The notes under the pieces: generated by a model
What the model was told of the DNA's origin: nothing
The model's input: only the letters and a program-made list of their open reading frames with translations
Database searches by the model: none
Assembly (NCBI GenBank): GCA_951406725.2
Contig: OX597818.1
Coordinates: 142,414,001 to 142,478,000, forward strand
DNA from: Octopus vulgaris
Taxonomy: Eukaryota
DNA length: 64,000 nt
Reading direction: 5' to 3'
Shown: one piece after another, positions 1 through 64,000 of the stretch
How positions within the stretch are numbered: position 1 is the first letter of the stretch
How the letters are laid out: the number at the start of each line of letters is the position of its first letter
Made by a program: the position numbers and the translations under genes

Positions 1-492
1 AAGAAAGAAAGGAAAAAGGAATGAAAGAAGAAGGGAAAATCAGACATAAATGAAAGGAATGAATCTTTTGTAATATCCATGGCTTTTTAACAGAATCTAA
101 GATTAGTTCTGGTCACTGAATTTTCTCACTTCAATGGACTTTCAGTTTCATTAATGCCATGGCGAATAAAAAAAAAAAAAAAAAAACAGTCCAGAATTAG
201 TTATTGCAGTTATTGATGATGATGATATTCACAAACATGACCCGGAGACATTTCTCAGCATAAACTAATGGAAAATTGTTGACATGGAAGTTTTTCTTTT
301 TATCTTTTATCTATTTTTTTTTTTACTTTTTACTTTTTCAAAATAACAATTGGAAAGATAAATTGAAATTTAATACCAGACTACTTGTTACTTTTGTTGA
401 CCAGTCCCAGGAAAAGTCTGATCAAATAAACCTATAACCAATGACATTCTATCCATGACCATCCAAACTAGTTTATCCAAGATCCAGGATCA

Positions 493-898
493 TACTCTTA
501 CTCTTCTATTTGTTTCAGTCATTTGACTGCAGCCATGCTGGAGCACCGCCTTTAGTCGAGCAAATCAACCCTGGGACTTATTCTTTGTAAGCCCAGTACT
601 TATTCTATCGGTCTCTTTTGCCGAAACGCTAAGTGATGGGGACGTAAACACACCAGCATCGGTTGTCAAGCAATGCTAGGGGGACAAACACAGACACACA
701 AACACATACACACACATATATATATAAATACATATATACGACAGGCTTCTTTCAGTTTCCATCTACCAAATCCACTCACACAAGGCATTGGTCAGCCCAG
801 GGCTATAGCAGAAGACACTTGCCCAAGATGCCATGCAGTGGGACTGAACCCGGAACCATGTGGTTGGTAAACAAGCTACTTACCACACAGCCACTCCT
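493..898 (-). mobile_element. tRNA-derived SINE, family A (full length, internal TA/CA microsatellite)
   Basis: Reverse complement gives the head AGGAGTGGCTGTGTGGTAAG (A box)...GGTTCAGTCCC (B box), a CORE-like CTTGGGCAAGTGTCTT segment and the tail GCAGTCAAATGACTGAAACAA. Near-identical to copies at 18674, 46633 and 55825. Confidence 0.9.
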
Positions 899-919
899 AT
901 CTTGGTTGGGCTTCATGAG

Positions 920-1270
920 CAAAGACTTACAGGTTTGCTGATGTCTGACAAGTCTAATTCTGGGCAAACATGGGAACGGAAGCTGCTCAGTGTTCTTGTT
1001 TTTCCTCCTTTTTTCTCTCGTCTGCAAGGATGGTTCTGCAGGTGTCTTCAAGGGACACCATTGTCCAATAACAGTGAGAATCTAGGGCTCATGGTCAGCT
1101 GCAAGGACAGACCATTGGTGGAGATCAATGTAGCAGGTAACCAATAGAGAGAGAAAGGCCCTACATGTGATAACAGCTGTTTGATATTATTCCACAAGTT
1201 GCACAAATCAGCAATGTTTGGACCCTGCATAAGTGTGTACAGCATGGTCTCAAAGCTCTGAATGCACATC
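920..1270 (-). mobile_element. Decayed RTE-clade LINE, C-terminal fragment
   Basis: Minus-strand translation gives CYIDLHQWSVLAADHEP and REKRRK...RIRLVRHQQTC, resembling the RTE C-terminal W..LA.DR..W and RIGL..H...C motifs. Contains stops and frameshifts. Confidence 0.5.
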
Positions 1271-1759
1271 AGACAATTCCACTTGATGTCACTTTGTTGC
1301 CTGCAGAAGCTATTGTGAACTGGTAGTGCCCCTCACTCAGTAGCACTGAAGACCAAGGATTTCTGGAAGTTATCCCATAGTAGTCTTCAACCTAAAAGTC
1401 CTCCAGAACAAACCAGCTAGTTTGTCCCCTTCGATGCTTAGAGTTTTTCCAAGAATGTCATTGCTCTTAGCCACTATTAGTTCTCTTCATATTGCTGAAG
1501 TGGAACTTCCACCAACCACATCATCCAAGAACATCAAAGACAACGCCTTATGGTATATGTTCCAACTCACTACACTTGAAGTTCAAATTCTGCCAGGCTC
1601 AATTTTACCTTTTATCATTTCAGATTGATAGATAAAGTATGAATCCAGGGCTGTGAATTGGTGAAAGCATCAGATGGAATATCCTGCAGTATTTGTTATA
1701 AAAGTTCTTTGTATTCAGTGTAGGTGTTACTTACACTGACACTGGTGACAAGTTGTATC

Positions 1760-2140
1760 AATCATTGCCTTTAATTTTGAACAACATTAGACATAAAGAG
1801 AGAAGACTTGTGACATAAAGAGAGAAGACATTGCTTAAACAGCAGCCATTTTCAGCTTCACACACCTGTGTTCTTCCCAAAACTTGCACCATAATATCCT
1901 CAAGAGTTTCAAACCCCACTTCTCTGATTTCTCTATTGACATTCTCATTCAGTTGCACCAGGGTCTCCAGTTTGCTGGTGTAAACACTCTCTTCAGATAT
2001 CCCCACTAATCAAATCTGGGGAACATGAAGGCTGGTTGACATTGCAGTAGTAGGAGATTATTCTCTCTCCAAAGCACTGCCATAGCAACTGCATTGTTTC
2101 TCTTGTGGTATGAGCAGTTGCTCCATCTTGCTGGAACCAT
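1760..2140 (-). mobile_element. Tc1/mariner (DD41D-like) transposase C-terminal fragment
   Basis: Minus strand encodes WFQQDGATAHTTRETMQLLWQCFGERIIS...PSCSPDL, then LETLVQLNENVNREIREV. Confidence 0.8.
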
Positions 2141-2529
2141 GTGTGAGGTATACTTTGAATGGCCTTCATGTTCCCCAGACTTGACTAACCAGGATTTTTG
2201 TCTTGTGGAGATACCTAAAAGGGTCAACAAACCGGAGACCCTGTTGCAACTGAAGAACATTAATAGAGAAATCAAAGAAGTGAGGTCTGAAACTCTTGAG
2301 AGTGTTATGGTGCAAGTTTTGGAAAGAGCACTGGCATGCGAAGCTGAAAGTGGTTGCCATTTAAGCGATGTCATTTTTCATATGAGATGTAGTGGTGTTG
2401 CAAAATTTGACTTGTGCATGTTAATTTCCATTATGTCCTTTATATTGTATCAAAATTTCATGCATTTATTTGTAAAGTTAAGGAAGTTATTAAAAATTGA
2501 AACCCATCAGTGACTTTTGGGACACCCTG
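2141..2529 (+). mobile_element. Tc1/mariner (DD41D-like) transposase C-terminal fragment with right TIR
   Basis: EWPSCSPDLTNQDFCL...PETLLQLKNINREIKEV. Ends TTTTGGGACACCCTG followed by TA. Confidence 0.85.
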
Positions 2530-2584
2530 TACCCCCAAAACAAAAAAAGAACTTGCTCAAAGCAACACTTTGGAATTCATAACA

Positions 2585-2790
2585 ATAATGGTTTCAAATT
2601 CTGACACCAGGCCAGCAATTTTGAGGGCAGGGTAAGTTGATTACATTGACCCTAGTATTCAACTGGTACTAATTTTATCAACCCTGAAAGGGTGAAAGAC
2701 AAAGTCAAACTCAGTGGCATTTAAACTCAAAACATAAAATGCCACGAAGCATTTTGTCTGACATGCTAACAATTCTGCCACTTTGCTACC

Positions 2791-2832
<42 letters not shown>

Positions 2833-4048
2833 GTTTCAAATTTTGCCACAAGGGCAGCCATTTTGGGGGCGGGGATATGTTGATTACATTGCCCCCAGTG
2901 TTCAACTAGTATTTATTTTATAATAATCCTTTCTACTATAGGCACAAAGCCTGACATTTTGGGGGAGGGGAATAGTCGATTATATAAATCCCAGTGTCCC
3001 ATTGATACTTATTTTATTGACCCCCCCAAAAGGATGAAAGGCAAAGTTGACCTCAGAGGAATTTGAACTCAGAATGTAAAGACAGACAAAATGCCACTAA
3101 GCATTTTGTCTGGCATGCTAACAATTCTGCCATTTTTCTGCCTTAATAGTAATAAAAGTAATAATAATAATAATAATAATAATGATTTCAAATTTTGGTA
3201 CAAGGCCAGCAAGTTCAGGGGAGGGCTTGCAAATTACATCAGCCCCAGTGCTCAACTGGTCCTCACTTTATCAACCCTGTAAGGATGAAAGGCAAAGTGA
3301 ATCTCAGCAGAGTATGAACTCAGAATGCAAAGACAGATGAAGGGCCACTAAGCATTTTGTCTGACATGCTAATGAGTCTGCCAGCTCACCACCTTAATAA
3401 TAATAGCTTCAGATTTTGGTACAAAGCCAGAAATGTTTGGAGGGGAAGAGGAAGGTTGATTAAATCAACCCCTGTACTTGGCTGGTACTTCATTTTATCA
3501 ATTCCAAAAGGTGAAGTCAACCTCAACAGCATTTGAACTCGGAACATAAAGAGTTGAAAAAGTGCTTCTCAAGCATTTTGTCCAGCGTGCTAATGATTCT
3601 ACCAGCTCATCACCTTAATAATAATATTAATAATAACGATAATAATAATAATAATAATCCTTTCTACTATAGGCAACAGGCCTGGATTTTGTGGGAAAGG
3701 GACAGTTGATCACATCAGTCCCAGTACTCAAATGGTACTTGATTTATTGACCCCAAAAGGATGAAAGGCAAAGTCAACCATAGCAGAATTTGAACTCAGA
3801 TTGTAGCAACTGATGAAATACCTATTTCTTTACTACTCACAAGGGGCAAAATACAGAGAGGACGAACAAGGACAGACAAACAGATTATATCGACCACAGT
3901 GTGTAACTAGTACTTATTTAATCGACCCCGAAAGGATGAAAGGCAAAGCCGACCTCGGCGGAATTTGAACTCAGAACATAGCAGCAGACGAAATACCGCT
4001 AAGCATTTCACCCGGTGTGCTAATGATTCTGCCAGCTCTCCACCTTAC

Positions 4049-4108
<60 letters not shown>
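2585..4108 (-). mobile_element. Tandem stack of about 7 family-B tRNA-derived SINEs separated by (AAT)n
   Basis: Repeated block GAAAGGATGAAAGGCAAAGTCGACCTCGGCGGAATTTGAACTCAGAAC...CTGCCAGCTC, mostly bounded by AAT tracts. Confidence 0.85.
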
Positions 4109-4110
<2 letters not shown>

Positions 4111-4813
4111 GATGCTGCTGATGATAAAGATGCTGCTGATGATAATGATGATGATGGTGACAATTTCTTTTATTGGCCACAAGGGCCCAAATAATAAACT
4201 GTCTATATTCATAGTTTATCACGTAGGACTGGGTGTGATAATGTTTACACATGTGCAGTAAAGGTGAGAAGAGAAAGACGGACGACAAGGAAGAAGGTAG
4301 TTTAAGAAAGAAAAAAAGAGAGAGAGAGAGAGAGAAACAATGTTTGTGTCAGTTACAGCAGTCTCAGCTTCTTCCTCTTCGTCTTTTACTTTCACTTCAA
4401 CAACACGCTGCATATTACTGCATCTGCTGCAACCACAGTTCCTCTCTATTGCTGCTGTTACTGCTGCAGTAGCTGCTTATAACTAATATCGCACAATCTT
4501 GTTGATTAACTTCCACTTGCTTTGGCACATTCCATGCCAGCATCTTAAACAGTTGTCTTGCTCAATAGTCTCAGATTAAATCCTTATAAGCTACGACACC
4601 ACATGGATGATTTATATGTTCAAATGTATAGAATGTATAGATCTGCTTATGTATACAGAGCAGCAATATTCATATATGCTGTCTCTCTTCCCAACCTTTT
4701 TGTCACTCTACACATACAGATTATATGTGTGTGTGTATGCACATGTGCATATACACACATGCATACATACATACATATACACACATACATATACACACAT
4801 ACATATATGTATG

Positions 4814-4853
<40 letters not shown>

Positions 4854-5662
4854 AACATGTATATGCACACATATTTATACACACACACATATATATATAT
4901 ATACACACATCCAAATATGAATATGAACAGATGCACATACATACACAGGCATGCACACTCATATATACACATGCATACACATGTATACACACATATATAC
5001 ACACACACACACACACATACACATATATATATAAATGCATATAGACACATCCATATGTACACATGCATACACACATACATATACACATTCATTGAAAAAT
5101 ATTTATATCTACATATATATACATATGCACATAGATACACACACACACAAATACACACACATACACACACACACATCAACCCTACAACCACTACCACCAT
5201 CTCTACTGCTTTCACTCTTATTCCACTATCACCCTTACAGCCATAACAACTGCTGTTACTATACTATTAGTACCTCTATTATCATTTCTATAGCCATTTC
5301 TACTTCATTACTATTGATAACCACCCTTACTATTCAAGACAACTAGGGAACCTCTATGTAGTCTATTGACCTGTGAGAAATAGCAGTTAAATATCCCACA
5401 AATCATGCTTTGCCATCTTTAAAAAACAAAAACAAAGTGGTAATTACAGATTAGGCAATATAGTAGTCCCTAATATTAGAGAAAAATGAGATGGTTATGG
5501 TTGGAATGTCTGATCAGAGTTCACATTCTGCCAAGGTTGACTTTGCCTTTCATCCTTTTAGAGTCAAAAAATAAGAACCAGTTGAGCCCTAGGGGTTTAT
5601 CAAATTGGCCTATCCACAATAATACCCAAAATTACTGGCCTTGTGCCAAAATTTGAAATCAT

Positions 5663-6043
5663 TAAGAAGCTTGCTTCCCAACCACATGGTTCTGGTTTAG
5701 TCCCACAACATGGCACCTTGGGCAAGTGCCTCCTGCTATAGCTTCAGAATGACCAAAGCCTTGTGAGTGATTTGGTAGGTGGAAACTGAAAGAAGCCTGT
5801 TGTATATAAATATAGATGTATAGGATTATGTGTGTGCATATCTGTGTTTGTCTTCCTGCCATTGCTTGATAACCAATGCTAGTGTGTTTATGTCCCTGTA
5901 ACTTAGTGGTTCAACAAAAGAGACCAATAGAATAAGCACTAGGCTTACAAAGAGTAAGTCTTGGGGTCAATTTCTTTGATTAAAAGCCCTTTAAGGTGGT
6001 GCTCAAGCATGGCCACAGTCAAATGACTGAAATAAGTAAAAGA
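5663..6043 (+). mobile_element. SINE family A, diverged; preceded by a partial family-B copy at about 5515-5662
   Basis: CCACATGGTTCTGGTTTAGTCCC...CTTGGGCAAGTG...GGCCACAGTCAAATGACTGAAATAAGTAAAAG. Confidence 0.85.
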
Positions 6044-6229
6044 ATGTTCTCGCTGCCATCACGACAACTACAGTCACCAAGAACCACAAACTTCATCACT
6101 GAAGTCCATAAAGTACAGTCAATTATGGTTTGGTTGACATGTACCATGCTTTTAGTAATTGTTTTAGGTGCCTGTGCAGTCATGTGTAGGCCCAGATGGT
6201 CTCTAGGTACCCTCCTCCTTGATTAAGTG

Positions 6230-6418
6230 GCATATTCAGGATATAACAGCATACAGAGTGAGAGAGAAGCACCTTACTCCTTTACTGCTGAATAGACTGG
6301 AGCAGTATGAAATGAAGGGTCTTGTTCAAGGACACAATGCCCAGTCCATTCCAGAAATTGAACCCACAATCTTACAATCACGAACCATCCATCCCTAAAT
6401 ACTAGGCCACATGCCTTC
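6230..6418 (-). mobile_element. tRNA-derived SINE family D, diverged
   Basis: Matches the reverse complement of the 48157 copy (CTGGAGCA..ATGAAATGAAG..CTTGTTCAAGGACACAA). Confidence 0.7.
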
Positions 6419-7162
6419 CATAAATCATTAACTTACCAGATATTACGAGTGGACAAAAATAGAATTTACATTTGCTTTTGAATGCCACAGAGTTAATCTC
6501 TAACACAATGATGATGACCAGTGCCATCACCACCAACGCCACTACAGACAGCATCCTGTACCAAAAACATCCCATCGGCCATAGACTAAATCTGTTGCCT
6601 GCTTTTAACACCACCTCTTGAACTTTGAGTACCTTTTACCAAAGTACACTCTGCTCCAAGTATCTGGCTCTGGTTTGAAGATACTCTCCTCTGTATCACT
6701 ACTCTTCAAAACCCAAAATAAAAGTCACAAACACTGCCCTTCTTCACGATCTGACTAAGTGATGTGTGTGAGTGCATGCACACATGAATGTGTGTGTGTG
6801 TGTGTGTGTGCACATGTGTACACATCCATCATTGTTTTCTTAAATCCAGACGTTGTCTTTTCCTGACCAGCAGATCAATTTGGAATTCAAGATTCTTGAG
6901 ATTATCATTCCTCCTCAATTGGAGTTGGTCACAATTACCATAAGGCTTTTACTCTTTTACTTGTTTCAGTCATTTGACTGCGGCCATGCTGGAGCACCGC
7001 CTTTTAGTCGAGCAACTCGACCCCGGGACTTATTCTTTGTAAGCCCAGTACTTATTCTATTGGTCTTTTTTGCCGAACCGCTAAGTGACAGGGACATAAA
7101 CACACCAGCATCAGTTGTCAAGCAATGCTAAGGGGACAAACACAGACACACAAACACACACG

Positions 7163-7190
<28 letters not shown>

Positions 7191-7195
<5 letters not shown>

Positions 7196-7553
7196 ATAAT
7201 AAAATATTAGGGAATAAATCCAAACTTACAGGGAAAAATCAAATTTAGGATTGAATCCAATTTTATAGTAAAATATTATATTATATTAAATTAGAGATAA
7301 AACCACTATTAGGTAAATCATACAATGAAAAACTTAAGCCAATACATAAGATTAATTAATTTATATTATTTAAATATATCAAATTATTAAAAAAGATAAT
7401 TAATATAACACTACGATCGTTTCATGGGTGTCAAATTCTTAAAATTTTCGAGTTACAGTCATTCTTCAGGTGGTTTAATCTTATGTATTGGCTTAAGTTT
7501 TTCATTGTATGATTTACCTAATAGTGGTTTTATCTCTAATTTAATATAATATA
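7191..7553 (-). mobile_element. Short Penelope-type terminal-repeat insertion with inverted arms
   Basis: Inverted arms at about 7277-7355 and 7475-7553, plus a tail shared with 52764-52847 and about 28760-28800. Flanked by (TA)n. Confidence 0.75.
7409..7472 (-). ncRNA. Minimal type I hammerhead ribozyme candidate
   Basis: CAC-CTGAAGA-ATG...CAT-GAAA-CGATCG-TA-GTG. Helix III is the palindrome ACGATCGT; helix II has a long loop. Confidence 0.7.
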
Positions 7554-7841
7554 TATATATACATACATACAACGGGCTTTTTTCAGTTTCCGTCTACCAA
7601 ATCCACTCACAAGGCTTTGGTCGACCCGAGACTATAGTAGAAGACACTTGCCCAAGGTGCCACGCAGTGGGACTGAACCTGGAACCATGTCGTTGGCAAG
7701 CAAGCTACTTACCACACAGCTACTCCTGCGCCTACATTTGTTTACTTTCTTTTGAAGGAAAGATAATTTCAATAAATCAAGAATTTATCTTTTATGGTAC
7801 TTGACATACCTTTCCTCATCTCTCTCTCTCTCTCCTTTTCA

Positions 7842-7872
<31 letters not shown>

Positions 7873-7874
7873 GA

Positions 7875-8298
7875 TTGTGGCCATGCTGGGGCACCACCTT
7901 TAAGAATTTTAGTCAAACAAATTGACCCCAGTAATTAACATGCTTTTGTAAAGTCTGGTACTTATTCTGTAGCCTTTTTTGCTGAACCACTAAGTTATGG
8001 GAATGTAAATACACCAACACTGGTTGTCAGGCCATGGTGGGGGACAAACAGACACAAAGACACACACGCACATGTACACACATGCATACACACACGTACA
8101 CACACATGTATTCACACTTACACACACGCATATATATGATGGGCTTCTTTTAGTTTCCATCTAGCAAATCCACTCGCAAGGCTTCGGTCAGCCTGGGGGC
8201 TATGGTAGAAGACACTTACCCAAGGTGTCATGCAGTGGGATTGAACTCAGAACCATGTAACCAGGAAGCAAACTTCTTACCATGCAGCCATTCCTGCA
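7875..8298 (-). mobile_element. SINE family A, diverged
   Basis: GGCCATGCTGGGGCACCACC...GTAGAAGACACTTACCCAAGGTGTCATGCAGTGGGA. Confidence 0.85.
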
Positions 8299-9045
8299 TG
8301 ATAATAATAATAATAATGATACTAAGTAATCCTGTGCAACATCCAGCCTCATCAGGTTGGAGAATGTTCAATGGAAGAGCAGCCACGCTCAACAGTAGGC
8401 AAGAGGAAAAGGATCAATGTTTTCAGTGCAACAGAATAGTATAAATTGTTCAGGTCGGCGCTGCATTCTTCACATTTTTCGCATATTCTAAGACATCCTA
8501 TGGTTTCAATTGAAATAACTGTTTATACATAGAATAACCTTAGGCCAAACATTGGAATCAAAGAGATGAATTTTAGTTGTGTGTGTGTGTGTCTGTGCAC
8601 GTGTGGTTCTATTAAGACTTAAATGACAGCAAAAGAGCTCAATAAATGAGTGTGATAGGTAGGTAATTGAAAGAAAGAAAGAAAGCAGGGAACTAGAAAA
8701 AGAGACTGGGAGAGAGAGAGGGGGAGGAGAAGGGAAAAGAACAGGGTAGTGAACAATAGAGGGTAGGGGAGGGAAAAAATCAATAAACGGAGGGATACAA
8801 GAGAAGTTATCCCCTAACGAGGTGAGGTGTATGAAGGCAAATAACAGAAAGGGAGAGGAATAATGTAAATACATACGTAAGTAATTGAGAATACAGTCAG
8901 GGAACACGACAGAAAAGAAGATAATTAGCAAGGAATAGAGAGAGGGGTGGAGAGGGAAAAATATATGAAATGTATATAGTATGCGAGTATGTATTTACTC
9001 AGACCACAAATGTGTGTGTCTGAGTATAAATATATGTATTTATTT

Positions 9046-9167
9046 ATTAATATTTATCAGAAGCAACAGAGTGACTCAAGGGCCGAGAGTTCCATGTGTT
9101 AGTTTGATAAGTACTAACACACAAAATCTCAGTCCTTGAGTCACTCTTTTGCCCCTGCTAGATATTA

Positions 9168-9169
<2 letters not shown>
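9046..9169. mobile_element. Palindromic MITE-like hairpin (about 124 bp)
   Basis: AGAGTGACTCAAGG pairs with CCTTGAGTCACTCT, GTGTTAGT pairs with ACTAACAC, and the ends are ATTAATAT/ATATTAAT. Confidence 0.6.
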
Positions 9170-9207
<38 letters not shown>

Positions 9208-9296
9208 TCATACACACATACATACATACAAGATCCAGGGATCGAGGTGTAAGAAGACAGTTTATATATATATATATAATTGTATATGCATATACA

Positions 9297-9500
9297 TATC
9301 ATCATCATCATCATCATTTAACGTCCGTTCTCCATGCTAGCACGGGTTGGACGGTTCGACCGGGGATCTGGGAAGCCAGAAGGCTGCACCAGGCTCCAGT
9401 CTTATCTGGCAATGTTTCTACAGCTGGATGCCCTTCCTAACACCAACCACTCCGTGAGTGTAGTGGGTGCTTTTTACGTGCCACCTGCACATACGTGCCA
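9297..9500 (-). mobile_element. SINE family C with (GAT)n tail
   Basis: (ATC)n-TTTAACGTCCG...CTGGATGCCCTTCCTAAC...GGTGCTTTTTACGTGCCA. Confidence 0.85.
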
Positions 9501-9605
9501 CCTGCATATACAAATACATATATATATGCATATATATATTCATATACAAATACATATACATATATATATATACACATATATATACACACATATATATACA
9601 CACAT

Positions 9606-9669
<64 letters not shown>

Positions 9670-9670
<1 letters not shown>

Positions 9671-9875
9671 GGCACCCATGATTCGTGGTTGTTGCTGGTG
9701 GCACATAAAAGCACCCATTACATTCCTGCAAAGTGGTTGGTGTAAGGAATGGCATATAGCCATAGAAAACATGCCAAATCAGATTGGAACCTGGCACAGC
9801 TCCCCAACTTACCACTTTTTAGTTAAACTGTCCAACCCATGCCATCTGGGAAAACAGATGTTAAATGACGACGAC
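9670..9875 (+). mobile_element. SINE family C, diverged
   Basis: GGTGGCACATAAAAGCACCC...TCCAACCCATGCC...GATGTTAAATGACGACGAC. Confidence 0.8.
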
Positions 9876-9881
9876 AATTTA

Positions 9882-10562
9882 CAAAGGTAAGTCAAAAATT
9901 ATCTGCACTTTCGCCATAAAATATCTTTATTATTGACACACTGCTTTCTGCATTGTTGTGGTCCCGTTGTTCAAGTTTGAGCCTAATTGTGCCATTTTTC
10001 TTTCTAATTTTATAGTGTAAGAATGGCCACTCCACTAGCATTGTGCACCAAGGAAGAATAAAGAGCACAATCTGATCAGCAGAGTACACTCAACAGTGCA
10101 AGATACCGTGCTTTGTTAGCCAACAGACTGAGGCCAGAAATTTGCACCAAACACCAAAGCCTATTGTCAAAAGTTTTGTTGCTGCATGACAATGCACACC
10201 AACACACAGTCGGTCAGACCATTGAAACCATTAACCAATTGGGTTTTGAGGTGCTGGAACATCCAGCCTACAGCCCAGATCTTGCCCCTTCCAACTATCA
10301 TATCTTTGGACCACTCAAAGATGGTTTATGAGGTCATCAGTTTCTTATGGATGAAAATATGAAGGCAGCAGTGCATAAATGGTTGCACAACCAATCATAA
10401 ACCTTCTTCTTGGAGGGAATACACAAGCTTGTGGACCACACTGGGCCAAGTGCATTGAAAAGGAAGGAAACTATACAGAAAGAGGACGTAGTTGTTTATC
10501 CCCTGCTTTTGTGTAAATGCATTGATAAAACAAGAATGCATATAATCTTTAACTCCCCCTCA
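9882..10562 (+). mobile_element. Internally deleted mariner (DD34D) transposon
   Basis: LLHDNAHQHT...LEHPAYSPDLAPSNYHIFGPLKDGL, with N-terminal MATPLALCTKEE. Imperfect TIRs (CAAAGGTAAGTCAAAAATTATCTGCA vs reverse complement TGAGGGGGAGTTAAAGATTATATGCA), both flanked by TA. Confidence 0.85.
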
Positions 10563-10572
10563 TATATATATA

Positions 10573-10745
10573 TCATCATCATCGTTTAACGTCCGTTTTC
10601 CATGCTAGCATGGGTTAGACAGTTCGACCAGGATCTGGGAAGCCAGGAGGCTGCATCAGGCTCCAGTCTGATCTGGCAGTGTTTCTACAGCTGGATGCTC
10701 TTCCTCACACCAACCACTCCATGAGTGTAGTGGATGCTTTTTACG

Positions 10746-10750
<5 letters not shown>
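10573..10750 (-). mobile_element. SINE family C
   Basis: Same block as 9297-9500. Confidence 0.85.
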
Positions 10751-10802
<52 letters not shown>

Positions 10803-11138
10803 ACCCACCTACATACACAACCATACATCTAAATATAAATATGTATGTATGCATACACACATGTCACACATGTGTATATTATCATAATGCCAACATCTGA
10901 AGGCATGGGTTGGATGGCGTGTTACACTCCTACATGGATTGAAGAACCATATCTTGCTCATAGGTTTGATTTTTAGGTTAGTCTTTATGGCTAGATGCCC
11001 TTCATAATACCAACCCATTTATGTAGTTTAATGGAAGCATTTTCTCTAGGCGTCAGTGTGAGAGAAAATCAGTGCTGAGAGGGTGATGTATGGTAGTAAC
11101 AAGTGGATGGTGCATGAATATCTGATGAGGTCCTTTAT

Positions 11139-11363
11139 ATTTCTTTACTACCCACAAGGGGCTAAACACAGAGGGGACAAACAAGGACAGACAAACGGAT
11201 TAAGTTGATTATATCGACCCCAGTGCGTAACTGGTACTTAATTTATCGACCCCGAAAGGATGAAAGGCAAAGTCGACCTTGGCAGAATTTGAACTCAGAA
11301 CGTAACGGCAGACGAAACGGCATTTCGCTCAGCGGTGCTAATGGTTCTGCCAGCTCGCCGCCT
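11139..11363 (-). mobile_element. SINE family B, full length with 13-bp TSD
   Basis: TGAGGTCCTTTAT at 11126-11138 and 11364-11376. Head GGCGGCGAGCTGGCAGAA...GAGTTCAAATTC. Confidence 0.9.
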
Positions 11364-11499
11364 TGAGGTCCTTTATGCATAAATCTTAAGATAACCAAAG
11401 AAGGCTAGGGTAATAAAAATGAGGAAGAGTGGTAAATGGAGTGTTGCTAATCAGTAATATTGAAGGTATTCTGAAGAGATAGATGACACATGTCACTGC

Positions 11500-11815
11500 T
11501 CTTTTTCCCAGTCCATCTACAATGAGAACATTCTAGAAGTGCTACCACAGTATCATGTTGTAAAAAAATGGATAATAATTCTTAGAGGAAGTCAAAACTG
11601 ACATTAAACAGATCAATTTAGGGGAAATGTCAAGGACTGGTGAGATACCAGCTGGGGGTTATTAAGCCTGGTGAGGATATGTTAGCTAAACTTGTGACCA
11701 TACTAATTGTTAATGTGCAGAATGGTTCGCCAGTTTCACAGGACTAGAGAGATGCAATACTGGTTTCAAAGTACAGGGGAAAAAAAGGGCCAAATCAAAC
11801 TCTGCCAACCACCTT
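11500..11815 (+). mobile_element. Decayed RTE-clade reverse transcriptase N-terminal fragment
   Basis: LEEVKTDIKQINLG...GEIPAG..KPGEDMLAKL...VSQD*RDAILVSKYRGKK resembles the RTE EV..AIKQ..GK..G.D.IPAE / VPQDWRDA.LV.LYK.KG region. Confidence 0.7.
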
Positions 11816-12139
11816 AGAAGCAGATTCAGTATGGCATAAAATGTGCCAAAACCAATCCTTTGAATTACAGTTAGCCCAGTAATTCACCAATTTCGTTCAT
11901 AAGGTTTTCTTGATCCACAGCTAAGGAAAAAGATACTTGTCTAAGGTGCCATGCTGTGAGACTGAACCTGGAAGCACATGGTTAAAAAACAAAAATCTTA
12001 ACCACTCAGCCAAATGCTAAACATATCCTATATTTTTAGCAATGCAATGTAACACAACACAACACTACTTACCTACCTATCTGTCTCTCTGTCTATCTAT
12101 CTATCTATCTTTCTACACAAACATACACACACATGCAGA

Positions 12140-12360
12140 CCATTTTCTATAACCCATCATGTAACATCTACAACAATCCAATTAAGAAGAAGATCGCAAA
12201 CAACTGGAAACTACTGCTCTTACTGTTACCATTGTTACACACACACAGGACATCCTGATGATAGAATCACACGACCTTTAATATCCACAGTAAAATACAG
12301 TAAAATTAATAGTTCAACTGATGCCAAACACCAAAAATCTCATAAGAAAATGTGAAGAAT
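12140..12360 (+). mobile_element. Possible highly decayed Penelope RT-EN linker fragment
   Basis: Frame-broken FYNPS...NTVKINSS.MPNTKNLI resembles the WFNPP...VK.SYS.MPN linker. Confidence 0.35.
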
Positions 12361-12542
12361 TGCAAATAAAATAGAGGAAATGTTTTTAAAAAATATGAGA
12401 AATTGAGAATAAAGTATATGAAACAAGAATGGAGTTTCTCTTTCAATATAATAACATGCATCCATACCTTCTCTCTATTATTATATATTCATAATATGTA
12501 TTTTTTCAAAATTATATGTTTGCTTTTATGTATGATATAGAC

Positions 12543-12595
<53 letters not shown>

Positions 12596-14892
12596 TGTAT
12601 GCATGCATGTATGCATACATATGCATAGATGTACATACATGCATACATACACACATACACATGCATACATATATATGTATACATGCATATATAAACATAC
12701 ATACATACATATATGTATATACATGTATATAATAGAAATATGTTACAAAAAGAAAATAGAAACTACACGTGGTAATGTGTATATATGCACATACATGAAC
12801 GTATCTATACATAAATTTATACTTATACGCATACACAATCACATGTATATATGTATGTATGTATCCATGTCTGTGAACATGTAAATTTACATCAAAGTAT
12901 AAATGCATTCTTCTACTGACATTTTATCCTATTGCATGCTCAACCAGATATTGGCATCGTGTTGTCATAGATAACCAACACTAGCATAAATGAACTATTT
13001 GAGAGAACAATTTTCACCAAATCACCACCATCTGAAGAATGCTCTGTTTAGCAGAAAACCTAAACTCTTAAAAAAGTAATAATATTTAATATTCATTTCA
13101 GTTTTAACATCTGTTTTTTCGATGCTAGCATGTCTTAGATGGGAGGTAACTGAAGCAAGATTTTTATAGCTGGATGCTCATCCTGTCGCAAACATTTATA
13201 TGTTTTTCAAGAAAAAGATTTTTTTTTATTCTAGAGAAATTTGAATACACAAAGTTAGCAGACAATTTGTTGACAGGAGATATCTTAACAAGCACTACTA
13301 GTAAAGAGTGATGTGTGAGTTTGTAGCCATAGTTGTAAATATTCACACAAACAGATATATGCAATTTGCTTCTTTCAGTTTCCATTGGCCAAATTCCCCA
13401 GAAAAACAGAAGTCAACTTGATAACTATCATAGAAGTGTTTTATCTGAGGCGACACACAGCTATGCTATTGAGAAATGAATTTTTTAACCACAGAGTCAT
13501 GCCTATATTTCACCTCATGATTTTATAACAACCTTGAAGAATAATTTAATATTAAGAAGAACATTCCATAAATTAGTGGGGTCATTAAACGATATTTTAA
13601 AAACAGTATTTTGAAAACACTTCAAAACAAATTATTTTCTTTCTAAACCAAGAAGGAGTCCAGTACGTATGTAAAAGAAATTTAGCTCTATGAATATACA
13701 GTGCTAACAATTCAGTTCTTTTGTTCAAATTGTTACTGTTTTAAAACAAAATTCTTAATTTTTCACTCAAAGGTCACATTGCATTTTTCATTTGAAGCTG
13801 CCATTCTTGTATGGTTGTACTGTATTTACAATTGATGAGGTGATCTTCAATTTGTGAAGACTTGCCTCACTTAAGATTCATGTAAATTTCAACAAAGACA
13901 GAAAATATTTTTTAGCAAGACTAACAAATGAATGGTTATGGTATCAAAATAAGTAGAGAGCTGTAAGAACACCCATAAAGAAAATTCTATCAAATGCTTA
14001 GGGAGTTCCCTTAGAAGTAGTTGATAGCTTCTGACATAATTAACTCTGGAAGAAAGTGCTCAAAGAGAATTACCGTCATATAAAAAATAGTTTTGGAAGT
14101 TATTACCTCTGCTAATAACAAAAGGATTTTCTGTGAGTGTAGGAAGCAGATTTAATAATGCTTGTACATGATGTGTGATGCTGCATAGTAGCAAATCATG
14201 AGGACTGAATGAAAAGGGTGTATAAATGAGCTAAGAGAAAAACTGAGCATATGTGGAAGTAGATGTAGTATGCAAAAGAGAAGACTGAACTTATATGAAC
14301 ATGTAAAATATATGGAGGATGGCAGCTGACTGGTGGCGAGAAATCCAAGTGGAAGGAACATGTAGGAAAAGAAAAGCAAGGAAGACATAGAAAGATGTGG
14401 CACAAACTCAGAAGGCCAAATCTCACAAAGGAATCGACAATGGATCACAAGAAGTAGTGAAATGCTGTATTGGAGAAGACAACAGCAATGGTTACTATAG
14501 TAGTAACAACAACATCAGCAATAATAACTGCAGTAACAATAATAGGAAAAAATAAATTAAGTTTTGCTGTCTTTTTACTCCCCTACCACTATACTACACA
14601 CACAACACACCACTAAGCTTACCATGTCTGCTCCATATTCCTTATAAATCAGCAAAGAATTGATGTATAAATATCCAGTTTTAACTCCAAGACATACACT
14701 CAGATGTTACTGTCATCACAGAACTTGGTTTCCATTACAAACAAGCAGATTGCTTTTAAAAGCTATCATGAACAAGAGAAAAAAATTGGAAAAAATAAAC
14801 TATCATCATCATCATCATCATCATCATCATCTATATATTTTTTAATACACTTAGTTATTCTTTTAATTTGTTAAAAATAACATGCTTATATG

Positions 14893-14925
<33 letters not shown>

Positions 14926-16693
14926 GTATATATGTATAAATATATTTTTTTTGTGTAAATGCATGTGTGCATATGCTTGTGCAACCACTTATTGCATGTA
15001 TATTTGTATATGAAACTATGATAAAAAAAAGAGTATTGATTAACCTTCTCCTTTCTCTATTTCTCTTTTTCAATTGGATCTCTAAAGAGTTTTCTAATTT
15101 AGTAAACCACTCCACTACATCAGCCTGCAGTGATTATGCTAAATGTAGTGTGTATTTCTTATATTAGCTCAATATGGATGATTTATCGGAAAGAGCAATG
15201 AGAAATTGTGTAGATTTTATGCTGAGGTGGATCGTGATGCTAACATGAGGGTAGTGAATTGTAAACTGATAAAATTTGGTAGTGTCAGGCACAATGCATC
15301 CCAGCATTTAGACGCATCCTTTTTACATGCTGGCTTCAAAACTTGTCAGCGCTGACTTCAATCATCCAGGATAAATATCTGAAACCAATATACATATCTA
15401 GGCCAATAAAACATCAATCGAATACTGCAGTTGCTTTAATTGTCTAATGCTGGTAACTTCCAAAATTCTCCAAGACAAGTACTGCATTAGAGAATCCTTA
15501 ATAAATCTTTTTAGAACTGATTGTGATTTAAGAATGGGTGAGGATATAAACTTTAGTGACTACAGTATTATTAGAGGCCACAAGTATTATTAGCATTAAA
15601 AGACTGTGTGTCTAGCACAAGTCAACAGGGGAAGATTTAATCAACTGTCCTACCCTAACAATAAATTTGTAGTCTTGTGTCAATATTAATGGATAATGAA
15701 ACACACCCTGTTATTTGCTATGCTAAAATCAACCTTGTTACCTCATTTGTCCATATATACCAGCTTCCTTGATGTCATCAGGCCAACTTCTCAAGTACTT
15801 GTTAAATGAAGTTAATTAAATATAAAAATTAAAATAAACTATTTTAGACAGTCATTGATTGGCTCCATCAATTCACATCCTGAAACTTCTAAACTGACAA
15901 ACACTTCTATTCTTCTTTCCCACAGAATAATCATTACTATGATCAACCATTTTCATTACTTCATTGTTATCAATACTTTCATCAACATCCTTATTATCAT
16001 CACAATCATCATAACCATTTCAGTATATCTTCCTTATTGTCCAGCCTTCCACTTAATTTCCAAAATGCCTATGACTACCCAAGAAGTCTGCTGTTTCTTT
16101 TGACAATGACTAGCCGGTGCCATTGTGTGTAACTGTGTATGGTATCTTGAGATAGATTGCTGGCAGATATCAGATGTAGTGAAGCCATGGTTCTTTGCAG
16201 CAATTCCTTCACTTTTTAAGGAAGTCTTTTAGTCATTTTCATGAACAGATTATAAGATGAAATTAGAAATACTAGAAAAGTAATCACTACAAAACCAATT
16301 CATTTATTTGTTTTCCTATAACACTTCTTCAATATTTGTGAACAGAAAGGAGAACTGTCTTAATAAGTATTTCAATGAGGTATCCTAAATTTTTATGATA
16401 TAGTAAAGAAAGCTGTGATATTCATACCTTTCCCAAAGCCATTAGAAGAGGTTCAACAGGAAATCGTAAATTAAATCAGTTTATTCAACTGATCATATTA
16501 TTTGTCAGAAAATTTATGCAAAGTACAGCTAAAGATTATCCCTAGGAATAAGGACCAACTTTTAAAAACTGAGGGTAGAATTGATATAATTGGTAATATT
16601 CTGACTCATCGAATCTAGTCAAACTGTCTAACTATACCAGCATGGCAGCAGAGATGCTAAATGGTGATGAGGATATGCACATATCATAATTAT

Positions 16694-16924
16694 TTAACCT
16701 TTTAGCATTCAAGAAGGCTATATTGGGCCCAAATATTTGATCTGTTTTATGTTTCAAACTGGCCAAATTTGGCTTCTAACATCTACCCAACAATGTCATT
16801 CTAAATATATAGACAATCACATCATCAAAATCACAAAGCTATGAGATAATGCATAATTAATTTGAAACAATGTGGCCAAATAAACATTACAGTTGATGGA
16901 TTAATCTGAATGCTAAAGGGTTAA
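16694..16924. mobile_element. piggyBac-type MITE (TTAA-flanked), family E
   Basis: TTAACCTTTTAGCATTC...GAATGCTAAAGGGTTAA. Relatives at about 33428-33854, 48628-48814 and 61700-61902. Confidence 0.75.
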
Positions 16925-17240
16925 TAGTCACTTTTCCATACATGCATGGGGCAAATGGAATTTGTTGAGTCAGATTTTCAATTAGCAGAAGCCTTTCATG
17001 TCACCAACTCTCACTTGTTTCATAAAGAAAGATAACATCTCCCCACAATCAGACATGTTTGTATGCAATATTAGAAATAAATGACAGTTTGTAAAACAGT
17101 AATGTTCATTTAATTTATAACAGCTATCACATAATATCAGTATGATAGGGGCACACACACAAACACACACATTTGAAGGGCTTTTTCAGTTTCTGGCAAT
17201 CATATTCACTCATAAATCTTTGATTGGCCTGAGGTTATAG

Positions 17241-17472
17241 GTGGCGGCAAGCTGGCAGAAATGTTGCATGCCGGGCGGAATGCTTAGCGGTATTTTGTCT
17301 GTCGTTACGTTCTGAGTTCAAATTCTGCTGAGGTCGACTTTGCCTTTCATCCTTTCAGGATCGATAAATAAAGTACCAGTTTCGCACTGGGGTTGATGTA
17401 ATCGACTTAATCCCTTTGTCTGTCCTTATTTGTCCCCTCTATGTTTAGCCCTTTGTGGGCAGTAAAGAAATA
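17241..17472 (+). mobile_element. SINE family B nested in a decayed family-A copy
   Basis: GGCGGCAAGCTGGCAGAAATG...GAGTTCAAATTCTGCTGAGGTCGACTTTGCCTTTCATCC...AAAGAAATA. Confidence 0.85.
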
Positions 17473-17709
17473 TATAGTAGAAAACACTTGTCCCAAGATA
17501 TCATGTAGTGGAACTGTATCCAAGACCATGACTAGGAGGCAAAGTTCTGAATCACACAGCTATGCCTCCGCTTTTGTGTGTGTGTGTGTGCATGCGTGTG
17601 TGTGTGTGTGCATGCATGTGTGTGTGTGTGTGTGTGTGTGGATTTAGAAGACATGTTTCTGAATCTCTTGCATCTCTTTTATTAGCATAGTCAGAAAAGA
17701 AGGACATCA

Positions 17710-17934
17710 ATAACCGTTTTGATGCCAAACCATCTGAAACCACCTCTGGCTTTGTGATACAAACTCCCTGTTTTAAAGTGGTTTGAATAAAAACCTTCCA
17801 TCAAAATTTCTTGCTAATTTATATTCCAAACACCAGCTTAATATAACCAACTTTTTTTCATCTTCCTTATTTCCAAAATTAACTGAAATTAAAGGCAGTG
17901 TGTTTCAACTGAAGCATGGTAACAAAAGGGTTAA
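17710..17934. mobile_element. piggyBac-type MITE, diverged relative of family F
   Basis: TAACCGTTTTGATGCC...GGTAACAAAAGGGTTAA. Internal similarity to 43125-43344. Confidence 0.6.
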
Positions 17935-18673
17935 TGACTATTTTCAGGACATCCAAGAGAAGTGGAAGAAAGAAATTCTGATTATTGATTATTATAAAAG
18001 GAAATAGCATATTAAGTTCTTCTCAAACTGGATACCTAATGTGAATGCTTGCAATAGAGTAGACCCTGGTAAATGTACTCAAGAACCAGGAAGCCACATT
18101 ATCCAGACAGAAGATTAAATTAAACACCAAGGGCTTTCACACATAAATCCACATTTTTCTTCTTCACCATCTACTTCTGTTTCTATAAGAAATATTCTCA
18201 ATGTAAGAGATGTACTTTCAACACTGGAAAATCTCCTTTCAACATTGGTCCTTATCAATGGACAAGTCAGTAGGCTTCATTAAATCCAATACTATATCAG
18301 GCTAGGTCTTCACTAACTTGGGGAATTCAAGTCTTTTGCAAAGTTACTCCAAAGCAATAAGTTTTGTAGCCTTATTTTTGGAATTCACACACACACAGAA
18401 ATATGAGCGCACATGCATAGACACACATACACACACAATAGTAGATTCGTTGAAGTGTGTTAAACATTAAAAGATATTTTGTAATGTTCATAATGTTCAA
18501 ATATGAACTGCAAAAGCAAAAATTTGATCAACTGCATTTAAATGCCCGAATTGTGAGGGACTATATATTGGTGAGACAGGGAATGCATTATCAGAACACT
18601 CATGAGTTCACAAACAACAAATCTGGAACACTAATGTTCATCAAATTCCATTGAATGAACATATAGAAACATA

Positions 18674-18844
18674 GGCACAGGAGTGGCTGTGTGGTAAGTA
18701 GCTTGCTAACCAACCACATGGTTCCGGGTTCAGTCCCACTGCGTGGCATCTTGGGCAAATGTCTTCTGCTATATCCCCGGGCCGACCAATGCCTTGTGAG
18801 TGGATTTGGTAGACGGAAACTGAAAGAAGCCTGTCGTATATATG

Positions 18845-18875
<31 letters not shown>

Positions 18876-19087
18876 TTGTGAGTCTGTGTTTGTCCCCCTA
18901 GCATTGCCTGACAACCGATGCTGGTGTGTTTACGTCCCCGTCACTTGGCAGTTCAGCAAAAGAGACCAATAGAATAAGTACTGGGCTTACAAAGAATAAG
19001 TTCCGGGGTCGATTTGCTCGACTAAAGGCGGTGCTCCAGCATGGCTGCAGTCAAATGACTGAAACAAGTAAAAGAGTAAAAGAGAGT
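18674..19087 (+). mobile_element. SINE family A, full length, inserted in the PLE endonuclease
   Basis: Full head to tail. AAACAT is duplicated at 18667-18672 and 19088-19093. Confidence 0.92.
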
Positions 19088-19560
19088 AAACATGTGGTCA
19101 GAAAATGTTTCTAATTTTTCTTTTCCACAAACTACATGACACAAGTGAGGTTGGAAGAAAGATAAAAGAAAAATGGTTTATGAAAATGTTCAAACCTGTT
19201 CTGAACGGAAATAACAACAATAACGTAACAACCAGTTAATGATGTGGATTAAAATATATCTTTACCATATGAATATAAACAAATTACAGAAGACTCCGAC
19301 CAATTGAAATAAAAACGATTGAAACCAACTAAATTTGTTCACTCATAGAACAATTACATGTAAACTGCAAGCTAATTGGTTAAAATAAAGGTGGGATCTA
19401 AGCCAGTCATATCCATACACAAGGAAAACGTTTAAGCTGCATGCAGATTGGTCAAAACTGTATTCCAAAACTTCAGCTTGTTGGAGCCTTCTAAGAGGCA
19501 CAAAAAAGAAGAAGTTAGTCATTTTACTACAGTTGTCAAGAACTCATAAATACATTTTGA

Positions 19561-19598
19561 AATCTGATGATTGCTACGAATGTATGAAAGTGCTAATT
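19561..19598 (+). ncRNA. Degenerate minimal hammerhead in PLE 3' UTR
   Basis: AAT-CTGATGA-TTGC..GTAT-GAAA-GTGC-TA-ATT. Helix III AGTGCT is one change from the palindrome AGCGCT. Confidence 0.55.
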
Positions 19599-20253
19599 GA
19601 ACTTTATGAAGATAACCAAATATTTTTTTAATGTTTAACACACTTCAACATCATAGAAAAATTTCTGTTTTTTTAAAATACCATAATAAAAAAAACGTGA
19701 AAACCAGACCATGTTCTAACTTTATTCAACTGATATATCATTCTATACACATTTACACAAATTTGGAAAAAAAATATATACACACACATATATCGTCTTC
19801 TATTTTTACATACATTTTTTCCATGCTAGCATAAACAAAGATGTTACTGAGGTATCGCTTTCAACCTAGATACTCTTCTTGACGTCAATTTTCAAGTAAG
19901 GACTCCCTTATTCTGAACACCTTGAAAGGCACAAAGTAAACAGGTGGTTTACTGATGGGGAAAAATGATAAGAACACTGTGTTAATGAAGTGACTTTCCA
20001 GTAAGCAAGTACAGATGTAAAACAAACCCAGACAAACAATGCGTGTACACAAACACACACATATACATAAATATATATACACATATACACACTTGATGAG
20101 CTTCTTTTACAGTTTGTCTACTGAATCCACTGAAAAGGATTTGGTTTGCCCAGGGTGATAGTTGAAGACTTTTCACCAAGGTGCAATGTAGTGGAACTGA
20201 ACCTGAATCCACATAGTTGGGAACCAAACTTCTCCTCCACAGTCATGCTAGTG

Positions 20254-20286
<33 letters not shown>

Positions 20287-20371
20287 TCATTTGTATTTAT
20301 ATCAGCTTCTCCACTCTGGCATGGGTTAAATGAAGACACATTACTGAAGCACTGTTTTACAGTTAGATGTC

Positions 20372-20413
<42 letters not shown>

Positions 20414-20420
20414 AGTAGAT

Positions 20421-20455
<35 letters not shown>

Positions 20456-20712
20456 CAGTAGATGAAACGGTGCATCGTCTAAGAAATTACAGGGTAAATG
20501 TTTTTTAATTTTCTCCTGGTTTACGGAATTGATGTTATTTTATGTTAAAGCTTTTGGCTGTTATTTCTAGTGGGTGAATGGCCTATTATGGCCGTTCCTT
20601 GATTGTGATGTTGAACTTAAAAATGGTTTATGACTATTTAATTTTTTCCCACTAGGCCGCTGGTGGCAAAAGAATTCTACAAAATTTTTTTTTTGCCACC
20701 CTATATTGATTA

Positions 20713-20752
<40 letters not shown>

Positions 20753-21219
20753 GGCTTCTGCATAGTTTCTCTTGACCAAATTTTACTCACAACGAATAGG
20801 TTAACTGAAAGGTATCGATAGAAAAGAGAAATAGAATTGTGGTGATGAAGTGTCAGGGTGAACCCTCAGGGTACAAGAAGAAAAACAAACGTATAATAAA
20901 TGACTATTGTTACAGACATGTAGTTTCAGCCTCATATCATAGGATATCAGGTGTATCTTCTTGTTGCTTCACCTAAAAACAAGTCACAGAAGAAACATGT
21001 ATGTGATCACAGGGCTGCCAGCTTCCAAGTCTATGACCCTTTGAGTCAGTGAAATTATAGTAGAGAGGAAAGCCCAAAGTATCACACTAAGGAATCAAAT
21101 TCAGAATTTCAAAAACCACATTAGTCAAAAGACTGTTTTCCATTACACATCAATAAAGGATATAAAAAAGGAATATATGAAACAGAGTTCAATTATAGAA
21201 TGTGTTAATGATTACTTAC

Positions 21220-21372
21220 ATTGAAGCTTGTAGAATTTGGCTTTTAATAAAGTAATATCCAAGAATTTTTTATAAGAAGAATTTCTCTTGTCTTTACATA
21301 ACGTGAAAAACCAAGAATCAAATTCTCTCAGTTCCTCTTCTGTTGGAGGCAGTGGAAAACCATCGTTTTCTC
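21220..21372 (-). CDS. Candidate internal coding exon (153 bp, phase 1-1) of an unidentified host gene
   Basis: Acceptor cttttatatttcag|G and donor AAT|gtaagt. Open frame ENDGFPLPPTEEELREFDSWFFTLCKDKRNSSYKKFLDITLLKAKFYKLQ. Non-repetitive sequence. Confidence 0.75.
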
Positions 21373-22884
21373 CTGAAATATAAAAGTTTCACATTGTAGT
21401 GTTTTTATTCAAATAATTCCAGGAATAAATTCAGAATTTCCATATATTAGTATTGAAATTTGTTAGTGTTTCCTTATAGATGAAGTGTTAGTGTTTAGTT
21501 TTGTTTTAATGGCATTAAGTGGATGAAAGAGAAATATGCCAGTTGAAAAAGAAACAGGATATGTTACCAGTTTGCCTCAACTATCACCCACCACCAGACA
21601 TTCTAGTACATATTCCAACAATCATTTAAAAGACAATGTGGGGAGCTACCCAAACTGCAAGAAATAGCATCCAAACCTACCTCAGCACATTCTAGTGTTT
21701 TTAAATGAAACTAAAAATAAAAAGGTATATTGCAATCTTAAATACACTGTATCTGAATGACCATAGCTGGAACAACCCTGATCATAAGTCTGTTCAGTCA
21801 GACTAAACAACATTAGCTAAATTATCTGCAATATATGAAACATCATTATCATCATCTTTTTATTGCCATCTTCCATGCTGGACAAGGTCAGATAGTTTGA
21901 CAGGATTTGAGGGGTTTAAGGACAGCTTCAGCATTGTTTTGGGCTCCAATATCTGCTTTGACATGGTTTCTATGGTTGGATGCCTTTCCTAATGCTAACA
22001 ATTTTACAGGTTGTACTGGGAGATTTTTTTCAGAGCACCAGCACAAGTGAGGTCACCATGCAGCTCCTAAGTCTGTGACCCTTTGAGTGAGTGAAGTTAC
22101 ATTAGAGAGAAATGTGGCTTTATGTTAGATGAGGGAATAAAGAAGAAAGATGGGGCCAGAACAGAACAGGTTTTTTGCTGCTGAGGAGCTTCATAGCTAC
22201 TCACATTTTAGAAGAGTGGGTGGGAGAAATCAGAGTAGAGCTGAAAAGAGAGATAGAATTGTGGTGATTAAGTGTCAGGGTGGACCCTCAGGGTACAAGA
22301 AGAAAAACAAACGTATAATAAATGACTATTGTTACAGACATGTAGTTTCAGCCTTGTATCATAGGGTATCAGATGTATCTTCTTGTTGCTTCACCTAAAA
22401 ACAAGTCACAGAAGAAACATTTATGTGATCACAGGGCTGCCAGATATTGGAAGTAAACCTTCTGCAAATCACATTCTATGGTCCTAAAACATGAATGAGA
22501 TATACCTCTGCAGGATAAAATAGCCCTGTGAACATTATAGCAGAAACAAAGACAGGACAGTCACAACTAGAATGCCTATCCACAACAGATATGTGACCTA
22601 AACAAAATCAGCTTTTAGAAGCAATTGGTGCACTACAACCTCATTGTCTCATCTCCTATACTTCTATAAATACTTTACCCCAAACCATCTGCCATACAAC
22701 TACATTGTTCAGAAGCTCCAACTCCTGCTCATTTTTTTTTTTTTCGCAAACTTAACCTCAGTAAAACAACAAACCCAAATTGAGAAATAATACATCAATC
22801 ACTGAATCTCTCTCTACAAGGTAAATCCTTCAGGGTACCCCACCACCACCACGTAGTCCAATGGGAACAGGGGCAAAATATAAA

Positions 22885-23090
22885 TATAATAATAATAATG
22901 TCCCTCTGTCATTGTCGACAATGGCCAAAGATGTCCCATAGTAAAAGAAAATGGGTCATAGAGCATCTAGCTGTGGTTAATCAGGCCATGTTTGAAAGGT
23001 TCTGCTGCAAGTCAAGCACTGGTGGTCTGCTGGGAACAAAAGCAAGGAACTGGCTCTAGACTTGCGCAGTTCACATTTTCTTTCTGCTCC
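22885..23090 (-). mobile_element. RTE-clade LINE 3' end
   Basis: AERKCELRKSRA...HQCLTCSRTFQ/HGLINHS resembles the C-terminal C..C...GL..H motif. Short 3' UTR ending in (ATT)n. Confidence 0.6.
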
Positions 23091-23103
23091 TGTGACATAT
23101 ACA

Positions 23104-23298
23104 CATGGTGTCCATAAGTTACCTTTACAATTTGAAAAATTCAGAAGGAAAACGAAAAATAAGGATAACTCAGCAGAGTTTATTGTAAAATATAGGCAAA
23201 CAAATAAAGCTTTATTAGAAACATCAGAACACTTCCACATAAACTCCAATGGTTGCATGCAATACAACTAGTTGTAAAGATAATTTATGGACACCCTG
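23104..23298. mobile_element. Tc1/mariner-type MITE
   Basis: TIRs CATGGTGTCCATAAGTTACCTTTACAA and TTGTAAAGATAATTTATGGACACCCTG followed by TA. Same CAGGGTGTCC end type as the element ending at 2529. Confidence 0.75.
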
Positions 23299-24061
23299 TA
23301 TAATGCAGAACCAGGTACTTCACTGTGGCATTTTATTTTATCAAAGCCAGAATAAGGAATAATGAAAAGCAAATTGAACCTTAGTGGGATTTGAAATTAG
23401 AATATAAAGGGCCTAAAATAATGCCACATGTATATTATCCAACACTAAGGATTATGTTCAATAGTCTCCTTAAAGATACTAGGGCGTGATTTGAGGGTGA
23501 TTTGGTTGCTATTTCTAGCACATGATATTAAAAATCACTATGAATGTGTCAGAAAACAAGCAGCAAGTATTTATCCCTTCATGTAATTTTACTCCTATTG
23601 CAATCATTTATGGTATATTAATTAAGCTTAACAAGCAAGTAATTTATTAAGCAAGAAAGTGGTGAAACTCAGTAGCAGAGAGGAAAGGTGCTGGACTAGA
23701 ACTACATATTTGTAAATTACAAATATGTCAAGACTATTATGTTGTGTAACAAATGCTGGCACGTAACTAATTAATTCAACATAATTGGCAAAAGGAATCA
23801 CTGCTGTTTCACACAGATAAGGAACTAAGGGAGGCCATCCCTGCTTGATAATTGCTTGGACAATGAACAAATTATGCAAACAACTCATTTATGAATTGAT
23901 TAGCATAAAATGAATATTAAATATTGGAAGATGAATATTAAGATGCATGTATGAGACTTTTTCACATTCCTAAACATACCATATTTAATTACTCTCTCTC
24001 TCTCTCACATACACACATTGTGTGTGTTTATAACTATCGAGTTATTTACCTTCATTTTGTT

Positions 24062-24128
<67 letters not shown>

Positions 24129-26521
24129 TGCGTGTGTGTGTATGTGTGTGTGTGTGTGTGTATAAAGTGCAGGCATAGATGTGTGGTTAAGATATTTGCT
24201 TCCCAAGCATATACTTTTAGGTTCAATCTCACTGCATGCCACCTTAGGCGAATGTTGTCAGTTTTACCGGCAGGAACTTGATAGATGGAAACTGCATGGA
24301 AGCCTTTCATATTCATAAATATATGTGTGTGTGTGTGTGCGTGTGTTATGTCTACTAGCAGAAACTAGTAAACTGAGTTTTTTTTTTATATCAAAGTTTG
24401 ATTATTCTTTTCTCTTGCTTTATTCATCATTTTTACATTCATTTTTCCCATTTACTTTATGGTATTAGAATCTGTTATGAGCTTGACATTGTTTTACAAA
24501 CTGGATAGATGCCCTTCCTATCACCAACACCACCACTCACTTTACAACATGAATTGAGTACATTTTGTCATACCACCAGTACTAGAGAAGTGGTTTATCA
24601 AGATTAAGTGTCCCTGCTGAGTTTGATTTATCTCTAATATCTCTGGCACAGATGAGATGAAGTCAGACAACATCACTGGCTCCTTAGAAACAGAATCTTT
24701 TCTAGTATTATACAATAAGCAATTTGTGTTTGTCCATTGATGACCAATGAAGGTAATTGTTATGGCTATGTGGTTGAGTTCTGTGCATTTGATGGCTGAT
24801 GAGTTAAATTCTAACATTAAAATAACAGCTATATTGAGGTCAAATATGACCTGTGACTTTATTTGAGATAGTACCTGATTGAGTTTTAAGGAGTTCACAA
24901 TTGGTTTCTGCTGTTTGAATGTCTGTCCCACACAAGTATTTTGCACTTAGAATAAACAATGCTAAACAATCAACACTACAATACAATTAACAAATGACAG
25001 ACAATTAACAATCAACAATTCTGAATTAACAGAATTGTCCAAAAAAATGAAAACAACAAAAACAAAATGAGAAAAATACAAAAGTAAAAATGTATAACAA
25101 AATTATTTAATAGATAATTTGAAGTTTCTAAAGATAAAGGATAAATATTCAGAATGAATTTGGTTATTTGTATTGTAACATCTTTATTTAGAAAATATTT
25201 ATGACTCAACCAAAGTAACATTCTTTTGCTAAGAAGTTTCCCTGATTTCAATTCCTTCTACTTTTCTTATTTCATTTTATTTTTTTTTTTTTTTACATTT
25301 TGTTTTTCAAGTTATTCAAGTATTTGATGTAATCTGGAAACATAAGGCGGGTAACATTCTTTTTCAGAATGTTAGGTGTTATGTCAGAAGCCAAGGAGAA
25401 AAATGAAAATGAAATTAAAAAAAAAAAAAGATGGAAATAGAAAGAGAATCAAGTTGTACAATTGCAACATACTTTTACACATTTTAATTCACATTCATAA
25501 ATCCATGGAAACGTAATAATGCACAGACATTACATATTCATATTTGTACATTTATGTAGAAATATAAAATTACACATAAGTACACTACAAAGAATTTTAT
25601 ATTGGATGAAGGTCAACTCAAACAATTGTTTATCTAAGATCAATTGAATACCAGTAATATATTTGCATAAATATTGACACTGAGGTGGTAGAGCAATGAC
25701 ATTCTCTGCTTAGAAGTAGTAGAAAAATACTTATAAGCAAATATCATTAAGTGAAGATTTTTTTTTTTAATGAATACCGTATTATATTTATGTGTTAGAA
25801 AAAAGAAGAGTAACCATCTATGTCTTTAATTTGTTCCAGTTAATGGAATTTTATTTGTTCTAATCAATGCAGGGACATTGTTTTGAAGAGTTTAACAATC
25901 AACAATTCTGAATTTACAGAATTATCCTAAAAAATTTGAAATCCTAGATGAGTTCATGTTACAGCAGGCGTTACAAATAAGAGCACCCTTATTCAACAAA
26001 TTAAGCCCAGTACATATTTAAAAACTTGATACATACTCTATCATTCACTTTTGCCAAACCACTGAGTTACAGGGACATAAACAAACTTGCACCAGTCCTC
26101 AAGTGAGGGGACAAACACAAACAAATATACATACATGCACACACACACATCATATATATATATATTTATTTAGAAAATATTTATGACTCAACCAAAGTAA
26201 CATTCTTTTGCTAAGAAACTTCACTGATTTAAATTCCTTCTACTTTTCTTATTTTAATTTTTGGGATCACCACTACTTTATTATCTCCCCTTCTTCCTAG
26301 CTCTCCTGTATGACCCTTCCAGAATTCACCATGATAGATTGCTAGCCACTACACATTCTATATTTTCTCTCCTTGTTTCTTTCAGTGTTCGTTTCTGTGG
26401 AAGAGCGTAGGCTGGAAACGTTAAAGACTTTTTCACTTCTTGAGCATTAAACTAATACATCTGTTTGTTGTCTACACCACCTGTCTTCGTCTTTTTTTTT
26501 TTTTGTGAATTTTCCCTATAT

Positions 26522-26554
<33 letters not shown>

Positions 26555-26991
26555 CGTGTGTGTGTGTGTGTTCGCGTGTGCGTGTGTGTGTGTGTATGTA
26601 TGTTTCTCATGGGCTCCTTTCAGTTTCTACCTACCAAATTCATTCAGAAAGCTTTAGGTAGCCTGGGTCGATAATAGAAACCACTTGCCCAAGGTAAAAT
26701 AATAAGCACTGCAGTGTGCTTATAAGAATTGCTCTTTGACCACTTGTTTCAGGTTCAGTCTTCAGTCCTGTTATGTGCTAATTTAGATAGAGTCAGGTCA
26801 ACCAGTGCCTTATGAAGGAATTTGGTAAATAAAAACAGTGGGACACCTGTTTTATATGTATAATATATATATATATATATATAAATATATATATGGTTGT
26901 GCGGGTGCGCATGTGTAGGTATGGACATGTGTGTTTACGCGAATACTATGAACATTTTTACTCCCTTACCTTTACTAGCATTTTTCCAATG

Positions 26992-27059
26992 GCCAGATAA
27001 CTGAAGAGATGGCAGCATGGGTTTCCACCCCAATGTCCGAAACTGAGATTTATCATGGC
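26992..27059 (+). ncRNA. Degenerate type I hammerhead candidate
   Basis: GCCA-GATAA-CTGAAGA...CC-GAAA-CTGAG-AT-TTATC-A-TGGC. Helix I is intact; helices II and III are decayed. Confidence 0.5.
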
Positions 27060-27343
27060 TACCGAATAATTGTCACATATATTATACTTACAGATAAATT
27101 CCTCTATTTACATAATATCGAGGTCTCTTTCATTCTTTTCTTGTCTTACCATTTCTATCAACCGTTAATGCTTCTGTATTTCATGTTTCTGTATTCCATT
27201 ATTGTTTTTTGTTTTTTTATATTCGTCCCTTTTGCTGTCCTGGTGTTCGTATGCATTCGATCCTTCTTCCAGGAAATCTACGCTCCCAGCTTAGTTTTTC
27301 TAATGCTCGTTGCTTAGTTTTTCTTGGAGGGCTGGCCGTGATC

Positions 27344-27411
27344 TAGTAATCTCAAGATTAATCAGCCGAAATTACTACGATGATCCGGTTCTTGACTGAA
27401 GACTGAGGGTT
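27344..27411 (+). ncRNA. Non-circularly permuted hammerhead candidate
   Basis: TAGTAAT-C-TCAAGA / AGCC-GAA-ATTACTA / TCTTGA-CTGAAGA-ctgag-GGTT. Helix III is 7 bp, helix I is 6 bp, and the cleavage triplet is AUC. Confidence 0.6.
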
Positions 27412-27489
27412 TCGAATGTCCTGTCCGTGTTTATTGTATCGTCTTCTAAGAGTTATACGTTCTTGTCCATGTTGTATTTTTCTACATAC

Positions 27490-27528
<39 letters not shown>

Positions 27529-27531
<3 letters not shown>

Positions 27532-27915
27532 CACTGGATTAACCATTAAGCAAATGTTTACAACATCAAAGAAAGTACGTCACCACACACATGGTAAACT
27601 TGCTAAAATAATATTCAAAGTGGTTTATATGATTGGAAATATAATTTATAATTTATATAAGTTCATGGTACCATAGTGAGAATCTGACCAAAGGCTTTAC
27701 AATTAAAAGAAGTAGGAAAAAACTTTTCAAATATAAATAAAGTGGAAGTATACAAAAGTAAACATTATTTCCACCTTACTGTTAGTTTACCTTTATTTTG
27801 AAAAACAAAAATTTATTTTATGGTTTATTATTGGTTATATTTTGCATTACACAAATAAGGAGGCACCAAATTATTTTATGTGCTTAGGGTTTCTAAGGGT
27901 CATAATCCAACCCTG
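27529..27915. mobile_element. Possible hAT-type MITE
   Basis: Imperfect TIRs CAGCACTGGATTA and TAATCCAACCCTG. Confidence 0.4.
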
Positions 27916-28095
27916 TGTATGTATACATCTGGAATAAAAACATGAAAACACATATGGATTGGTAATAGAAATTACGAAGAAGAGCAGCTTTATCCAACTC
28001 GCTTCTTCACCAAAAACAATATAGAAAGGAGACTCCAAAACACTGAAAGGCAGTGCTCCAGTATGGCCCCAGTCTCTGACTGAAACCAGGTAAAA

Positions 28096-28134
<39 letters not shown>

Positions 28135-28139
28135 CATAA

Positions 28140-28795
28140 ATCAGAAATGGAAAAACAAAACAATAAATTGAACAATTATAAATTCAATTCAATTTAAATA
28201 TTTTACACAAACGAATGACACATCTCATAAATTACACAGCTGTTTCCACTTCATTAATAAAACAAAGTTTTTCAAGAATAATCAAATCTGTTTAAATATG
28301 TAATGATGCTTCATCAGATTGACATACCTTCATAAACATTTGATGAAAAATATCAAATGAAAATATTTATAATTTCTAAACTTTTACAAAGACGCTATAT
28401 AAGGACAAACTTAATCATAAATACGTAAATAATCTAACTGAAATTTTGTAAATTCATAACTTTAAATCTATAACTATTCCATTCTATAACTGATTTATTT
28501 GCACAATACAGACGTTTATGTATACACATATATAAATATATAAAACATCTACCTATTTTATACATTACATTATTCTTGTAATTTACTTAATCTTTACTTT
28601 TTAATTGTTATTTTAATTTTAACTTTTCTATTATATGTAATTTTCTAGATGGTGTAATTAAATTATTCATTTTGAACTGATAAAAGGTGGGTTTTTTTCT
28701 AATATCTTATATATATTATATTGTGTGGAATTTGATTTAGTATTTCTAAATTGAATTCTTTTTCCTTGTAAGTTTGGATTTTATTCCCTCAAATA

Positions 28796-28800
<5 letters not shown>
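28140..28800. mobile_element. Decayed PLE terminal-repeat insertion between (TA)n tracts
   Basis: The right end TTCCTTGTAAGTTTGGATTTTATTCCCT matches the tails at 7200-7240 and 52808-52835. HHR-like motif on the minus strand at 28229-28322. Confidence 0.55.
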
Positions 28801-28859
<59 letters not shown>

Positions 28860-29287
28860 ACATATATCTATTTTTTACAATTTACATGCATATAAAATTC
28901 ATACACACGTATCTATTTATGTTACAACACTATTTTATATATATTAATTCAAAACTAGATATTTTTAATTTGACCATTAGAATACGGGGGAGATAACTAT
29001 TTTTCCATTTATAGTGACAAAACAAAAAAAAAACAAAATCAATTTGATAGTCAACGAAAAAATCCATTTAAATATATAAGTACAACAAAAACAAAGTAAT
29101 ACAATACAAACGAAATGTCCCACATACTAACAACAAGCCCAAACAACAAATTAAATAAGATAAATGCATTATATTTACATTTATACCTCATTATTTCTTT
29201 ACTGACATACATATATACATATAAATACATATTAAGTTTTTTAATGCACATATATACACACTTATGCAAAAATACATCAATGCACAT

Positions 29288-29476
29288 ATCATCATCATCA
29301 TCATCATCGTTTAACGTCCGTTTTCCGCGCTAGCACGGGTTGGACGGTTTCGACCAGGGTCTGGGGAGCTAGGGACTGCCCCAGGCTCCAGTCTAGTCTG
29401 GCAGTGTTTCTACAGCTGGATGCCCTTCCTAACGCCAACCACTCCGCGAGTGTAGTGGGTGTTTTTTACGTGCCAA
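29288..29476 (-). mobile_element. SINE family C
   Basis: (ATC)n-GTTTAACGTCCG...GCCCTTCCTAACGCCAACCACTCC...TTTTTACGTGCCA. Confidence 0.85.
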
Positions 29477-29937
29477 TATGCACATATATATACACACACA
29501 CAAATATATATATGTATATATATACACATATACATATATACTTCTATACACATTTATATATTTTAAATGAGATAAATACGCTATATCCTCATATATAGCA
29601 CATTATCCATTCACTCGTATATATATATTACATATCGATACATATAAACAAAACAAGAAAAAAAAAGCGATGTCATCTCTAAAGATACATGTAAAAATAA
29701 AGTCTATACACACTTCAAATCAAAGTAATATCAATATAAACAAAAGGCTCCAAATATGAACATTGAGCCCAATAACCAATTATAGATGATAAATACTCTG
29801 TATCTACTTGTATATACACTTTATGGGCAACTATCTGGGTGCATTATTATTATTACTATTATTATTATAATTATTATTATTATTATTATATATACCCATA
29901 TACACATATATATATACATACATACATATAGACATGC

Positions 29938-29968
<31 letters not shown>

Positions 29969-29981
29969 ATACATACATACA

Positions 29982-30162
29982 CCGGTGGCACATAAAAAGC
30001 ACCCACTACACTCACGGTTTAGGAAGGGCATCCAGCCGTAGAAACATTGCCAGATCAGACTGGGCCTGGTGCAGCCTTCTGGTTTCCCAGACCCCAGTTG
30101 AACCGTCCAACCCATGCCAGCATGGAAAGCGGACGCTAAACGAAGATGATGATGATGATGAT
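29982..30162 (+). mobile_element. SINE family C
   Basis: GGTGGCACATAAAAAGCACCC...GGAAAGCGGACGCTAAACG-(GAT)n. Confidence 0.85.
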
Positions 30163-30352
30163 ACACCATATATATATATACACATATATATATACATATA
30201 CACACACATATACACATGCTTATACATCATCATGCACATATACATATGCACACCCTTATACACACAGTCTTACATATATACATATATACTCATACACAGC
30301 TTCACATATGTACCTACATAAACATATATATATAAACACCAATACAGCTATA

Positions 30353-30399
<47 letters not shown>

Positions 30400-31482
30400 A
30401 CCAATACAGCTATACTTATATATATATATATATATATATATATACTCCTTTATATATATACCTATATACATATCCATTCAGATATATGCACCATCATATA
30501 TACACAAAGACTTTCACATATATAGATGTATACCACTTCCCATAATAAACAAATAAGTAAATATCTATACCCAGTTATACACATATGCATATGTATACAC
30601 ACACACACATATATTCACCTATATGTATAGGGACCTAGATATATCATCAATAAGTTCCTATTTGTATACTCACATCTTTATAATGGGGAAATATTAATTA
30701 AGTTCTATTATAATTTTAATTATAAGAGTTGTTAATTTACTATACAATAGCTAAAGATACCTATTATGAGGTCTCAAAATGACAGTCCATTAATAATAAC
30801 TATACTTTTTAAAAAATCATTTATATCTAGTAAATACATATTTGCTTTTATGTAGACAAGAAATATTTGTTCCATCCCTCAGCTCAAGTAAAGGAAATGT
30901 TGCCATTAAAATAAATAATTTCTCATTAAAACAAAGAAGGCACTTCTTATTACTTATACAGTAACTAGGTGCAGCCACCAAGATATCCCATTTGAGATTA
31001 AAATTAATTTCTTTATCTTTAAATTCCCAAATGTATTTACTTTGACCTGTTGAATTCTGTCGTTTCCTATTCTGAAATATATATAAATGTGTTGAAAGAC
31101 GCTTCTTCATTTCATTTTTAGTTGTTCCAATATAAATATATTTATCATCAATTTCTGTGGTAACTTTATATTGATATACTACATTATTTAATTTACATAA
31201 ATTTTTAACCATACAGCTTTATATTGGTTGAGGAAGAGGCTTTAGATGTAGCTGGTTTCTGATCATTCTTAATAATATTATGTTTATTAATGAAATACCT
31301 TGTAGTATTACTACTAATATCACCAACATTGGCCCTGGCATTAGGGGAGTTATTATTAACACATTCTCTATTTGAATAAAATAAATCTAATTCTTTATTA
31401 TTTACAGAAGCTATAATAGTAGCCAAGTTATGAGTTAAACTATATCCTATATTTATTTTTTTATTGTTAATAATTTCATAAT

Positions 31483-31772
31483 ATTCGTGTCCGTTGCCAG
31501 CATCGCCTGGCCCCGTGCCGGTGACACGTAAAAGCACCGTCCGTTCGTGGCCGTTTGCCAGCTCTGTCTGGCACCTGTGCAGGTGGCACGTAAAAAGCAC
31601 CCACTACACTCACGGAATGGTTGGCATTAGGAAGGGCATCCAGCCGTAGAAACACTGCCAGATCTGACTGGGCCTGACGAAGCCTTCCAGCTTCACAGAC
31701 CCCAGTTGAACCGTCCAACCCATGCTAGCATGGAAAGCGGACGCTAAATGATGATGATGATGATGATGATGA
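31483..31772 (+). mobile_element. SINE family C with internal tandem units, nested in the PLE
   Basis: Two GCCAG..CTGGC..GTGC..GCACGTAAAAGCAC units, then the family-C tail with (GAT)n. Confidence 0.88.
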
Positions 31773-31880
31773 TTGAAATGCTTATTAATTAGCCTATAAA
31801 TACATTTCATCAAATTAGTTTTTTATTTGCATGACATATGGGATTATAAGCCATATTATTAGTATCTACTTTATTATTGC

Positions 31881-32188
31881 AGCGTGGAAGGTGTTTATAA
31901 GCCATTTAAGAAACACACAAAACCGTTAGATTCACTTCAATATTTAAATTTAATTCATGCTGCATCTTCGTGCTGCATCTCTAAGATGCAGCACAAAGTT
32001 TTGTCAGTAAACACGTCGTGGTCTCAAAGCGACAAAAATATTTTGACAAATTAAATTTAAATGTTGAAGTGAATCTAATGGTTTTGTGTTTCTTAAATGG
32101 CTTATAAATACCTTCCATGCTGCAATTGTTTTCGTTCCAGCACACAATCTCAGATCAAGTCACTCGCTATGCAAGTACATCTCCGTAA
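31881..32188 (+). mobile_element. Short palindromic PLE-type insertion with 14-bp TSD
   Basis: TACTTTATTATTGC at 31867-31880 and 32189-32202. Inverted arms at 31876-31955 and 32049-32126, then an unpaired tail of about 60 bp. Confidence 0.8.
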
Positions 32189-32761
32189 TACTTTATTATT
32201 GCTGAAATTACTAAAATTATTTTCATTCATTAACTAGATGTTATTTTTAATTTCATTTGGTTTCTTTACATATCTATTATTTTTATTATTATCATTAGTT
32301 TTTATATCACTATTCCTATTATCAAATTTACTGATTTTATTTATAATATTATCTTGAATATTGGTCTTTATGTCAATTAAATATATCGTCATTATAAGAT
32401 AAATATGAAATTCTCTTACTAATATTATATACTAATGCTTTTTTCATAGAAGGTGGATGATTGCTTTGATAATTTCATCATCATCATCATCATCATTTTA
32501 ATTCATAATTTGGTTTTATATATGGTTCATGCATTCCAGATAATAAATTATAGTTCGTATCCAAGTAATTAATTAAATTATATTCTTTTTCTATAGTTAT
32601 AGGTTGACCAAATCTTTTTAGAAATTTAAATAATCGGGGTTTTTTTATGAGTTCTAGGCATCTATTCGATGCATTCTCAACTACAAATAGTGCATATATA
32701 AATGAAAAAATGTATTGATAAACAAACTGAGTGTTCAACCAGGCAGGAGACAGACACAGAA

Positions 32762-32832
32762 GGTCCCTAATTCTTCATCAGTTATCAACCAGATGGTATT
32801 ATTCAGTTTCGCACCATTAATGATAACACTGA
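32762..32832 (-). ncRNA. Second non-circularly permuted hammerhead candidate (probably inactivated, N17=G)
   Basis: TCAGT-G-TTATCA / GGTGC-GAA-ACTGA / TGATAA-CTGATGA-agaattag-GGACC. Confidence 0.6.
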
Positions 32833-33439
32833 GAACTTCCTATGCTGGCAGTGTCTATGAAAGTTGTGGAGAATATAGGGCCAAGAGCAAACAAAAAGTG
32901 GACATACGAAAGTGGATAAGTGTAATTTAAGACGATGGACAAAGATGAAATAAATAAGCCTCAGGACATAAAAGACAAGAATGGTGGGTAATGCTTAGAA
33001 GGCATCCTAAAGGATTAGAAAACAGCAAATAGCAAGACAGTGAGACACAGAGAATGTATGATCAGTCAGCTATGCAACTGGTGTGAAAAAGGGAGAGAAA
33101 GAAAGAAAAGCTGGTCACAGGTCACGTGTCAGCAGCAGGTAGAGGAGAGAGAGGAAGAGACAAACCGATTGAGAAAGAAAAAAGGGAAGGGATGAAAGGG
33201 AAGAAAGGAGAAAGGCTAGAAATAGAAGTAAGAGGGTGAGAGAGAGAAAAGGAGAAAGAGTGAAGGCAAGAAATGGAGTCTGCAAGGATATATAAAAAAC
33301 TTACTGTTATATATACATATATTTGTAAAAACCATTCTAGCATGGAAAAATCATGTAAAATGAGCGAATGAACAAATAGTAATAAACAAAGTAAATTCTT
33401 GCACTGCTATCAGAATGTAGATTAACTTTAACCCTTTAA

Positions 33440-33659
33440 CCCTTTCGTTGCTGTTTTATTTTGAGATGATCTGTGTTTCTTTCAATTACTTTAACTATAA
33501 CAAAGAATTTAGTAAAATAACTCAGTTATCATTCAATTAGTGTTAGGTATATAAATTACGACTAAGGTTTGGTGGTATATTTTAATGCAAAACTTATGAA
33601 AACAAGACATTTGTATTAGAGAGCCAGAGCTGGTTTTGGCCGGGTTGGTAACGAAAGGG
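33440..33659. mobile_element. piggyBac-type MITE family F (220 bp), nested in a family-E MITE
   Basis: TTAA-CCCTTTCGTTG...GTAACGAAAGGG-TTAA. Reverse-orientation homolog of 43125-43344. Confidence 0.85.
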
Positions 33660-34479
33660 TTAACATTTTAACCAACCACATCCTGTCAAAATATTTTATT
33701 TATTTTATATTCAAACCAGCCACATCTCTCACAGCAATATCACTCTAAAAATAAGCAATCACATCACTGAAATCTTGAAACTTCAAGACAATGCATGATT
33801 AATTCAAAACAATGAATTACATTTGACAAACTAATCTGAATACTAAAAGGTTAAGCATTGACTGAATGTTGTCGTCTAACTTATCTTCATATACCAATGA
33901 CAAACTTCATCTTTACTTAGAGTTCTCTAATGCAATTTAAGACTATGATCAATGTGGTAAACATACCAAAATAAGCTAATAACATGGTTACTAGTCTCCA
34001 GACTATAATGCCTAAAATGATGAGATACCAGTTTACACAAACACACACATTATATATAGCATTTAGAGAAGTACAACTGTAAGGAAACACCAATGTACAA
34101 CTACGTACACAATCAACCCATGCTTCATGGAACATGTGTACTAAATAATGGTGACAATGATAATGAAATAGACTGATAAATAACTGAAAAATTTAACTCA
34201 GAATTAGAATTTAAGAACCTTCAGCTTCAAATAAAAATTATGTGTGTATGTATATAAAAGATATGAAAATTTTTTGTCAGAGTGTTCTCAAACTAATAGG
34301 TATGTGCTCTGAGCACTCAAATTTATAGATATGGCACTAAAATTCTGGTTTGAACGCAGTTGAAAATGTGATTTTGTGACTGCCTTTCTAGCTGCTAGAA
34401 GTGGCTTTCCCTTGAGCCAGTGGGTGTAGATTAAAGCAGGAAATAAAAGGCAAACAGTTTGGTAAAACTTGACAAGGAC

Positions 34480-35373
34480 ATTTAATTTAGCGATATGATA
34501 AAAGATTTACATAGTCTCTATTTGCTGTTTCTAGAATATCCAAGCTATTGGATATTGGAGTGAGGATTCCATAGGCCAGGTATTCCATCATTGAGTCTGA
34601 GGCCGTGCGGGTAGATAAATGGAGGCATTACATCACCATCACTAGTGATCACTCCAAACACTATGATGTCGACTGGATGTTTGATTTTTGTCACTCTCAG
34701 TACATGTTTTGGGGACACGGCAAGTCAATGGTTGTTCTGTGTGTTCACCATCTGGCAGAAATTTTTCTCATCTGAGAAAAACCAAAGTTGGTAGGGACGG
34801 ATACTTGAATTTGTTCAAAAGCTTCATTGTGTGATCTTTCCTCTTGCCTTCGATGGCTTGGGATAAAAATTGACCCTTTCTCATCTTGTATGAGGAATAC
34901 TGAATGTCTTCATGTGCTACTTGCCTGATAAAAAACTCAGACACTCCCATATCCCTCGTGATGGACCTGATTGACTTGGAGGGATCGTTGACAATCATGG
35001 CCCGGATCTCGCCAACAAATTCAGAAGTTCTTTTCTATCGGAATGATCAGAGTGAGTTTTCAGAGCTGTCATACCTTCATAATCACCATTAGACTCATCC
35101 AACTATTTCCGAATCCTCTGCACTCTCCTAAGATTTACACCCAAACACTCTGAAATGTTCATATTGGAGCTTCCCGCTGGAATGCCAAACAGTACAGCAT
35201 ATCATTTCCAAATTTCTGGCAGAGTGAATTGTGCCATGGTGCTTGCTTTTTTTTCTCACAGACAGTACCCAACTGACTCTACTGTACTGTGTACTCAACA
35301 AAATCAAAAACAAGCAAAGCACATTCATGAAATTAAAAATATAAAATGGTGACAATTTACCCAGCATCCCCTG
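34480..35373 (-). mobile_element. Tc1/mariner (maT/DD37D-like) transposase remnant
   Basis: NDPSKSIRSITRDMGVSEFFIRQ (helix-turn-helix), FSDEK and VFGVITSDGDVMPPF. End CAGGGGATGCTGGGTAAATTGTC. Left boundary approximate. Confidence 0.8.
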
Positions 35374-35417
35374 TGTGTATGTGCGTGTGTTTGTGTGTGT
35401 GTGTGTGTGTGTGTACA

Positions 35418-35840
35418 CAGGCATGGCTGTGTGGTAAGAAGCTTGCTTTCCAACTACATAGTTCTGAGTTCATTCCCACTGCATGGCACCTTGAGCAAGT
35501 GTCTTCTACTGTAGCTTTGATTGACCAAAGCCTTGTGAGCGGATTTCTTAGAAGGAAACTGAAAGAAGCTCATCATGTGTGTGTGTGTGTGAGTGTGTAT
35601 GCGTGTGTGTGTGTGTGAGTGTGTATGCGTGTGTGTGTGTGTGTGTGTGTGTGTCTATGCATCTATGTTCATCAGCCTCATCAATTTACAACTGGTGTTA
35701 GTGTGTTTATGTCCCAGTAACTTAGCAGTTCAGCTGAAGAGAGCAATAATAGAAGTATTAGGCTTTAAAAATATGGCCTGGGGTTGATTAATTTGACTAA
35801 AACCCTTCAAGGTGGTGCTCCAGCATGACTGAAACAAGAT
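35418..35840 (+). mobile_element. SINE family A, diverged
   Basis: GGCATGGCTGTGTGGTAAGAAGCTTGC...GGTGGTGCTCCAGCATGACTGAAAC. Confidence 0.8.
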
Positions 35841-35874
35841 ATATATATATATACACACTTTTACAGACATGTGT

Positions 35875-35950
<76 letters not shown>

Positions 35951-36016
35951 GCATTCACACACATCGTGCTCCAGCACAGCTACAGTCAACTGACTGGAAC
36001 AAATAAAAGATTACAT

Positions 36017-36081
<65 letters not shown>

Positions 36082-36766
36082 TGCATATATAGACACATAT
36101 ACATAACAATACATGCATACACATGTGTATGTATATCTATATACACATATGCATGTATACATACTCTGAGGAGAAAAAGTGAGGGAGAGAGGATGAATTA
36201 TGTAGGATAGTTTTTTTAGAAAAAAAAGAAAGCACTTCAACGTAATTCCTGACAATAAAATACCAGCTATTTTCTGTGTTACCCCAATAAATTTCAATTA
36301 CGTCATTAAAAAAAACCACACATCCGTCAGTGGTGCTCCCTCCCTCTGTAAACTTTAAATAACTCAACAGGATGTACATACTCAAAAAACATCATTAACC
36401 AAAGCAAACTAACATCATATAGGAAATATAGAGATGAAGTGCCACACTGAAGGATATTGGAGGGGTGAAAGTTGGTAGTAGGAGTGGTATTTGGAATTTT
36501 GGTGAAAGTTCTGGTATTTAGAATTATGATAGAAATAGTGATTGGATCTGCAATGATTAAAAGGAATGTTGTTGTCATCGTCATTCTTTAGTCCCATGTC
36601 AGCTCTGATCAAATAGTTCAATGATCAAAGACCTTCAAGATATGGCAATCTATGAGTCTTTTCAAACATTATTTATTCATAATATATTGTCCAATAGGTC
36701 TCTTACTTTTAAGACAGTATTTTGAGCAGCAACATAGAGGTATCTTCATTTGCTCGTTAAAGTGAC

Positions 36767-37361
36767 TTTCAAAGTGTAATGAGAAAAGTGGTGTTTGGAA
36801 GTGTAATAACAGAGGTGGTATTTGAAAGTGTAATTACAGAAGTAGTGTTTGGAAGTGAAATGGAAGAAGTGGTATTTCAAAGTGTAATCATAGAAGTGGT
36901 GTTTGGCAGTGTAATGGTAGAAGCAGCATTTGTAAGTGTAATGACAGAAGCAGTGTTTGGAAGTGTTATAGTGGAAGCAGTGTTTGGAAGTGTAACGGAA
37001 GAAGCATATTTTGAAAGTGTAATGGTAGAAATGGTGTTTGGAAGTGTAATGGTAGAAGTAATATTTGGAAGTGTAATGGTAAGAGTAGTGTCTGGAAGTG
37101 TAATGGAAGAAGTGCTGCTTGGAAGTGTAAGTGTAGAAGCAGTGTTTTGAAGTGTAATGGTAGAAGTTGTCTTGAAGTGTAGTATCAAAATGGTGCTTGG
37201 AAGAAGTATAATGAGAGAAGCAGCATTTGGAGTTGTAATGGTAGAAGTAGTGCTTGGAAGTGTAATGGTAGAAGCAGTATTTAGAACTGTAAAAGAAGAA
37301 GCAGTGTTTGGAAATGTAATTAAAGAAGCACTGTTTGGAAGTGTAATCGTAGAAGTGGTGT
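36767..37361. repeat. Diverged monomeric 27-bp satellite
   Basis: Consensus TTGGAAGTGTAATGGTAGAAGTGGTGT. Confidence 0.9.
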
Positions 37362-39737
37362 TTGAAAGTGTAATGACAAAAGAGGTGTTTGGAAGAAGTG
37401 TAATGAGAGAAGCAACATTTGGAAGTGTAATGACAGAAGTGATGTTTGGAAACGTAATGGTAGAAACAGTGTTTGGAAGTGTAATTGTAGAGTGGTGTTC
37501 GGAACTGTAATTGCAGAGTGGTGTTTGAAAGTGTAATGACAAAAGAGGTGTTTGGAAGAAGTGTAATGAGAGAAGCAACATTTGGAAGTGTAATGACAGA
37601 AGTGATGTTTGGAAACGTAATGGTAGAAACAGTGTTTGGAAGTGTAATTGTAGAGTGGTGTTCGGAACTGTAATTGAAGAGTGGTGTTTGAAAGTGTAAT
37701 GACAAAAGAGGTGTTTGGAAGAAGTGTAATGAGAGAAGCAACATTTGGAAGTGTAATGACAGAAGTGATGTTTGGAAACGTAATGGTAGAAACAGTGTTT
37801 GGAAGTGTAATTGTAGAGTGGTGTTCGGAACTGTAATTGAAGAGTGGTGTTTGAAAGTGTAATGACAAAAGAGGTGTTTGGAAGAAGTGTAATGAGAGAA
37901 GCAACATTTGGAAGTGTAATGACAGAAGTGATGTTTGGAAACGTAATGGTAGAAACAGTGTTTGGAAGTGTAATTGTAGAGTGGTGTTCGGAACTGTAAT
38001 TGAAGAGTGGTGTTTGAAAGTGTAATGACAAAAGAGGTGTTTGGAAGAAGTGTAATGAGAGAAGCAACATTTGGAAGTGTAATGGCAGAAGTGATGTTTG
38101 GAAACGTAATGGTAGAAACAGTGTTTGGAAGTGTAATTGTAGAGTGGTGTTCGGAACTGTAATTGAAGAGTGGTGTTTGAAAGTGTAATGACAAAAGAGG
38201 TGTTTGGAAGAAGTGTAATGAGAGAAGCAACATTTGGAAGTGTAATGACAGAAGTGATGTTTGGAAACGTAATGGTAGAAACAGTGTTTGGAAGTGTAAT
38301 TGTAGAGTGGTGTTCGGAACTGTAATTGAAGAGTGGTGTTTGAAAGTGTAATGACAAAAGAGGTGTTTGGAAGAAGTGTAATGAGAGAAGCAACATTTGG
38401 AAGTGTAATGGCAGAAGTGATGTTTGGAAACGTAATGGTAGAAACAGTGTTTGGAAGTGTAATTGTAGAGTGGTGTTCGGAACTGTAATTGAAGAGTGGT
38501 GTTTGAAAGTGTAATGACAAAAGAGGTGTTTGGAAGAAGTGTAATGAGAGAAGCAACATTTGGAAGTGTAATGACAGAAGTGATGTTTGGAAACATAATG
38601 GTAGAAACAGTGTTTGGAAGTGTAATTGTAGAGTGGTGTTCGGAACTGTAATTGCAGAGTGGTGTTTGAAAGTGTAATGACAAAAGAGGTGTTTGGAAGA
38701 AGTGTAATGAGAGAAGCAACATTTGGAAGTGTAATGACAGAAGTGATGTTTGGAAACGTAATGGTAGAAACAGTGTTTGGAAGTGTAATTGTAGAGTGGT
38801 GTTCGGAACTGTAATTGAAGAGTGGTGTTTGAAAGTGTAATGACAAAAGAGGTGTTTGGAAGAAGTGTAATGAGAGAAGCAACATTTGGAAGTGTAATGG
38901 CAGAAGTGATGTTTGGAAACGTAATGGTAGAAACAGTGTTTGGAAGTGTAATTGTAGAGTGGTGTTCGGAACTGTAATTGAAGAGTGGTGTTTGAAAGTG
39001 TAATGACAAAAGAGGTGTTTGGAAGAAGTGTAATGAGAGAAGCAACATTTGGAAGTGTAATGACAGAAGTGATGTTTGGAAACGTAATGGTAGAAACAGT
39101 GTTTGGAAGTGTAATTGTAGAGTGGTGTTCGGAACTGTAATTGAAGAGTGGTGTTTGAAAGTGTAATGACAAAAGAGGTGTTTGGAAGAAGTGTAATGAG
39201 AGAAGCAACATTTGGAAGTGTAATGACAGAAGTGATGTTTGGAAGTGTAATGGTAGAAACAGTGTTTGGAAGTGTAATTGTAGAGTGGTGTTCGGAACTG
39301 TAATTGAAGAGTGGTGTTTGAAAGTGTAATGACAAAAGAGGTGTTTGGAAGAAGTGTAATGAGAGAAGCAACATTTGGAAGCGTAATGACAGAAGTGATG
39401 TTTGGAAGTGTAATGGTAGAAACAGTGTTTGGAAGTGTAATTGTAGAGTGGTGTTCGGAACTGTAATTGAAGAGTGGTGTTTGAAAGTGTAATGACAAAA
39501 GAGGTGTTTGGAAGAAGCGTAATGAGAGAAGCAACATTTGGAAGTGTAATGACAGAAGTGATGTTTGGAAACGTAATGGTAGAAACAGTGTTTGGAAGTG
39601 TAATTGTAGAGTGGTGTTCGGAACTGTAATTGAAGAGTGGTGTTTGAAAGTGTAATGACAAAAGAGGTGTTTGGAAGAAGTGTAATTGTAGAAGCAGCAT
39701 TTGGAAGAGCAATGACAGAAGTGGTGTTTAGAAGTAT
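37362..39737. repeat. 163-bp higher-order repeat of six monomers (27+30+27+27+26+26), 14 full units plus a partial unit
   Basis: The marker TTCGGAACTG recurs every 163 bp from 37498 to 39617. Confidence 0.95.
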
Positions 39738-40129
39738 GGTGATGAATATGACATATTCAATTCTTTTATCCCAAAACATGAGCCTGTCTAAAAAATACGA
39801 ATACATATGATTATCTAATAATGAATATATTATAACTGCGCAGGGGCCAGATCATCCTGACTGAAATAGTTATAGTCGTAGATCTTTTCAATAAGAGCTG
39901 AAATAGAGGTAACCAATAACAACAGCAACTCCATGTCCTCTCTCTACCTCAATCTCAAATGATGGGTAATATTCCAAGATTTCAAAACCATTTTCCTTAT
40001 ATTAACTCAACTTAGGAACTTTGTTATGGACTAAAATAAAAGCAAGGTGGATACAATTCATCATTTGAACCATTTGCTGTCCACATGTAAAATATTTCAC
40101 ATTGCTAATAGGAAGTTTTTGTATGGGAA

Positions 40130-40548
40130 GGGATATGGCAGACACCCATAAAATTATCAACCATCGTACAAACAATAACTCTGAGCACCTTTTCAAACTC
40201 CACCCATCTAACACCCGTGGACATATTTACAAAGTAAGAAAACAGCACAGCTCCCATGACTTCAGGAAACATTTTTTCACGCTGAGAGTTGCTGAAGTGT
40301 GGAACAAACTGCCGGCATCAGTTGTTAGTTGTCGGAGCACTGCATCCTTCAAAACTTCCATGCCTCCTGAGATTCGCCAACACTACACTTGATTTTCTCC
40401 CCTCCATACACACACAAGCATGTATCTGACTCATACATTGTTCACTTTCCAGACATTTCTACATTACTGCATGTACTTTATATGCACTTTCTGACAAGTT
40501 GTGGTGCATCTGAGCACTGTATACAATAATTTCATTATTATTATTATT
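40130..40548 (+). mobile_element. CR1-clade LINE 3' end
   Basis: NTRGHIYKV...RKHFFTLRVAEVWNKLPASVVSCRSTASFK, then a 3' UTR ending in (ATT)n. Confidence 0.88.
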
Positions 40549-41111
40549 TTTTTTTTATAACTATTCTATTGCGATGTAATTTAAACAAAATACAATAAAA
40601 ACACTTGAACTGTATATGAAGTTCTTGAAATCTAGAATTTGGAAGACCACATTTTGTAAACATCTCTAGTATCCGTTTAGCTAATATTCATTAGAGAAAA
40701 CTTGGATTTACAATTGTAAGTAAGGAATATAATATGAGCTTTGTTTTGAGTTAACAATACTGATGCTTGTTTACACATACAAAAATTTTTGAAATAAACA
40801 TATATATACACACACCATATCTGTTTCCATTTTTTATGTGAAAATAGGAATGTTTAAAAGATATATTCATTCCTTTTACACATACATATATAATGTACAT
40901 ACAAATACATACACACACACACACACACAGATATACACATGTCTGTGTGCAGTCACACACACACACACGCTTGTGGTGATAATAAGTAAAGTTGTTTACT
41001 GTACATTGGAACACTAAACATCATAATTAAGCTACATCGTTTTATTAAAGAACTGTAATAAGAATCTAATAGAAACAACATCATGAACATGATACAGAAC
41101 AGGAAACAAAA

Positions 41112-41194
<83 letters not shown>

Positions 41195-41289
41195 CCATAC
41201 ATGTTTACATCATCTTCATCTAAGATGAGTGCACCTACAGTGGTGCTCCAGCATGACTGAAACCACATGACTAAAATGAGTAAAAGAAA

Positions 41290-41630
41290 AGAAAGCACCT
41301 TTTGAGCGTTGGGCCTCATAGAGGCAATGATAAATGACTGAGATCCTTGGCAATATGCTGTGCCTCAGCAGGATACCCATCAAGCCAAGTGAAATAATAG
41401 TCGTGGCATATACTGGTGTCACACGACTGGCACCTGTGCTGGTAGCACATAAAAGCACTCATTATACTCTCAGACTGGTTGGAATTAGGAAAGGCATCCA
41501 GCCATAGAAACCATACCAAATCAGACTGGAGTCTGGTGCAGCCCCTCAGCTTCCCAGCCCTGGTCAAACCGTTCGACTCATGCCAGCATGGATAACGGAT
41601 GTTAAATGATGATGATGATGATGATGATGA
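41290..41630 (+). mobile_element. SINE family C, longer variant
   Basis: GGTAGCACATAAAAGCAC...AGGAAAGGCATCCAGCC...CGGATGTTAAAT-(GAT)n. Confidence 0.8.
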
Positions 41631-42278
41631 TAACACAGTGTGAAGCAATTGTTGTTGTCACTAGACTTAACTCATCATGAGTGATGATATCCAGACTACA
41701 GTGGGAAAGGCAAGCCACTGGGTTTGGTTGAAAAGAGATGATCAGCAATAGTTAGAAGAATACTGAGTGAAACCTCATTTCAGTAGGTGGAGCCAGTGCA
41801 CAATAATGCTGTCGAGGAGAAGGCCCCAAAATGCAGCACATTCTCTCCTGATGACCTCATAAGTTTGCTAGTATCCAGTATGTAGAGCTTTCATCTGGTA
41901 ACACTTGCTTTTGCAAGTTGCTTGCAAAAAATCTAAATATATATACACACTATGAGGATATTTAAACCTTTAGATTCACTACACACCTATATACAAGGTA
42001 ATCTTGCTTACAATTATTATTAAGTTAGCAATTTTCTCTAATCCTGCAATCACAATTTTCATTAACATCATTATTTATACAATTCCTACATTTATCATTT
42101 CTATTATTTTCCTCATCAATATTATTATTAATCATGTATTTGGCTTAGAAAGAGAATCAATATGGGTTATTTCATTCTATTATTACAAATTACCTTAACA
42201 TCATTTTTACTTGAATTTTGATTGTTATGAAAAATATCTAATTTTCTATTACTAATTATATATGATTCCAAAAAGATT

Positions 42279-42312
<34 letters not shown>

Positions 42313-42853
42313 TACTTACATACTTTTATTTATATTGGGTGTATATGCATTTTATTGGTTGGACTGTAATAGGATAATAAGTGAGTACTGTTCAGTCTGC
42401 AGCCTTTCATTTTATCACTATATTAAATTACATCCAATCAAATTGATAGTATAAGACTAAATTAAAAATTAGAAAAAAACCCTGAAAGATAATAACATGA
42501 TAATTGATAAGGTAGAACATACAATTATGTATTTTCCCACAATGTTGAATGTGACAAACTGTACAAAGATATCATGTACTAAAAGGTCAGCAGGCCAGCC
42601 TATAGTTAGTTACAATAAATATTAACTCTTAGAAGCATATCTGCAGAACTGTGGCCCATCATATTCTTGTATAAAATAATGAAATGTGTAAATTCCACAG
42701 CAGATCACTGCAGCACAATCAAGGCTGTGTAGTAAAGAAGATTGTTTCATTACCCCATGGTTCTGGATTCAATCCCAGCGGGTGGCATATTAGGCAAATG
42801 TCTTCTACCATAGCTTAACAGATGCCTTGTGAAATTTGGTAAACTAAAACTTC

Positions 42854-42894
<41 letters not shown>

Positions 42895-43124
42895 TTCAAG
42901 TAATCTGGTAGTACTCCTAAGAAAGTTGCTTAATGTATCATGCTACAAAACATATAGAATATGTAATACAATACAAGAGAAAATGATAAGAAGTGTATAG
43001 AGTCGTAAATGACAGAGAAATAGTTTGATGAAATTTTATTTAATAAGAAAATTCTAATATCACAACAAATTGTTTTGTAACTTAAAATATATAAATAATT
43101 TATATTATATTTATTATATTTTAA

Positions 43125-43344
43125 CCCTTTCGTTACCAACCAGGGTGAAACCGGCTTTGGCTCTGAGTACAAATGTCTTGTTTTCATGAGCTTTGAATTA
43201 AAATCTTCCACCAAACCTTAGTCACAATTTATGTTCCTAACACTAGCTGAATGATAACTAAGTTATTTTACTAAATTCTTTGTTATATTTAAAGTAATTG
43301 AAAGAAACACAGAGCACCTCAAAATAAATACAGTAACGAAAGGG
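43125..43344. mobile_element. piggyBac-type MITE family F (220 bp)
   Basis: TTAA-CCCTTTCGTTAC...GTAACGAAAGGG-TTAA, with perfect 12-bp TIRs. Confidence 0.88.
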
Positions 43345-43740
43345 TTAAATGCATAAAATCCTTCAAAATAATGCAGAATTTAAGCTTCCTCAATGTGTTT
43401 CACCTAAGTCTTCTTTGGTGTGCTGTACTGGATTTTTCCAGTTTATATTATTAATACTTATGTACGTTTCACCACTTTTGTTGCTTGGAATCTTCATTGG
43501 ATGTTTCAAGTGCATTTGGATGCTTAACCAGGATGGATCAACAGGAAATACTTTATTCCATTAAGTTATAAGAGAACTGATGTCAAGTATTTTGGTAGAA
43601 AGAAAGCATTTGGCAGATAAAAAAAAGAACTAATAATATAAACGCATGATTGTCTTAACTTTCCCTACATTTGCTCTATTTTCCACAACTAGTAATACTA
43701 TTAAGTATATTAGTTACTTGGCCAATATATTGGAAGCAGA

Positions 43741-43975
43741 TAGGGCCACAAGCTGGCAGAATCGTTAGCACGCTGGGCGAAATGCTTAGCAGTATTTCGT
43801 CTGACGTTATGTTCTGAGTTCAAATTCCACCAAGGTTCGCTTTGCCTTTCATCCTTTCAGGGTCAATTAAATAGGTACCAGTTACGCACTGAGATCGATG
43901 TAATCGACTTAACTCCTTTGTCTGTCCTTGTTTGTCCTCCTCTATGTTTAGCCACTTATGGGCAATAAAGAAATA
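43741..43975 (+). mobile_element. SINE family B with 17-bp TSD
   Basis: AATATATTGGAAGCAGA at 43724-43740 and 43976-43992. Confidence 0.9.
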
Positions 43976-44659
43976 AATATATTGGAAGCAGACTGGAACA
44001 TGAAGATCTATGTGGAACTCTAAATATAATAGCAGCAGTCATACAGCTATTTGAACACACAAGATATTCTAATATACTAATAAATATGATATAGCCAGCC
44101 ACCACTCAGGAGTGAATATGGCTTAGTTAAGAGGTACCATGCTTTTGCAAATTGTTTTGTGTGTCAATATAATAGCATGCAAACAGAAATGCCCAACCAG
44201 TCCTTCACCCTAACCCAGTGTTATATCTCAGATGTGATAGCTTGAGAGAGAGGGGGAGAAGAGAGAAGGAGAGAAAACTCATGGAGTAACATGAAATGAG
44301 GTACCTTGTTCAAGGACACAATGCACTGTCCATTCCAGGAACTGAACCTGAGCACCCTGACTGCTAGGCCATATACACCTATGTCAACCCAGATCTACAG
44401 TAAAAGCCATTTACTTCATCTTGTGAATGAATACATATATATATACACACATTACATATAAGAAACAATAGAATTGTTAGTTGCAGATATGTATCTATAT
44501 GTTGTCATCATCATTTAGCATCCATTGACAGCTGGTAAGCCAGAGAGTTGCACCAGACTCCAGTCTGTTTTGGCAAATTTCTAAGGCTGGATATCCTTCC
44601 TAATGCCAACAATTCCACAGAGTGTAGTGTGTGTGAATATATATATATATATATATATA

Positions 44660-45005
44660 TATTCTGAGACCCCCTTTGGTCACGACACACACCATGGGAT
44701 CGCACCTAGACAGTTACCCTCCGAGGCACAAGTCCGGGCAAGGTTGTTTTTTATGGAAGACCAGCAGTCACCCATGCATACCGGCCTCCCCTCTCCATGC
44801 CACCAGTGTTATCCAAGGGAAAGGCAAAGGCCGATACAGCTTGGCACCTGTGACGTCGCAACTCATTTCTACAGCTGAGTGAACTGGAGCAACGTGAAAT
44901 AAAGTGTCTTGCTCAAGAACACAACACGCAGCCTGGTCCGGGATTCAAGCTCACAACCTCACGATCATAAGCTCGACGCTATAACCACTGAGCCATGCGC
45001 CTTCA
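44660..45005 (-). mobile_element. tRNA-derived SINE family D, long-tail variant
   Basis: Head GGCGCATGGCTCAGTGGTTATAGCG...TTGAATCCCGG, then GTGTTCTTGAGCAAGACAC. Confidence 0.8.
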
Positions 45006-45098
45006 CACACACACACACACATATATATAAAGAACAATAGCTTTCTTGGTTACATATTTGTATTTATCTCTCTCTCTTATCTATCTATTGTTTATCTG

Positions 45099-45158
<60 letters not shown>

Positions 45159-45224
45159 CACACACACACAGAGCTAATCCTCATTTTAACAGACTGACAT
45201 GATGTATTTCAGACTTAACAACTA

Positions 45225-45255
<31 letters not shown>

Positions 45256-45521
45256 TTAAAATACATTATGTTTCTGATAAAACCATTTTCAACCATACTA
45301 TCAAATGGTAAAGAAAAGAATTACAGATTTTTTTTTCATTATAATTCAATAATTTTACATTGTGCAGAAGTTTATATTGTATCAAAGCTTTTTTAAAAAA
45401 TTTTTTTACTCTATATAATAAACCATTAAAGATGTTCCCTAGGTTTCTTTTGATTTAACAGACCTTCAGCATTAACAAACATATTTATTTATTAGTCTGT
45501 TAATCAATGCTTGAAACTGTG

Positions 45522-45561
<40 letters not shown>

Positions 45562-46068
45562 GTGCAAAAAATGTAGACCAATATATAATACATATCCTTT
45601 TATTTTAGCAGTAGATATTTTTCATTCAACATATTTATGGAAATTTCATTGTCTGTTAGAGATGTTTAGATTAGGTGTATACCCACCCCCACCCACATGC
45701 CAAACAGATACTCTTCCTAGTATCATGTATTCAAATGTGGTTTAAGTATGTGGTACTGAGCTTCGTTTATGTTAGATAATATTAGTTAACAAATATAGTC
45801 AGAGTTATGTACCTTGATTAAAAAACATACTACAACGTTAAAAAAATAATCATTTCTTAAATAAGTATAAAAACTACACAAATTTATTGGCAAATTTGGG
45901 AAATTGAAGAGTGTGCCATGTTATTAAGCTTTGTAACTGAAATGAGCAATAATGGAAAAATGAAATTACCTTTGATTTACTTTGGTAGAAGGTACAGCTT
46001 ACAAAATACCCCCAACTAGTTTAATAAAGAATAAAATTTCTATCTCTCTCTATACATTTTATACATAC

Positions 46069-46446
46069 ATCATCATCATCATCATCATCATTTAGCGTCC
46101 GCTTTCCATGCTAGCATGGGTTGGATGGTTCAACTGGGGTCTGTGAAGCCAGAAGGCTGCACCAGGCCCAGTCAGATCTGGCAGTGTTTCTACGGCTGGA
46201 TGCCCTTCCTAACGCCAACCACTCCGTGAGTGTAGTGGGTGCTTTTTACGTGCCACCCGCACAGGTGCCAGACGGAGCTGGCAAACGGCCATGATCGGAT
46301 GGTGCTTTTTATGTGCCACCGGCACGGGGGCCAGGCGAGGCTGGCAATGGCCACGAACGAATGGTGCTTTTTACGTGCCACTGGCACGAGGCCAGTCTGG
46401 GCGGCGCTGGCAACGGCCACAAACGGATGGTGCTTTTTATGTGCCA
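46069..46446 (-). mobile_element. SINE family C with three-plus internal 62-66 bp tandem units
   Basis: GGTGCTTTTTA(C/T)GTGCCA at 46238, 46301, 46363 and 46429. Confidence 0.88.
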
Positions 46447-46632
46447 AATGTCTATATACATATGCGAACATATACACAAGTATAACTACAAATAAGGATA
46501 TATACATATATACAAGGCTGGCCTAAGTAATAAAACAATGTCAAAAGCAGGTATATTTAAAATAATAAAAACTAATACACCTACATGTTGTTCCTTTGCT
46601 GGATTTTGTCTTTTATTTTCTGTATATTTGAA

Positions 46633-47004
46633 CTCTTTTACTCCATGCTGGAGCACCGCCTTTTAATCGAGCAACTCGGCCCCGGGACTTATTCTTTTGT
46701 AAGCCCAGTACTTATTCTATCAGTCTCTTTTGCCGAAACGCCAAGTAACGGGGACATAAACACACCAGCATCGGTTGTCAGGCAATGCTAGAGGGACAAA
46801 CACAGACACACGAACACACACACACACATATATATATACATATATACGACGGGCTTCTTTCAGTTTCCGTCTACCAAATCCACTCACAAGGATTTGGTCG
46901 GCCCGAGGCTATAGTAGAAGACACTTGCCCAAGGTGCCACGCAGTGGGACTGAACCCGGGACCATGTGGTTGGTAAACAAGCTACTTACCACACAGCCAC
47001 TCCT
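46633..47004 (-). mobile_element. SINE family A, near full length
   Basis: Near-identical to 493-898. Confidence 0.9.
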
Positions 47005-47326
47005 ATATTTAAAATAAACCACCAGTACATATTCACACCATACAAATATCTATCTATCTATCTATATATATATATATATATATATATTTCTTTTATTTGT
47101 TTCGATCATTTGATTGCGGTCATGCTGGAGCACCAGCTTTTAGTCAAAGAAATCGCCCCCAGGACTGATTCTTTGTAAGCCTGGTACTTATTCTATTGGT
47201 CTCTTTTGCTGAACCGCTAAGTTATGGAGACATAAACACACCAACATTAGTTGTCAAGCGATGGTGGTGGTGGTGGTGGTGGTGGTGGTTTGGAACAAAC
47301 ACAGACACAAACACACACATACACGT

Positions 47327-47570
47327 GGGCGTGTGTGGCTTAGTGGGTAGGGTGTTGCACTCATGATCGTAAGATTGTGGTTTCAATTCCTGATTGGGCA
47401 ATGCATTGTGTTCTTGAGCAAAACTCTTCATTCTATGTTGCTCCAGTCCACTCAGTTGGTAAATATGAGCAATTCTGCAACAGACTGGCATCCCATCCAG
47501 GGGTGGAGGAGATATATTTAATACAGAATCTGGGAAACAAATCTTATGTGCCTGTGGCTCAGAAAGGACT
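47327..47570 (+). mobile_element. SINE family D
   Basis: GTGGCTTAGTGGGTAGG...GGTTTCAATTCC...CTGCAACAGACTGGCATCCCATCCAGGG. Confidence 0.75.
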
Positions 47571-48156
47571 TTTCATACTTTTTGATATATATACAGGATA
47601 GGCTTCTTTCAGTTTCCTTCCACCAAGTCCACTCACAAGGCTTTGGTCACCTTGGTGCCGTAGAAGGGGACATTTGCACAAGATCCCATCCAGTGAAACT
47701 GAACTTGGAACCATATATGTATACGCTCTCTCTCTCTCATACACTGCACATTTACTTTCTGACTGAAAGGGGGAACTCAGTGTTTAAGAAAGTGCATAAC
47801 AATGTCAAATAAATCTGGTGGTAGTCTACATCACATATAATTAGTCCAAAGTTAGGTCCACAGAAAAGGTGGATGAATTCAGTCGTCGTGATGAGTGAAG
47901 TTTCTCAAATTTCAGCATTGTTGCACTTCATCTGAGAATTAGGAAGAGAGGAAAAGTGTTGTTGCTTGATGGATTATATGCGTTGGTCAAACAACACTAG
48001 CAACAAAAATACTATTCTCTCTTTTTTCCCTTACTCTCTGAAGGATAGTGAAGACTTTTGATTATGCAGTTCTTCATTCCTCACAGCAACCAGACTTATC
48101 AAACTGATATATGAATTCTGCTATGCTATAATAGACTATACCACATCATATCTGTG

Positions 48157-48400
48157 GAGGTACATGGCTTAGTGGTTAGGGTGTCAGCATCATGATTGTA
48201 AGCTTGTGGTTTCGATTCCTGGACCGGGCGACACGTTGTGTTCTTGAGCAAAACACTTCATTTCATGTTGCTCCAGTCCACTCAGCTGGCAAAAATGAGT
48301 AACACTGCGATGGACTGGCGTCCCGTCCAGCTGGGGAACAAATACGCCATAGAAACTGGGAAACCGGGCCCATGAGCCTGACAGGGCTTTAAAAAAAAAA
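48157..48400 (+). mobile_element. SINE family D
   Basis: ATGGCTTAGTGGTTAGG (A box)...GGTTTCGATTCC (B box)...CTGCGATGGACTGGCGTCCCGTCCAG. Confidence 0.85.
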
Positions 48401-49424
48401 GGGCACATTTATTTTATTTTTTTATTTCATATCTACTTCAGCACTATTTTGATTTATTTCAGGTTTCCTTTAGTATTTATAAATGTTGTGTACAATCACA
48501 TAATTATACAGCATTTACAGAGAACCACTACACTGTTGTTAGATTTAATAGAATTAGCAGTCAAATACATCTTAAAGCATATACTAGTGTCTTAAGAAAG
48601 GAAGGACAGTTTTAGATGCTTGTTACTTTAACTGTTTAGTATTCAAATTACTCTGTCAAATGTAATGGTTATTTATTCACATTGTTTTGAATTAATCATG
48701 CATTGTCTTGTAGCTTTGAGATTTTGATGATGTGTTTATTTTTAGGCTGACATTGCAGGACGGAGTGAGCGGCCCTGAGCCTGATATGGCCTGTTTGAAC
48801 GCTAAAGAGTTAAACAAAAATAAAGACACAATGGTCACAGAGTGTACATCTTTGATCATAGGCCTACACAGGCATGGCTGACCTGTAGTGAAACAACAAT
48901 GAAATTACCGACAGAAACAATATCAGTTGATAAAGGCATGTTCAAGTTTACTTTGTAATGTTCAGAATACTCTCTTTCAATATCAACAGTGTGTAAATAA
49001 AAATTATATTAATTAGAAACAATGGTAATGTCATGCACAATAAACACTATGGAAGAACATCCTTGACAAAAATAACCTCAACAACAACCACTATGGAAGA
49101 ACATCTTCAACATCTACAATAGTTATCAAGAATAGTGATGCCATCTACAACATCTATGGGACAACATCCTTGTCATTCATCATTTTAACATCCACTTTTC
49201 CATGCTTGCATGAGTCAGATGGAGTTTATTGCAGTAGGCTTAGATGCCCTTCCTGTTGCCAGCCATCACTGGTTTCCAAGAAAATAATATTTCCTCGTGA
49301 CTAGACTTGTTTTTGCACAACACTGGAAATGAACGACACTGCTTGTACAACAGTGACATTCATTTACAACTGTTATACAATGTTACGACAAAGAAACATA
49401 AACACACATACACATTTGTGTGTG

Positions 49425-49471
<47 letters not shown>

Positions 49472-49522
49472 TTGTGTGTGTATGTGTGTTTGTTCACACA
49501 CAATGGGATTCTTTCAGTTTCT

Positions 49523-49753
49523 TATTTCTTTACTGCCCACAAGGGGCTACACACAGAGGGGACAAACAAGGATAGACAAATGGATTAAGTTGATTATATC
49601 AACCCCAGTGCATAACTGGTACTTATTTAATCGACCCCAAAAGGATGAAAGGTAAAGTCAACCTTGGCAGAATTTGAACTCAGAACATAGCAGCAGACGA
49701 AATACCGCTAAGCATTTCGCCCGGCATTCTAACATTTCTGCCAGCTTGCCGCC
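49523..49753 (-). mobile_element. SINE family B with 14-bp TSD, nested in family A
   Basis: TTCTTTCAGTTTCT at 49509-49522 and 49754-49767. Confidence 0.9.
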
Positions 49754-50190
49754 TTCTTTCAGTTTCTGTCTACCAAATCCACTCACAAAGCCTAGGGCTA
49801 TAGCAGAACACACTTGTTCAAGGTGCTACACAGAGGAACTGAACCTGGGACCATGTAGTTAGGAATCAAACTTCTTACCACAAAAATCACACCAGTAATT
49901 AAGGTTATCTACTCAGAGCATTCTTGGTATTCTATTCTCCTTCTACATAGTCTACCTTTCCTAAACTATTTCAACAAACCCAAAACACTGTCATTTAACT
50001 ACATACAATATTCTATAAAACTATGTAAAGTTTACCATTCACTGCACAACATTTCAGTTGGTACAACTCCTCCAAATTTGTTTGATCAGAGTAGATTTGT
50101 GTAATTACAACAGTAGCTAATATATTTAATTCATTGAGCAATTACACCAAAGGTTGTAAGCTCATATCTGTAGTAAATGTATTACCAGAT

Positions 50191-50230
50191 TGTGCTGATG
50201 AGTTGAATCTCAAGGAAAGTTAACTATACG
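50191..50230 (+). ncRNA. Minimal type I hammerhead candidate
   Basis: TGTG-CTGATGA-GTTGA-atc-TCAAG-GAAA-GTTAAC-TA-TACG. Helix III is the palindrome AGTTAACT. Confidence 0.65.
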
Positions 50231-50670
50231 TTACTTAGCGGTTCGGCAAAAGAGACTGATAGAATAAGTACTGGGCTTACAAAAGAATAAGTCCCGGGAT
50301 CGATTTGCTCGACTAAAGGCGGTGCTCCAGCATGGCCGCAGTCAAATGACTGAAACAAGTAAAAGAATAAAAGAAAGAATATACATGTTTAAATTAAGCA
50401 TTACCACCTCTTTCTCCAACACACACACTATCCCACTTTTCTTCATACTAAATATTCTATTCTACTTGAGGCACAAGGCTCGAAATTTTGTGGGAGGAGG
50501 CCAGTCAATTAGATTGACCCAAGTACAAAAATTTATTGACCCCGAAAAGATGAAAGGCAAATTCGACCTCAGCGGAATTTGAACTCAGAACATAAAGACA
50601 GACGAAATGCCACTAAGCATTTTGCTAACATTTCTGTCAACCTTGTTCATACTAGATATTTTAAAATATA

Positions 50671-50922
50671 TTGGTTTGTCAGATAAATTCATTAATTTTT
50701 TTCTTTCTACTTAGCATTTCATCGTCTAAATATGTCTAAAAAAGGTAAAATTTATTTGTTTCAAAGACATCAAGTTACAAAAACCAATAAATAAAAACCT
50801 GTAAAACACTGCAATAAAAATATCTTATTTATGAATTCAGAAAACAGCAGAAAAAATTAAAATGAATGGAAAACAAAAATGAAAAGCTAAGAAAATACGA
50901 ACAAATTTATCTGACAACCGAA
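50671..50922. mobile_element. mariner-type MITE
   Basis: TA-TTGGTTTGTCAGATAAATT...AATTTATCTGACAACCGAA-TA. Confidence 0.7.
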
Positions 50923-52120
50923 TACGTCTGTTGTTTGACTTTCTAATACAAGTAACATTAGTGCAAAAGGTTAAAAGGTGCAATTAGATAAAATAATTTT
51001 ACAACATATAGTAGTGTTGTTTCAGAAAAGCTGAACTAGCTCCTCAATGCATGATCTACAAAAGTAAGGGTAGATGAGTGACTAATTAACTTTTAAATCA
51101 TAACTTGGTTTCTATGGAAACTTCATGACATTTCTTAAATTACTTAGTGTCATTGGTAACTATCTTTTTCGATTGAAATAAACATGGACAATTGTAGTTC
51201 TGTACTTTTAACAAAATATCACAATATCATTTAGGGGAAGTGGGGGGAAACAAGAGATTAATAGCTCAGTGAGGAAATATTTTCACTTAAACAAGGATGT
51301 TCTGTTGGAACAAACTATACTGCGGTTGATACCCTGAGAGAAACTCTCATATTGGCTTTTGGTGCAAAATGCACTCCTGTTTATATCACTAGCGTGGAGA
51401 TAAATCCTCATGATCTCCACCACTAAGAGCACCAGATCACATGATTTCAACCTTCCTTGGTCTTGACAATGGTGGACGCTTGACTGCTAGAGATAGCAGC
51501 AACTCATCTCCCCACCAGTGATATATTGAAAAAGTGCCAGAACTGGTATTGGTGTTGTAATTAGCCAGTGATTGTTTTAAAAAATTAACCAGTGAGCTTT
51601 TAAAAATATATGTATTTTTTTTTTTTAATAACTCATTGATGGAATATTTGAGTTGGATAACTGAAGGTTTTCTTTTCAAGACTTATGAAAACCTAGTTAG
51701 ATATCAGAGTCTAGGCAACACAAAACTTAAGTACTAGTGATATTATGATATAAGGAATTCATAACAAACTTTAGAGAAACTAACAAAAGAAAAAATACTC
51801 TATTTCAATTCCGTTTTGAGTTGCAACTCCTTTGTGGTAAGCTCCAAGAAATCTTAGATATTTTACGCCAATAACAGCAACTGCAATTACTAAGAACCAA
51901 TGAAGGTGCATCTACATAGTTATTTGACCTACTAAAAAAAGCCAAATTTCCCTAACAGTGTGGGACACTAGTACTCCAAAATGGTAGACAACTTTTGTTG
52001 GAGTGTTTAAGCAAATATTTTTTAACACAATCTCAGGTCAACCTTGTGAGTAAAAACTGATTTGGTTAGTCCACATTCCTGTGAGAATCATAGGGTTAGT
52101 TTCCCAGTTGCTCTGATGTG

Positions 52121-52176
<56 letters not shown>

Positions 52177-52180
<4 letters not shown>

Positions 52181-52450
52181 GAAATGAAGAAAATGCTGAC
52201 AAAATAATTTAAGTAATTTAAGTAATTTAATTAGGTGAAGTTCTTTTGACTATAGTTTCAAGGTAATTGCCTCTCGTCAACGCATGGTAAACACCGGTGT
52301 TTACCATGCGTTGACAGAGGCAATTACCTTGAAACTATAGTCAAAGAACTTCACCTAATTAAATTACTTAAATTCTAAATTATTTTGTCAGCATTTTCTT
52401 CATTTCCTTTTTTTATATATCACAACTCGTGTTCCACATCTCCTTTTTTA
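52177..52450. mobile_element. Loopless palindromic PLE-type insertion in (TA)n
   Basis: Arms 52177-52295 and 52296-52410 are centred on ACACCGGTGT, followed by a 40-bp tail. Confidence 0.7.
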
Positions 52451-52470
52451 AATATATATATATATATATA

Positions 52471-52842
52471 TATAAAATATTATTAGAGACAAAACCACTA
52501 TTTTGCAAAACAAACAAGGAAAGACTTAATCAATACATAAAATTTTAATAAATAGTCAAAAAAACCGCCACTACAATTGTTTCTTGTCTTGATCGACAAT
52601 CTTCAGGTGGACTTATTGGAAGTCCACCTGAAGATTGTCGATCAAGACAAGAAACAATTGTAGTGGCGGTTTTTTTGACTATTTATTAAAATTTTATGTA
52701 TTGATTAAGTCTTTCCTTGTTTGTTTTGCAAAATAGTGGTTTTGTCTCTAATAATATTTTATAATATTTTACTATAAAATTGGATTTAATCCTAAATCTG
52801 ATTTTTTTCCCTGTAAATTTGGATTTATTCCCTAATATTTAT

Positions 52843-52847
<5 letters not shown>
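52471..52847 (+). mobile_element. Palindromic PLE terminal-repeat insertion in (TA)n
   Basis: 144-bp inverted arms at 52471-52614 and 52620-52763 with no mismatch seen, loop ATTGG, and a tail to 52847. Same family as 7191-7553. Confidence 0.85.
52624..52666 (+). ncRNA. Minimal type I hammerhead ribozyme (mirror copy on the minus strand at 52568-52610)
   Basis: CCAC-CTGAAGA-TTGTC-gatcaa-GACAA-GAAA-CAATTG-TA-GTGG. All three helices pair, the cleavage site is GUA, and helix III is palindromic. Confidence 0.85.
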
Positions 52848-52897
<50 letters not shown>

Positions 52898-52898
<1 letters not shown>

Positions 52899-53075
52899 TC
52901 CCTGGACAGAACAACAATCCATTGCAGGATTACTAATTTTTACCAGCTGAGTGGTCTGGAGCAACATGAAATAAAGTGTTTTGTTCAAGAACACAACATG
53001 TTACCCAGTCCAGGGATCAAAACCACAATCTTACAATCATGGGTCCAACACCCTAACCACTAAGCCATGCACCTT
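52898..53075 (-). mobile_element. SINE family D
   Basis: Reverse complement of the 48157 copy. Confidence 0.75.
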
Positions 53076-53664
53076 CACTAATAAATTTAATAGACAGAAA
53101 TTGCATGAGAATCTACTAGAAGTATTGTTGATGTTCTCAGATGGTAGGCAAGTAATCTGTCAACCAGTTTAATACCACCAGCTAGGCATTGGATGACTTT
53201 AGCAGAGTCCAATCTGTTGCAAGCATGAAGGTCAGATTCTTCATGAGTTTGACTAGGTCAGTAAAGAAAAAAAAAATCAAATATTCAAGTTTAGAAGGAA
53301 AATGTAGCTATAAAGAATATCTATAATCTTCAACAGGGAGTGAATTAAAAAGGGAAGAGACAAATTTTTCATTGACTACACAAATATTCAGAACCAGAAA
53401 ATAAACCAACTTCCATAATGTAGAAATATAGGACACATTTCTCGAAATAGAAGATTTAAGTAAAGCAACTAATCCAGTCTATATTTGTTAGAATAAACAT
53501 TGGAAGCTTTTAAAAAAAGAATACGTTATGTTGAGCTCTATGCAAGACTTACACTCCAAAGTCTGTGACAGAACAGCATGGAGCTTGATGCAATAAACTA
53601 AACTAGCTCTCCCTCTAATCTGTAAAACTAAATTGGGAAAACCACAATGATTAGAAGGGTTCAG

Positions 53665-53668
<4 letters not shown>

Positions 53669-53716
<48 letters not shown>

Positions 53717-53765
53717 AACAGACAGAGACAGACAGACAGACAGACAGACATACAGACAGACAGAC

Positions 53766-53798
<33 letters not shown>

Positions 53799-53835
53799 GA
53801 CAGACAGATAGACAGACAGAGACAGAGACAGAGAC

Positions 53836-53878
<43 letters not shown>

Positions 53879-53975
53879 TAGACAGATAGACAGATAGACA
53901 GACAGACAGATAGACAGACAGACAGAGACAGAGGGAGACAGAGATAGACAGAGAGAGAGACAGACAGACAGACAT
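53669..53975. repeat. (GA)n/(AGAC)n/(AGAT)n compound microsatellite
   Basis: Direct reading. Confidence 0.95.
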
Positions 53976-55236
53976 AGCCTGCCAGGGCAAATAGAATTTA
54001 AATAAATATATTTTCATATTTGTGAAATGCTTCTGTTTGCTTGTCATCTGATGCCATTTGATATTTGGAAGACTTGAAAATTTGTGACAACAAATCCAGT
54101 TTTCTAAATCCATGGAATTGTGAAATAGCAAAACCAAAGTCACCAGGTTGTGACAACAAATCTTTAGGAGCGATGACGTTACTCAGTACCAATGAATTGA
54201 ATAGTTCAGTCCCTTAACAAACACAACTCTCCCAGTGAAACAACGAGTCTCTTCGCATAATTTCATGTATCAGAACACTCACAATTTAGTCAATGCGGAA
54301 ATGAGACAAGACATTTTTTCTCCTCCCTGTGAGAGTATCAGGTTAATGAAAGTGTTACTACTACTACTACTACTACTACCTGTTGCTGCTGCTGCTGCTG
54401 ATGATGATGATGGGAGTGAATATGATGGTGGCAACAGTGATGAGGAGGATGGTGGTGGTAGTGATGATGGTGACAGTGATAAGGAAGTAGTGGTGGTGAT
54501 GATATGATTGTGATGATGATGATGACAATGGCGACAGTAGTATTATGATGATGATGATGATAATGATTGTTGATTTCCCTTAGAGAAAAATCCCTAATAG
54601 TTAATCCAGGCTTATCAAATTCTGACGGGTGTGGCCATGTTGATAGACTGTTGCTGGGATTTTGTTATTGAAAAGGGGGCGGGCAAAGTAGCAGATGATA
54701 TTGTGGAATATTTGTTGTCATAGAGATGATGATGATGATGATGAAGATGGTGGCGGTAATGGCAGTGGAAATGAGAGAATTTGTGGAGATGGGGAAATAA
54801 ACCAGATGTTGATGGTACTAAAAAAAATGTTGATGTTAGCAATACTTTCTGATTGTATTCTTAAGAATGCTAGAAGTGATTGCAGTGATAACTTCAGGTT
54901 GAAATAGCTCTGGTGGTTTTGGTGATGAGGTTAAGAACTGTTTTTGGAGCCAAGCTATAAGAAGGAAATGAAAATTCAAAGGATTTCCGTTGGTACCTTT
55001 TATCGATGATTTGTTTCAGTCATTAGACTGCAGCCATATTGGGGCACTACTTTGAAAAACTTTTAGTCAACCTGAGAACTTAGTTTTTCTTTTAAAGCCA
55101 GGTACTTATTCTGTTGGTCTCTTTTGCTGAAGCGCTAAGTTACAGGGACGTAAACACACCAACATCAATTGTCAAGCAGTGACTGGGGAACAAACAAAGA
55201 CACACATGCACAGAGTGTGTGTATATATATATATAC

Positions 55237-55403
55237 AGGTGGCATGTAAAAAGCACCCACTACACTCACGGAGTGGTTGGCGTTAGGAAGGGCATCCAGC
55301 CGTAGAAACACTGCCAGATCTGACTGGGCCTGACGAAGCCTTCCAGCTTCACAGACCCCAGTTGAACCGTCCAACCCATGCTAGCATGGAAAGCGGACGC
55401 TAA

Positions 55404-55435
<32 letters not shown>
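55237..55435 (+). mobile_element. SINE family C nested in the microsatellite of a minus-strand family-A SINE (about 55010-55590)
   Basis: Almost identical to 31581-31772. Confidence 0.88.
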
Positions 55436-55824
55436 ATATTTGATAGGCTTCTTTCAGTTTTATCTACCAAATCCACACACAAGGCTTTGGTTCGCCTGAA
55501 GCAATAATAGAAGACATTTGCTCAAGATGCCATGCAGTGGGATTGAACTCCTGAACCTGAGCAAGCTTCTTATCACACAGTCTCGCCTGTGCCTATTGAG
55601 AGCATTGTTTATGGTAATGTTTGCAGAGATGATAATTTTAAATACAGCAGCAAAAGTAGAGGAGAGAAAGACAGAAATGATCTGATGGTGATTTTGCAGC
55701 TAATTTTCATCGATTCAGTGGTTGTGTAGAGATCCCCTTTATTGCTTTAAGAGAGTTTTATGTGGTTACGTTAGGACAAGATCAAGTATTAATGCAGAAA
55801 TGGGGTTTTTTTTTATATATCATA

Positions 55825-56238
55825 GGCGCAGGAGTGGCTGTGTGGTAAGTAGCTTGTTTACCAGCCACATGGTTCCGGGTTCAGTCCCACTGCGTGGCAC
55901 CTTGGGCAAGTGTCTTCTACTATAGCCTCGGGCCGACCAAAGCCTTGTGAGTGGATTTGGTAGACGGAAACTGAAAGAAGCCCGTCGTATATATGTATAT
56001 ATATATATGCGTGTCTGTGTTTGTGTGTCTCTGTTTGTCCCCCTAGCATTGCTTGACAACTGATGCTAGTGTGTTTATGTCCCCGTTACTTAGTGGTTCG
56101 GCAAAAGAGACCGATAGAATAAGTACTGGGCTTACAAAAGAATAAGTCCCGGGGTCGATTTGCTCGATTAAAGGCGGTGCTCCAGCATGGCCGCAGTCAA
56201 ATGACTGAAACAAGTAAAAGAATAAAAGAATAAAAGAA
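55825..56238 (+). mobile_element. SINE family A, full length, apparently young
   Basis: GGCGCAGGAGTGGCTGTGTGG...GGTTCAGTCCC...(AAAAGAAT)n tail. Confidence 0.92.
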
Positions 56239-56699
56239 TCTCATCTCAGGTAATTAATGAGAGATCAAAAGCTCCTCCGTGTTTGGTGCTAACAATTATA
56301 GTTAGGTAAGGTTAGCAGATGGTTAGCACTAGTAGAATGTAAGGAGGGAAAGAAGGCAAATTAAATGATAAATGCTTTGCAGATGGAAAGTTATAATAAT
56401 TACAGCTGTTGTTTAAGTGTGTGTGTGTGGGGGGGGGGTAAATGAGTGCGTATGTGGATATGCAAGAAACTCAGTTTGGTTAAAATCTTGAAAAGTTTGT
56501 TTCAAAATCATGAGATTCTGGGCTCAATTCTACTGCATGTTTTATCATAGCTTTGGGCCACACTAAGCCTTGTGAGAGAAATTTTGGTAGACAGACAATA
56601 TTTGGAAACTTATCAGATGGGCTGTACCTGAGATTTAAAAAGGGCCAGCTAAAGGAGTGGCATTAACAAGCTATAAATAGAGCTTACAAAGTACTTCAT

Positions 56700-56990
56700 A
56701 AATAACCTGCACCAGCACAACAGCTCACTTTATTATTATCACTTTGAATACAGCATTTTCAAAGCACATTTGGAAACAGAGAGATAAAAAGGAAAGACTG
56801 CTATTATTCCATAGGCAATGTTGGATAAGACATTTAAGGATGGATCAAAATCATGTTGCTTCTACTTCATATAGAAACATCATATTATCTGCTCAATCTA
56901 AAAAATTAAGGAAAGAAAACAAAAACAAAGCTAATTTACCACTCAATAGATGCCAAAACACTTCAAAGAGAGAAGATTTCCCTACCTGAT
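56700..56990 (+). mobile_element. Decayed Neptune-type GIY-YIG C-terminal fragment
   Basis: NTAFSKHIWKQRDK, GSKSCCF and RCQNTSK parallel the STGQSKYIWEFKDK, NKKCLLC and SCLHKSK segments of 30817-31212. Confidence 0.55.
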
Positions 56991-58454
56991 GAAATTTGCT
57001 TATTCTACACATCTTCAAAAGTGCAAACCTAATGGATAATTTGTTGACAGAGGAAATAACATCAAACATCACCATTTGTAGCTTAGAACTTCTTCAAGTA
57101 AAATGTGAATGTTCACATAGTTTTGCACCCACCCACCCCACACACACACATGCAAAGACTTACAATCTCCATCAGCCGGATTCACTCGCAACACACCGGG
57201 CAACCTGATGATACAGTAGAACACGCCTGTCCAAGGAACACTCTAGTGGGAATGAATGAATTCAGTTGAGGGGTGAACATCTTAACCATACAGTAACCAT
57301 ATATATAAATATATATATATATGAGCAAAACGCCCCCCACCCCGTCCAATGGATGGTGCTGAGTTGTCAAACATTTAAACCAAATTTTCTCAAAACAACT
57401 TGTCCAACCTTCCCATAGGCCCCCCCCTTTGAGAAACACTGATTTAACCTAATATTTGAGACACCAGCAAAAGAAGAAATAAAGATAGACTTTTTTTCAA
57501 TTCCAAGAAAAACGATTTTACAAATGCATGTTCCCACGGCTTTATCAATCACATTCTCACCTGGAATCAATTTTTGTAATTTTTTCAAGACTTATACATG
57601 CCTTGATACCATCAGTATCTACATATAAAATTTGAGCTCAATTGGATGGAGGATGCCTGAGATCCTAGAAGACACACAGACAGACAGACAGACAGAACGG
57701 ATTTTATATAATAGATATGTTATACACATACAGAGAGAGTGGCAGGCAGGCAGGCAGACAGAATAGACAGACGGACAGACAGACAGATAGATAGGTAAAC
57801 ATATATAAACATAGAAAAGAGAGACAGACAGACACATGGAGACAGATAGACACACAGATAGAAAGAGAACATGAAAGATTTTCTTTCTTTTCTGCAAAAG
57901 CATGAAGGTTAAGCTATTTAGAAGGATAGATATATGAGACGTAGTAATTTTTGAGACATTCTCAAGGGTACTAGAGTACCCTCAGGGAACTGAGAATAAC
58001 ATATGAAGATTAAGCTAGTAAGTAGGAATAGTACATTCAAGAACTAAGTGTTTTACAGTATTGTATTTAATTTTGTCCCCCTTCTGTTCCATATTGAAAT
58101 CCCTCCAGGATTGATAAATTTAGAAGTTGTAATATTGGAAGATTGATTCAAACCAACTGTATATAGAACACCGGCACCACCAATACTAGCACCAACACTT
58201 AGCTTTTATCTATTTAAGAGATTGGTATAATACACAAATACACATATCAGATGTAGTAATATAATATAAACAGACACACATAAATTCATACGGAAATGCA
58301 GAGTAACACCCAAAAATAAGAACCCAGATCATGACCACCAGCCCTTCTTTTGCGTATACAGCTATTCCATGAATGTTGAATAAAAGAACCTTGTGGTTCA
58401 AGTATTAAAATTTGAGGAACTCCTTAGTTTTATTTTTTATTTATTTATTTTTTT

Positions 58455-58842
58455 TCATATTTTCAGTCATTTGACAGTGGCCATGCTGGGATACCCCCTT
58501 GAAGGGTTTTAGTTAAACAAATCTACACTGGGATTTTTTTTTAAAAGCCTAATACTTATTCTATTAATCATTTTACTGAACTGCTAGGTTACGGGGATGT
58601 AAACACACCAACATTGGTTGTCAAACAGTGGGGAGGAGGACAGATGCAGACGCACATGTGCACATGGGCACACACACACTACAAGCTTCTTTCAGTTTTC
58701 ATCTACCAAATCTACTCACAAGACTTTGGTCAGCCTGGTGCTATAGTAGAAGACACTTGCCCAAAGTATCATGCAGTGGGACTGAACCTGAAACCATATG
58801 ACTGAGAAGCAAGCTTTTTACCACACAGCCATACCTGCACCT
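58455..58842 (-). mobile_element. SINE family A, diverged
   Basis: Family-A motifs in order. Confidence 0.8.
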
Positions 58843-59190
58843 ATATGAGGAACTCCTTGGTTCTAGAATTTTATACAAAAGATTTGAAATAATACACACA
58901 TTACACACACACACACACACACACACACATGCATGCATACAGTATATGTACATATATCCACACATTTCTATTTCTGTATGGAGTAATCTGCAATATAAAA
59001 GATATTGCAAACTGAACAATGGCCAATTCACTTTTGCTATTGGTCTCTACGTTCAACAAGACCACCAGCTTCATTAAATTCTGATAAAGAAAAATCTAAT
59101 ATTGCATCTGAATCTTAATCTCTTTGACTTTACAACACACAGGAGATCAAGCAAAAAAATTACCAGAGCACTTCCTATGGAAAGTCGCAC

Positions 59191-59247
<57 letters not shown>

Positions 59248-59932
59248 TGCTAACTTTCTCTTATTAATCATATACACAGAGGACTTATGTAATAACACAA
59301 TAACTTAGGCAATATATAGCCATACAAAAATATAGAAGCCACTATGTATCAGATTGACCTGTTAGAAACAGCAGCCAAATTTCCCTTAGATCGCATCATA
59401 TAATCTTACACAAAGACAGAATGCACTAGATTATATAAATCCTGTGTATGCTAAACTGTCTGGTTGTTTATAGCCAGAATGTCTTTGATAGGTCTACTTA
59501 ATCTCCTAGAAATAGCAGCCAAATCTCCTTTAGATTGCAATCCTAGCATCAAGGGCAGAATGCACTAGATAATGTAGTCCTACATATGCTAAAGTGTCTG
59601 AGTGTTCAAAGCTGGAATGTCAAATAATAATTTGATTGAACTACATTGACCAAAGATTAAATAAGTTCTAAACATTCTTCTGTGTTCACTGTCATTCAAT
59701 ATCTAGTTTGACATGTCAAGCAAACACCTGTGTATAGCCTCTTTTCATACCACAGACAGATTACATCACAACTGTAACAGTTCTTGACAACAGCAGGTGT
59801 GCAGGCCTTGTGACGTTGTTAACACTGCAACATTTGGTTGTTTCCGATGAATTTTACTACCAATTGACCAAATCATCATCATCAGCATTTAATATCCATT
59901 TTCCAAATTGGCATGACTTGGACGGTTTGACA

Positions 59933-61245
59933 GGAGCAGGTCAGCTGGAGAGAAGGCCAGCTGGAGAGCAGGCTAACTGGAGTGCAGGTCAGCTGGAGAG
60001 AAGGCCAGCTGGAGAGCAGGCCAGCCGGAGAGAGGGCCAGCCAGAGAGAGGGCCAGCTGAAGCTGGAGAGCAGGCCAAATGGAGAGCAGGCTAACGGGAG
60101 AGACGGCCAGCTGGAGAGCAAGCCAAATCGAGAGCAGGCCAGCTGGAGAGCAAGCCAGATAGAGAGCAAGCCAAATGGAGAGCAGGCCAAATGGGGAGCC
60201 AGCCAAATGGAGAGCAGGCCAGCTGGAGAGCAAGCCAGCTAGAGAGCAAGCTAGCTGGAGAGCAGTGCAACTGGAGAGCAAGCCAGCTGGAGAGAAGGCC
60301 ATCTGTAGAGAAGGCCAGCTTGGAGACCAGACTAACTGGAGAGCAAGCCAAATGGAGAGCAGGCCAACGGGAGAGCAGCCCAGCTAGTGAACAAGCCAAA
60401 GGGAGAGCAGACCAGCTGTAGAGCAAGCGAATGGAGAGCAAGCGAATGGAGAGCAAGCGAATGGAGAGCAACCCAAATGGAGAGCAGGCCAGCTGGAGAG
60501 CAGGCCAAATGGAGAGCAGGCCGAATGGAGAGTAGACCAACGGGAGAGCAGTCCAGCTGGTGAATAAGCCAAATGGAGAGCAGAGCAGCTGGAGAGCAAG
60601 CGAAATTGCGAGCAGGCCAAAATGAGACAGGCCAACTGGAGAGCAGGTCAGCTGGTGATCAAGCGAAATGGAGAGCAAGCCAAATGGAGAGCAGGCCAAG
60701 TGGTGAGCAGGCCAACTGGAGAGCAGACCAGCTGGAGAGCAAGCCAAATGGAGAGTAAGCCAGCTGGAGAGCATGCCAGTTCGAGAGCAGGTCAGTTGGA
60801 GAGCAGGCCAGTTGGAGAGCAGGCCAACTGGAGAGCATGCCAGTTGGAGAGCAGGCCAACTGGCGAACAGGCTAGTTAGAGAGCAGGCCAACTGGAGAGC
60901 AGGCCAGTTGGAGAGCAGTCCAGTTGGAGAGCAGGCCAGCTGGAGAGCAGGCCAGCTGGAGAGCAGGCCAGTTGGAGAGCAGGACCAACTGGAGAGCAAG
61001 CCAGCTTGAGACCAGGCCTGCTGGAGATCAGGCCAACTGGAGAGCGAGAGCAGGCCAACTGGAGAGCAGGCCAACTGGAGAGCAGGCCAGCTGGAGAGCA
61101 GGTCAGCTGGAGAGCAGGCCAACTGGAGAGCAGACCAACTGGAGAGCAGACCAACAGGAGAGCAAGCCAGCTGGAGAGCAGGCCAGCTGGAGAGCAGGCC
61201 AGCTGGAGAGCAGGCCAGCTGGAGAGCAGGCCAGCTGGAGAGCAG
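59933..61245. repeat. 16-bp minisatellite (CTGGAGAGCAGGCCAG, about 80 units) inside a family-C SINE
   Basis: The SINE-C tail lies on the left (59872-59932) and the SINE-C body resumes on the right (CTGGATGCCCTTCCTAATGCCAACCAC). Confidence 0.92.
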
Positions 61246-62892
61246 TCGAGGCATCCAGGCTCTAATTGTAAGGGCATCCAGTATGGCTGGATGCCCTTCC
61301 TAATGCCAACCACTTTACAGAGTGTATTAGGTGCCTTCTACATGGCACTGGTATGAGTGATTTCTATGTGGTACCAACACGGGTGCTTTTAATGTGATAC
61401 ATTTATGGGTACTTTTTGCATGGCACCAGCAATGATTGCAAATTGAAGTTACAGTTATATTACAGTTTGTGTGTTTAGACTCACTTTGCTCATATTTTGC
61501 GATAATACTCATTTCATTCCCCATCCCTTCCATTATTTTCTTGCCCCAGTAATGCCTTCTCAGTTACTCTTTCCACCTCACTCTCCCACAATAATAATCC
61601 TGTTCTTCTAATCTTACTTTAACTTTACTTGGCACCTAGCTTTAAGTCACCACTCTCTCAGCTTTTCTCATTTTCATATGTAGGGAATTTTTAGTCTTTA
61701 GACTTTTAGCATTCAGATAATTCAAATGTAATACTTATTTAATCACATTGCTTTTAATTAATTAATCATTTCCTCATAGCTTCAAGATTTTGACAATGTG
61801 ATTGTTTACTTTTAGGGCAGGTGTGAGAGGCCAGATATGGTTAGTTTGTAAAACAGGTAGAATATTTGGGTCAGATATATCTGGTTTAAATGCTAAAAGG
61901 TTGTTACAGAGCAACCGCACTTTTGCTGGGACCACAAAAAACTAAGCACTCACTGTACATGTAAAGTGGTTGGCAAATCAAGTAGAGACAGCACAGGGTT
62001 GAGTGGATTCTGTAGTTATGCAAAGGGCTGAGGCATTCTTTTGGAGTTAGTGTCCTAAAAAATGTACCTAAGGCTCTCTGTAAAGTGGTTGGTGTTGGAG
62101 AGGGTATCGATCCTTAAAACACAAACCAAACCAAACCAGATGTTTGAACAAAATGTGATTCTCTAACATTTCAGATTGTGTCCAACCATCCAACCCATGC
62201 AAGCATGGTAAGCAGATGTAAAATTATGTCAATGATGATTTATTTATTTATTTATTTCATTGTCTTTTATTTGTTTCAGTTACTGGACTGTGGCCATGTT
62301 GGAGCACCACCTCAAATGCTTTAGTCCAACAGATCAACTTCAGCACTTATTTTTTAAGTCTAGCTCTTAGTTTGTTGGTCTCTTTTGCCAAATTGCTGAG
62401 TTATAGGGACATAAACAAAGCAACAGCAGTTGTCAAGTGGTGGTAAGGACAAACATAATACAAACTCACACACAATGGGCTTCCTCATAGTTTCTGCCTA
62501 CCAAATTCACTAACAAGACATTAGTCAGTCATGGGCTTATAGTAGAAGACACTTGCCTAAAGTGCAACAAAGCAGTGGTTTTCAGTCTCTTTGAGTTTTT
62601 GGTGCGCTGGAGATCAAATATAAGAAAAATAAGAACAAAATTTTCTTGTATTTGAAGACCAAGCAAAAATATTACTTGTGCACTTGAAATGGAAAGTTAA
62701 AAAAACACAGTTCTGAAGTTAGAAATTTAGAAAAATAACACAGAAAATTGTTTGTGTTATTAATCATACTTTCTATATGAAAATTATGATTAACACATTT
62801 TTCAAAATGTTCAGCAATTAATATGGATTTTCTAAAAACAATTTCTTTTAAAAGACCCACAGCATCCCCAGATATCTTTGTAGTATGTCAGT

Positions 62893-63082
62893 GTGGCTGT
62901 GTGATAAGAGGCTTGTTTTCCAACCACATGGTTCTGGATTCAGTCCCACTGCATGGCACCTTGGTCAAGTGTCTTCTATTATAGCTTCAGGCTGACCAAA
63001 GCAAGTGGATTTGGTATCACGTGTTAATTTGGTAGACAGGAACTGAGAGAAGCCAATTGTATATAAATGTGAATGTGTGTGT

Positions 63083-63121
<39 letters not shown>

Positions 63122-63345
63122 GTGTGTATGTGTGTGTGTGTGTGTTTGTCCCCCACCACAGCTTGATAGCTAGTGTTGGCATGTTTACATCACCACAACT
63201 TAACAGTTTGGCAAAAGAAACTGATAGAATATATACCAGGCTTCAAAAGAAGAAAAAATTATTGGGTTCAATTCATTCAACTAAAAAGTCTTCAAGGCCG
63301 TGCTCCAGCATGACTACATATAACGACTGAAATAGGCAAAAGACA
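62893..63345 (+). mobile_element. SINE family A, diverged
   Basis: GTGGCTGTGTGATAAG...GATTCAGTCCC...GTGCTCCAGCATGAC. Confidence 0.8.
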
Positions 63346-63347
63346 AA

Positions 63348-63463
63348 AGAGCTAAAAGCCAAATGGAGAGCAAGCCAAATGGAGAGAAGGTCAGCTGGAG
63401 AGCAGGCCAAATGGAGAGCAAGTTCAAATGGAGAGCAGGCCAACGGGAGAGCGAGCCAGCCTG
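63348..63463. repeat. Short ectopic copy of the 16-bp minisatellite
   Basis: GCCAAATGGAGAGCAAGCCAAATGGAGAG..., about 7 units. Confidence 0.85.
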
Positions 63464-63526
63464 GAATTTTCTCAGGTTCATTACTATTACATAGGCACAT
63501 CATTGAAAAAGAGAATTATCGCTGGA

Positions 63527-63806
63527 GACATGAGTGTGAGAGTTCACTTCCTAATCATGCAGTTTAGGGTTCAGTCCTACAACACTACACCTTGGGTAAA
63601 TGTCTACAGGCACAGGCATAGCTGTGGGGTTAAGAAGCTCACATTGAACTATGTGATTTTGGGTTCAGTCCTACAACACCACACCTTGGGTAAATGTCTA
63701 CAGGCACAGGCATAGCTGTGTGGTTAAGAAGCTCACATTGAACTATGTGATTTTGGGTTCAGTCCTAATGCACAGCACTTTGAGCAAGGGTCTTCTACTA
63801 TAGCCT
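63527..63806 (+). repeat. Three tandem SINE-A heads, 94-bp period
   Basis: GGGTTCAGTCCT at 63567, 63661 and 63755. Confidence 0.8.
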
Positions 63807-63867
63807 CTGCATGTGTGTTGGTGCATGTGTGTGTTTGTTGGTGTGTGTGTGTTGGTTTGTGTGTGTT

Positions 63868-63906
<39 letters not shown>

Positions 63907-64000
63907 TGTATCTGTGTGTGTTGATGTGCATGTGTGTTGGTGTATGTTGGTGAGCGTGTGTTGGTGTGTGTGTGTTTGCTGGATCAGGACTGACCTCAGA

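What the first reader, a model, noticed from the sequence alone, without database searches (positions are those of the whole stretch)
27344..27411. Hammerhead with non-circularly permuted (fully pseudoknotted) strand order
Seen, 5' to 3': [TAGTAAT C TCAAGA] ttaatc [AGCC GAA ATTACTA] cgatgatccggt [TCTTGA CTGAAGA ctgag GGTT]. Helix III is 27344-50 with 27371-77, helix I is 27352-57 with 27390-95, and helix II is AGCC/GGTT (alternative register TCAG/CTGA). The cleavage triplet is AUC. Established: types I-III are circular permutations of the order CUGANGA, GAAA, NUH. Here the order is NUH, GAAA, CUGANGA, so all three helices cross and standard HHR models would miss it. A short helix I-to-II linker is plausible because those helices pack side by side. 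As I recall, natural non-circular HHR permutations have been reported (Weinberg lab), so whether this retroelement-linked family is new needs checking. Weak point: extra nucleotides between the core and helix II.
Basis: partly seen in the sequence, partly recalled or inferred. Interest (0 to 1): 0.88.

Follow-up and report, generated by a model that had tools for sequence, protein, structure and literature searches.

The report
Split-core knotted hammerhead in retroelements
A jumping repeat with hundreds of identical copies in this animal genome carries all the catalytic letters of a hammerhead self-cutting RNA in a knotted order, with the chain opening inside the catalytic core, and the same wiring ends Naiad jumping genes that were reported to lack such a ribozyme; it likely cuts itself, which has not been tested.

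Summary
The three core segments, their order (cut site, GAAA, CUGANGA) and helices I and III are real and covary. Helix II forms with an upstream strand (27330-35), so the backbone is open between A9 and G10.1. A bridging helix (often with a kink-turn), an outer closing helix and a hairpin complete a fold spanning 27254-27418. It lies in a non-coding, ~855-nt, tandem, (TA)n-inserted Penelope-like unit: 687 exact core copies and roughly 17,000 related cores in one clade. In 11 subfamily copies the four inner helices show 15 of 25 compensatory pairs (0 of 500 shuffles), and sequence-unrelated families keep the wiring. 5' ends of genomic copies pile up just after the predicted cut (27 of 86 versus 4 upstream). 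The same wiring ends 10 published Naiad consensi from about five phyla; six nematode Naiads carry type CSG. The block order is published (type SGC, Eckert 2023) but only with an intact core and not in animal genomes. Cleavage is untested and the window subfamily's mobiliser was not found. The scan noted this fold earlier on other DNA.

The parts
27161..27492 (+). 5'-truncated copy of a non-coding ~855-nt head-to-tail repeat unit (Penelope-like, retrozyme-like), joined at its 5' end to an older element of another family
   Evidence: blastn against 30 genomic copies; tandem loci L005 and L019; unit length 857 in L019
27254..27266 (+). 5' strand of the outer closing helix (pairs with 27405-27418)
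   Evidence: duplex prediction extended by eye; conserved in 12 sister copies
27268..27328 (+). predicted hairpin ending next to G10.1; about 20 nt longer here than in sister subfamilies because of an internal duplication
   Evidence: -21.1 kcal/mol predicted; helices 4 and 5 pair in 88% and 97% of cells
27330..27335 (+). helix II strand that carries G10.1 (G27330); not contiguous with A9
   Evidence: G10.1-C11.1 in 11 of 11, 4 of 6 pairs compensatory
27336..27343 (+). 5' strand of the helix bridging the tops of helices I and II (the 'I' helix of type SGC); one bulged base in this subfamily
27344..27350 (+). helix III strand ending in U16.1; its first two bases replace the GA of the kink-turn-like motif of sister subfamilies
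27351..27351 (+). C17; predicted cleavage 3' of this base (AUC triplet)
   Evidence: hammerhead numbering (established); 5' junction step at the next base in a sister subfamily
27352..27357 (+). helix I strand N1.1-N1.6, followed by a 4-nt linker (27358-61)
27362..27367 (+). helix II strand ending in C11.1
27368..27377 (+). G12-A13-A14 and the helix III strand starting at A15.1
   Evidence: invariant columns
27382..27388 (+). 3' strand of the bridging helix (after a 4-nt bulge, 27378-81)
27390..27402 (+). helix I strand N2.6-N2.1 and core C3-A9 (CUGAAGA)
   Evidence: only N7 varies
27405..27418 (+). 3' strand of the outer closing helix, two bases after A9
27493..27528 (+). (TA)n tract at the 3' end of the insertion

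Best explanation
This is a hammerhead catalytic core in the order cut site, GAAA, CUGANGA, with the backbone open between A9 and G10.1, in a tandem non-coding Penelope-like repeat, and it likely folds as one molecule and cuts 3' of C27351. Helix II is supplied by an upstream strand; a bridging helix joins the tops of helices I and II and is predicted to fold back to helix III through a kink-turn or bulge; an outer helix and a hairpin are predicted to close the gap at A9/G10.1. Successive cuts in a multi-unit transcript would release ~855-nt units, possibly ligated to circles, that a Penelope-like reverse transcriptase would copy into (TA)n tracts. Shown: sequence, copy number, covariation, junction pile-up, presence in Naiad ends. 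Inferred: 3D fold, cleavage, circles, the mobiliser.
For: Four inner helices in 11 subfamily copies: 89.8% of 275 cells paired, 15 of 25 pairs compensatory, 0 of 500 shuffles reach it, slid controls 15-43%. Of 86 unique cores chosen on helices I and III only, 51 have a perfect and 76 a 4-of-5 or better Watson-Crick partner upstream, and 0 have one directly after A9; perfect cross-family matches 4 of 56. Distinct helix II pairs, all with G10.1-C11.1: GGCTG/CAGCC, GAAGG/CCTTC, GAACG/CGTTC, GAGCA/TGCTC, GACAC/GTGTC, GGCCC/GGGCC, GCCCA/TGGGC. Core columns invariant in 18 diverse copies while N7 varies. Outer helix and hairpin: 90% of 301 cells paired, 1 of 500 shuffles. Kink-turn-like motif in 36 of 38 GGCTG/CAGCC cores. 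5' junctions of 86 copies: 27 within 0 to +20 of the cut, 4 in -40 to -1 (p 1.7e-7), best change point at N1.1; 4.7-fold over an upstream stretch of similar A+T content (p 1.2e-5). Same wiring by eye in 10 Naiad consensi of PMC8557442 File S5.
Against: No cleavage assay. Eckert et al. state that known hammerheads have at most one or two bases between CUGANGA and its stems. The window subfamily has TA in place of the kink-turn GA and a bulged bridging helix, so this copy may fold less well. The change point is shallow (-12 lies within one log unit) and the junction peak at +9 to +13 could reflect stalling or microhomology with (TA)n. Much of the outer helix is invariant, and a free duplex test was weak (own -8.6, shuffled -7.7 +/- 2.4 kcal/mol). 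The nested fold is no more stable than shuffles (z 0.73). For an anole element, cleavage needed protein and was dispensable for insertion in vitro (PMC11167929). Rows in the alignments are related, which inflates shuffle tests.
Confidence: 0.72

Rival explanations
1. Same pairings, but the active form is a domain-swapped pair of tandem units: one unit gives the cut site, GAAA and both helix III strands, its neighbour gives the G10.1 strand and CUGANGA. Only multimers would be cut.
For: Many copies stand in arrays of 2-4 units. Metazoan Penelope-like hammerheads are reported to work as dimers (PMC4209133). The bridging helix has 0-1 base linkers, which makes closure in one molecule tight (inference from geometry); Eckert et al. 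note the same puzzle for type SGC.
Against: The kink-turn-like motif and the outer closing helix both suit a fold within one molecule. Single type-SGC motifs cleaved during transcription.
Confidence: 0.13
2. A conserved hammerhead-shaped fold that does not cut efficiently and serves as a recognition or stop signal for the reverse transcriptase; the junction pile-up comes from stalling or microhomology.
For: Break at A9/G10.1 next to the metal site (established hammerhead chemistry, recalled). Junction peak at +9 to +13 rather than at 0. Hammerhead mutants did not affect insertion by the anole element in vitro.
Against: All catalytic bases, a non-G at position 17 and A15.1-U16.1 are kept across unrelated families and phyla while N7 is free. 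Few junctions lie upstream of the cut, also in A+T-rich sequence.
Confidence: 0.1
3. One reading: ordinary type SGC with five extra bases after A9 and helix II made with 27408-11.
For: That 4-mer pairs fully in 68 of 101 copies sampled; with a 16-base downstream window 41 of 86 cores reach 4 of 5 pairs.
Against: No compensatory change seen; broken in a sister subfamily and absent in other clades; perfect 5-base match downstream in 1 of 86 against 51 of 86 upstream. Those bases belong to the outer helix.
Confidence: 0.04
4. Chance assembly of short motifs in a repeat.
For: Helices are short and the nested fold is unremarkable.
Against: 0 of 60 window shuffles; 18,972 pattern matches against 1,494 for the reversed control; covariation.
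Confidence: 0.01

Closest known systems
Type-SGC and type-CSG hammerhead ribozymes (Eckert et al. 2023, PMC10085705; main text parts 1-6 of 8 read, supplement parts 1 and 8 of 42 and one term search)
   Same: Block order S, G, C; short helix I to helix II linker; a helix joining the far ends of helices I and II; same core bases. All are openings of one cyclic strand order.
   Different: There CUGANGA runs straight into its helix II strand; here the chain leaves after A9 and that strand comes from upstream, with an outer helix, a hairpin and often a kink-turn-like motif. [quoted passage not shown] Supplement search: 0 hits for Octopus, Mollusca, Metazoa, cephalopod, retrozyme.
Naiad Penelope-like elements (Craig et al. 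2021, PMC8557442; passages, supplement part 1 and six term searches seen)
   Same: (TA)n targets, tandem and inverted insertions. One family in this genome (L184, L323) matches the 3' end of the Octopus Naiad consensi, which carry this wiring.
   Different: The paper reports no canonical hammerhead in Naiads and flags unexplained 'HHR_core' and 'HHR_half_core' cases. The window's unit is non-coding and its own autonomous partner was not found.
Minimal type I hammerheads of Penelope-like elements and non-LTR retrozymes (PMC4209133 parts 1-2 of 4; PMC7229834 passages; bioRxiv 10.64898/2026.07.22.740005 parts 1-2 of 5)
   Same: One ribozyme per tandem non-coding unit; conserved G10.1-C11.1; these ribozymes keep an extra base between positions 9 and 10.1, the place where the chain opens here.
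   Different: Canonical order and weak helix III there; permuted order, strong helix III and six helices here.

Membership tests
Hammerhead ribozyme | Core C3-U4-G5-A6-N7-G8-A9 and G12-A13-A14 | tested here: met
   invariant in 18 diverse copies, N7 free; partly circular, as most loci were fetched with core patterns
Hammerhead ribozyme | NUH triplet with A15.1-U16.1 | tested here: met
   AUC in the window; U-A in 11 of 11
Hammerhead ribozyme | Helices I, II, III with covariation and G10.1-C11.1 | tested here: met
   4 of 6, 4 of 6 and 4 of 5 pairs compensatory; G-C 11 of 11, with the upstream strand
Hammerhead ribozyme | Site-specific self-cleavage 3' of H17 | not testable with these tools
   indirect only: 5' junction step
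Types I-III hammerheads | Circularly permuted order C, G, S | tested here: not met
   order is S, G, C; no Rfam match
Type-SGC hammerhead | Block order S, G, C with short I-II linker and an I-II interaction helix | tested here: met
   4-base linker; bridging helix 81.8% paired, 3 of 8 pairs compensatory
Type-SGC hammerhead | Block C intact: helix II strand within 1-2 bases after A9 | tested here: not met
   0 of 86 cores have 4 or more Watson-Crick pairs there; the published search pattern asks for it
Non-LTR retrozyme | Non-coding tandem units, one ribozyme each | tested here: met
Non-LTR retrozyme | Type I hammerhead | tested here: not met
Non-LTR retrozyme | Accumulates as circular RNA | not testable with these tools
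   only assembled contigs could be laid
Naiad element | ORF with N-terminal GIY-YIG and C-terminal reverse transcriptase | tested here: not met
   the unit is non-coding; no ORF-bearing partner with this subfamily's end was found
Naiad element | (TA)n insertion, tandem and 5'-inverted copies | tested here: met
   shared with other Penelope-like clades, so not diagnostic
Kink-turn (consensus recalled) | 3-base bulge followed by tandem G-A, A-G | tested here: inconclusive
   motif in 36 of 38 cores of one clade and in the Naiad-type family, 1 of 10 in another clade (4 of 10 in the other orientation), not in the window subfamily; no 3D test

The most novel reading that the evidence does not exclude
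A seventh natural hammerhead topology, open inside the catalytic core at A9/G10.1 and held by peripheral helices, is an active ribozyme, is the missing ribozyme of Naiad retrotransposons across animal phyla, and is shared with unrelated retroelements; nematode Naiads with type CSG show that it arose by re-opening one cyclic strand order.
Probability: 0.65. Interest if true: 0.9.

Novelty: new variant of a known kind. Interest (0 to 1): 0.84.

Why it matters
It breaks the stated assumption that CUGANGA and its helix II strand cannot be separated, so the count of six possible hammerhead permutations would be incomplete. It puts non-circularly permuted hammerheads in animal genomes in tens of thousands of copies; they had been reported from environmental sequences only. 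It offers a testable answer to why Naiads seem to lack the ribozyme that other Penelope-like elements carry, including the unexplained 'half core' cases. The junction step gives genomic evidence on whether these ribozymes cut the RNA that is retrotransposed, which is open for Penelope-like elements.

Tried and rejected
Rfam scans: no hammerhead. Nested folding: not informative for a knotted fold. I first read the conserved bases at 27413-18 as the remnant of an old GAAA block; rejected, they pair in the outer helix. A first test of the outer helix with a 16-base upstream window failed (own -3.6, cross -4.9 kcal/mol) because the strand lies 22-62 bases upstream. One search used wrong columns on an alignment that misplaced 6 of 18 rows; discarded, and one search uses the 11 rows of one clade (one further row with an insertion left out). 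A splice acceptor at G10.1 was considered; AG precedes it in only some families and no joint was seen. Mobiliser: the active RT plus GIY-YIG family near two copies has an ordinary type I core and not this motif; 30 top GIY-YIG loci held no such motif. Positive control for the junction step with the neighbouring canonical family was inconclusive, being dominated by 5' inversions. Sequencing runs: no RNA holder listed on record; contigs cannot show ends. Forgia 2023 (PMC10162972, passages) and PMC13725137 (passages) were checked for hammerheads 'with additional helices'; no description of this wiring was in the passages seen; that paper's reference 13 was not identified or read. Lunse 2017 was seen only as a title in a reference list.

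Full report
Observation. Helix III (7 bp), helix I (6 bp), the AUC triplet, GAA-A and CUGAAGA stand in the order cut site, GAAA, CUGANGA. Sixty block shuffles of the window gave no such arrangement with both helices of 5 bp or more. Rfam gives no hammerhead in the window at gathering score or in 26800-27600 at E up to 10. The nested fold of 27335-27420 is unremarkable (z 0.73); that program cannot model crossing helices.

The carrier. The stretch is part of a repeat in a 2.8-Gb genome (1,335 candidates, all 40 scored identical over 141 bases). The 73-base core has 687 exact copies, many in arrays of 2-4 with spacings of about 840-860. The unit is non-coding, ends at (TA)n and is often 5'-truncated or 5'-inverted, as described for Penelope-like elements (PMC8557442). 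The window copy runs from 27161 to about 27492. Runs under four organism labels hold it. A looser pattern for this clade finds 18,972 matches against 1,494 for the reversed control. A pattern for other clades finds 14,743 overlapping matches against 3,309. The genome is octopus-like, inferred from one family matching published Octopus Naiad consensi.

Helices I and III covary between subfamilies. Helix II as proposed does not hold. The TCAG/CTGA register is at chance level. The AGCC/GGTT register pairs in 68 of 101 copies of a sample dominated by one subfamily, without compensatory change in the forms printed, and is broken in a sister subfamily. I then took 86 unique cores selected on helices I and III alone. 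The five bases before G12 have a perfect Watson-Crick partner upstream of the cut site in 51 and a 4-of-5 or better partner in 76. Directly after A9 the figure is 0 of 86. With a downstream window as wide as the upstream one it is 1 perfect and 41 at 4 of 5. Perfect cross-family matches are 4 of 56. At least seven different strand pairs occur, all with G10.1-C11.1, and G10.1 lies 21 bases before the cut base in six of the groups and about 25-27 in another clade. In the window this strand is 27330-35. So the chain is open between A9 and G10.1.

Further helices. The bases after the G10.1 strand pair with those before the second helix I strand, the same bridging helix as in type SGC (own -7.7 against cross-family -4.3 kcal/mol for 7 representatives). 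On 11 copies of the window's clade the four inner helices pair in 89.8% of 275 cells, 15 of 25 pairs change on both sides, and 0 of 500 shuffles reach these values; slid partners give 15-43%. The rows are related, so this is not a probability. Earlier notes of this scan pointed me to a kink-turn and to two outer helices, and I tested both. The kink-turn-like motif (consensus recalled) is in 36 of 38 GGCTG/CAGCC cores and in the Naiad-type family, is uncommon in another clade, and is altered in the window subfamily. An outer helix starting 0-2 bases after A9 and a hairpin ending beside G10.1 pair in 90% of 301 cells in 12 sister copies, with 6 of 26 pairs compensatory and 1 of 500 shuffles as high. 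A free duplex test on 25 copies was weak. In the window these are 27254-66 with 27405-18, and 27268-27328.

Evidence for cutting. I mapped the 5' junctions of the first 90 of 3,246 matches to a pattern lying 3' of the cut, in a sister subfamily, and dropped 4 with internal deletions. Of 86, 27 begin within 0 to +20 of the predicted cut, 4 in the 40 bases before it (p 1.7e-7) and 4 in +21 to +37; the best change point is N1.1 but the optimum is shallow. Against -90 to -41, which is about as rich in A+T (60% against 67%), the rate is 4.7-fold higher (p 1.2e-5). Junctions near -165 mark where my references diverge and were not used. Truncated copies of another clade also begin mostly at 0 to +12, judged by eye on 11 loci. 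This is what copying of cut RNA would leave, but stalling and microhomology with (TA)n are not excluded. The control with a canonical family was inconclusive.

Naiads. Craig et al. report that Naiads lack canonical hammerheads and flag unexplained core and half-core cases. I searched their supplement for four core heptamers and saw 60 of 62, 30 of 43, 15 of 23 and 15 of 25 places; line breaks can hide matches and one listing stopped inside the Naiad file, so this is not exhaustive. By eye, 10 of the 54 Naiad consensi end in the split-core wiring: Naiad_Bfor (ctenophore, helix I only 2 bp), one record in the Clytia part of the file, three Acropora records, Naiad-2_Movir, Naiad_Plae, one record in the crustacean part, Naiad_Obim and Naiad_Ovul. 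Names come from the record order in the file. In the ctenophore, cnidarian and acanthocephalan records the outer helix and hairpin are also visible, with different sequences. Six records in the nematode part instead have an intact core in the order C, S, G, which is type CSG. All these forms are openings of one cyclic strand order, which suggests (inference) re-opening through the tandem repeats these elements make. One family in this genome lies right behind an ORF end that resembles HERO-type endonuclease ends (motif recalled; no Pfam support), in line with earlier notes. The autonomous partner of the window's own lineage was not found.

Mechanism. Most likely the unit folds within one molecule: helices II and III stack, helix I lies beside helix II through a 4-base linker, the bridging helix returns to helix III through a kink, and the outer helix and hairpin hold A9 next to G10.1. 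Cuts in multi-unit transcripts would give unit-length RNAs, possibly circles, copied in trans into (TA)n. Fold, cleavage, circles and mobiliser are inferred. Metazoan Penelope-like hammerheads keep an extra base between positions 9 and 10.1 (PMC4209133), so this is a tolerant place for a break. A domain-swapped dimer and a non-cutting signal remain rivals; for an anole element cleavage needed protein and was not needed for insertion in vitro (PMC11167929). The window subfamily has an altered kink and may cut less well, though it is young and abundant.

Novelty. The block order is type SGC of Eckert et al., shown to cleave, but defined with an intact block C and found in no animal genome. Ten literature searches listed no title or abstract start describing a split-core form or permuted hammerheads in Naiads; the library lacks most subscription papers. 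It works like a hammerhead and is not a member of type SGC as defined: a new variant of a known kind. The scan noted the same fold before in this and other genomes. I had reached the split core and the Naiad link before reading those notes; they are not independent support.

Noticed in passing
window 26976-27160 (+): Older Penelope-like 3' end with a canonical type I hammerhead (core at 27001); this copy has a 2-base deletion in helix III and its loop. A 25-base marker has 2,240 exact copies. GIY-YIG-like coding remnants lie beside some copies.
   Followed up: partly
window about 32775-32860 (-): A second core in the order cut site, GAAA, CUGANGA, from another family (like the one in L263); it appears to have G at the cut position, so probably inactive.
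   Followed up: partly
window about 26385-26430 (+): Decayed 3' end like that of the active RT plus GIY-YIG family, with a minimal type I core.
   Followed up: partly
window 52471-52763: Perfect 144-base inverted repeat with a 5-base spacer and a CUGAAGA near its centre, flanked by (TA)n; looks like a 5'-inverted Penelope-like end.
   Followed up: no
window 36686-39850: Array of 163-base units, 98-100% alike, built from 27-base subunits, with stop-free frames of 843-993 codons on the minus strand and strong GC skew.
   Followed up: no
window 59934-61245: Array of about 81 copies of a 16-base unit with a 402-codon stop-free frame on the minus strand.
   Followed up: no
L136-L155: Very young autonomous Penelope-like family (RT plus C-terminal GIY-YIG, 6,506 candidates, open frames over 1,000 codons) whose 3' region shares an 11-base word with the window's unit.
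   Followed up: partly
L307:1525-2031 (-) and L314:2193-2564 (-): ORF ends resembling HERO-type non-LTR elements directly upstream of a split-core motif of the GGCCC/GGGCC family; motif recalled, no Pfam match.
   Followed up: partly
PMC8557442 File S5, nematode records: Six records carry type-CSG hammerheads with an intact core and a long bridging helix; this would put type CSG in genomes of named animals.
   Followed up: partly

Follow-up and report, generated by a model that had tools for sequence, protein, structure and literature searches.

A repeat family of the Octopus vulgaris genome, family B, carries a predicted hammerhead ribozyme whose strands stand in reversed cyclic order and whose core is opened between A9 and G10.1. 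The joint explanation, which includes cleavage and Naiad-clade identity, is regarded as highly probable. In one copy, the motif as first described lies on the minus strand at 32833-32758 of the window, the whole stretch of 64,000 nucleotides that was analysed. From 5' to 3', the parts are ordered as IVa, hairpin V, IIa, bridge a, site block, IIb-GAAA-IIIa, bridge b, Ib-CUGANGA, and IVb. Two flush helices, IV and V, stand in place of the A9-G10.1 bond. As predicted from sequence, the design is the reversed ring of the SGC and CSG hammerhead types with its opening at a fourth position, within the core block.

Location and state of the window copy

A preliminary description of the window had reported a permuted hammerhead at 32762-32832. 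The letters, strand, and coordinates were as claimed when checked on the minus strand, and helices III and I, the GAAA and CUGAUGA segments, and the order site-GAAA-core were confirmed in this copy (Table 1). The proposal that a non-circularly permuted hammerhead lies near the 3' end of a retroelement-like repeat is likewise supported, the repeat being family B. The pyrimidine-rich tract at 32840-33290, which had been described as 3' UTR-like, is present, but it is the body of the same element. An upstream reverse transcriptase (RT) had also been supposed; none was found at the window copy, which is non-coding, and an RT link runs only via a sister family and other organisms.

Table 1. Predicted ribozyme features of the window copy (family B) and its companion (family A), in window positions
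Feature	Position	Strand	Basis
Family B element, solo near-full monomer, non-coding, pyrimidine-rich body, TATATA run at end	32701..33309	-	Match to other copies 33309-32726; 3' end read from sequence
Helix IV 5' strand, partner 32774-32765, one bulged base	32870..32880	-	89.9% of cells paired; two-sided change at 3 of 10 pairs (56 copies); in MFE fold of window copy
Hairpin V, family stem CCGC/GCGG, broken here by four changes	32855..32869	-	4 pairs, 80% paired, 2 with two-sided change
Helix II strand IIa with position 10.1 (family G; window copy A), partner 32816-32811	32849..32854	-	Two-sided change at 5/6 pairs
Bridging helix 5' strand, partner 32796-32789; role of the type-SGC stem I-II helix	32840..32848	-	84.8% paired; two-sided change at 4 of 8 pairs
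Site block: helix III strand with U16.1 (32833-32828, paired with 32807-32802), N17 (32827), helix I strand (32826-32821, paired with 32787-32782)	32821..32833	-	Descriptor, alignment
Predicted cut of window copy	between 32827 and 32826	-	Hammerhead model
TTAA linker, helix II strand with C11.1 (32816-32811), GAAA (32810-32807), helix III strand	32802..32820	-	Descriptor, alignment
Bridging helix 3' strand, helix I strand (32787-32782), CUGAUGA (32781-32775)	32775..32796	-	Descriptor, alignment
Helix IV 3' strand, first base directly after A9 (the 'insertion' and part of the 'helix II' of the preliminary description)	32765..32774	-	Alignment
Companion: copy of young family A truncated on its 5' side (unit 843-857 nt); its end, in (TA)n, is 150 nt past the cut	27161..27495	+	Copy comparison
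Intact family A ribozyme (predicted)	27254..27418	+	IV, V, II in MFE fold
Family A ribozyme, helices IV, V, II	IV 27254-27266 with 27405-27418; hairpin V 27267-27329; II 27330-27335 with 27362-27367	+	
Family A ribozyme, site and core	III 27344-27350 with 27371-27377; C17 27351; I 27352-27357 with 27390-27395; GAAA 27368-27371; core 27396-27402	+	

The window copy was compared with the family-B majority in the 56-copy alignment. It differs in 11 columns. N17 is G and position 10.1 is A; hairpin V accounts for four more columns, the bridge and the helix III end for one each, and the last three are neutral. In family B, position 17 is C in 45 of 56 copies and G in two, so that the G noted earlier at the cleavage site is real but is not the family state. 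Position 10.1 is G in 43 of 56 copies, and the 10.1/11.1 closing pair, A-C here, is G-C in 33 of the 53 ungapped copies. With at least three defects (G17, G10.1 to A, and a broken hairpin V), the window copy likely no longer cleaves. The earlier view that this copy is probably dead therefore stands, but its G-G mismatch in helix II does not, the real defect there being G10.1 to A. Every core base is kept in 14 of the 56 copies.

An Rfam scan of the window gave no hammerhead at E<=5 and returned microsatellite noise only; a pseudoknotted strand order is expected to be missed by it. A descriptor of the order site-GAAA-CUGANGA (helix III >=5, helix I >=4), run on both strands of the window, found exactly two sites, the copy above and 27344-27420 (+).

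Other features were seen in the window. A remnant of a Penelope-type GIY-YIG domain (43 aa, E 1e-6) lies at 18543-18671 (+). The segment 36772-39733 is a minisatellite of period 163 and 18 copies with strong G skew, and its minus-strand open frames of 840-990 codons are likely open through composition. A GC-rich tandem repeat (period 16, 81 copies) occupies 59934-61245.

Covariation of the six helices

The pairings were evaluated on 56 distinct full-length family-B copies, obtained from 83 profile matches and selected either for their similarity to the window copy or because they matched an anchor that contains the core. Under the six-helix model, 87.1% of cells were paired and 63 cells showed two-sided change. 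None of 500 shuffles was as high on both, a control that takes the copies as independent though they are related and that scores a structure drawn from the same sequences. The number of pairs with two-sided change (16) was not above shuffles (79/500 as high). Slid controls of the model paired at 27-40%. Helices I, II, and III, which flank the core, were 83-93% paired, and the hammerhead core (CUGANGA, GAAA, U16.1-H17) is the family-B majority at all positions; the window copy fails at N17.

The true partner strand of helix II lies upstream of the cleavage site (32854-32849), with two-sided change at five of six pairs. In one subfamily, both strands have been exchanged, from GCACC/GGTGC to GTGCC/GGCAC, and only the upstream partner stays complementary. 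The preliminary description had instead drawn helix II as GGTGC with a downstream GGACC, which would make the motif an ordinary type-SGC hammerhead closed by a strand downstream of CUGAUGA after a looped-out insert. The S-G-C block order agrees with that drawing (PMC10085705), and families A and B both allow four of its five pairs. Across the 56 copies, however, none of the five pairs changes on both sides, which is not above shuffles, and one column pairs in 1 of 54. The swapped subfamily keeps the upstream partner only, and the best downstream partner reaches 1-2 bp in 5 of the 10 metagenome elements described below. An ordinary type-SGC fold is thus very improbable, and the upstream helix II is retained.

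The segment after CUGAUGA had been described as an 8-nt insertion; it is one strand of the extra helix IV. The bases after A9 pair with a strand located 45-55 nt upstream of the cut. Helix IV follows A9 directly, and hairpin V sits flush between the 5' strand of helix IV and G10.1, so that the linkers have zero length. Because of these zero-length linkers, we infer that IV and V may stack with helix II and the core into a perfect four-way junction, by which A9 and G10.1 would be kept in position. The flanks of IIa and Ib are connected by a bridging helix. Early helix assignments, namely a 1-nt insert for family C and downstream bridging stems, were dropped on finding the upstream partner.

The evidence for the pairings consists of covariation within family B and of wholesale sequence change across families. 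The compensatory changes first claimed between the two window sites cannot be read as such: the sites belong to families A and B, whose references have no blastn match to each other and are not alignable as DNA. The kinship suggested with 27344-27411 holds for the strand order; the architecture is common to both, but no homology can be traced, and the companion lies on the plus strand.

Repeat families with the same design

Family B comprises at least 193 copies, counted by exact 20-nt anchors in the 2.8 Gb genome with a filter keeping about three quarters. From 40 scored of 1068 candidates, 41 matches were obtained at 84-95% identity. Same-strand tandem copies are spaced by 676-815 nt, inverted neighbours occur, and many copies end in (TA)n.

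Family A is young, with 40 of 40 scored copies identical over 121 nt and 1302 exact anchors in the genome. Its non-coding units of 843-857 nt form partial tandems, up to tetramers, with a 3' end about 150 nt past the predicted cut; the first 30 loci all end in (TA)n or in the next unit. What looks like a decayed type I hammerhead lies about 100 nt upstream of the family A copy in the window, at 26987-27065 (+), where CUGAAGA...CGAAA keeps the canonical order and a helix I is possible.

Assembled contigs from four presumed-RNA runs span the companion. At 27359-27399, high-depth contigs of these runs place another sequence upstream of the GAAA-to-core segment of family A, and within it helix II could form a local hairpin. 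One 19-nt motif taken from this other sequence was absent from the octopus genome.

The preliminary description had asked for a genome scan against a control. With families A and B excluded, the degenerate pattern TTAAT-W-NNN-CGAAA-N22..27-CTGANGA gave 224 matches in the genome and 5 in the reversed control. Judged by these sequence matches, the window motif is not a chance occurrence. The matches revealed further families, A' and C, and the design recurs in four octopus families beyond B (A, A', C, and D). Two more divergent octopus families show the same block order (L062, L087).

A fixed 3' end, 5' truncation, partial tandems, inverted 5' copies, and microsatellite targets were all found in families A and B. 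The window repeat is likely a non-autonomous Penelope-like element (PLE).

Truncation at the predicted cut

The 5' ends of family A copies were located relative to the predicted cut. The sample was the first 100 listed of the 1302 anchors, which lie at +21..+40, and it is almost unselected and not truncation-enriched. By eye, 33 copies begin at +1..+20, five of them exactly at the cut, and one begins at -1..-25 (binomial p 3e-8). The site is crossed without a scar in 65-66 copies, and one copy has an internal deletion. When the first 30 copies were measured by script, 12 start at +1..+20, none at -1..-43, 12 are scattered over 800 nt, and six are full units; all end near +150. In family B, which is older, 7 of 30 copies start within 35 nt 3' of the cut and 1 of 30 within 35 nt 5' of it.

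This cliff of 5' truncations would be explained by a template whose 5' end lies at the scissile bond. TA-microhomology does not account for it, both sides of the cut being A/T-rich. From the cliff in the sister family A, it is predicted that the ribozyme design likely cuts in the cell. The unscarred crossing copies (66 of 100) would then mean that cutting is incomplete or reversed.

The same crossing copies, two-thirds of those listed for family A, would fit a non-catalytic RNA element that binds the RT or stabilises the RNA, with the cliff marking a transcription start or an RT stop. Against such an element, the cliff coincides with the predicted bond, and an RT that copies in the 3' to 5' direction would run into the structure at +75 instead of +1. 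Moreover, the core bases and N17 as C, A, or U are kept in 10 of 10 metagenome elements and in the octopus representatives, while every helix changes. We give the non-catalytic element very little chance of being right, and a cleaving hammerhead remains the preferred interpretation.

In the Anolis PLE, the available account shows internal RT initiation downstream of the hammerhead (PMC11167929), which would give a fixed 3' end. According to the same account, cleavage was dispensable for insertion of Anolis Poseidon in vitro, and no reads ended at the site.

Link to Naiad elements

In the consulted part of Craig et al. 2021 (PMC8557442), Naiads are described as lacking canonical hammerheads, and eight are flagged 'HHR_half_core', including an Octopus vulgaris family. 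Family D matches the 3' end of Octopus Naiad, and its motif has 244 exact genome matches (control 0). Naiad RT remnants were fetched at 40 loci out of 71 matches, and at 22 of these loci the family D ribozyme stood behind them in the same orientation. Locus L155 holds an internally deleted Naiad with a D end on both sides. By contrast with this N-terminal GIY-YIG and RT ORF on the same element in family D, families A, B, and C had no ORF and no adjoining Naiad ORF. Families A, A', B, and C were never on the same strand behind Naiad RT remnants (0/40 loci), and C stood twice on the other strand.

Naiad consensi of PMC8557442 were read by eye over their last 330-380 nt (52 of 54 consensi). The core-opened design could be parsed in two from Octopus, three from Acropora, and one from a ctenophore, the last with a short helix I; the Acropora consensi share the TTAAT linker of families A-C. 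Six nematode consensi contain an intact type CSG, and the remainder was not assigned to a form. The 3' ends of bivalve, hemichordate, Clytia, and Morbakka Naiads (PMC8557442 File S5) carry another conserved motif, rich in GC, that may resemble a twister-type ribozyme; a swap of ribozyme classes among Naiads is conceivable.

Metagenome elements were collected by aligning 37 Naiad-like proteins, which gave 80 contigs; 8 with an ORF running to the contig end and 10 with less than 200 nt of UTR were left out, and 62 were used. An order-free descriptor at a preset score matched 16 of the 62 Naiad-like 3' UTRs in sense and none in antisense, the other 46 having no match at that score. Ten of the 16 have the order site-GAAA-core with an upstream helix II, six are CSG, and none has the circular order. 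Five of the six CSG matches are distinct (L236, L238, L273, L292/L299, L251), and one has a non-adjacent helix II.

The ten split elements have ten different perfect 6-bp upstream helices II. Flush helices IV and V, which were not among the search criteria, were above shuffled upstream sequence in all ten (0-2 of 200). All core bases are kept in them, with C, A, or U at N17. Four or five octopus rows, decayed copies mis-assigned by the automatic descriptor at the site or at V/IV, were not counted as support. An N-terminal GIY-YIG match was present on the contig for eight of the ten. In a quick, midpoint-rooted RT tree, five of the ten form one tight clade, and the octopus RT falls among the remaining, scattered five. 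At least two changes are required for the split form on this tree, so a single origin is not shown.

Family D and the metagenome elements thus show the design to be a Naiad-clade ribozyme. For families A, B, and C we infer the same, and they probably descend from Naiads. All Naiad ORFs found in the octopus genome are broken (longest open frame 361 aa). The present mobiliser of family A would accordingly not be among the Naiads found, every ORF being broken though the family is young.

Two young PLE families with a C-terminal endonuclease (775 aa and 784 aa) lacked the core-opened motif at their 3' ends. The 775-aa family (L122-L137) has no CUGANGA there, and the 784-aa family (L309-L319) has a degenerate minimal hammerhead-like end. 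Either of these autonomous families is a candidate for moving family A in trans. A 775-aa RT with C-terminal GIY-YIG beside one family A copy (L032) was rejected as its source, since it is a separate insertion whose family is without the motif at the 3' end. Pfam assigned no family to a 275-aa fragment.

Proposed mechanism

In the proposed cycle, the RNA would fold in cis, like type-SGC, and transcripts would be cut after N17. A Penelope-type RT would start about 125-150 nt downstream of the cut and copy towards the 5' end. It would run out at or just before the cut end, giving truncated copies; on templates with an uncut or re-ligated site it would continue and produce multimers.

Minimal Penelope hammerheads act as dimers of neighbouring tandem units or in trans. 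With the same pairings, the active unit here might likewise be assembled in trans or as a dimer of tandem units, or might need the protein of the element. With an Ia-IIb linker of only 1-4 nt and three helices that cross, folding may be difficult; competing hairpins appear in MFE folds, tandem arrays are common, and the Anolis PLE hammerhead is described as protein-assisted in the available account (PMC11167929). However, type-SGC with its typical 3-nt linker cleaves in cis in the consulted part of PMC10085705, all strands lie within about 115-165 nt, and helix III has 4-7 bp and is mostly not palindromic. Assembly in trans or protein dependence is therefore considered unlikely, and folding in cis is preferred.

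A wider idea is offered tentatively and is, on balance, doubtful: Naiads across animal phyla may rely on hammerheads of the reversed cycle, with the core-opened form in octopus, coral, and further lineages and CSG in nematodes, and the core-opened form may be built to close circles. After two cuts, each monomer end would carry half a ribozyme. The halves would re-pair via helices II, III, and IV and the bridge (about 30 bp, compared with helix I alone in type I). Self-ligation would then be favoured, leading to the scar-free trimers and tetramers seen in the genome. The cofold gain of the two products, modelled without pseudoknots, was 11-16 kcal/mol. It is speculated that the products stay paired by these ~30 bp, favouring ligation to circles and multimers.

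Comparison with known systems

The nearest known system is type-SGC (HRIMA-1 and variants; Eckert et al. 2023, PMC10085705), for which the consulted part of the paper reports validated cis cleavage at 0.007-0.19 per min and occurrence only in metatranscriptomes and metagenomes. Both designs keep a full core and the reversed order site, GAAA, core; in both, a short linker separates helices I and II, and a bridging helix is present. The bridging helix has 5-11 bp in the metagenome elements and 4 bp in the family A window copy. The difference lies in block C, which is assumed to be uninterrupted in type-SGC; in family B, the stem II strand lies on the 5' side, and IV and V replace the A9-G10.1 bond. 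No stem II strand was found 0-2 nt after CUGAnGA, where helix IV follows A9. The same source assumes that the block stem I-CUGAnGA-stem II is uninterruptible, and the predicted structure contradicts this assumption.

Type CSG is known from two metagenome sequences in the available part of PMC10085705. It shares the reversed cycle and a stem II strand linked to the site block. Unlike the octopus design, its chain is opened between the G and C blocks, the core is intact, and there is no IV or V.

The present families would extend non-circular RNA permutation from anonymous metatranscriptomes to animal genomes. The truncation cliff provides genomic evidence for cleaved RNA as the RT template. The role of Penelope hammerheads also becomes directly testable, with a 180-nt RNA and over a thousand near-identical copies. 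Hammerheads with additional helices were reportedly treated by Weinberg in 2015. That work and Hammann 2012 may cover A9-G10.1 inserts; in the literature compared, no description of a core-opened hammerhead was found.

Naiad PLEs, as far as covered by the consulted part of PMC8557442, share (TA)n targets, 5' truncation, partial tandems, and inverted 5' copies with the octopus families, and family D matches the 3' end of Octopus Naiad. They differ in being described as without canonical hammerheads, and octopus families A-C are without an ORF. The seeming lack of hammerheads in Naiads may have an answer here, in that the searches all used circular-order models.

Non-LTR retrozymes, in the available part of their description (bioRxiv 10.64898/2026.07.22.740005), are similar in that they derive from PLE pLTRs and consist of non-coding units, arranged head to tail, with one hammerhead in each. 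Their hammerheads are of type I and were searched with type I models only. In contrast, the octopus units of 680-860 nt do not carry one type I hammerhead per tandem unit: their block order is not circular, and their predicted ribozymes are pseudoknotted and core-opened.
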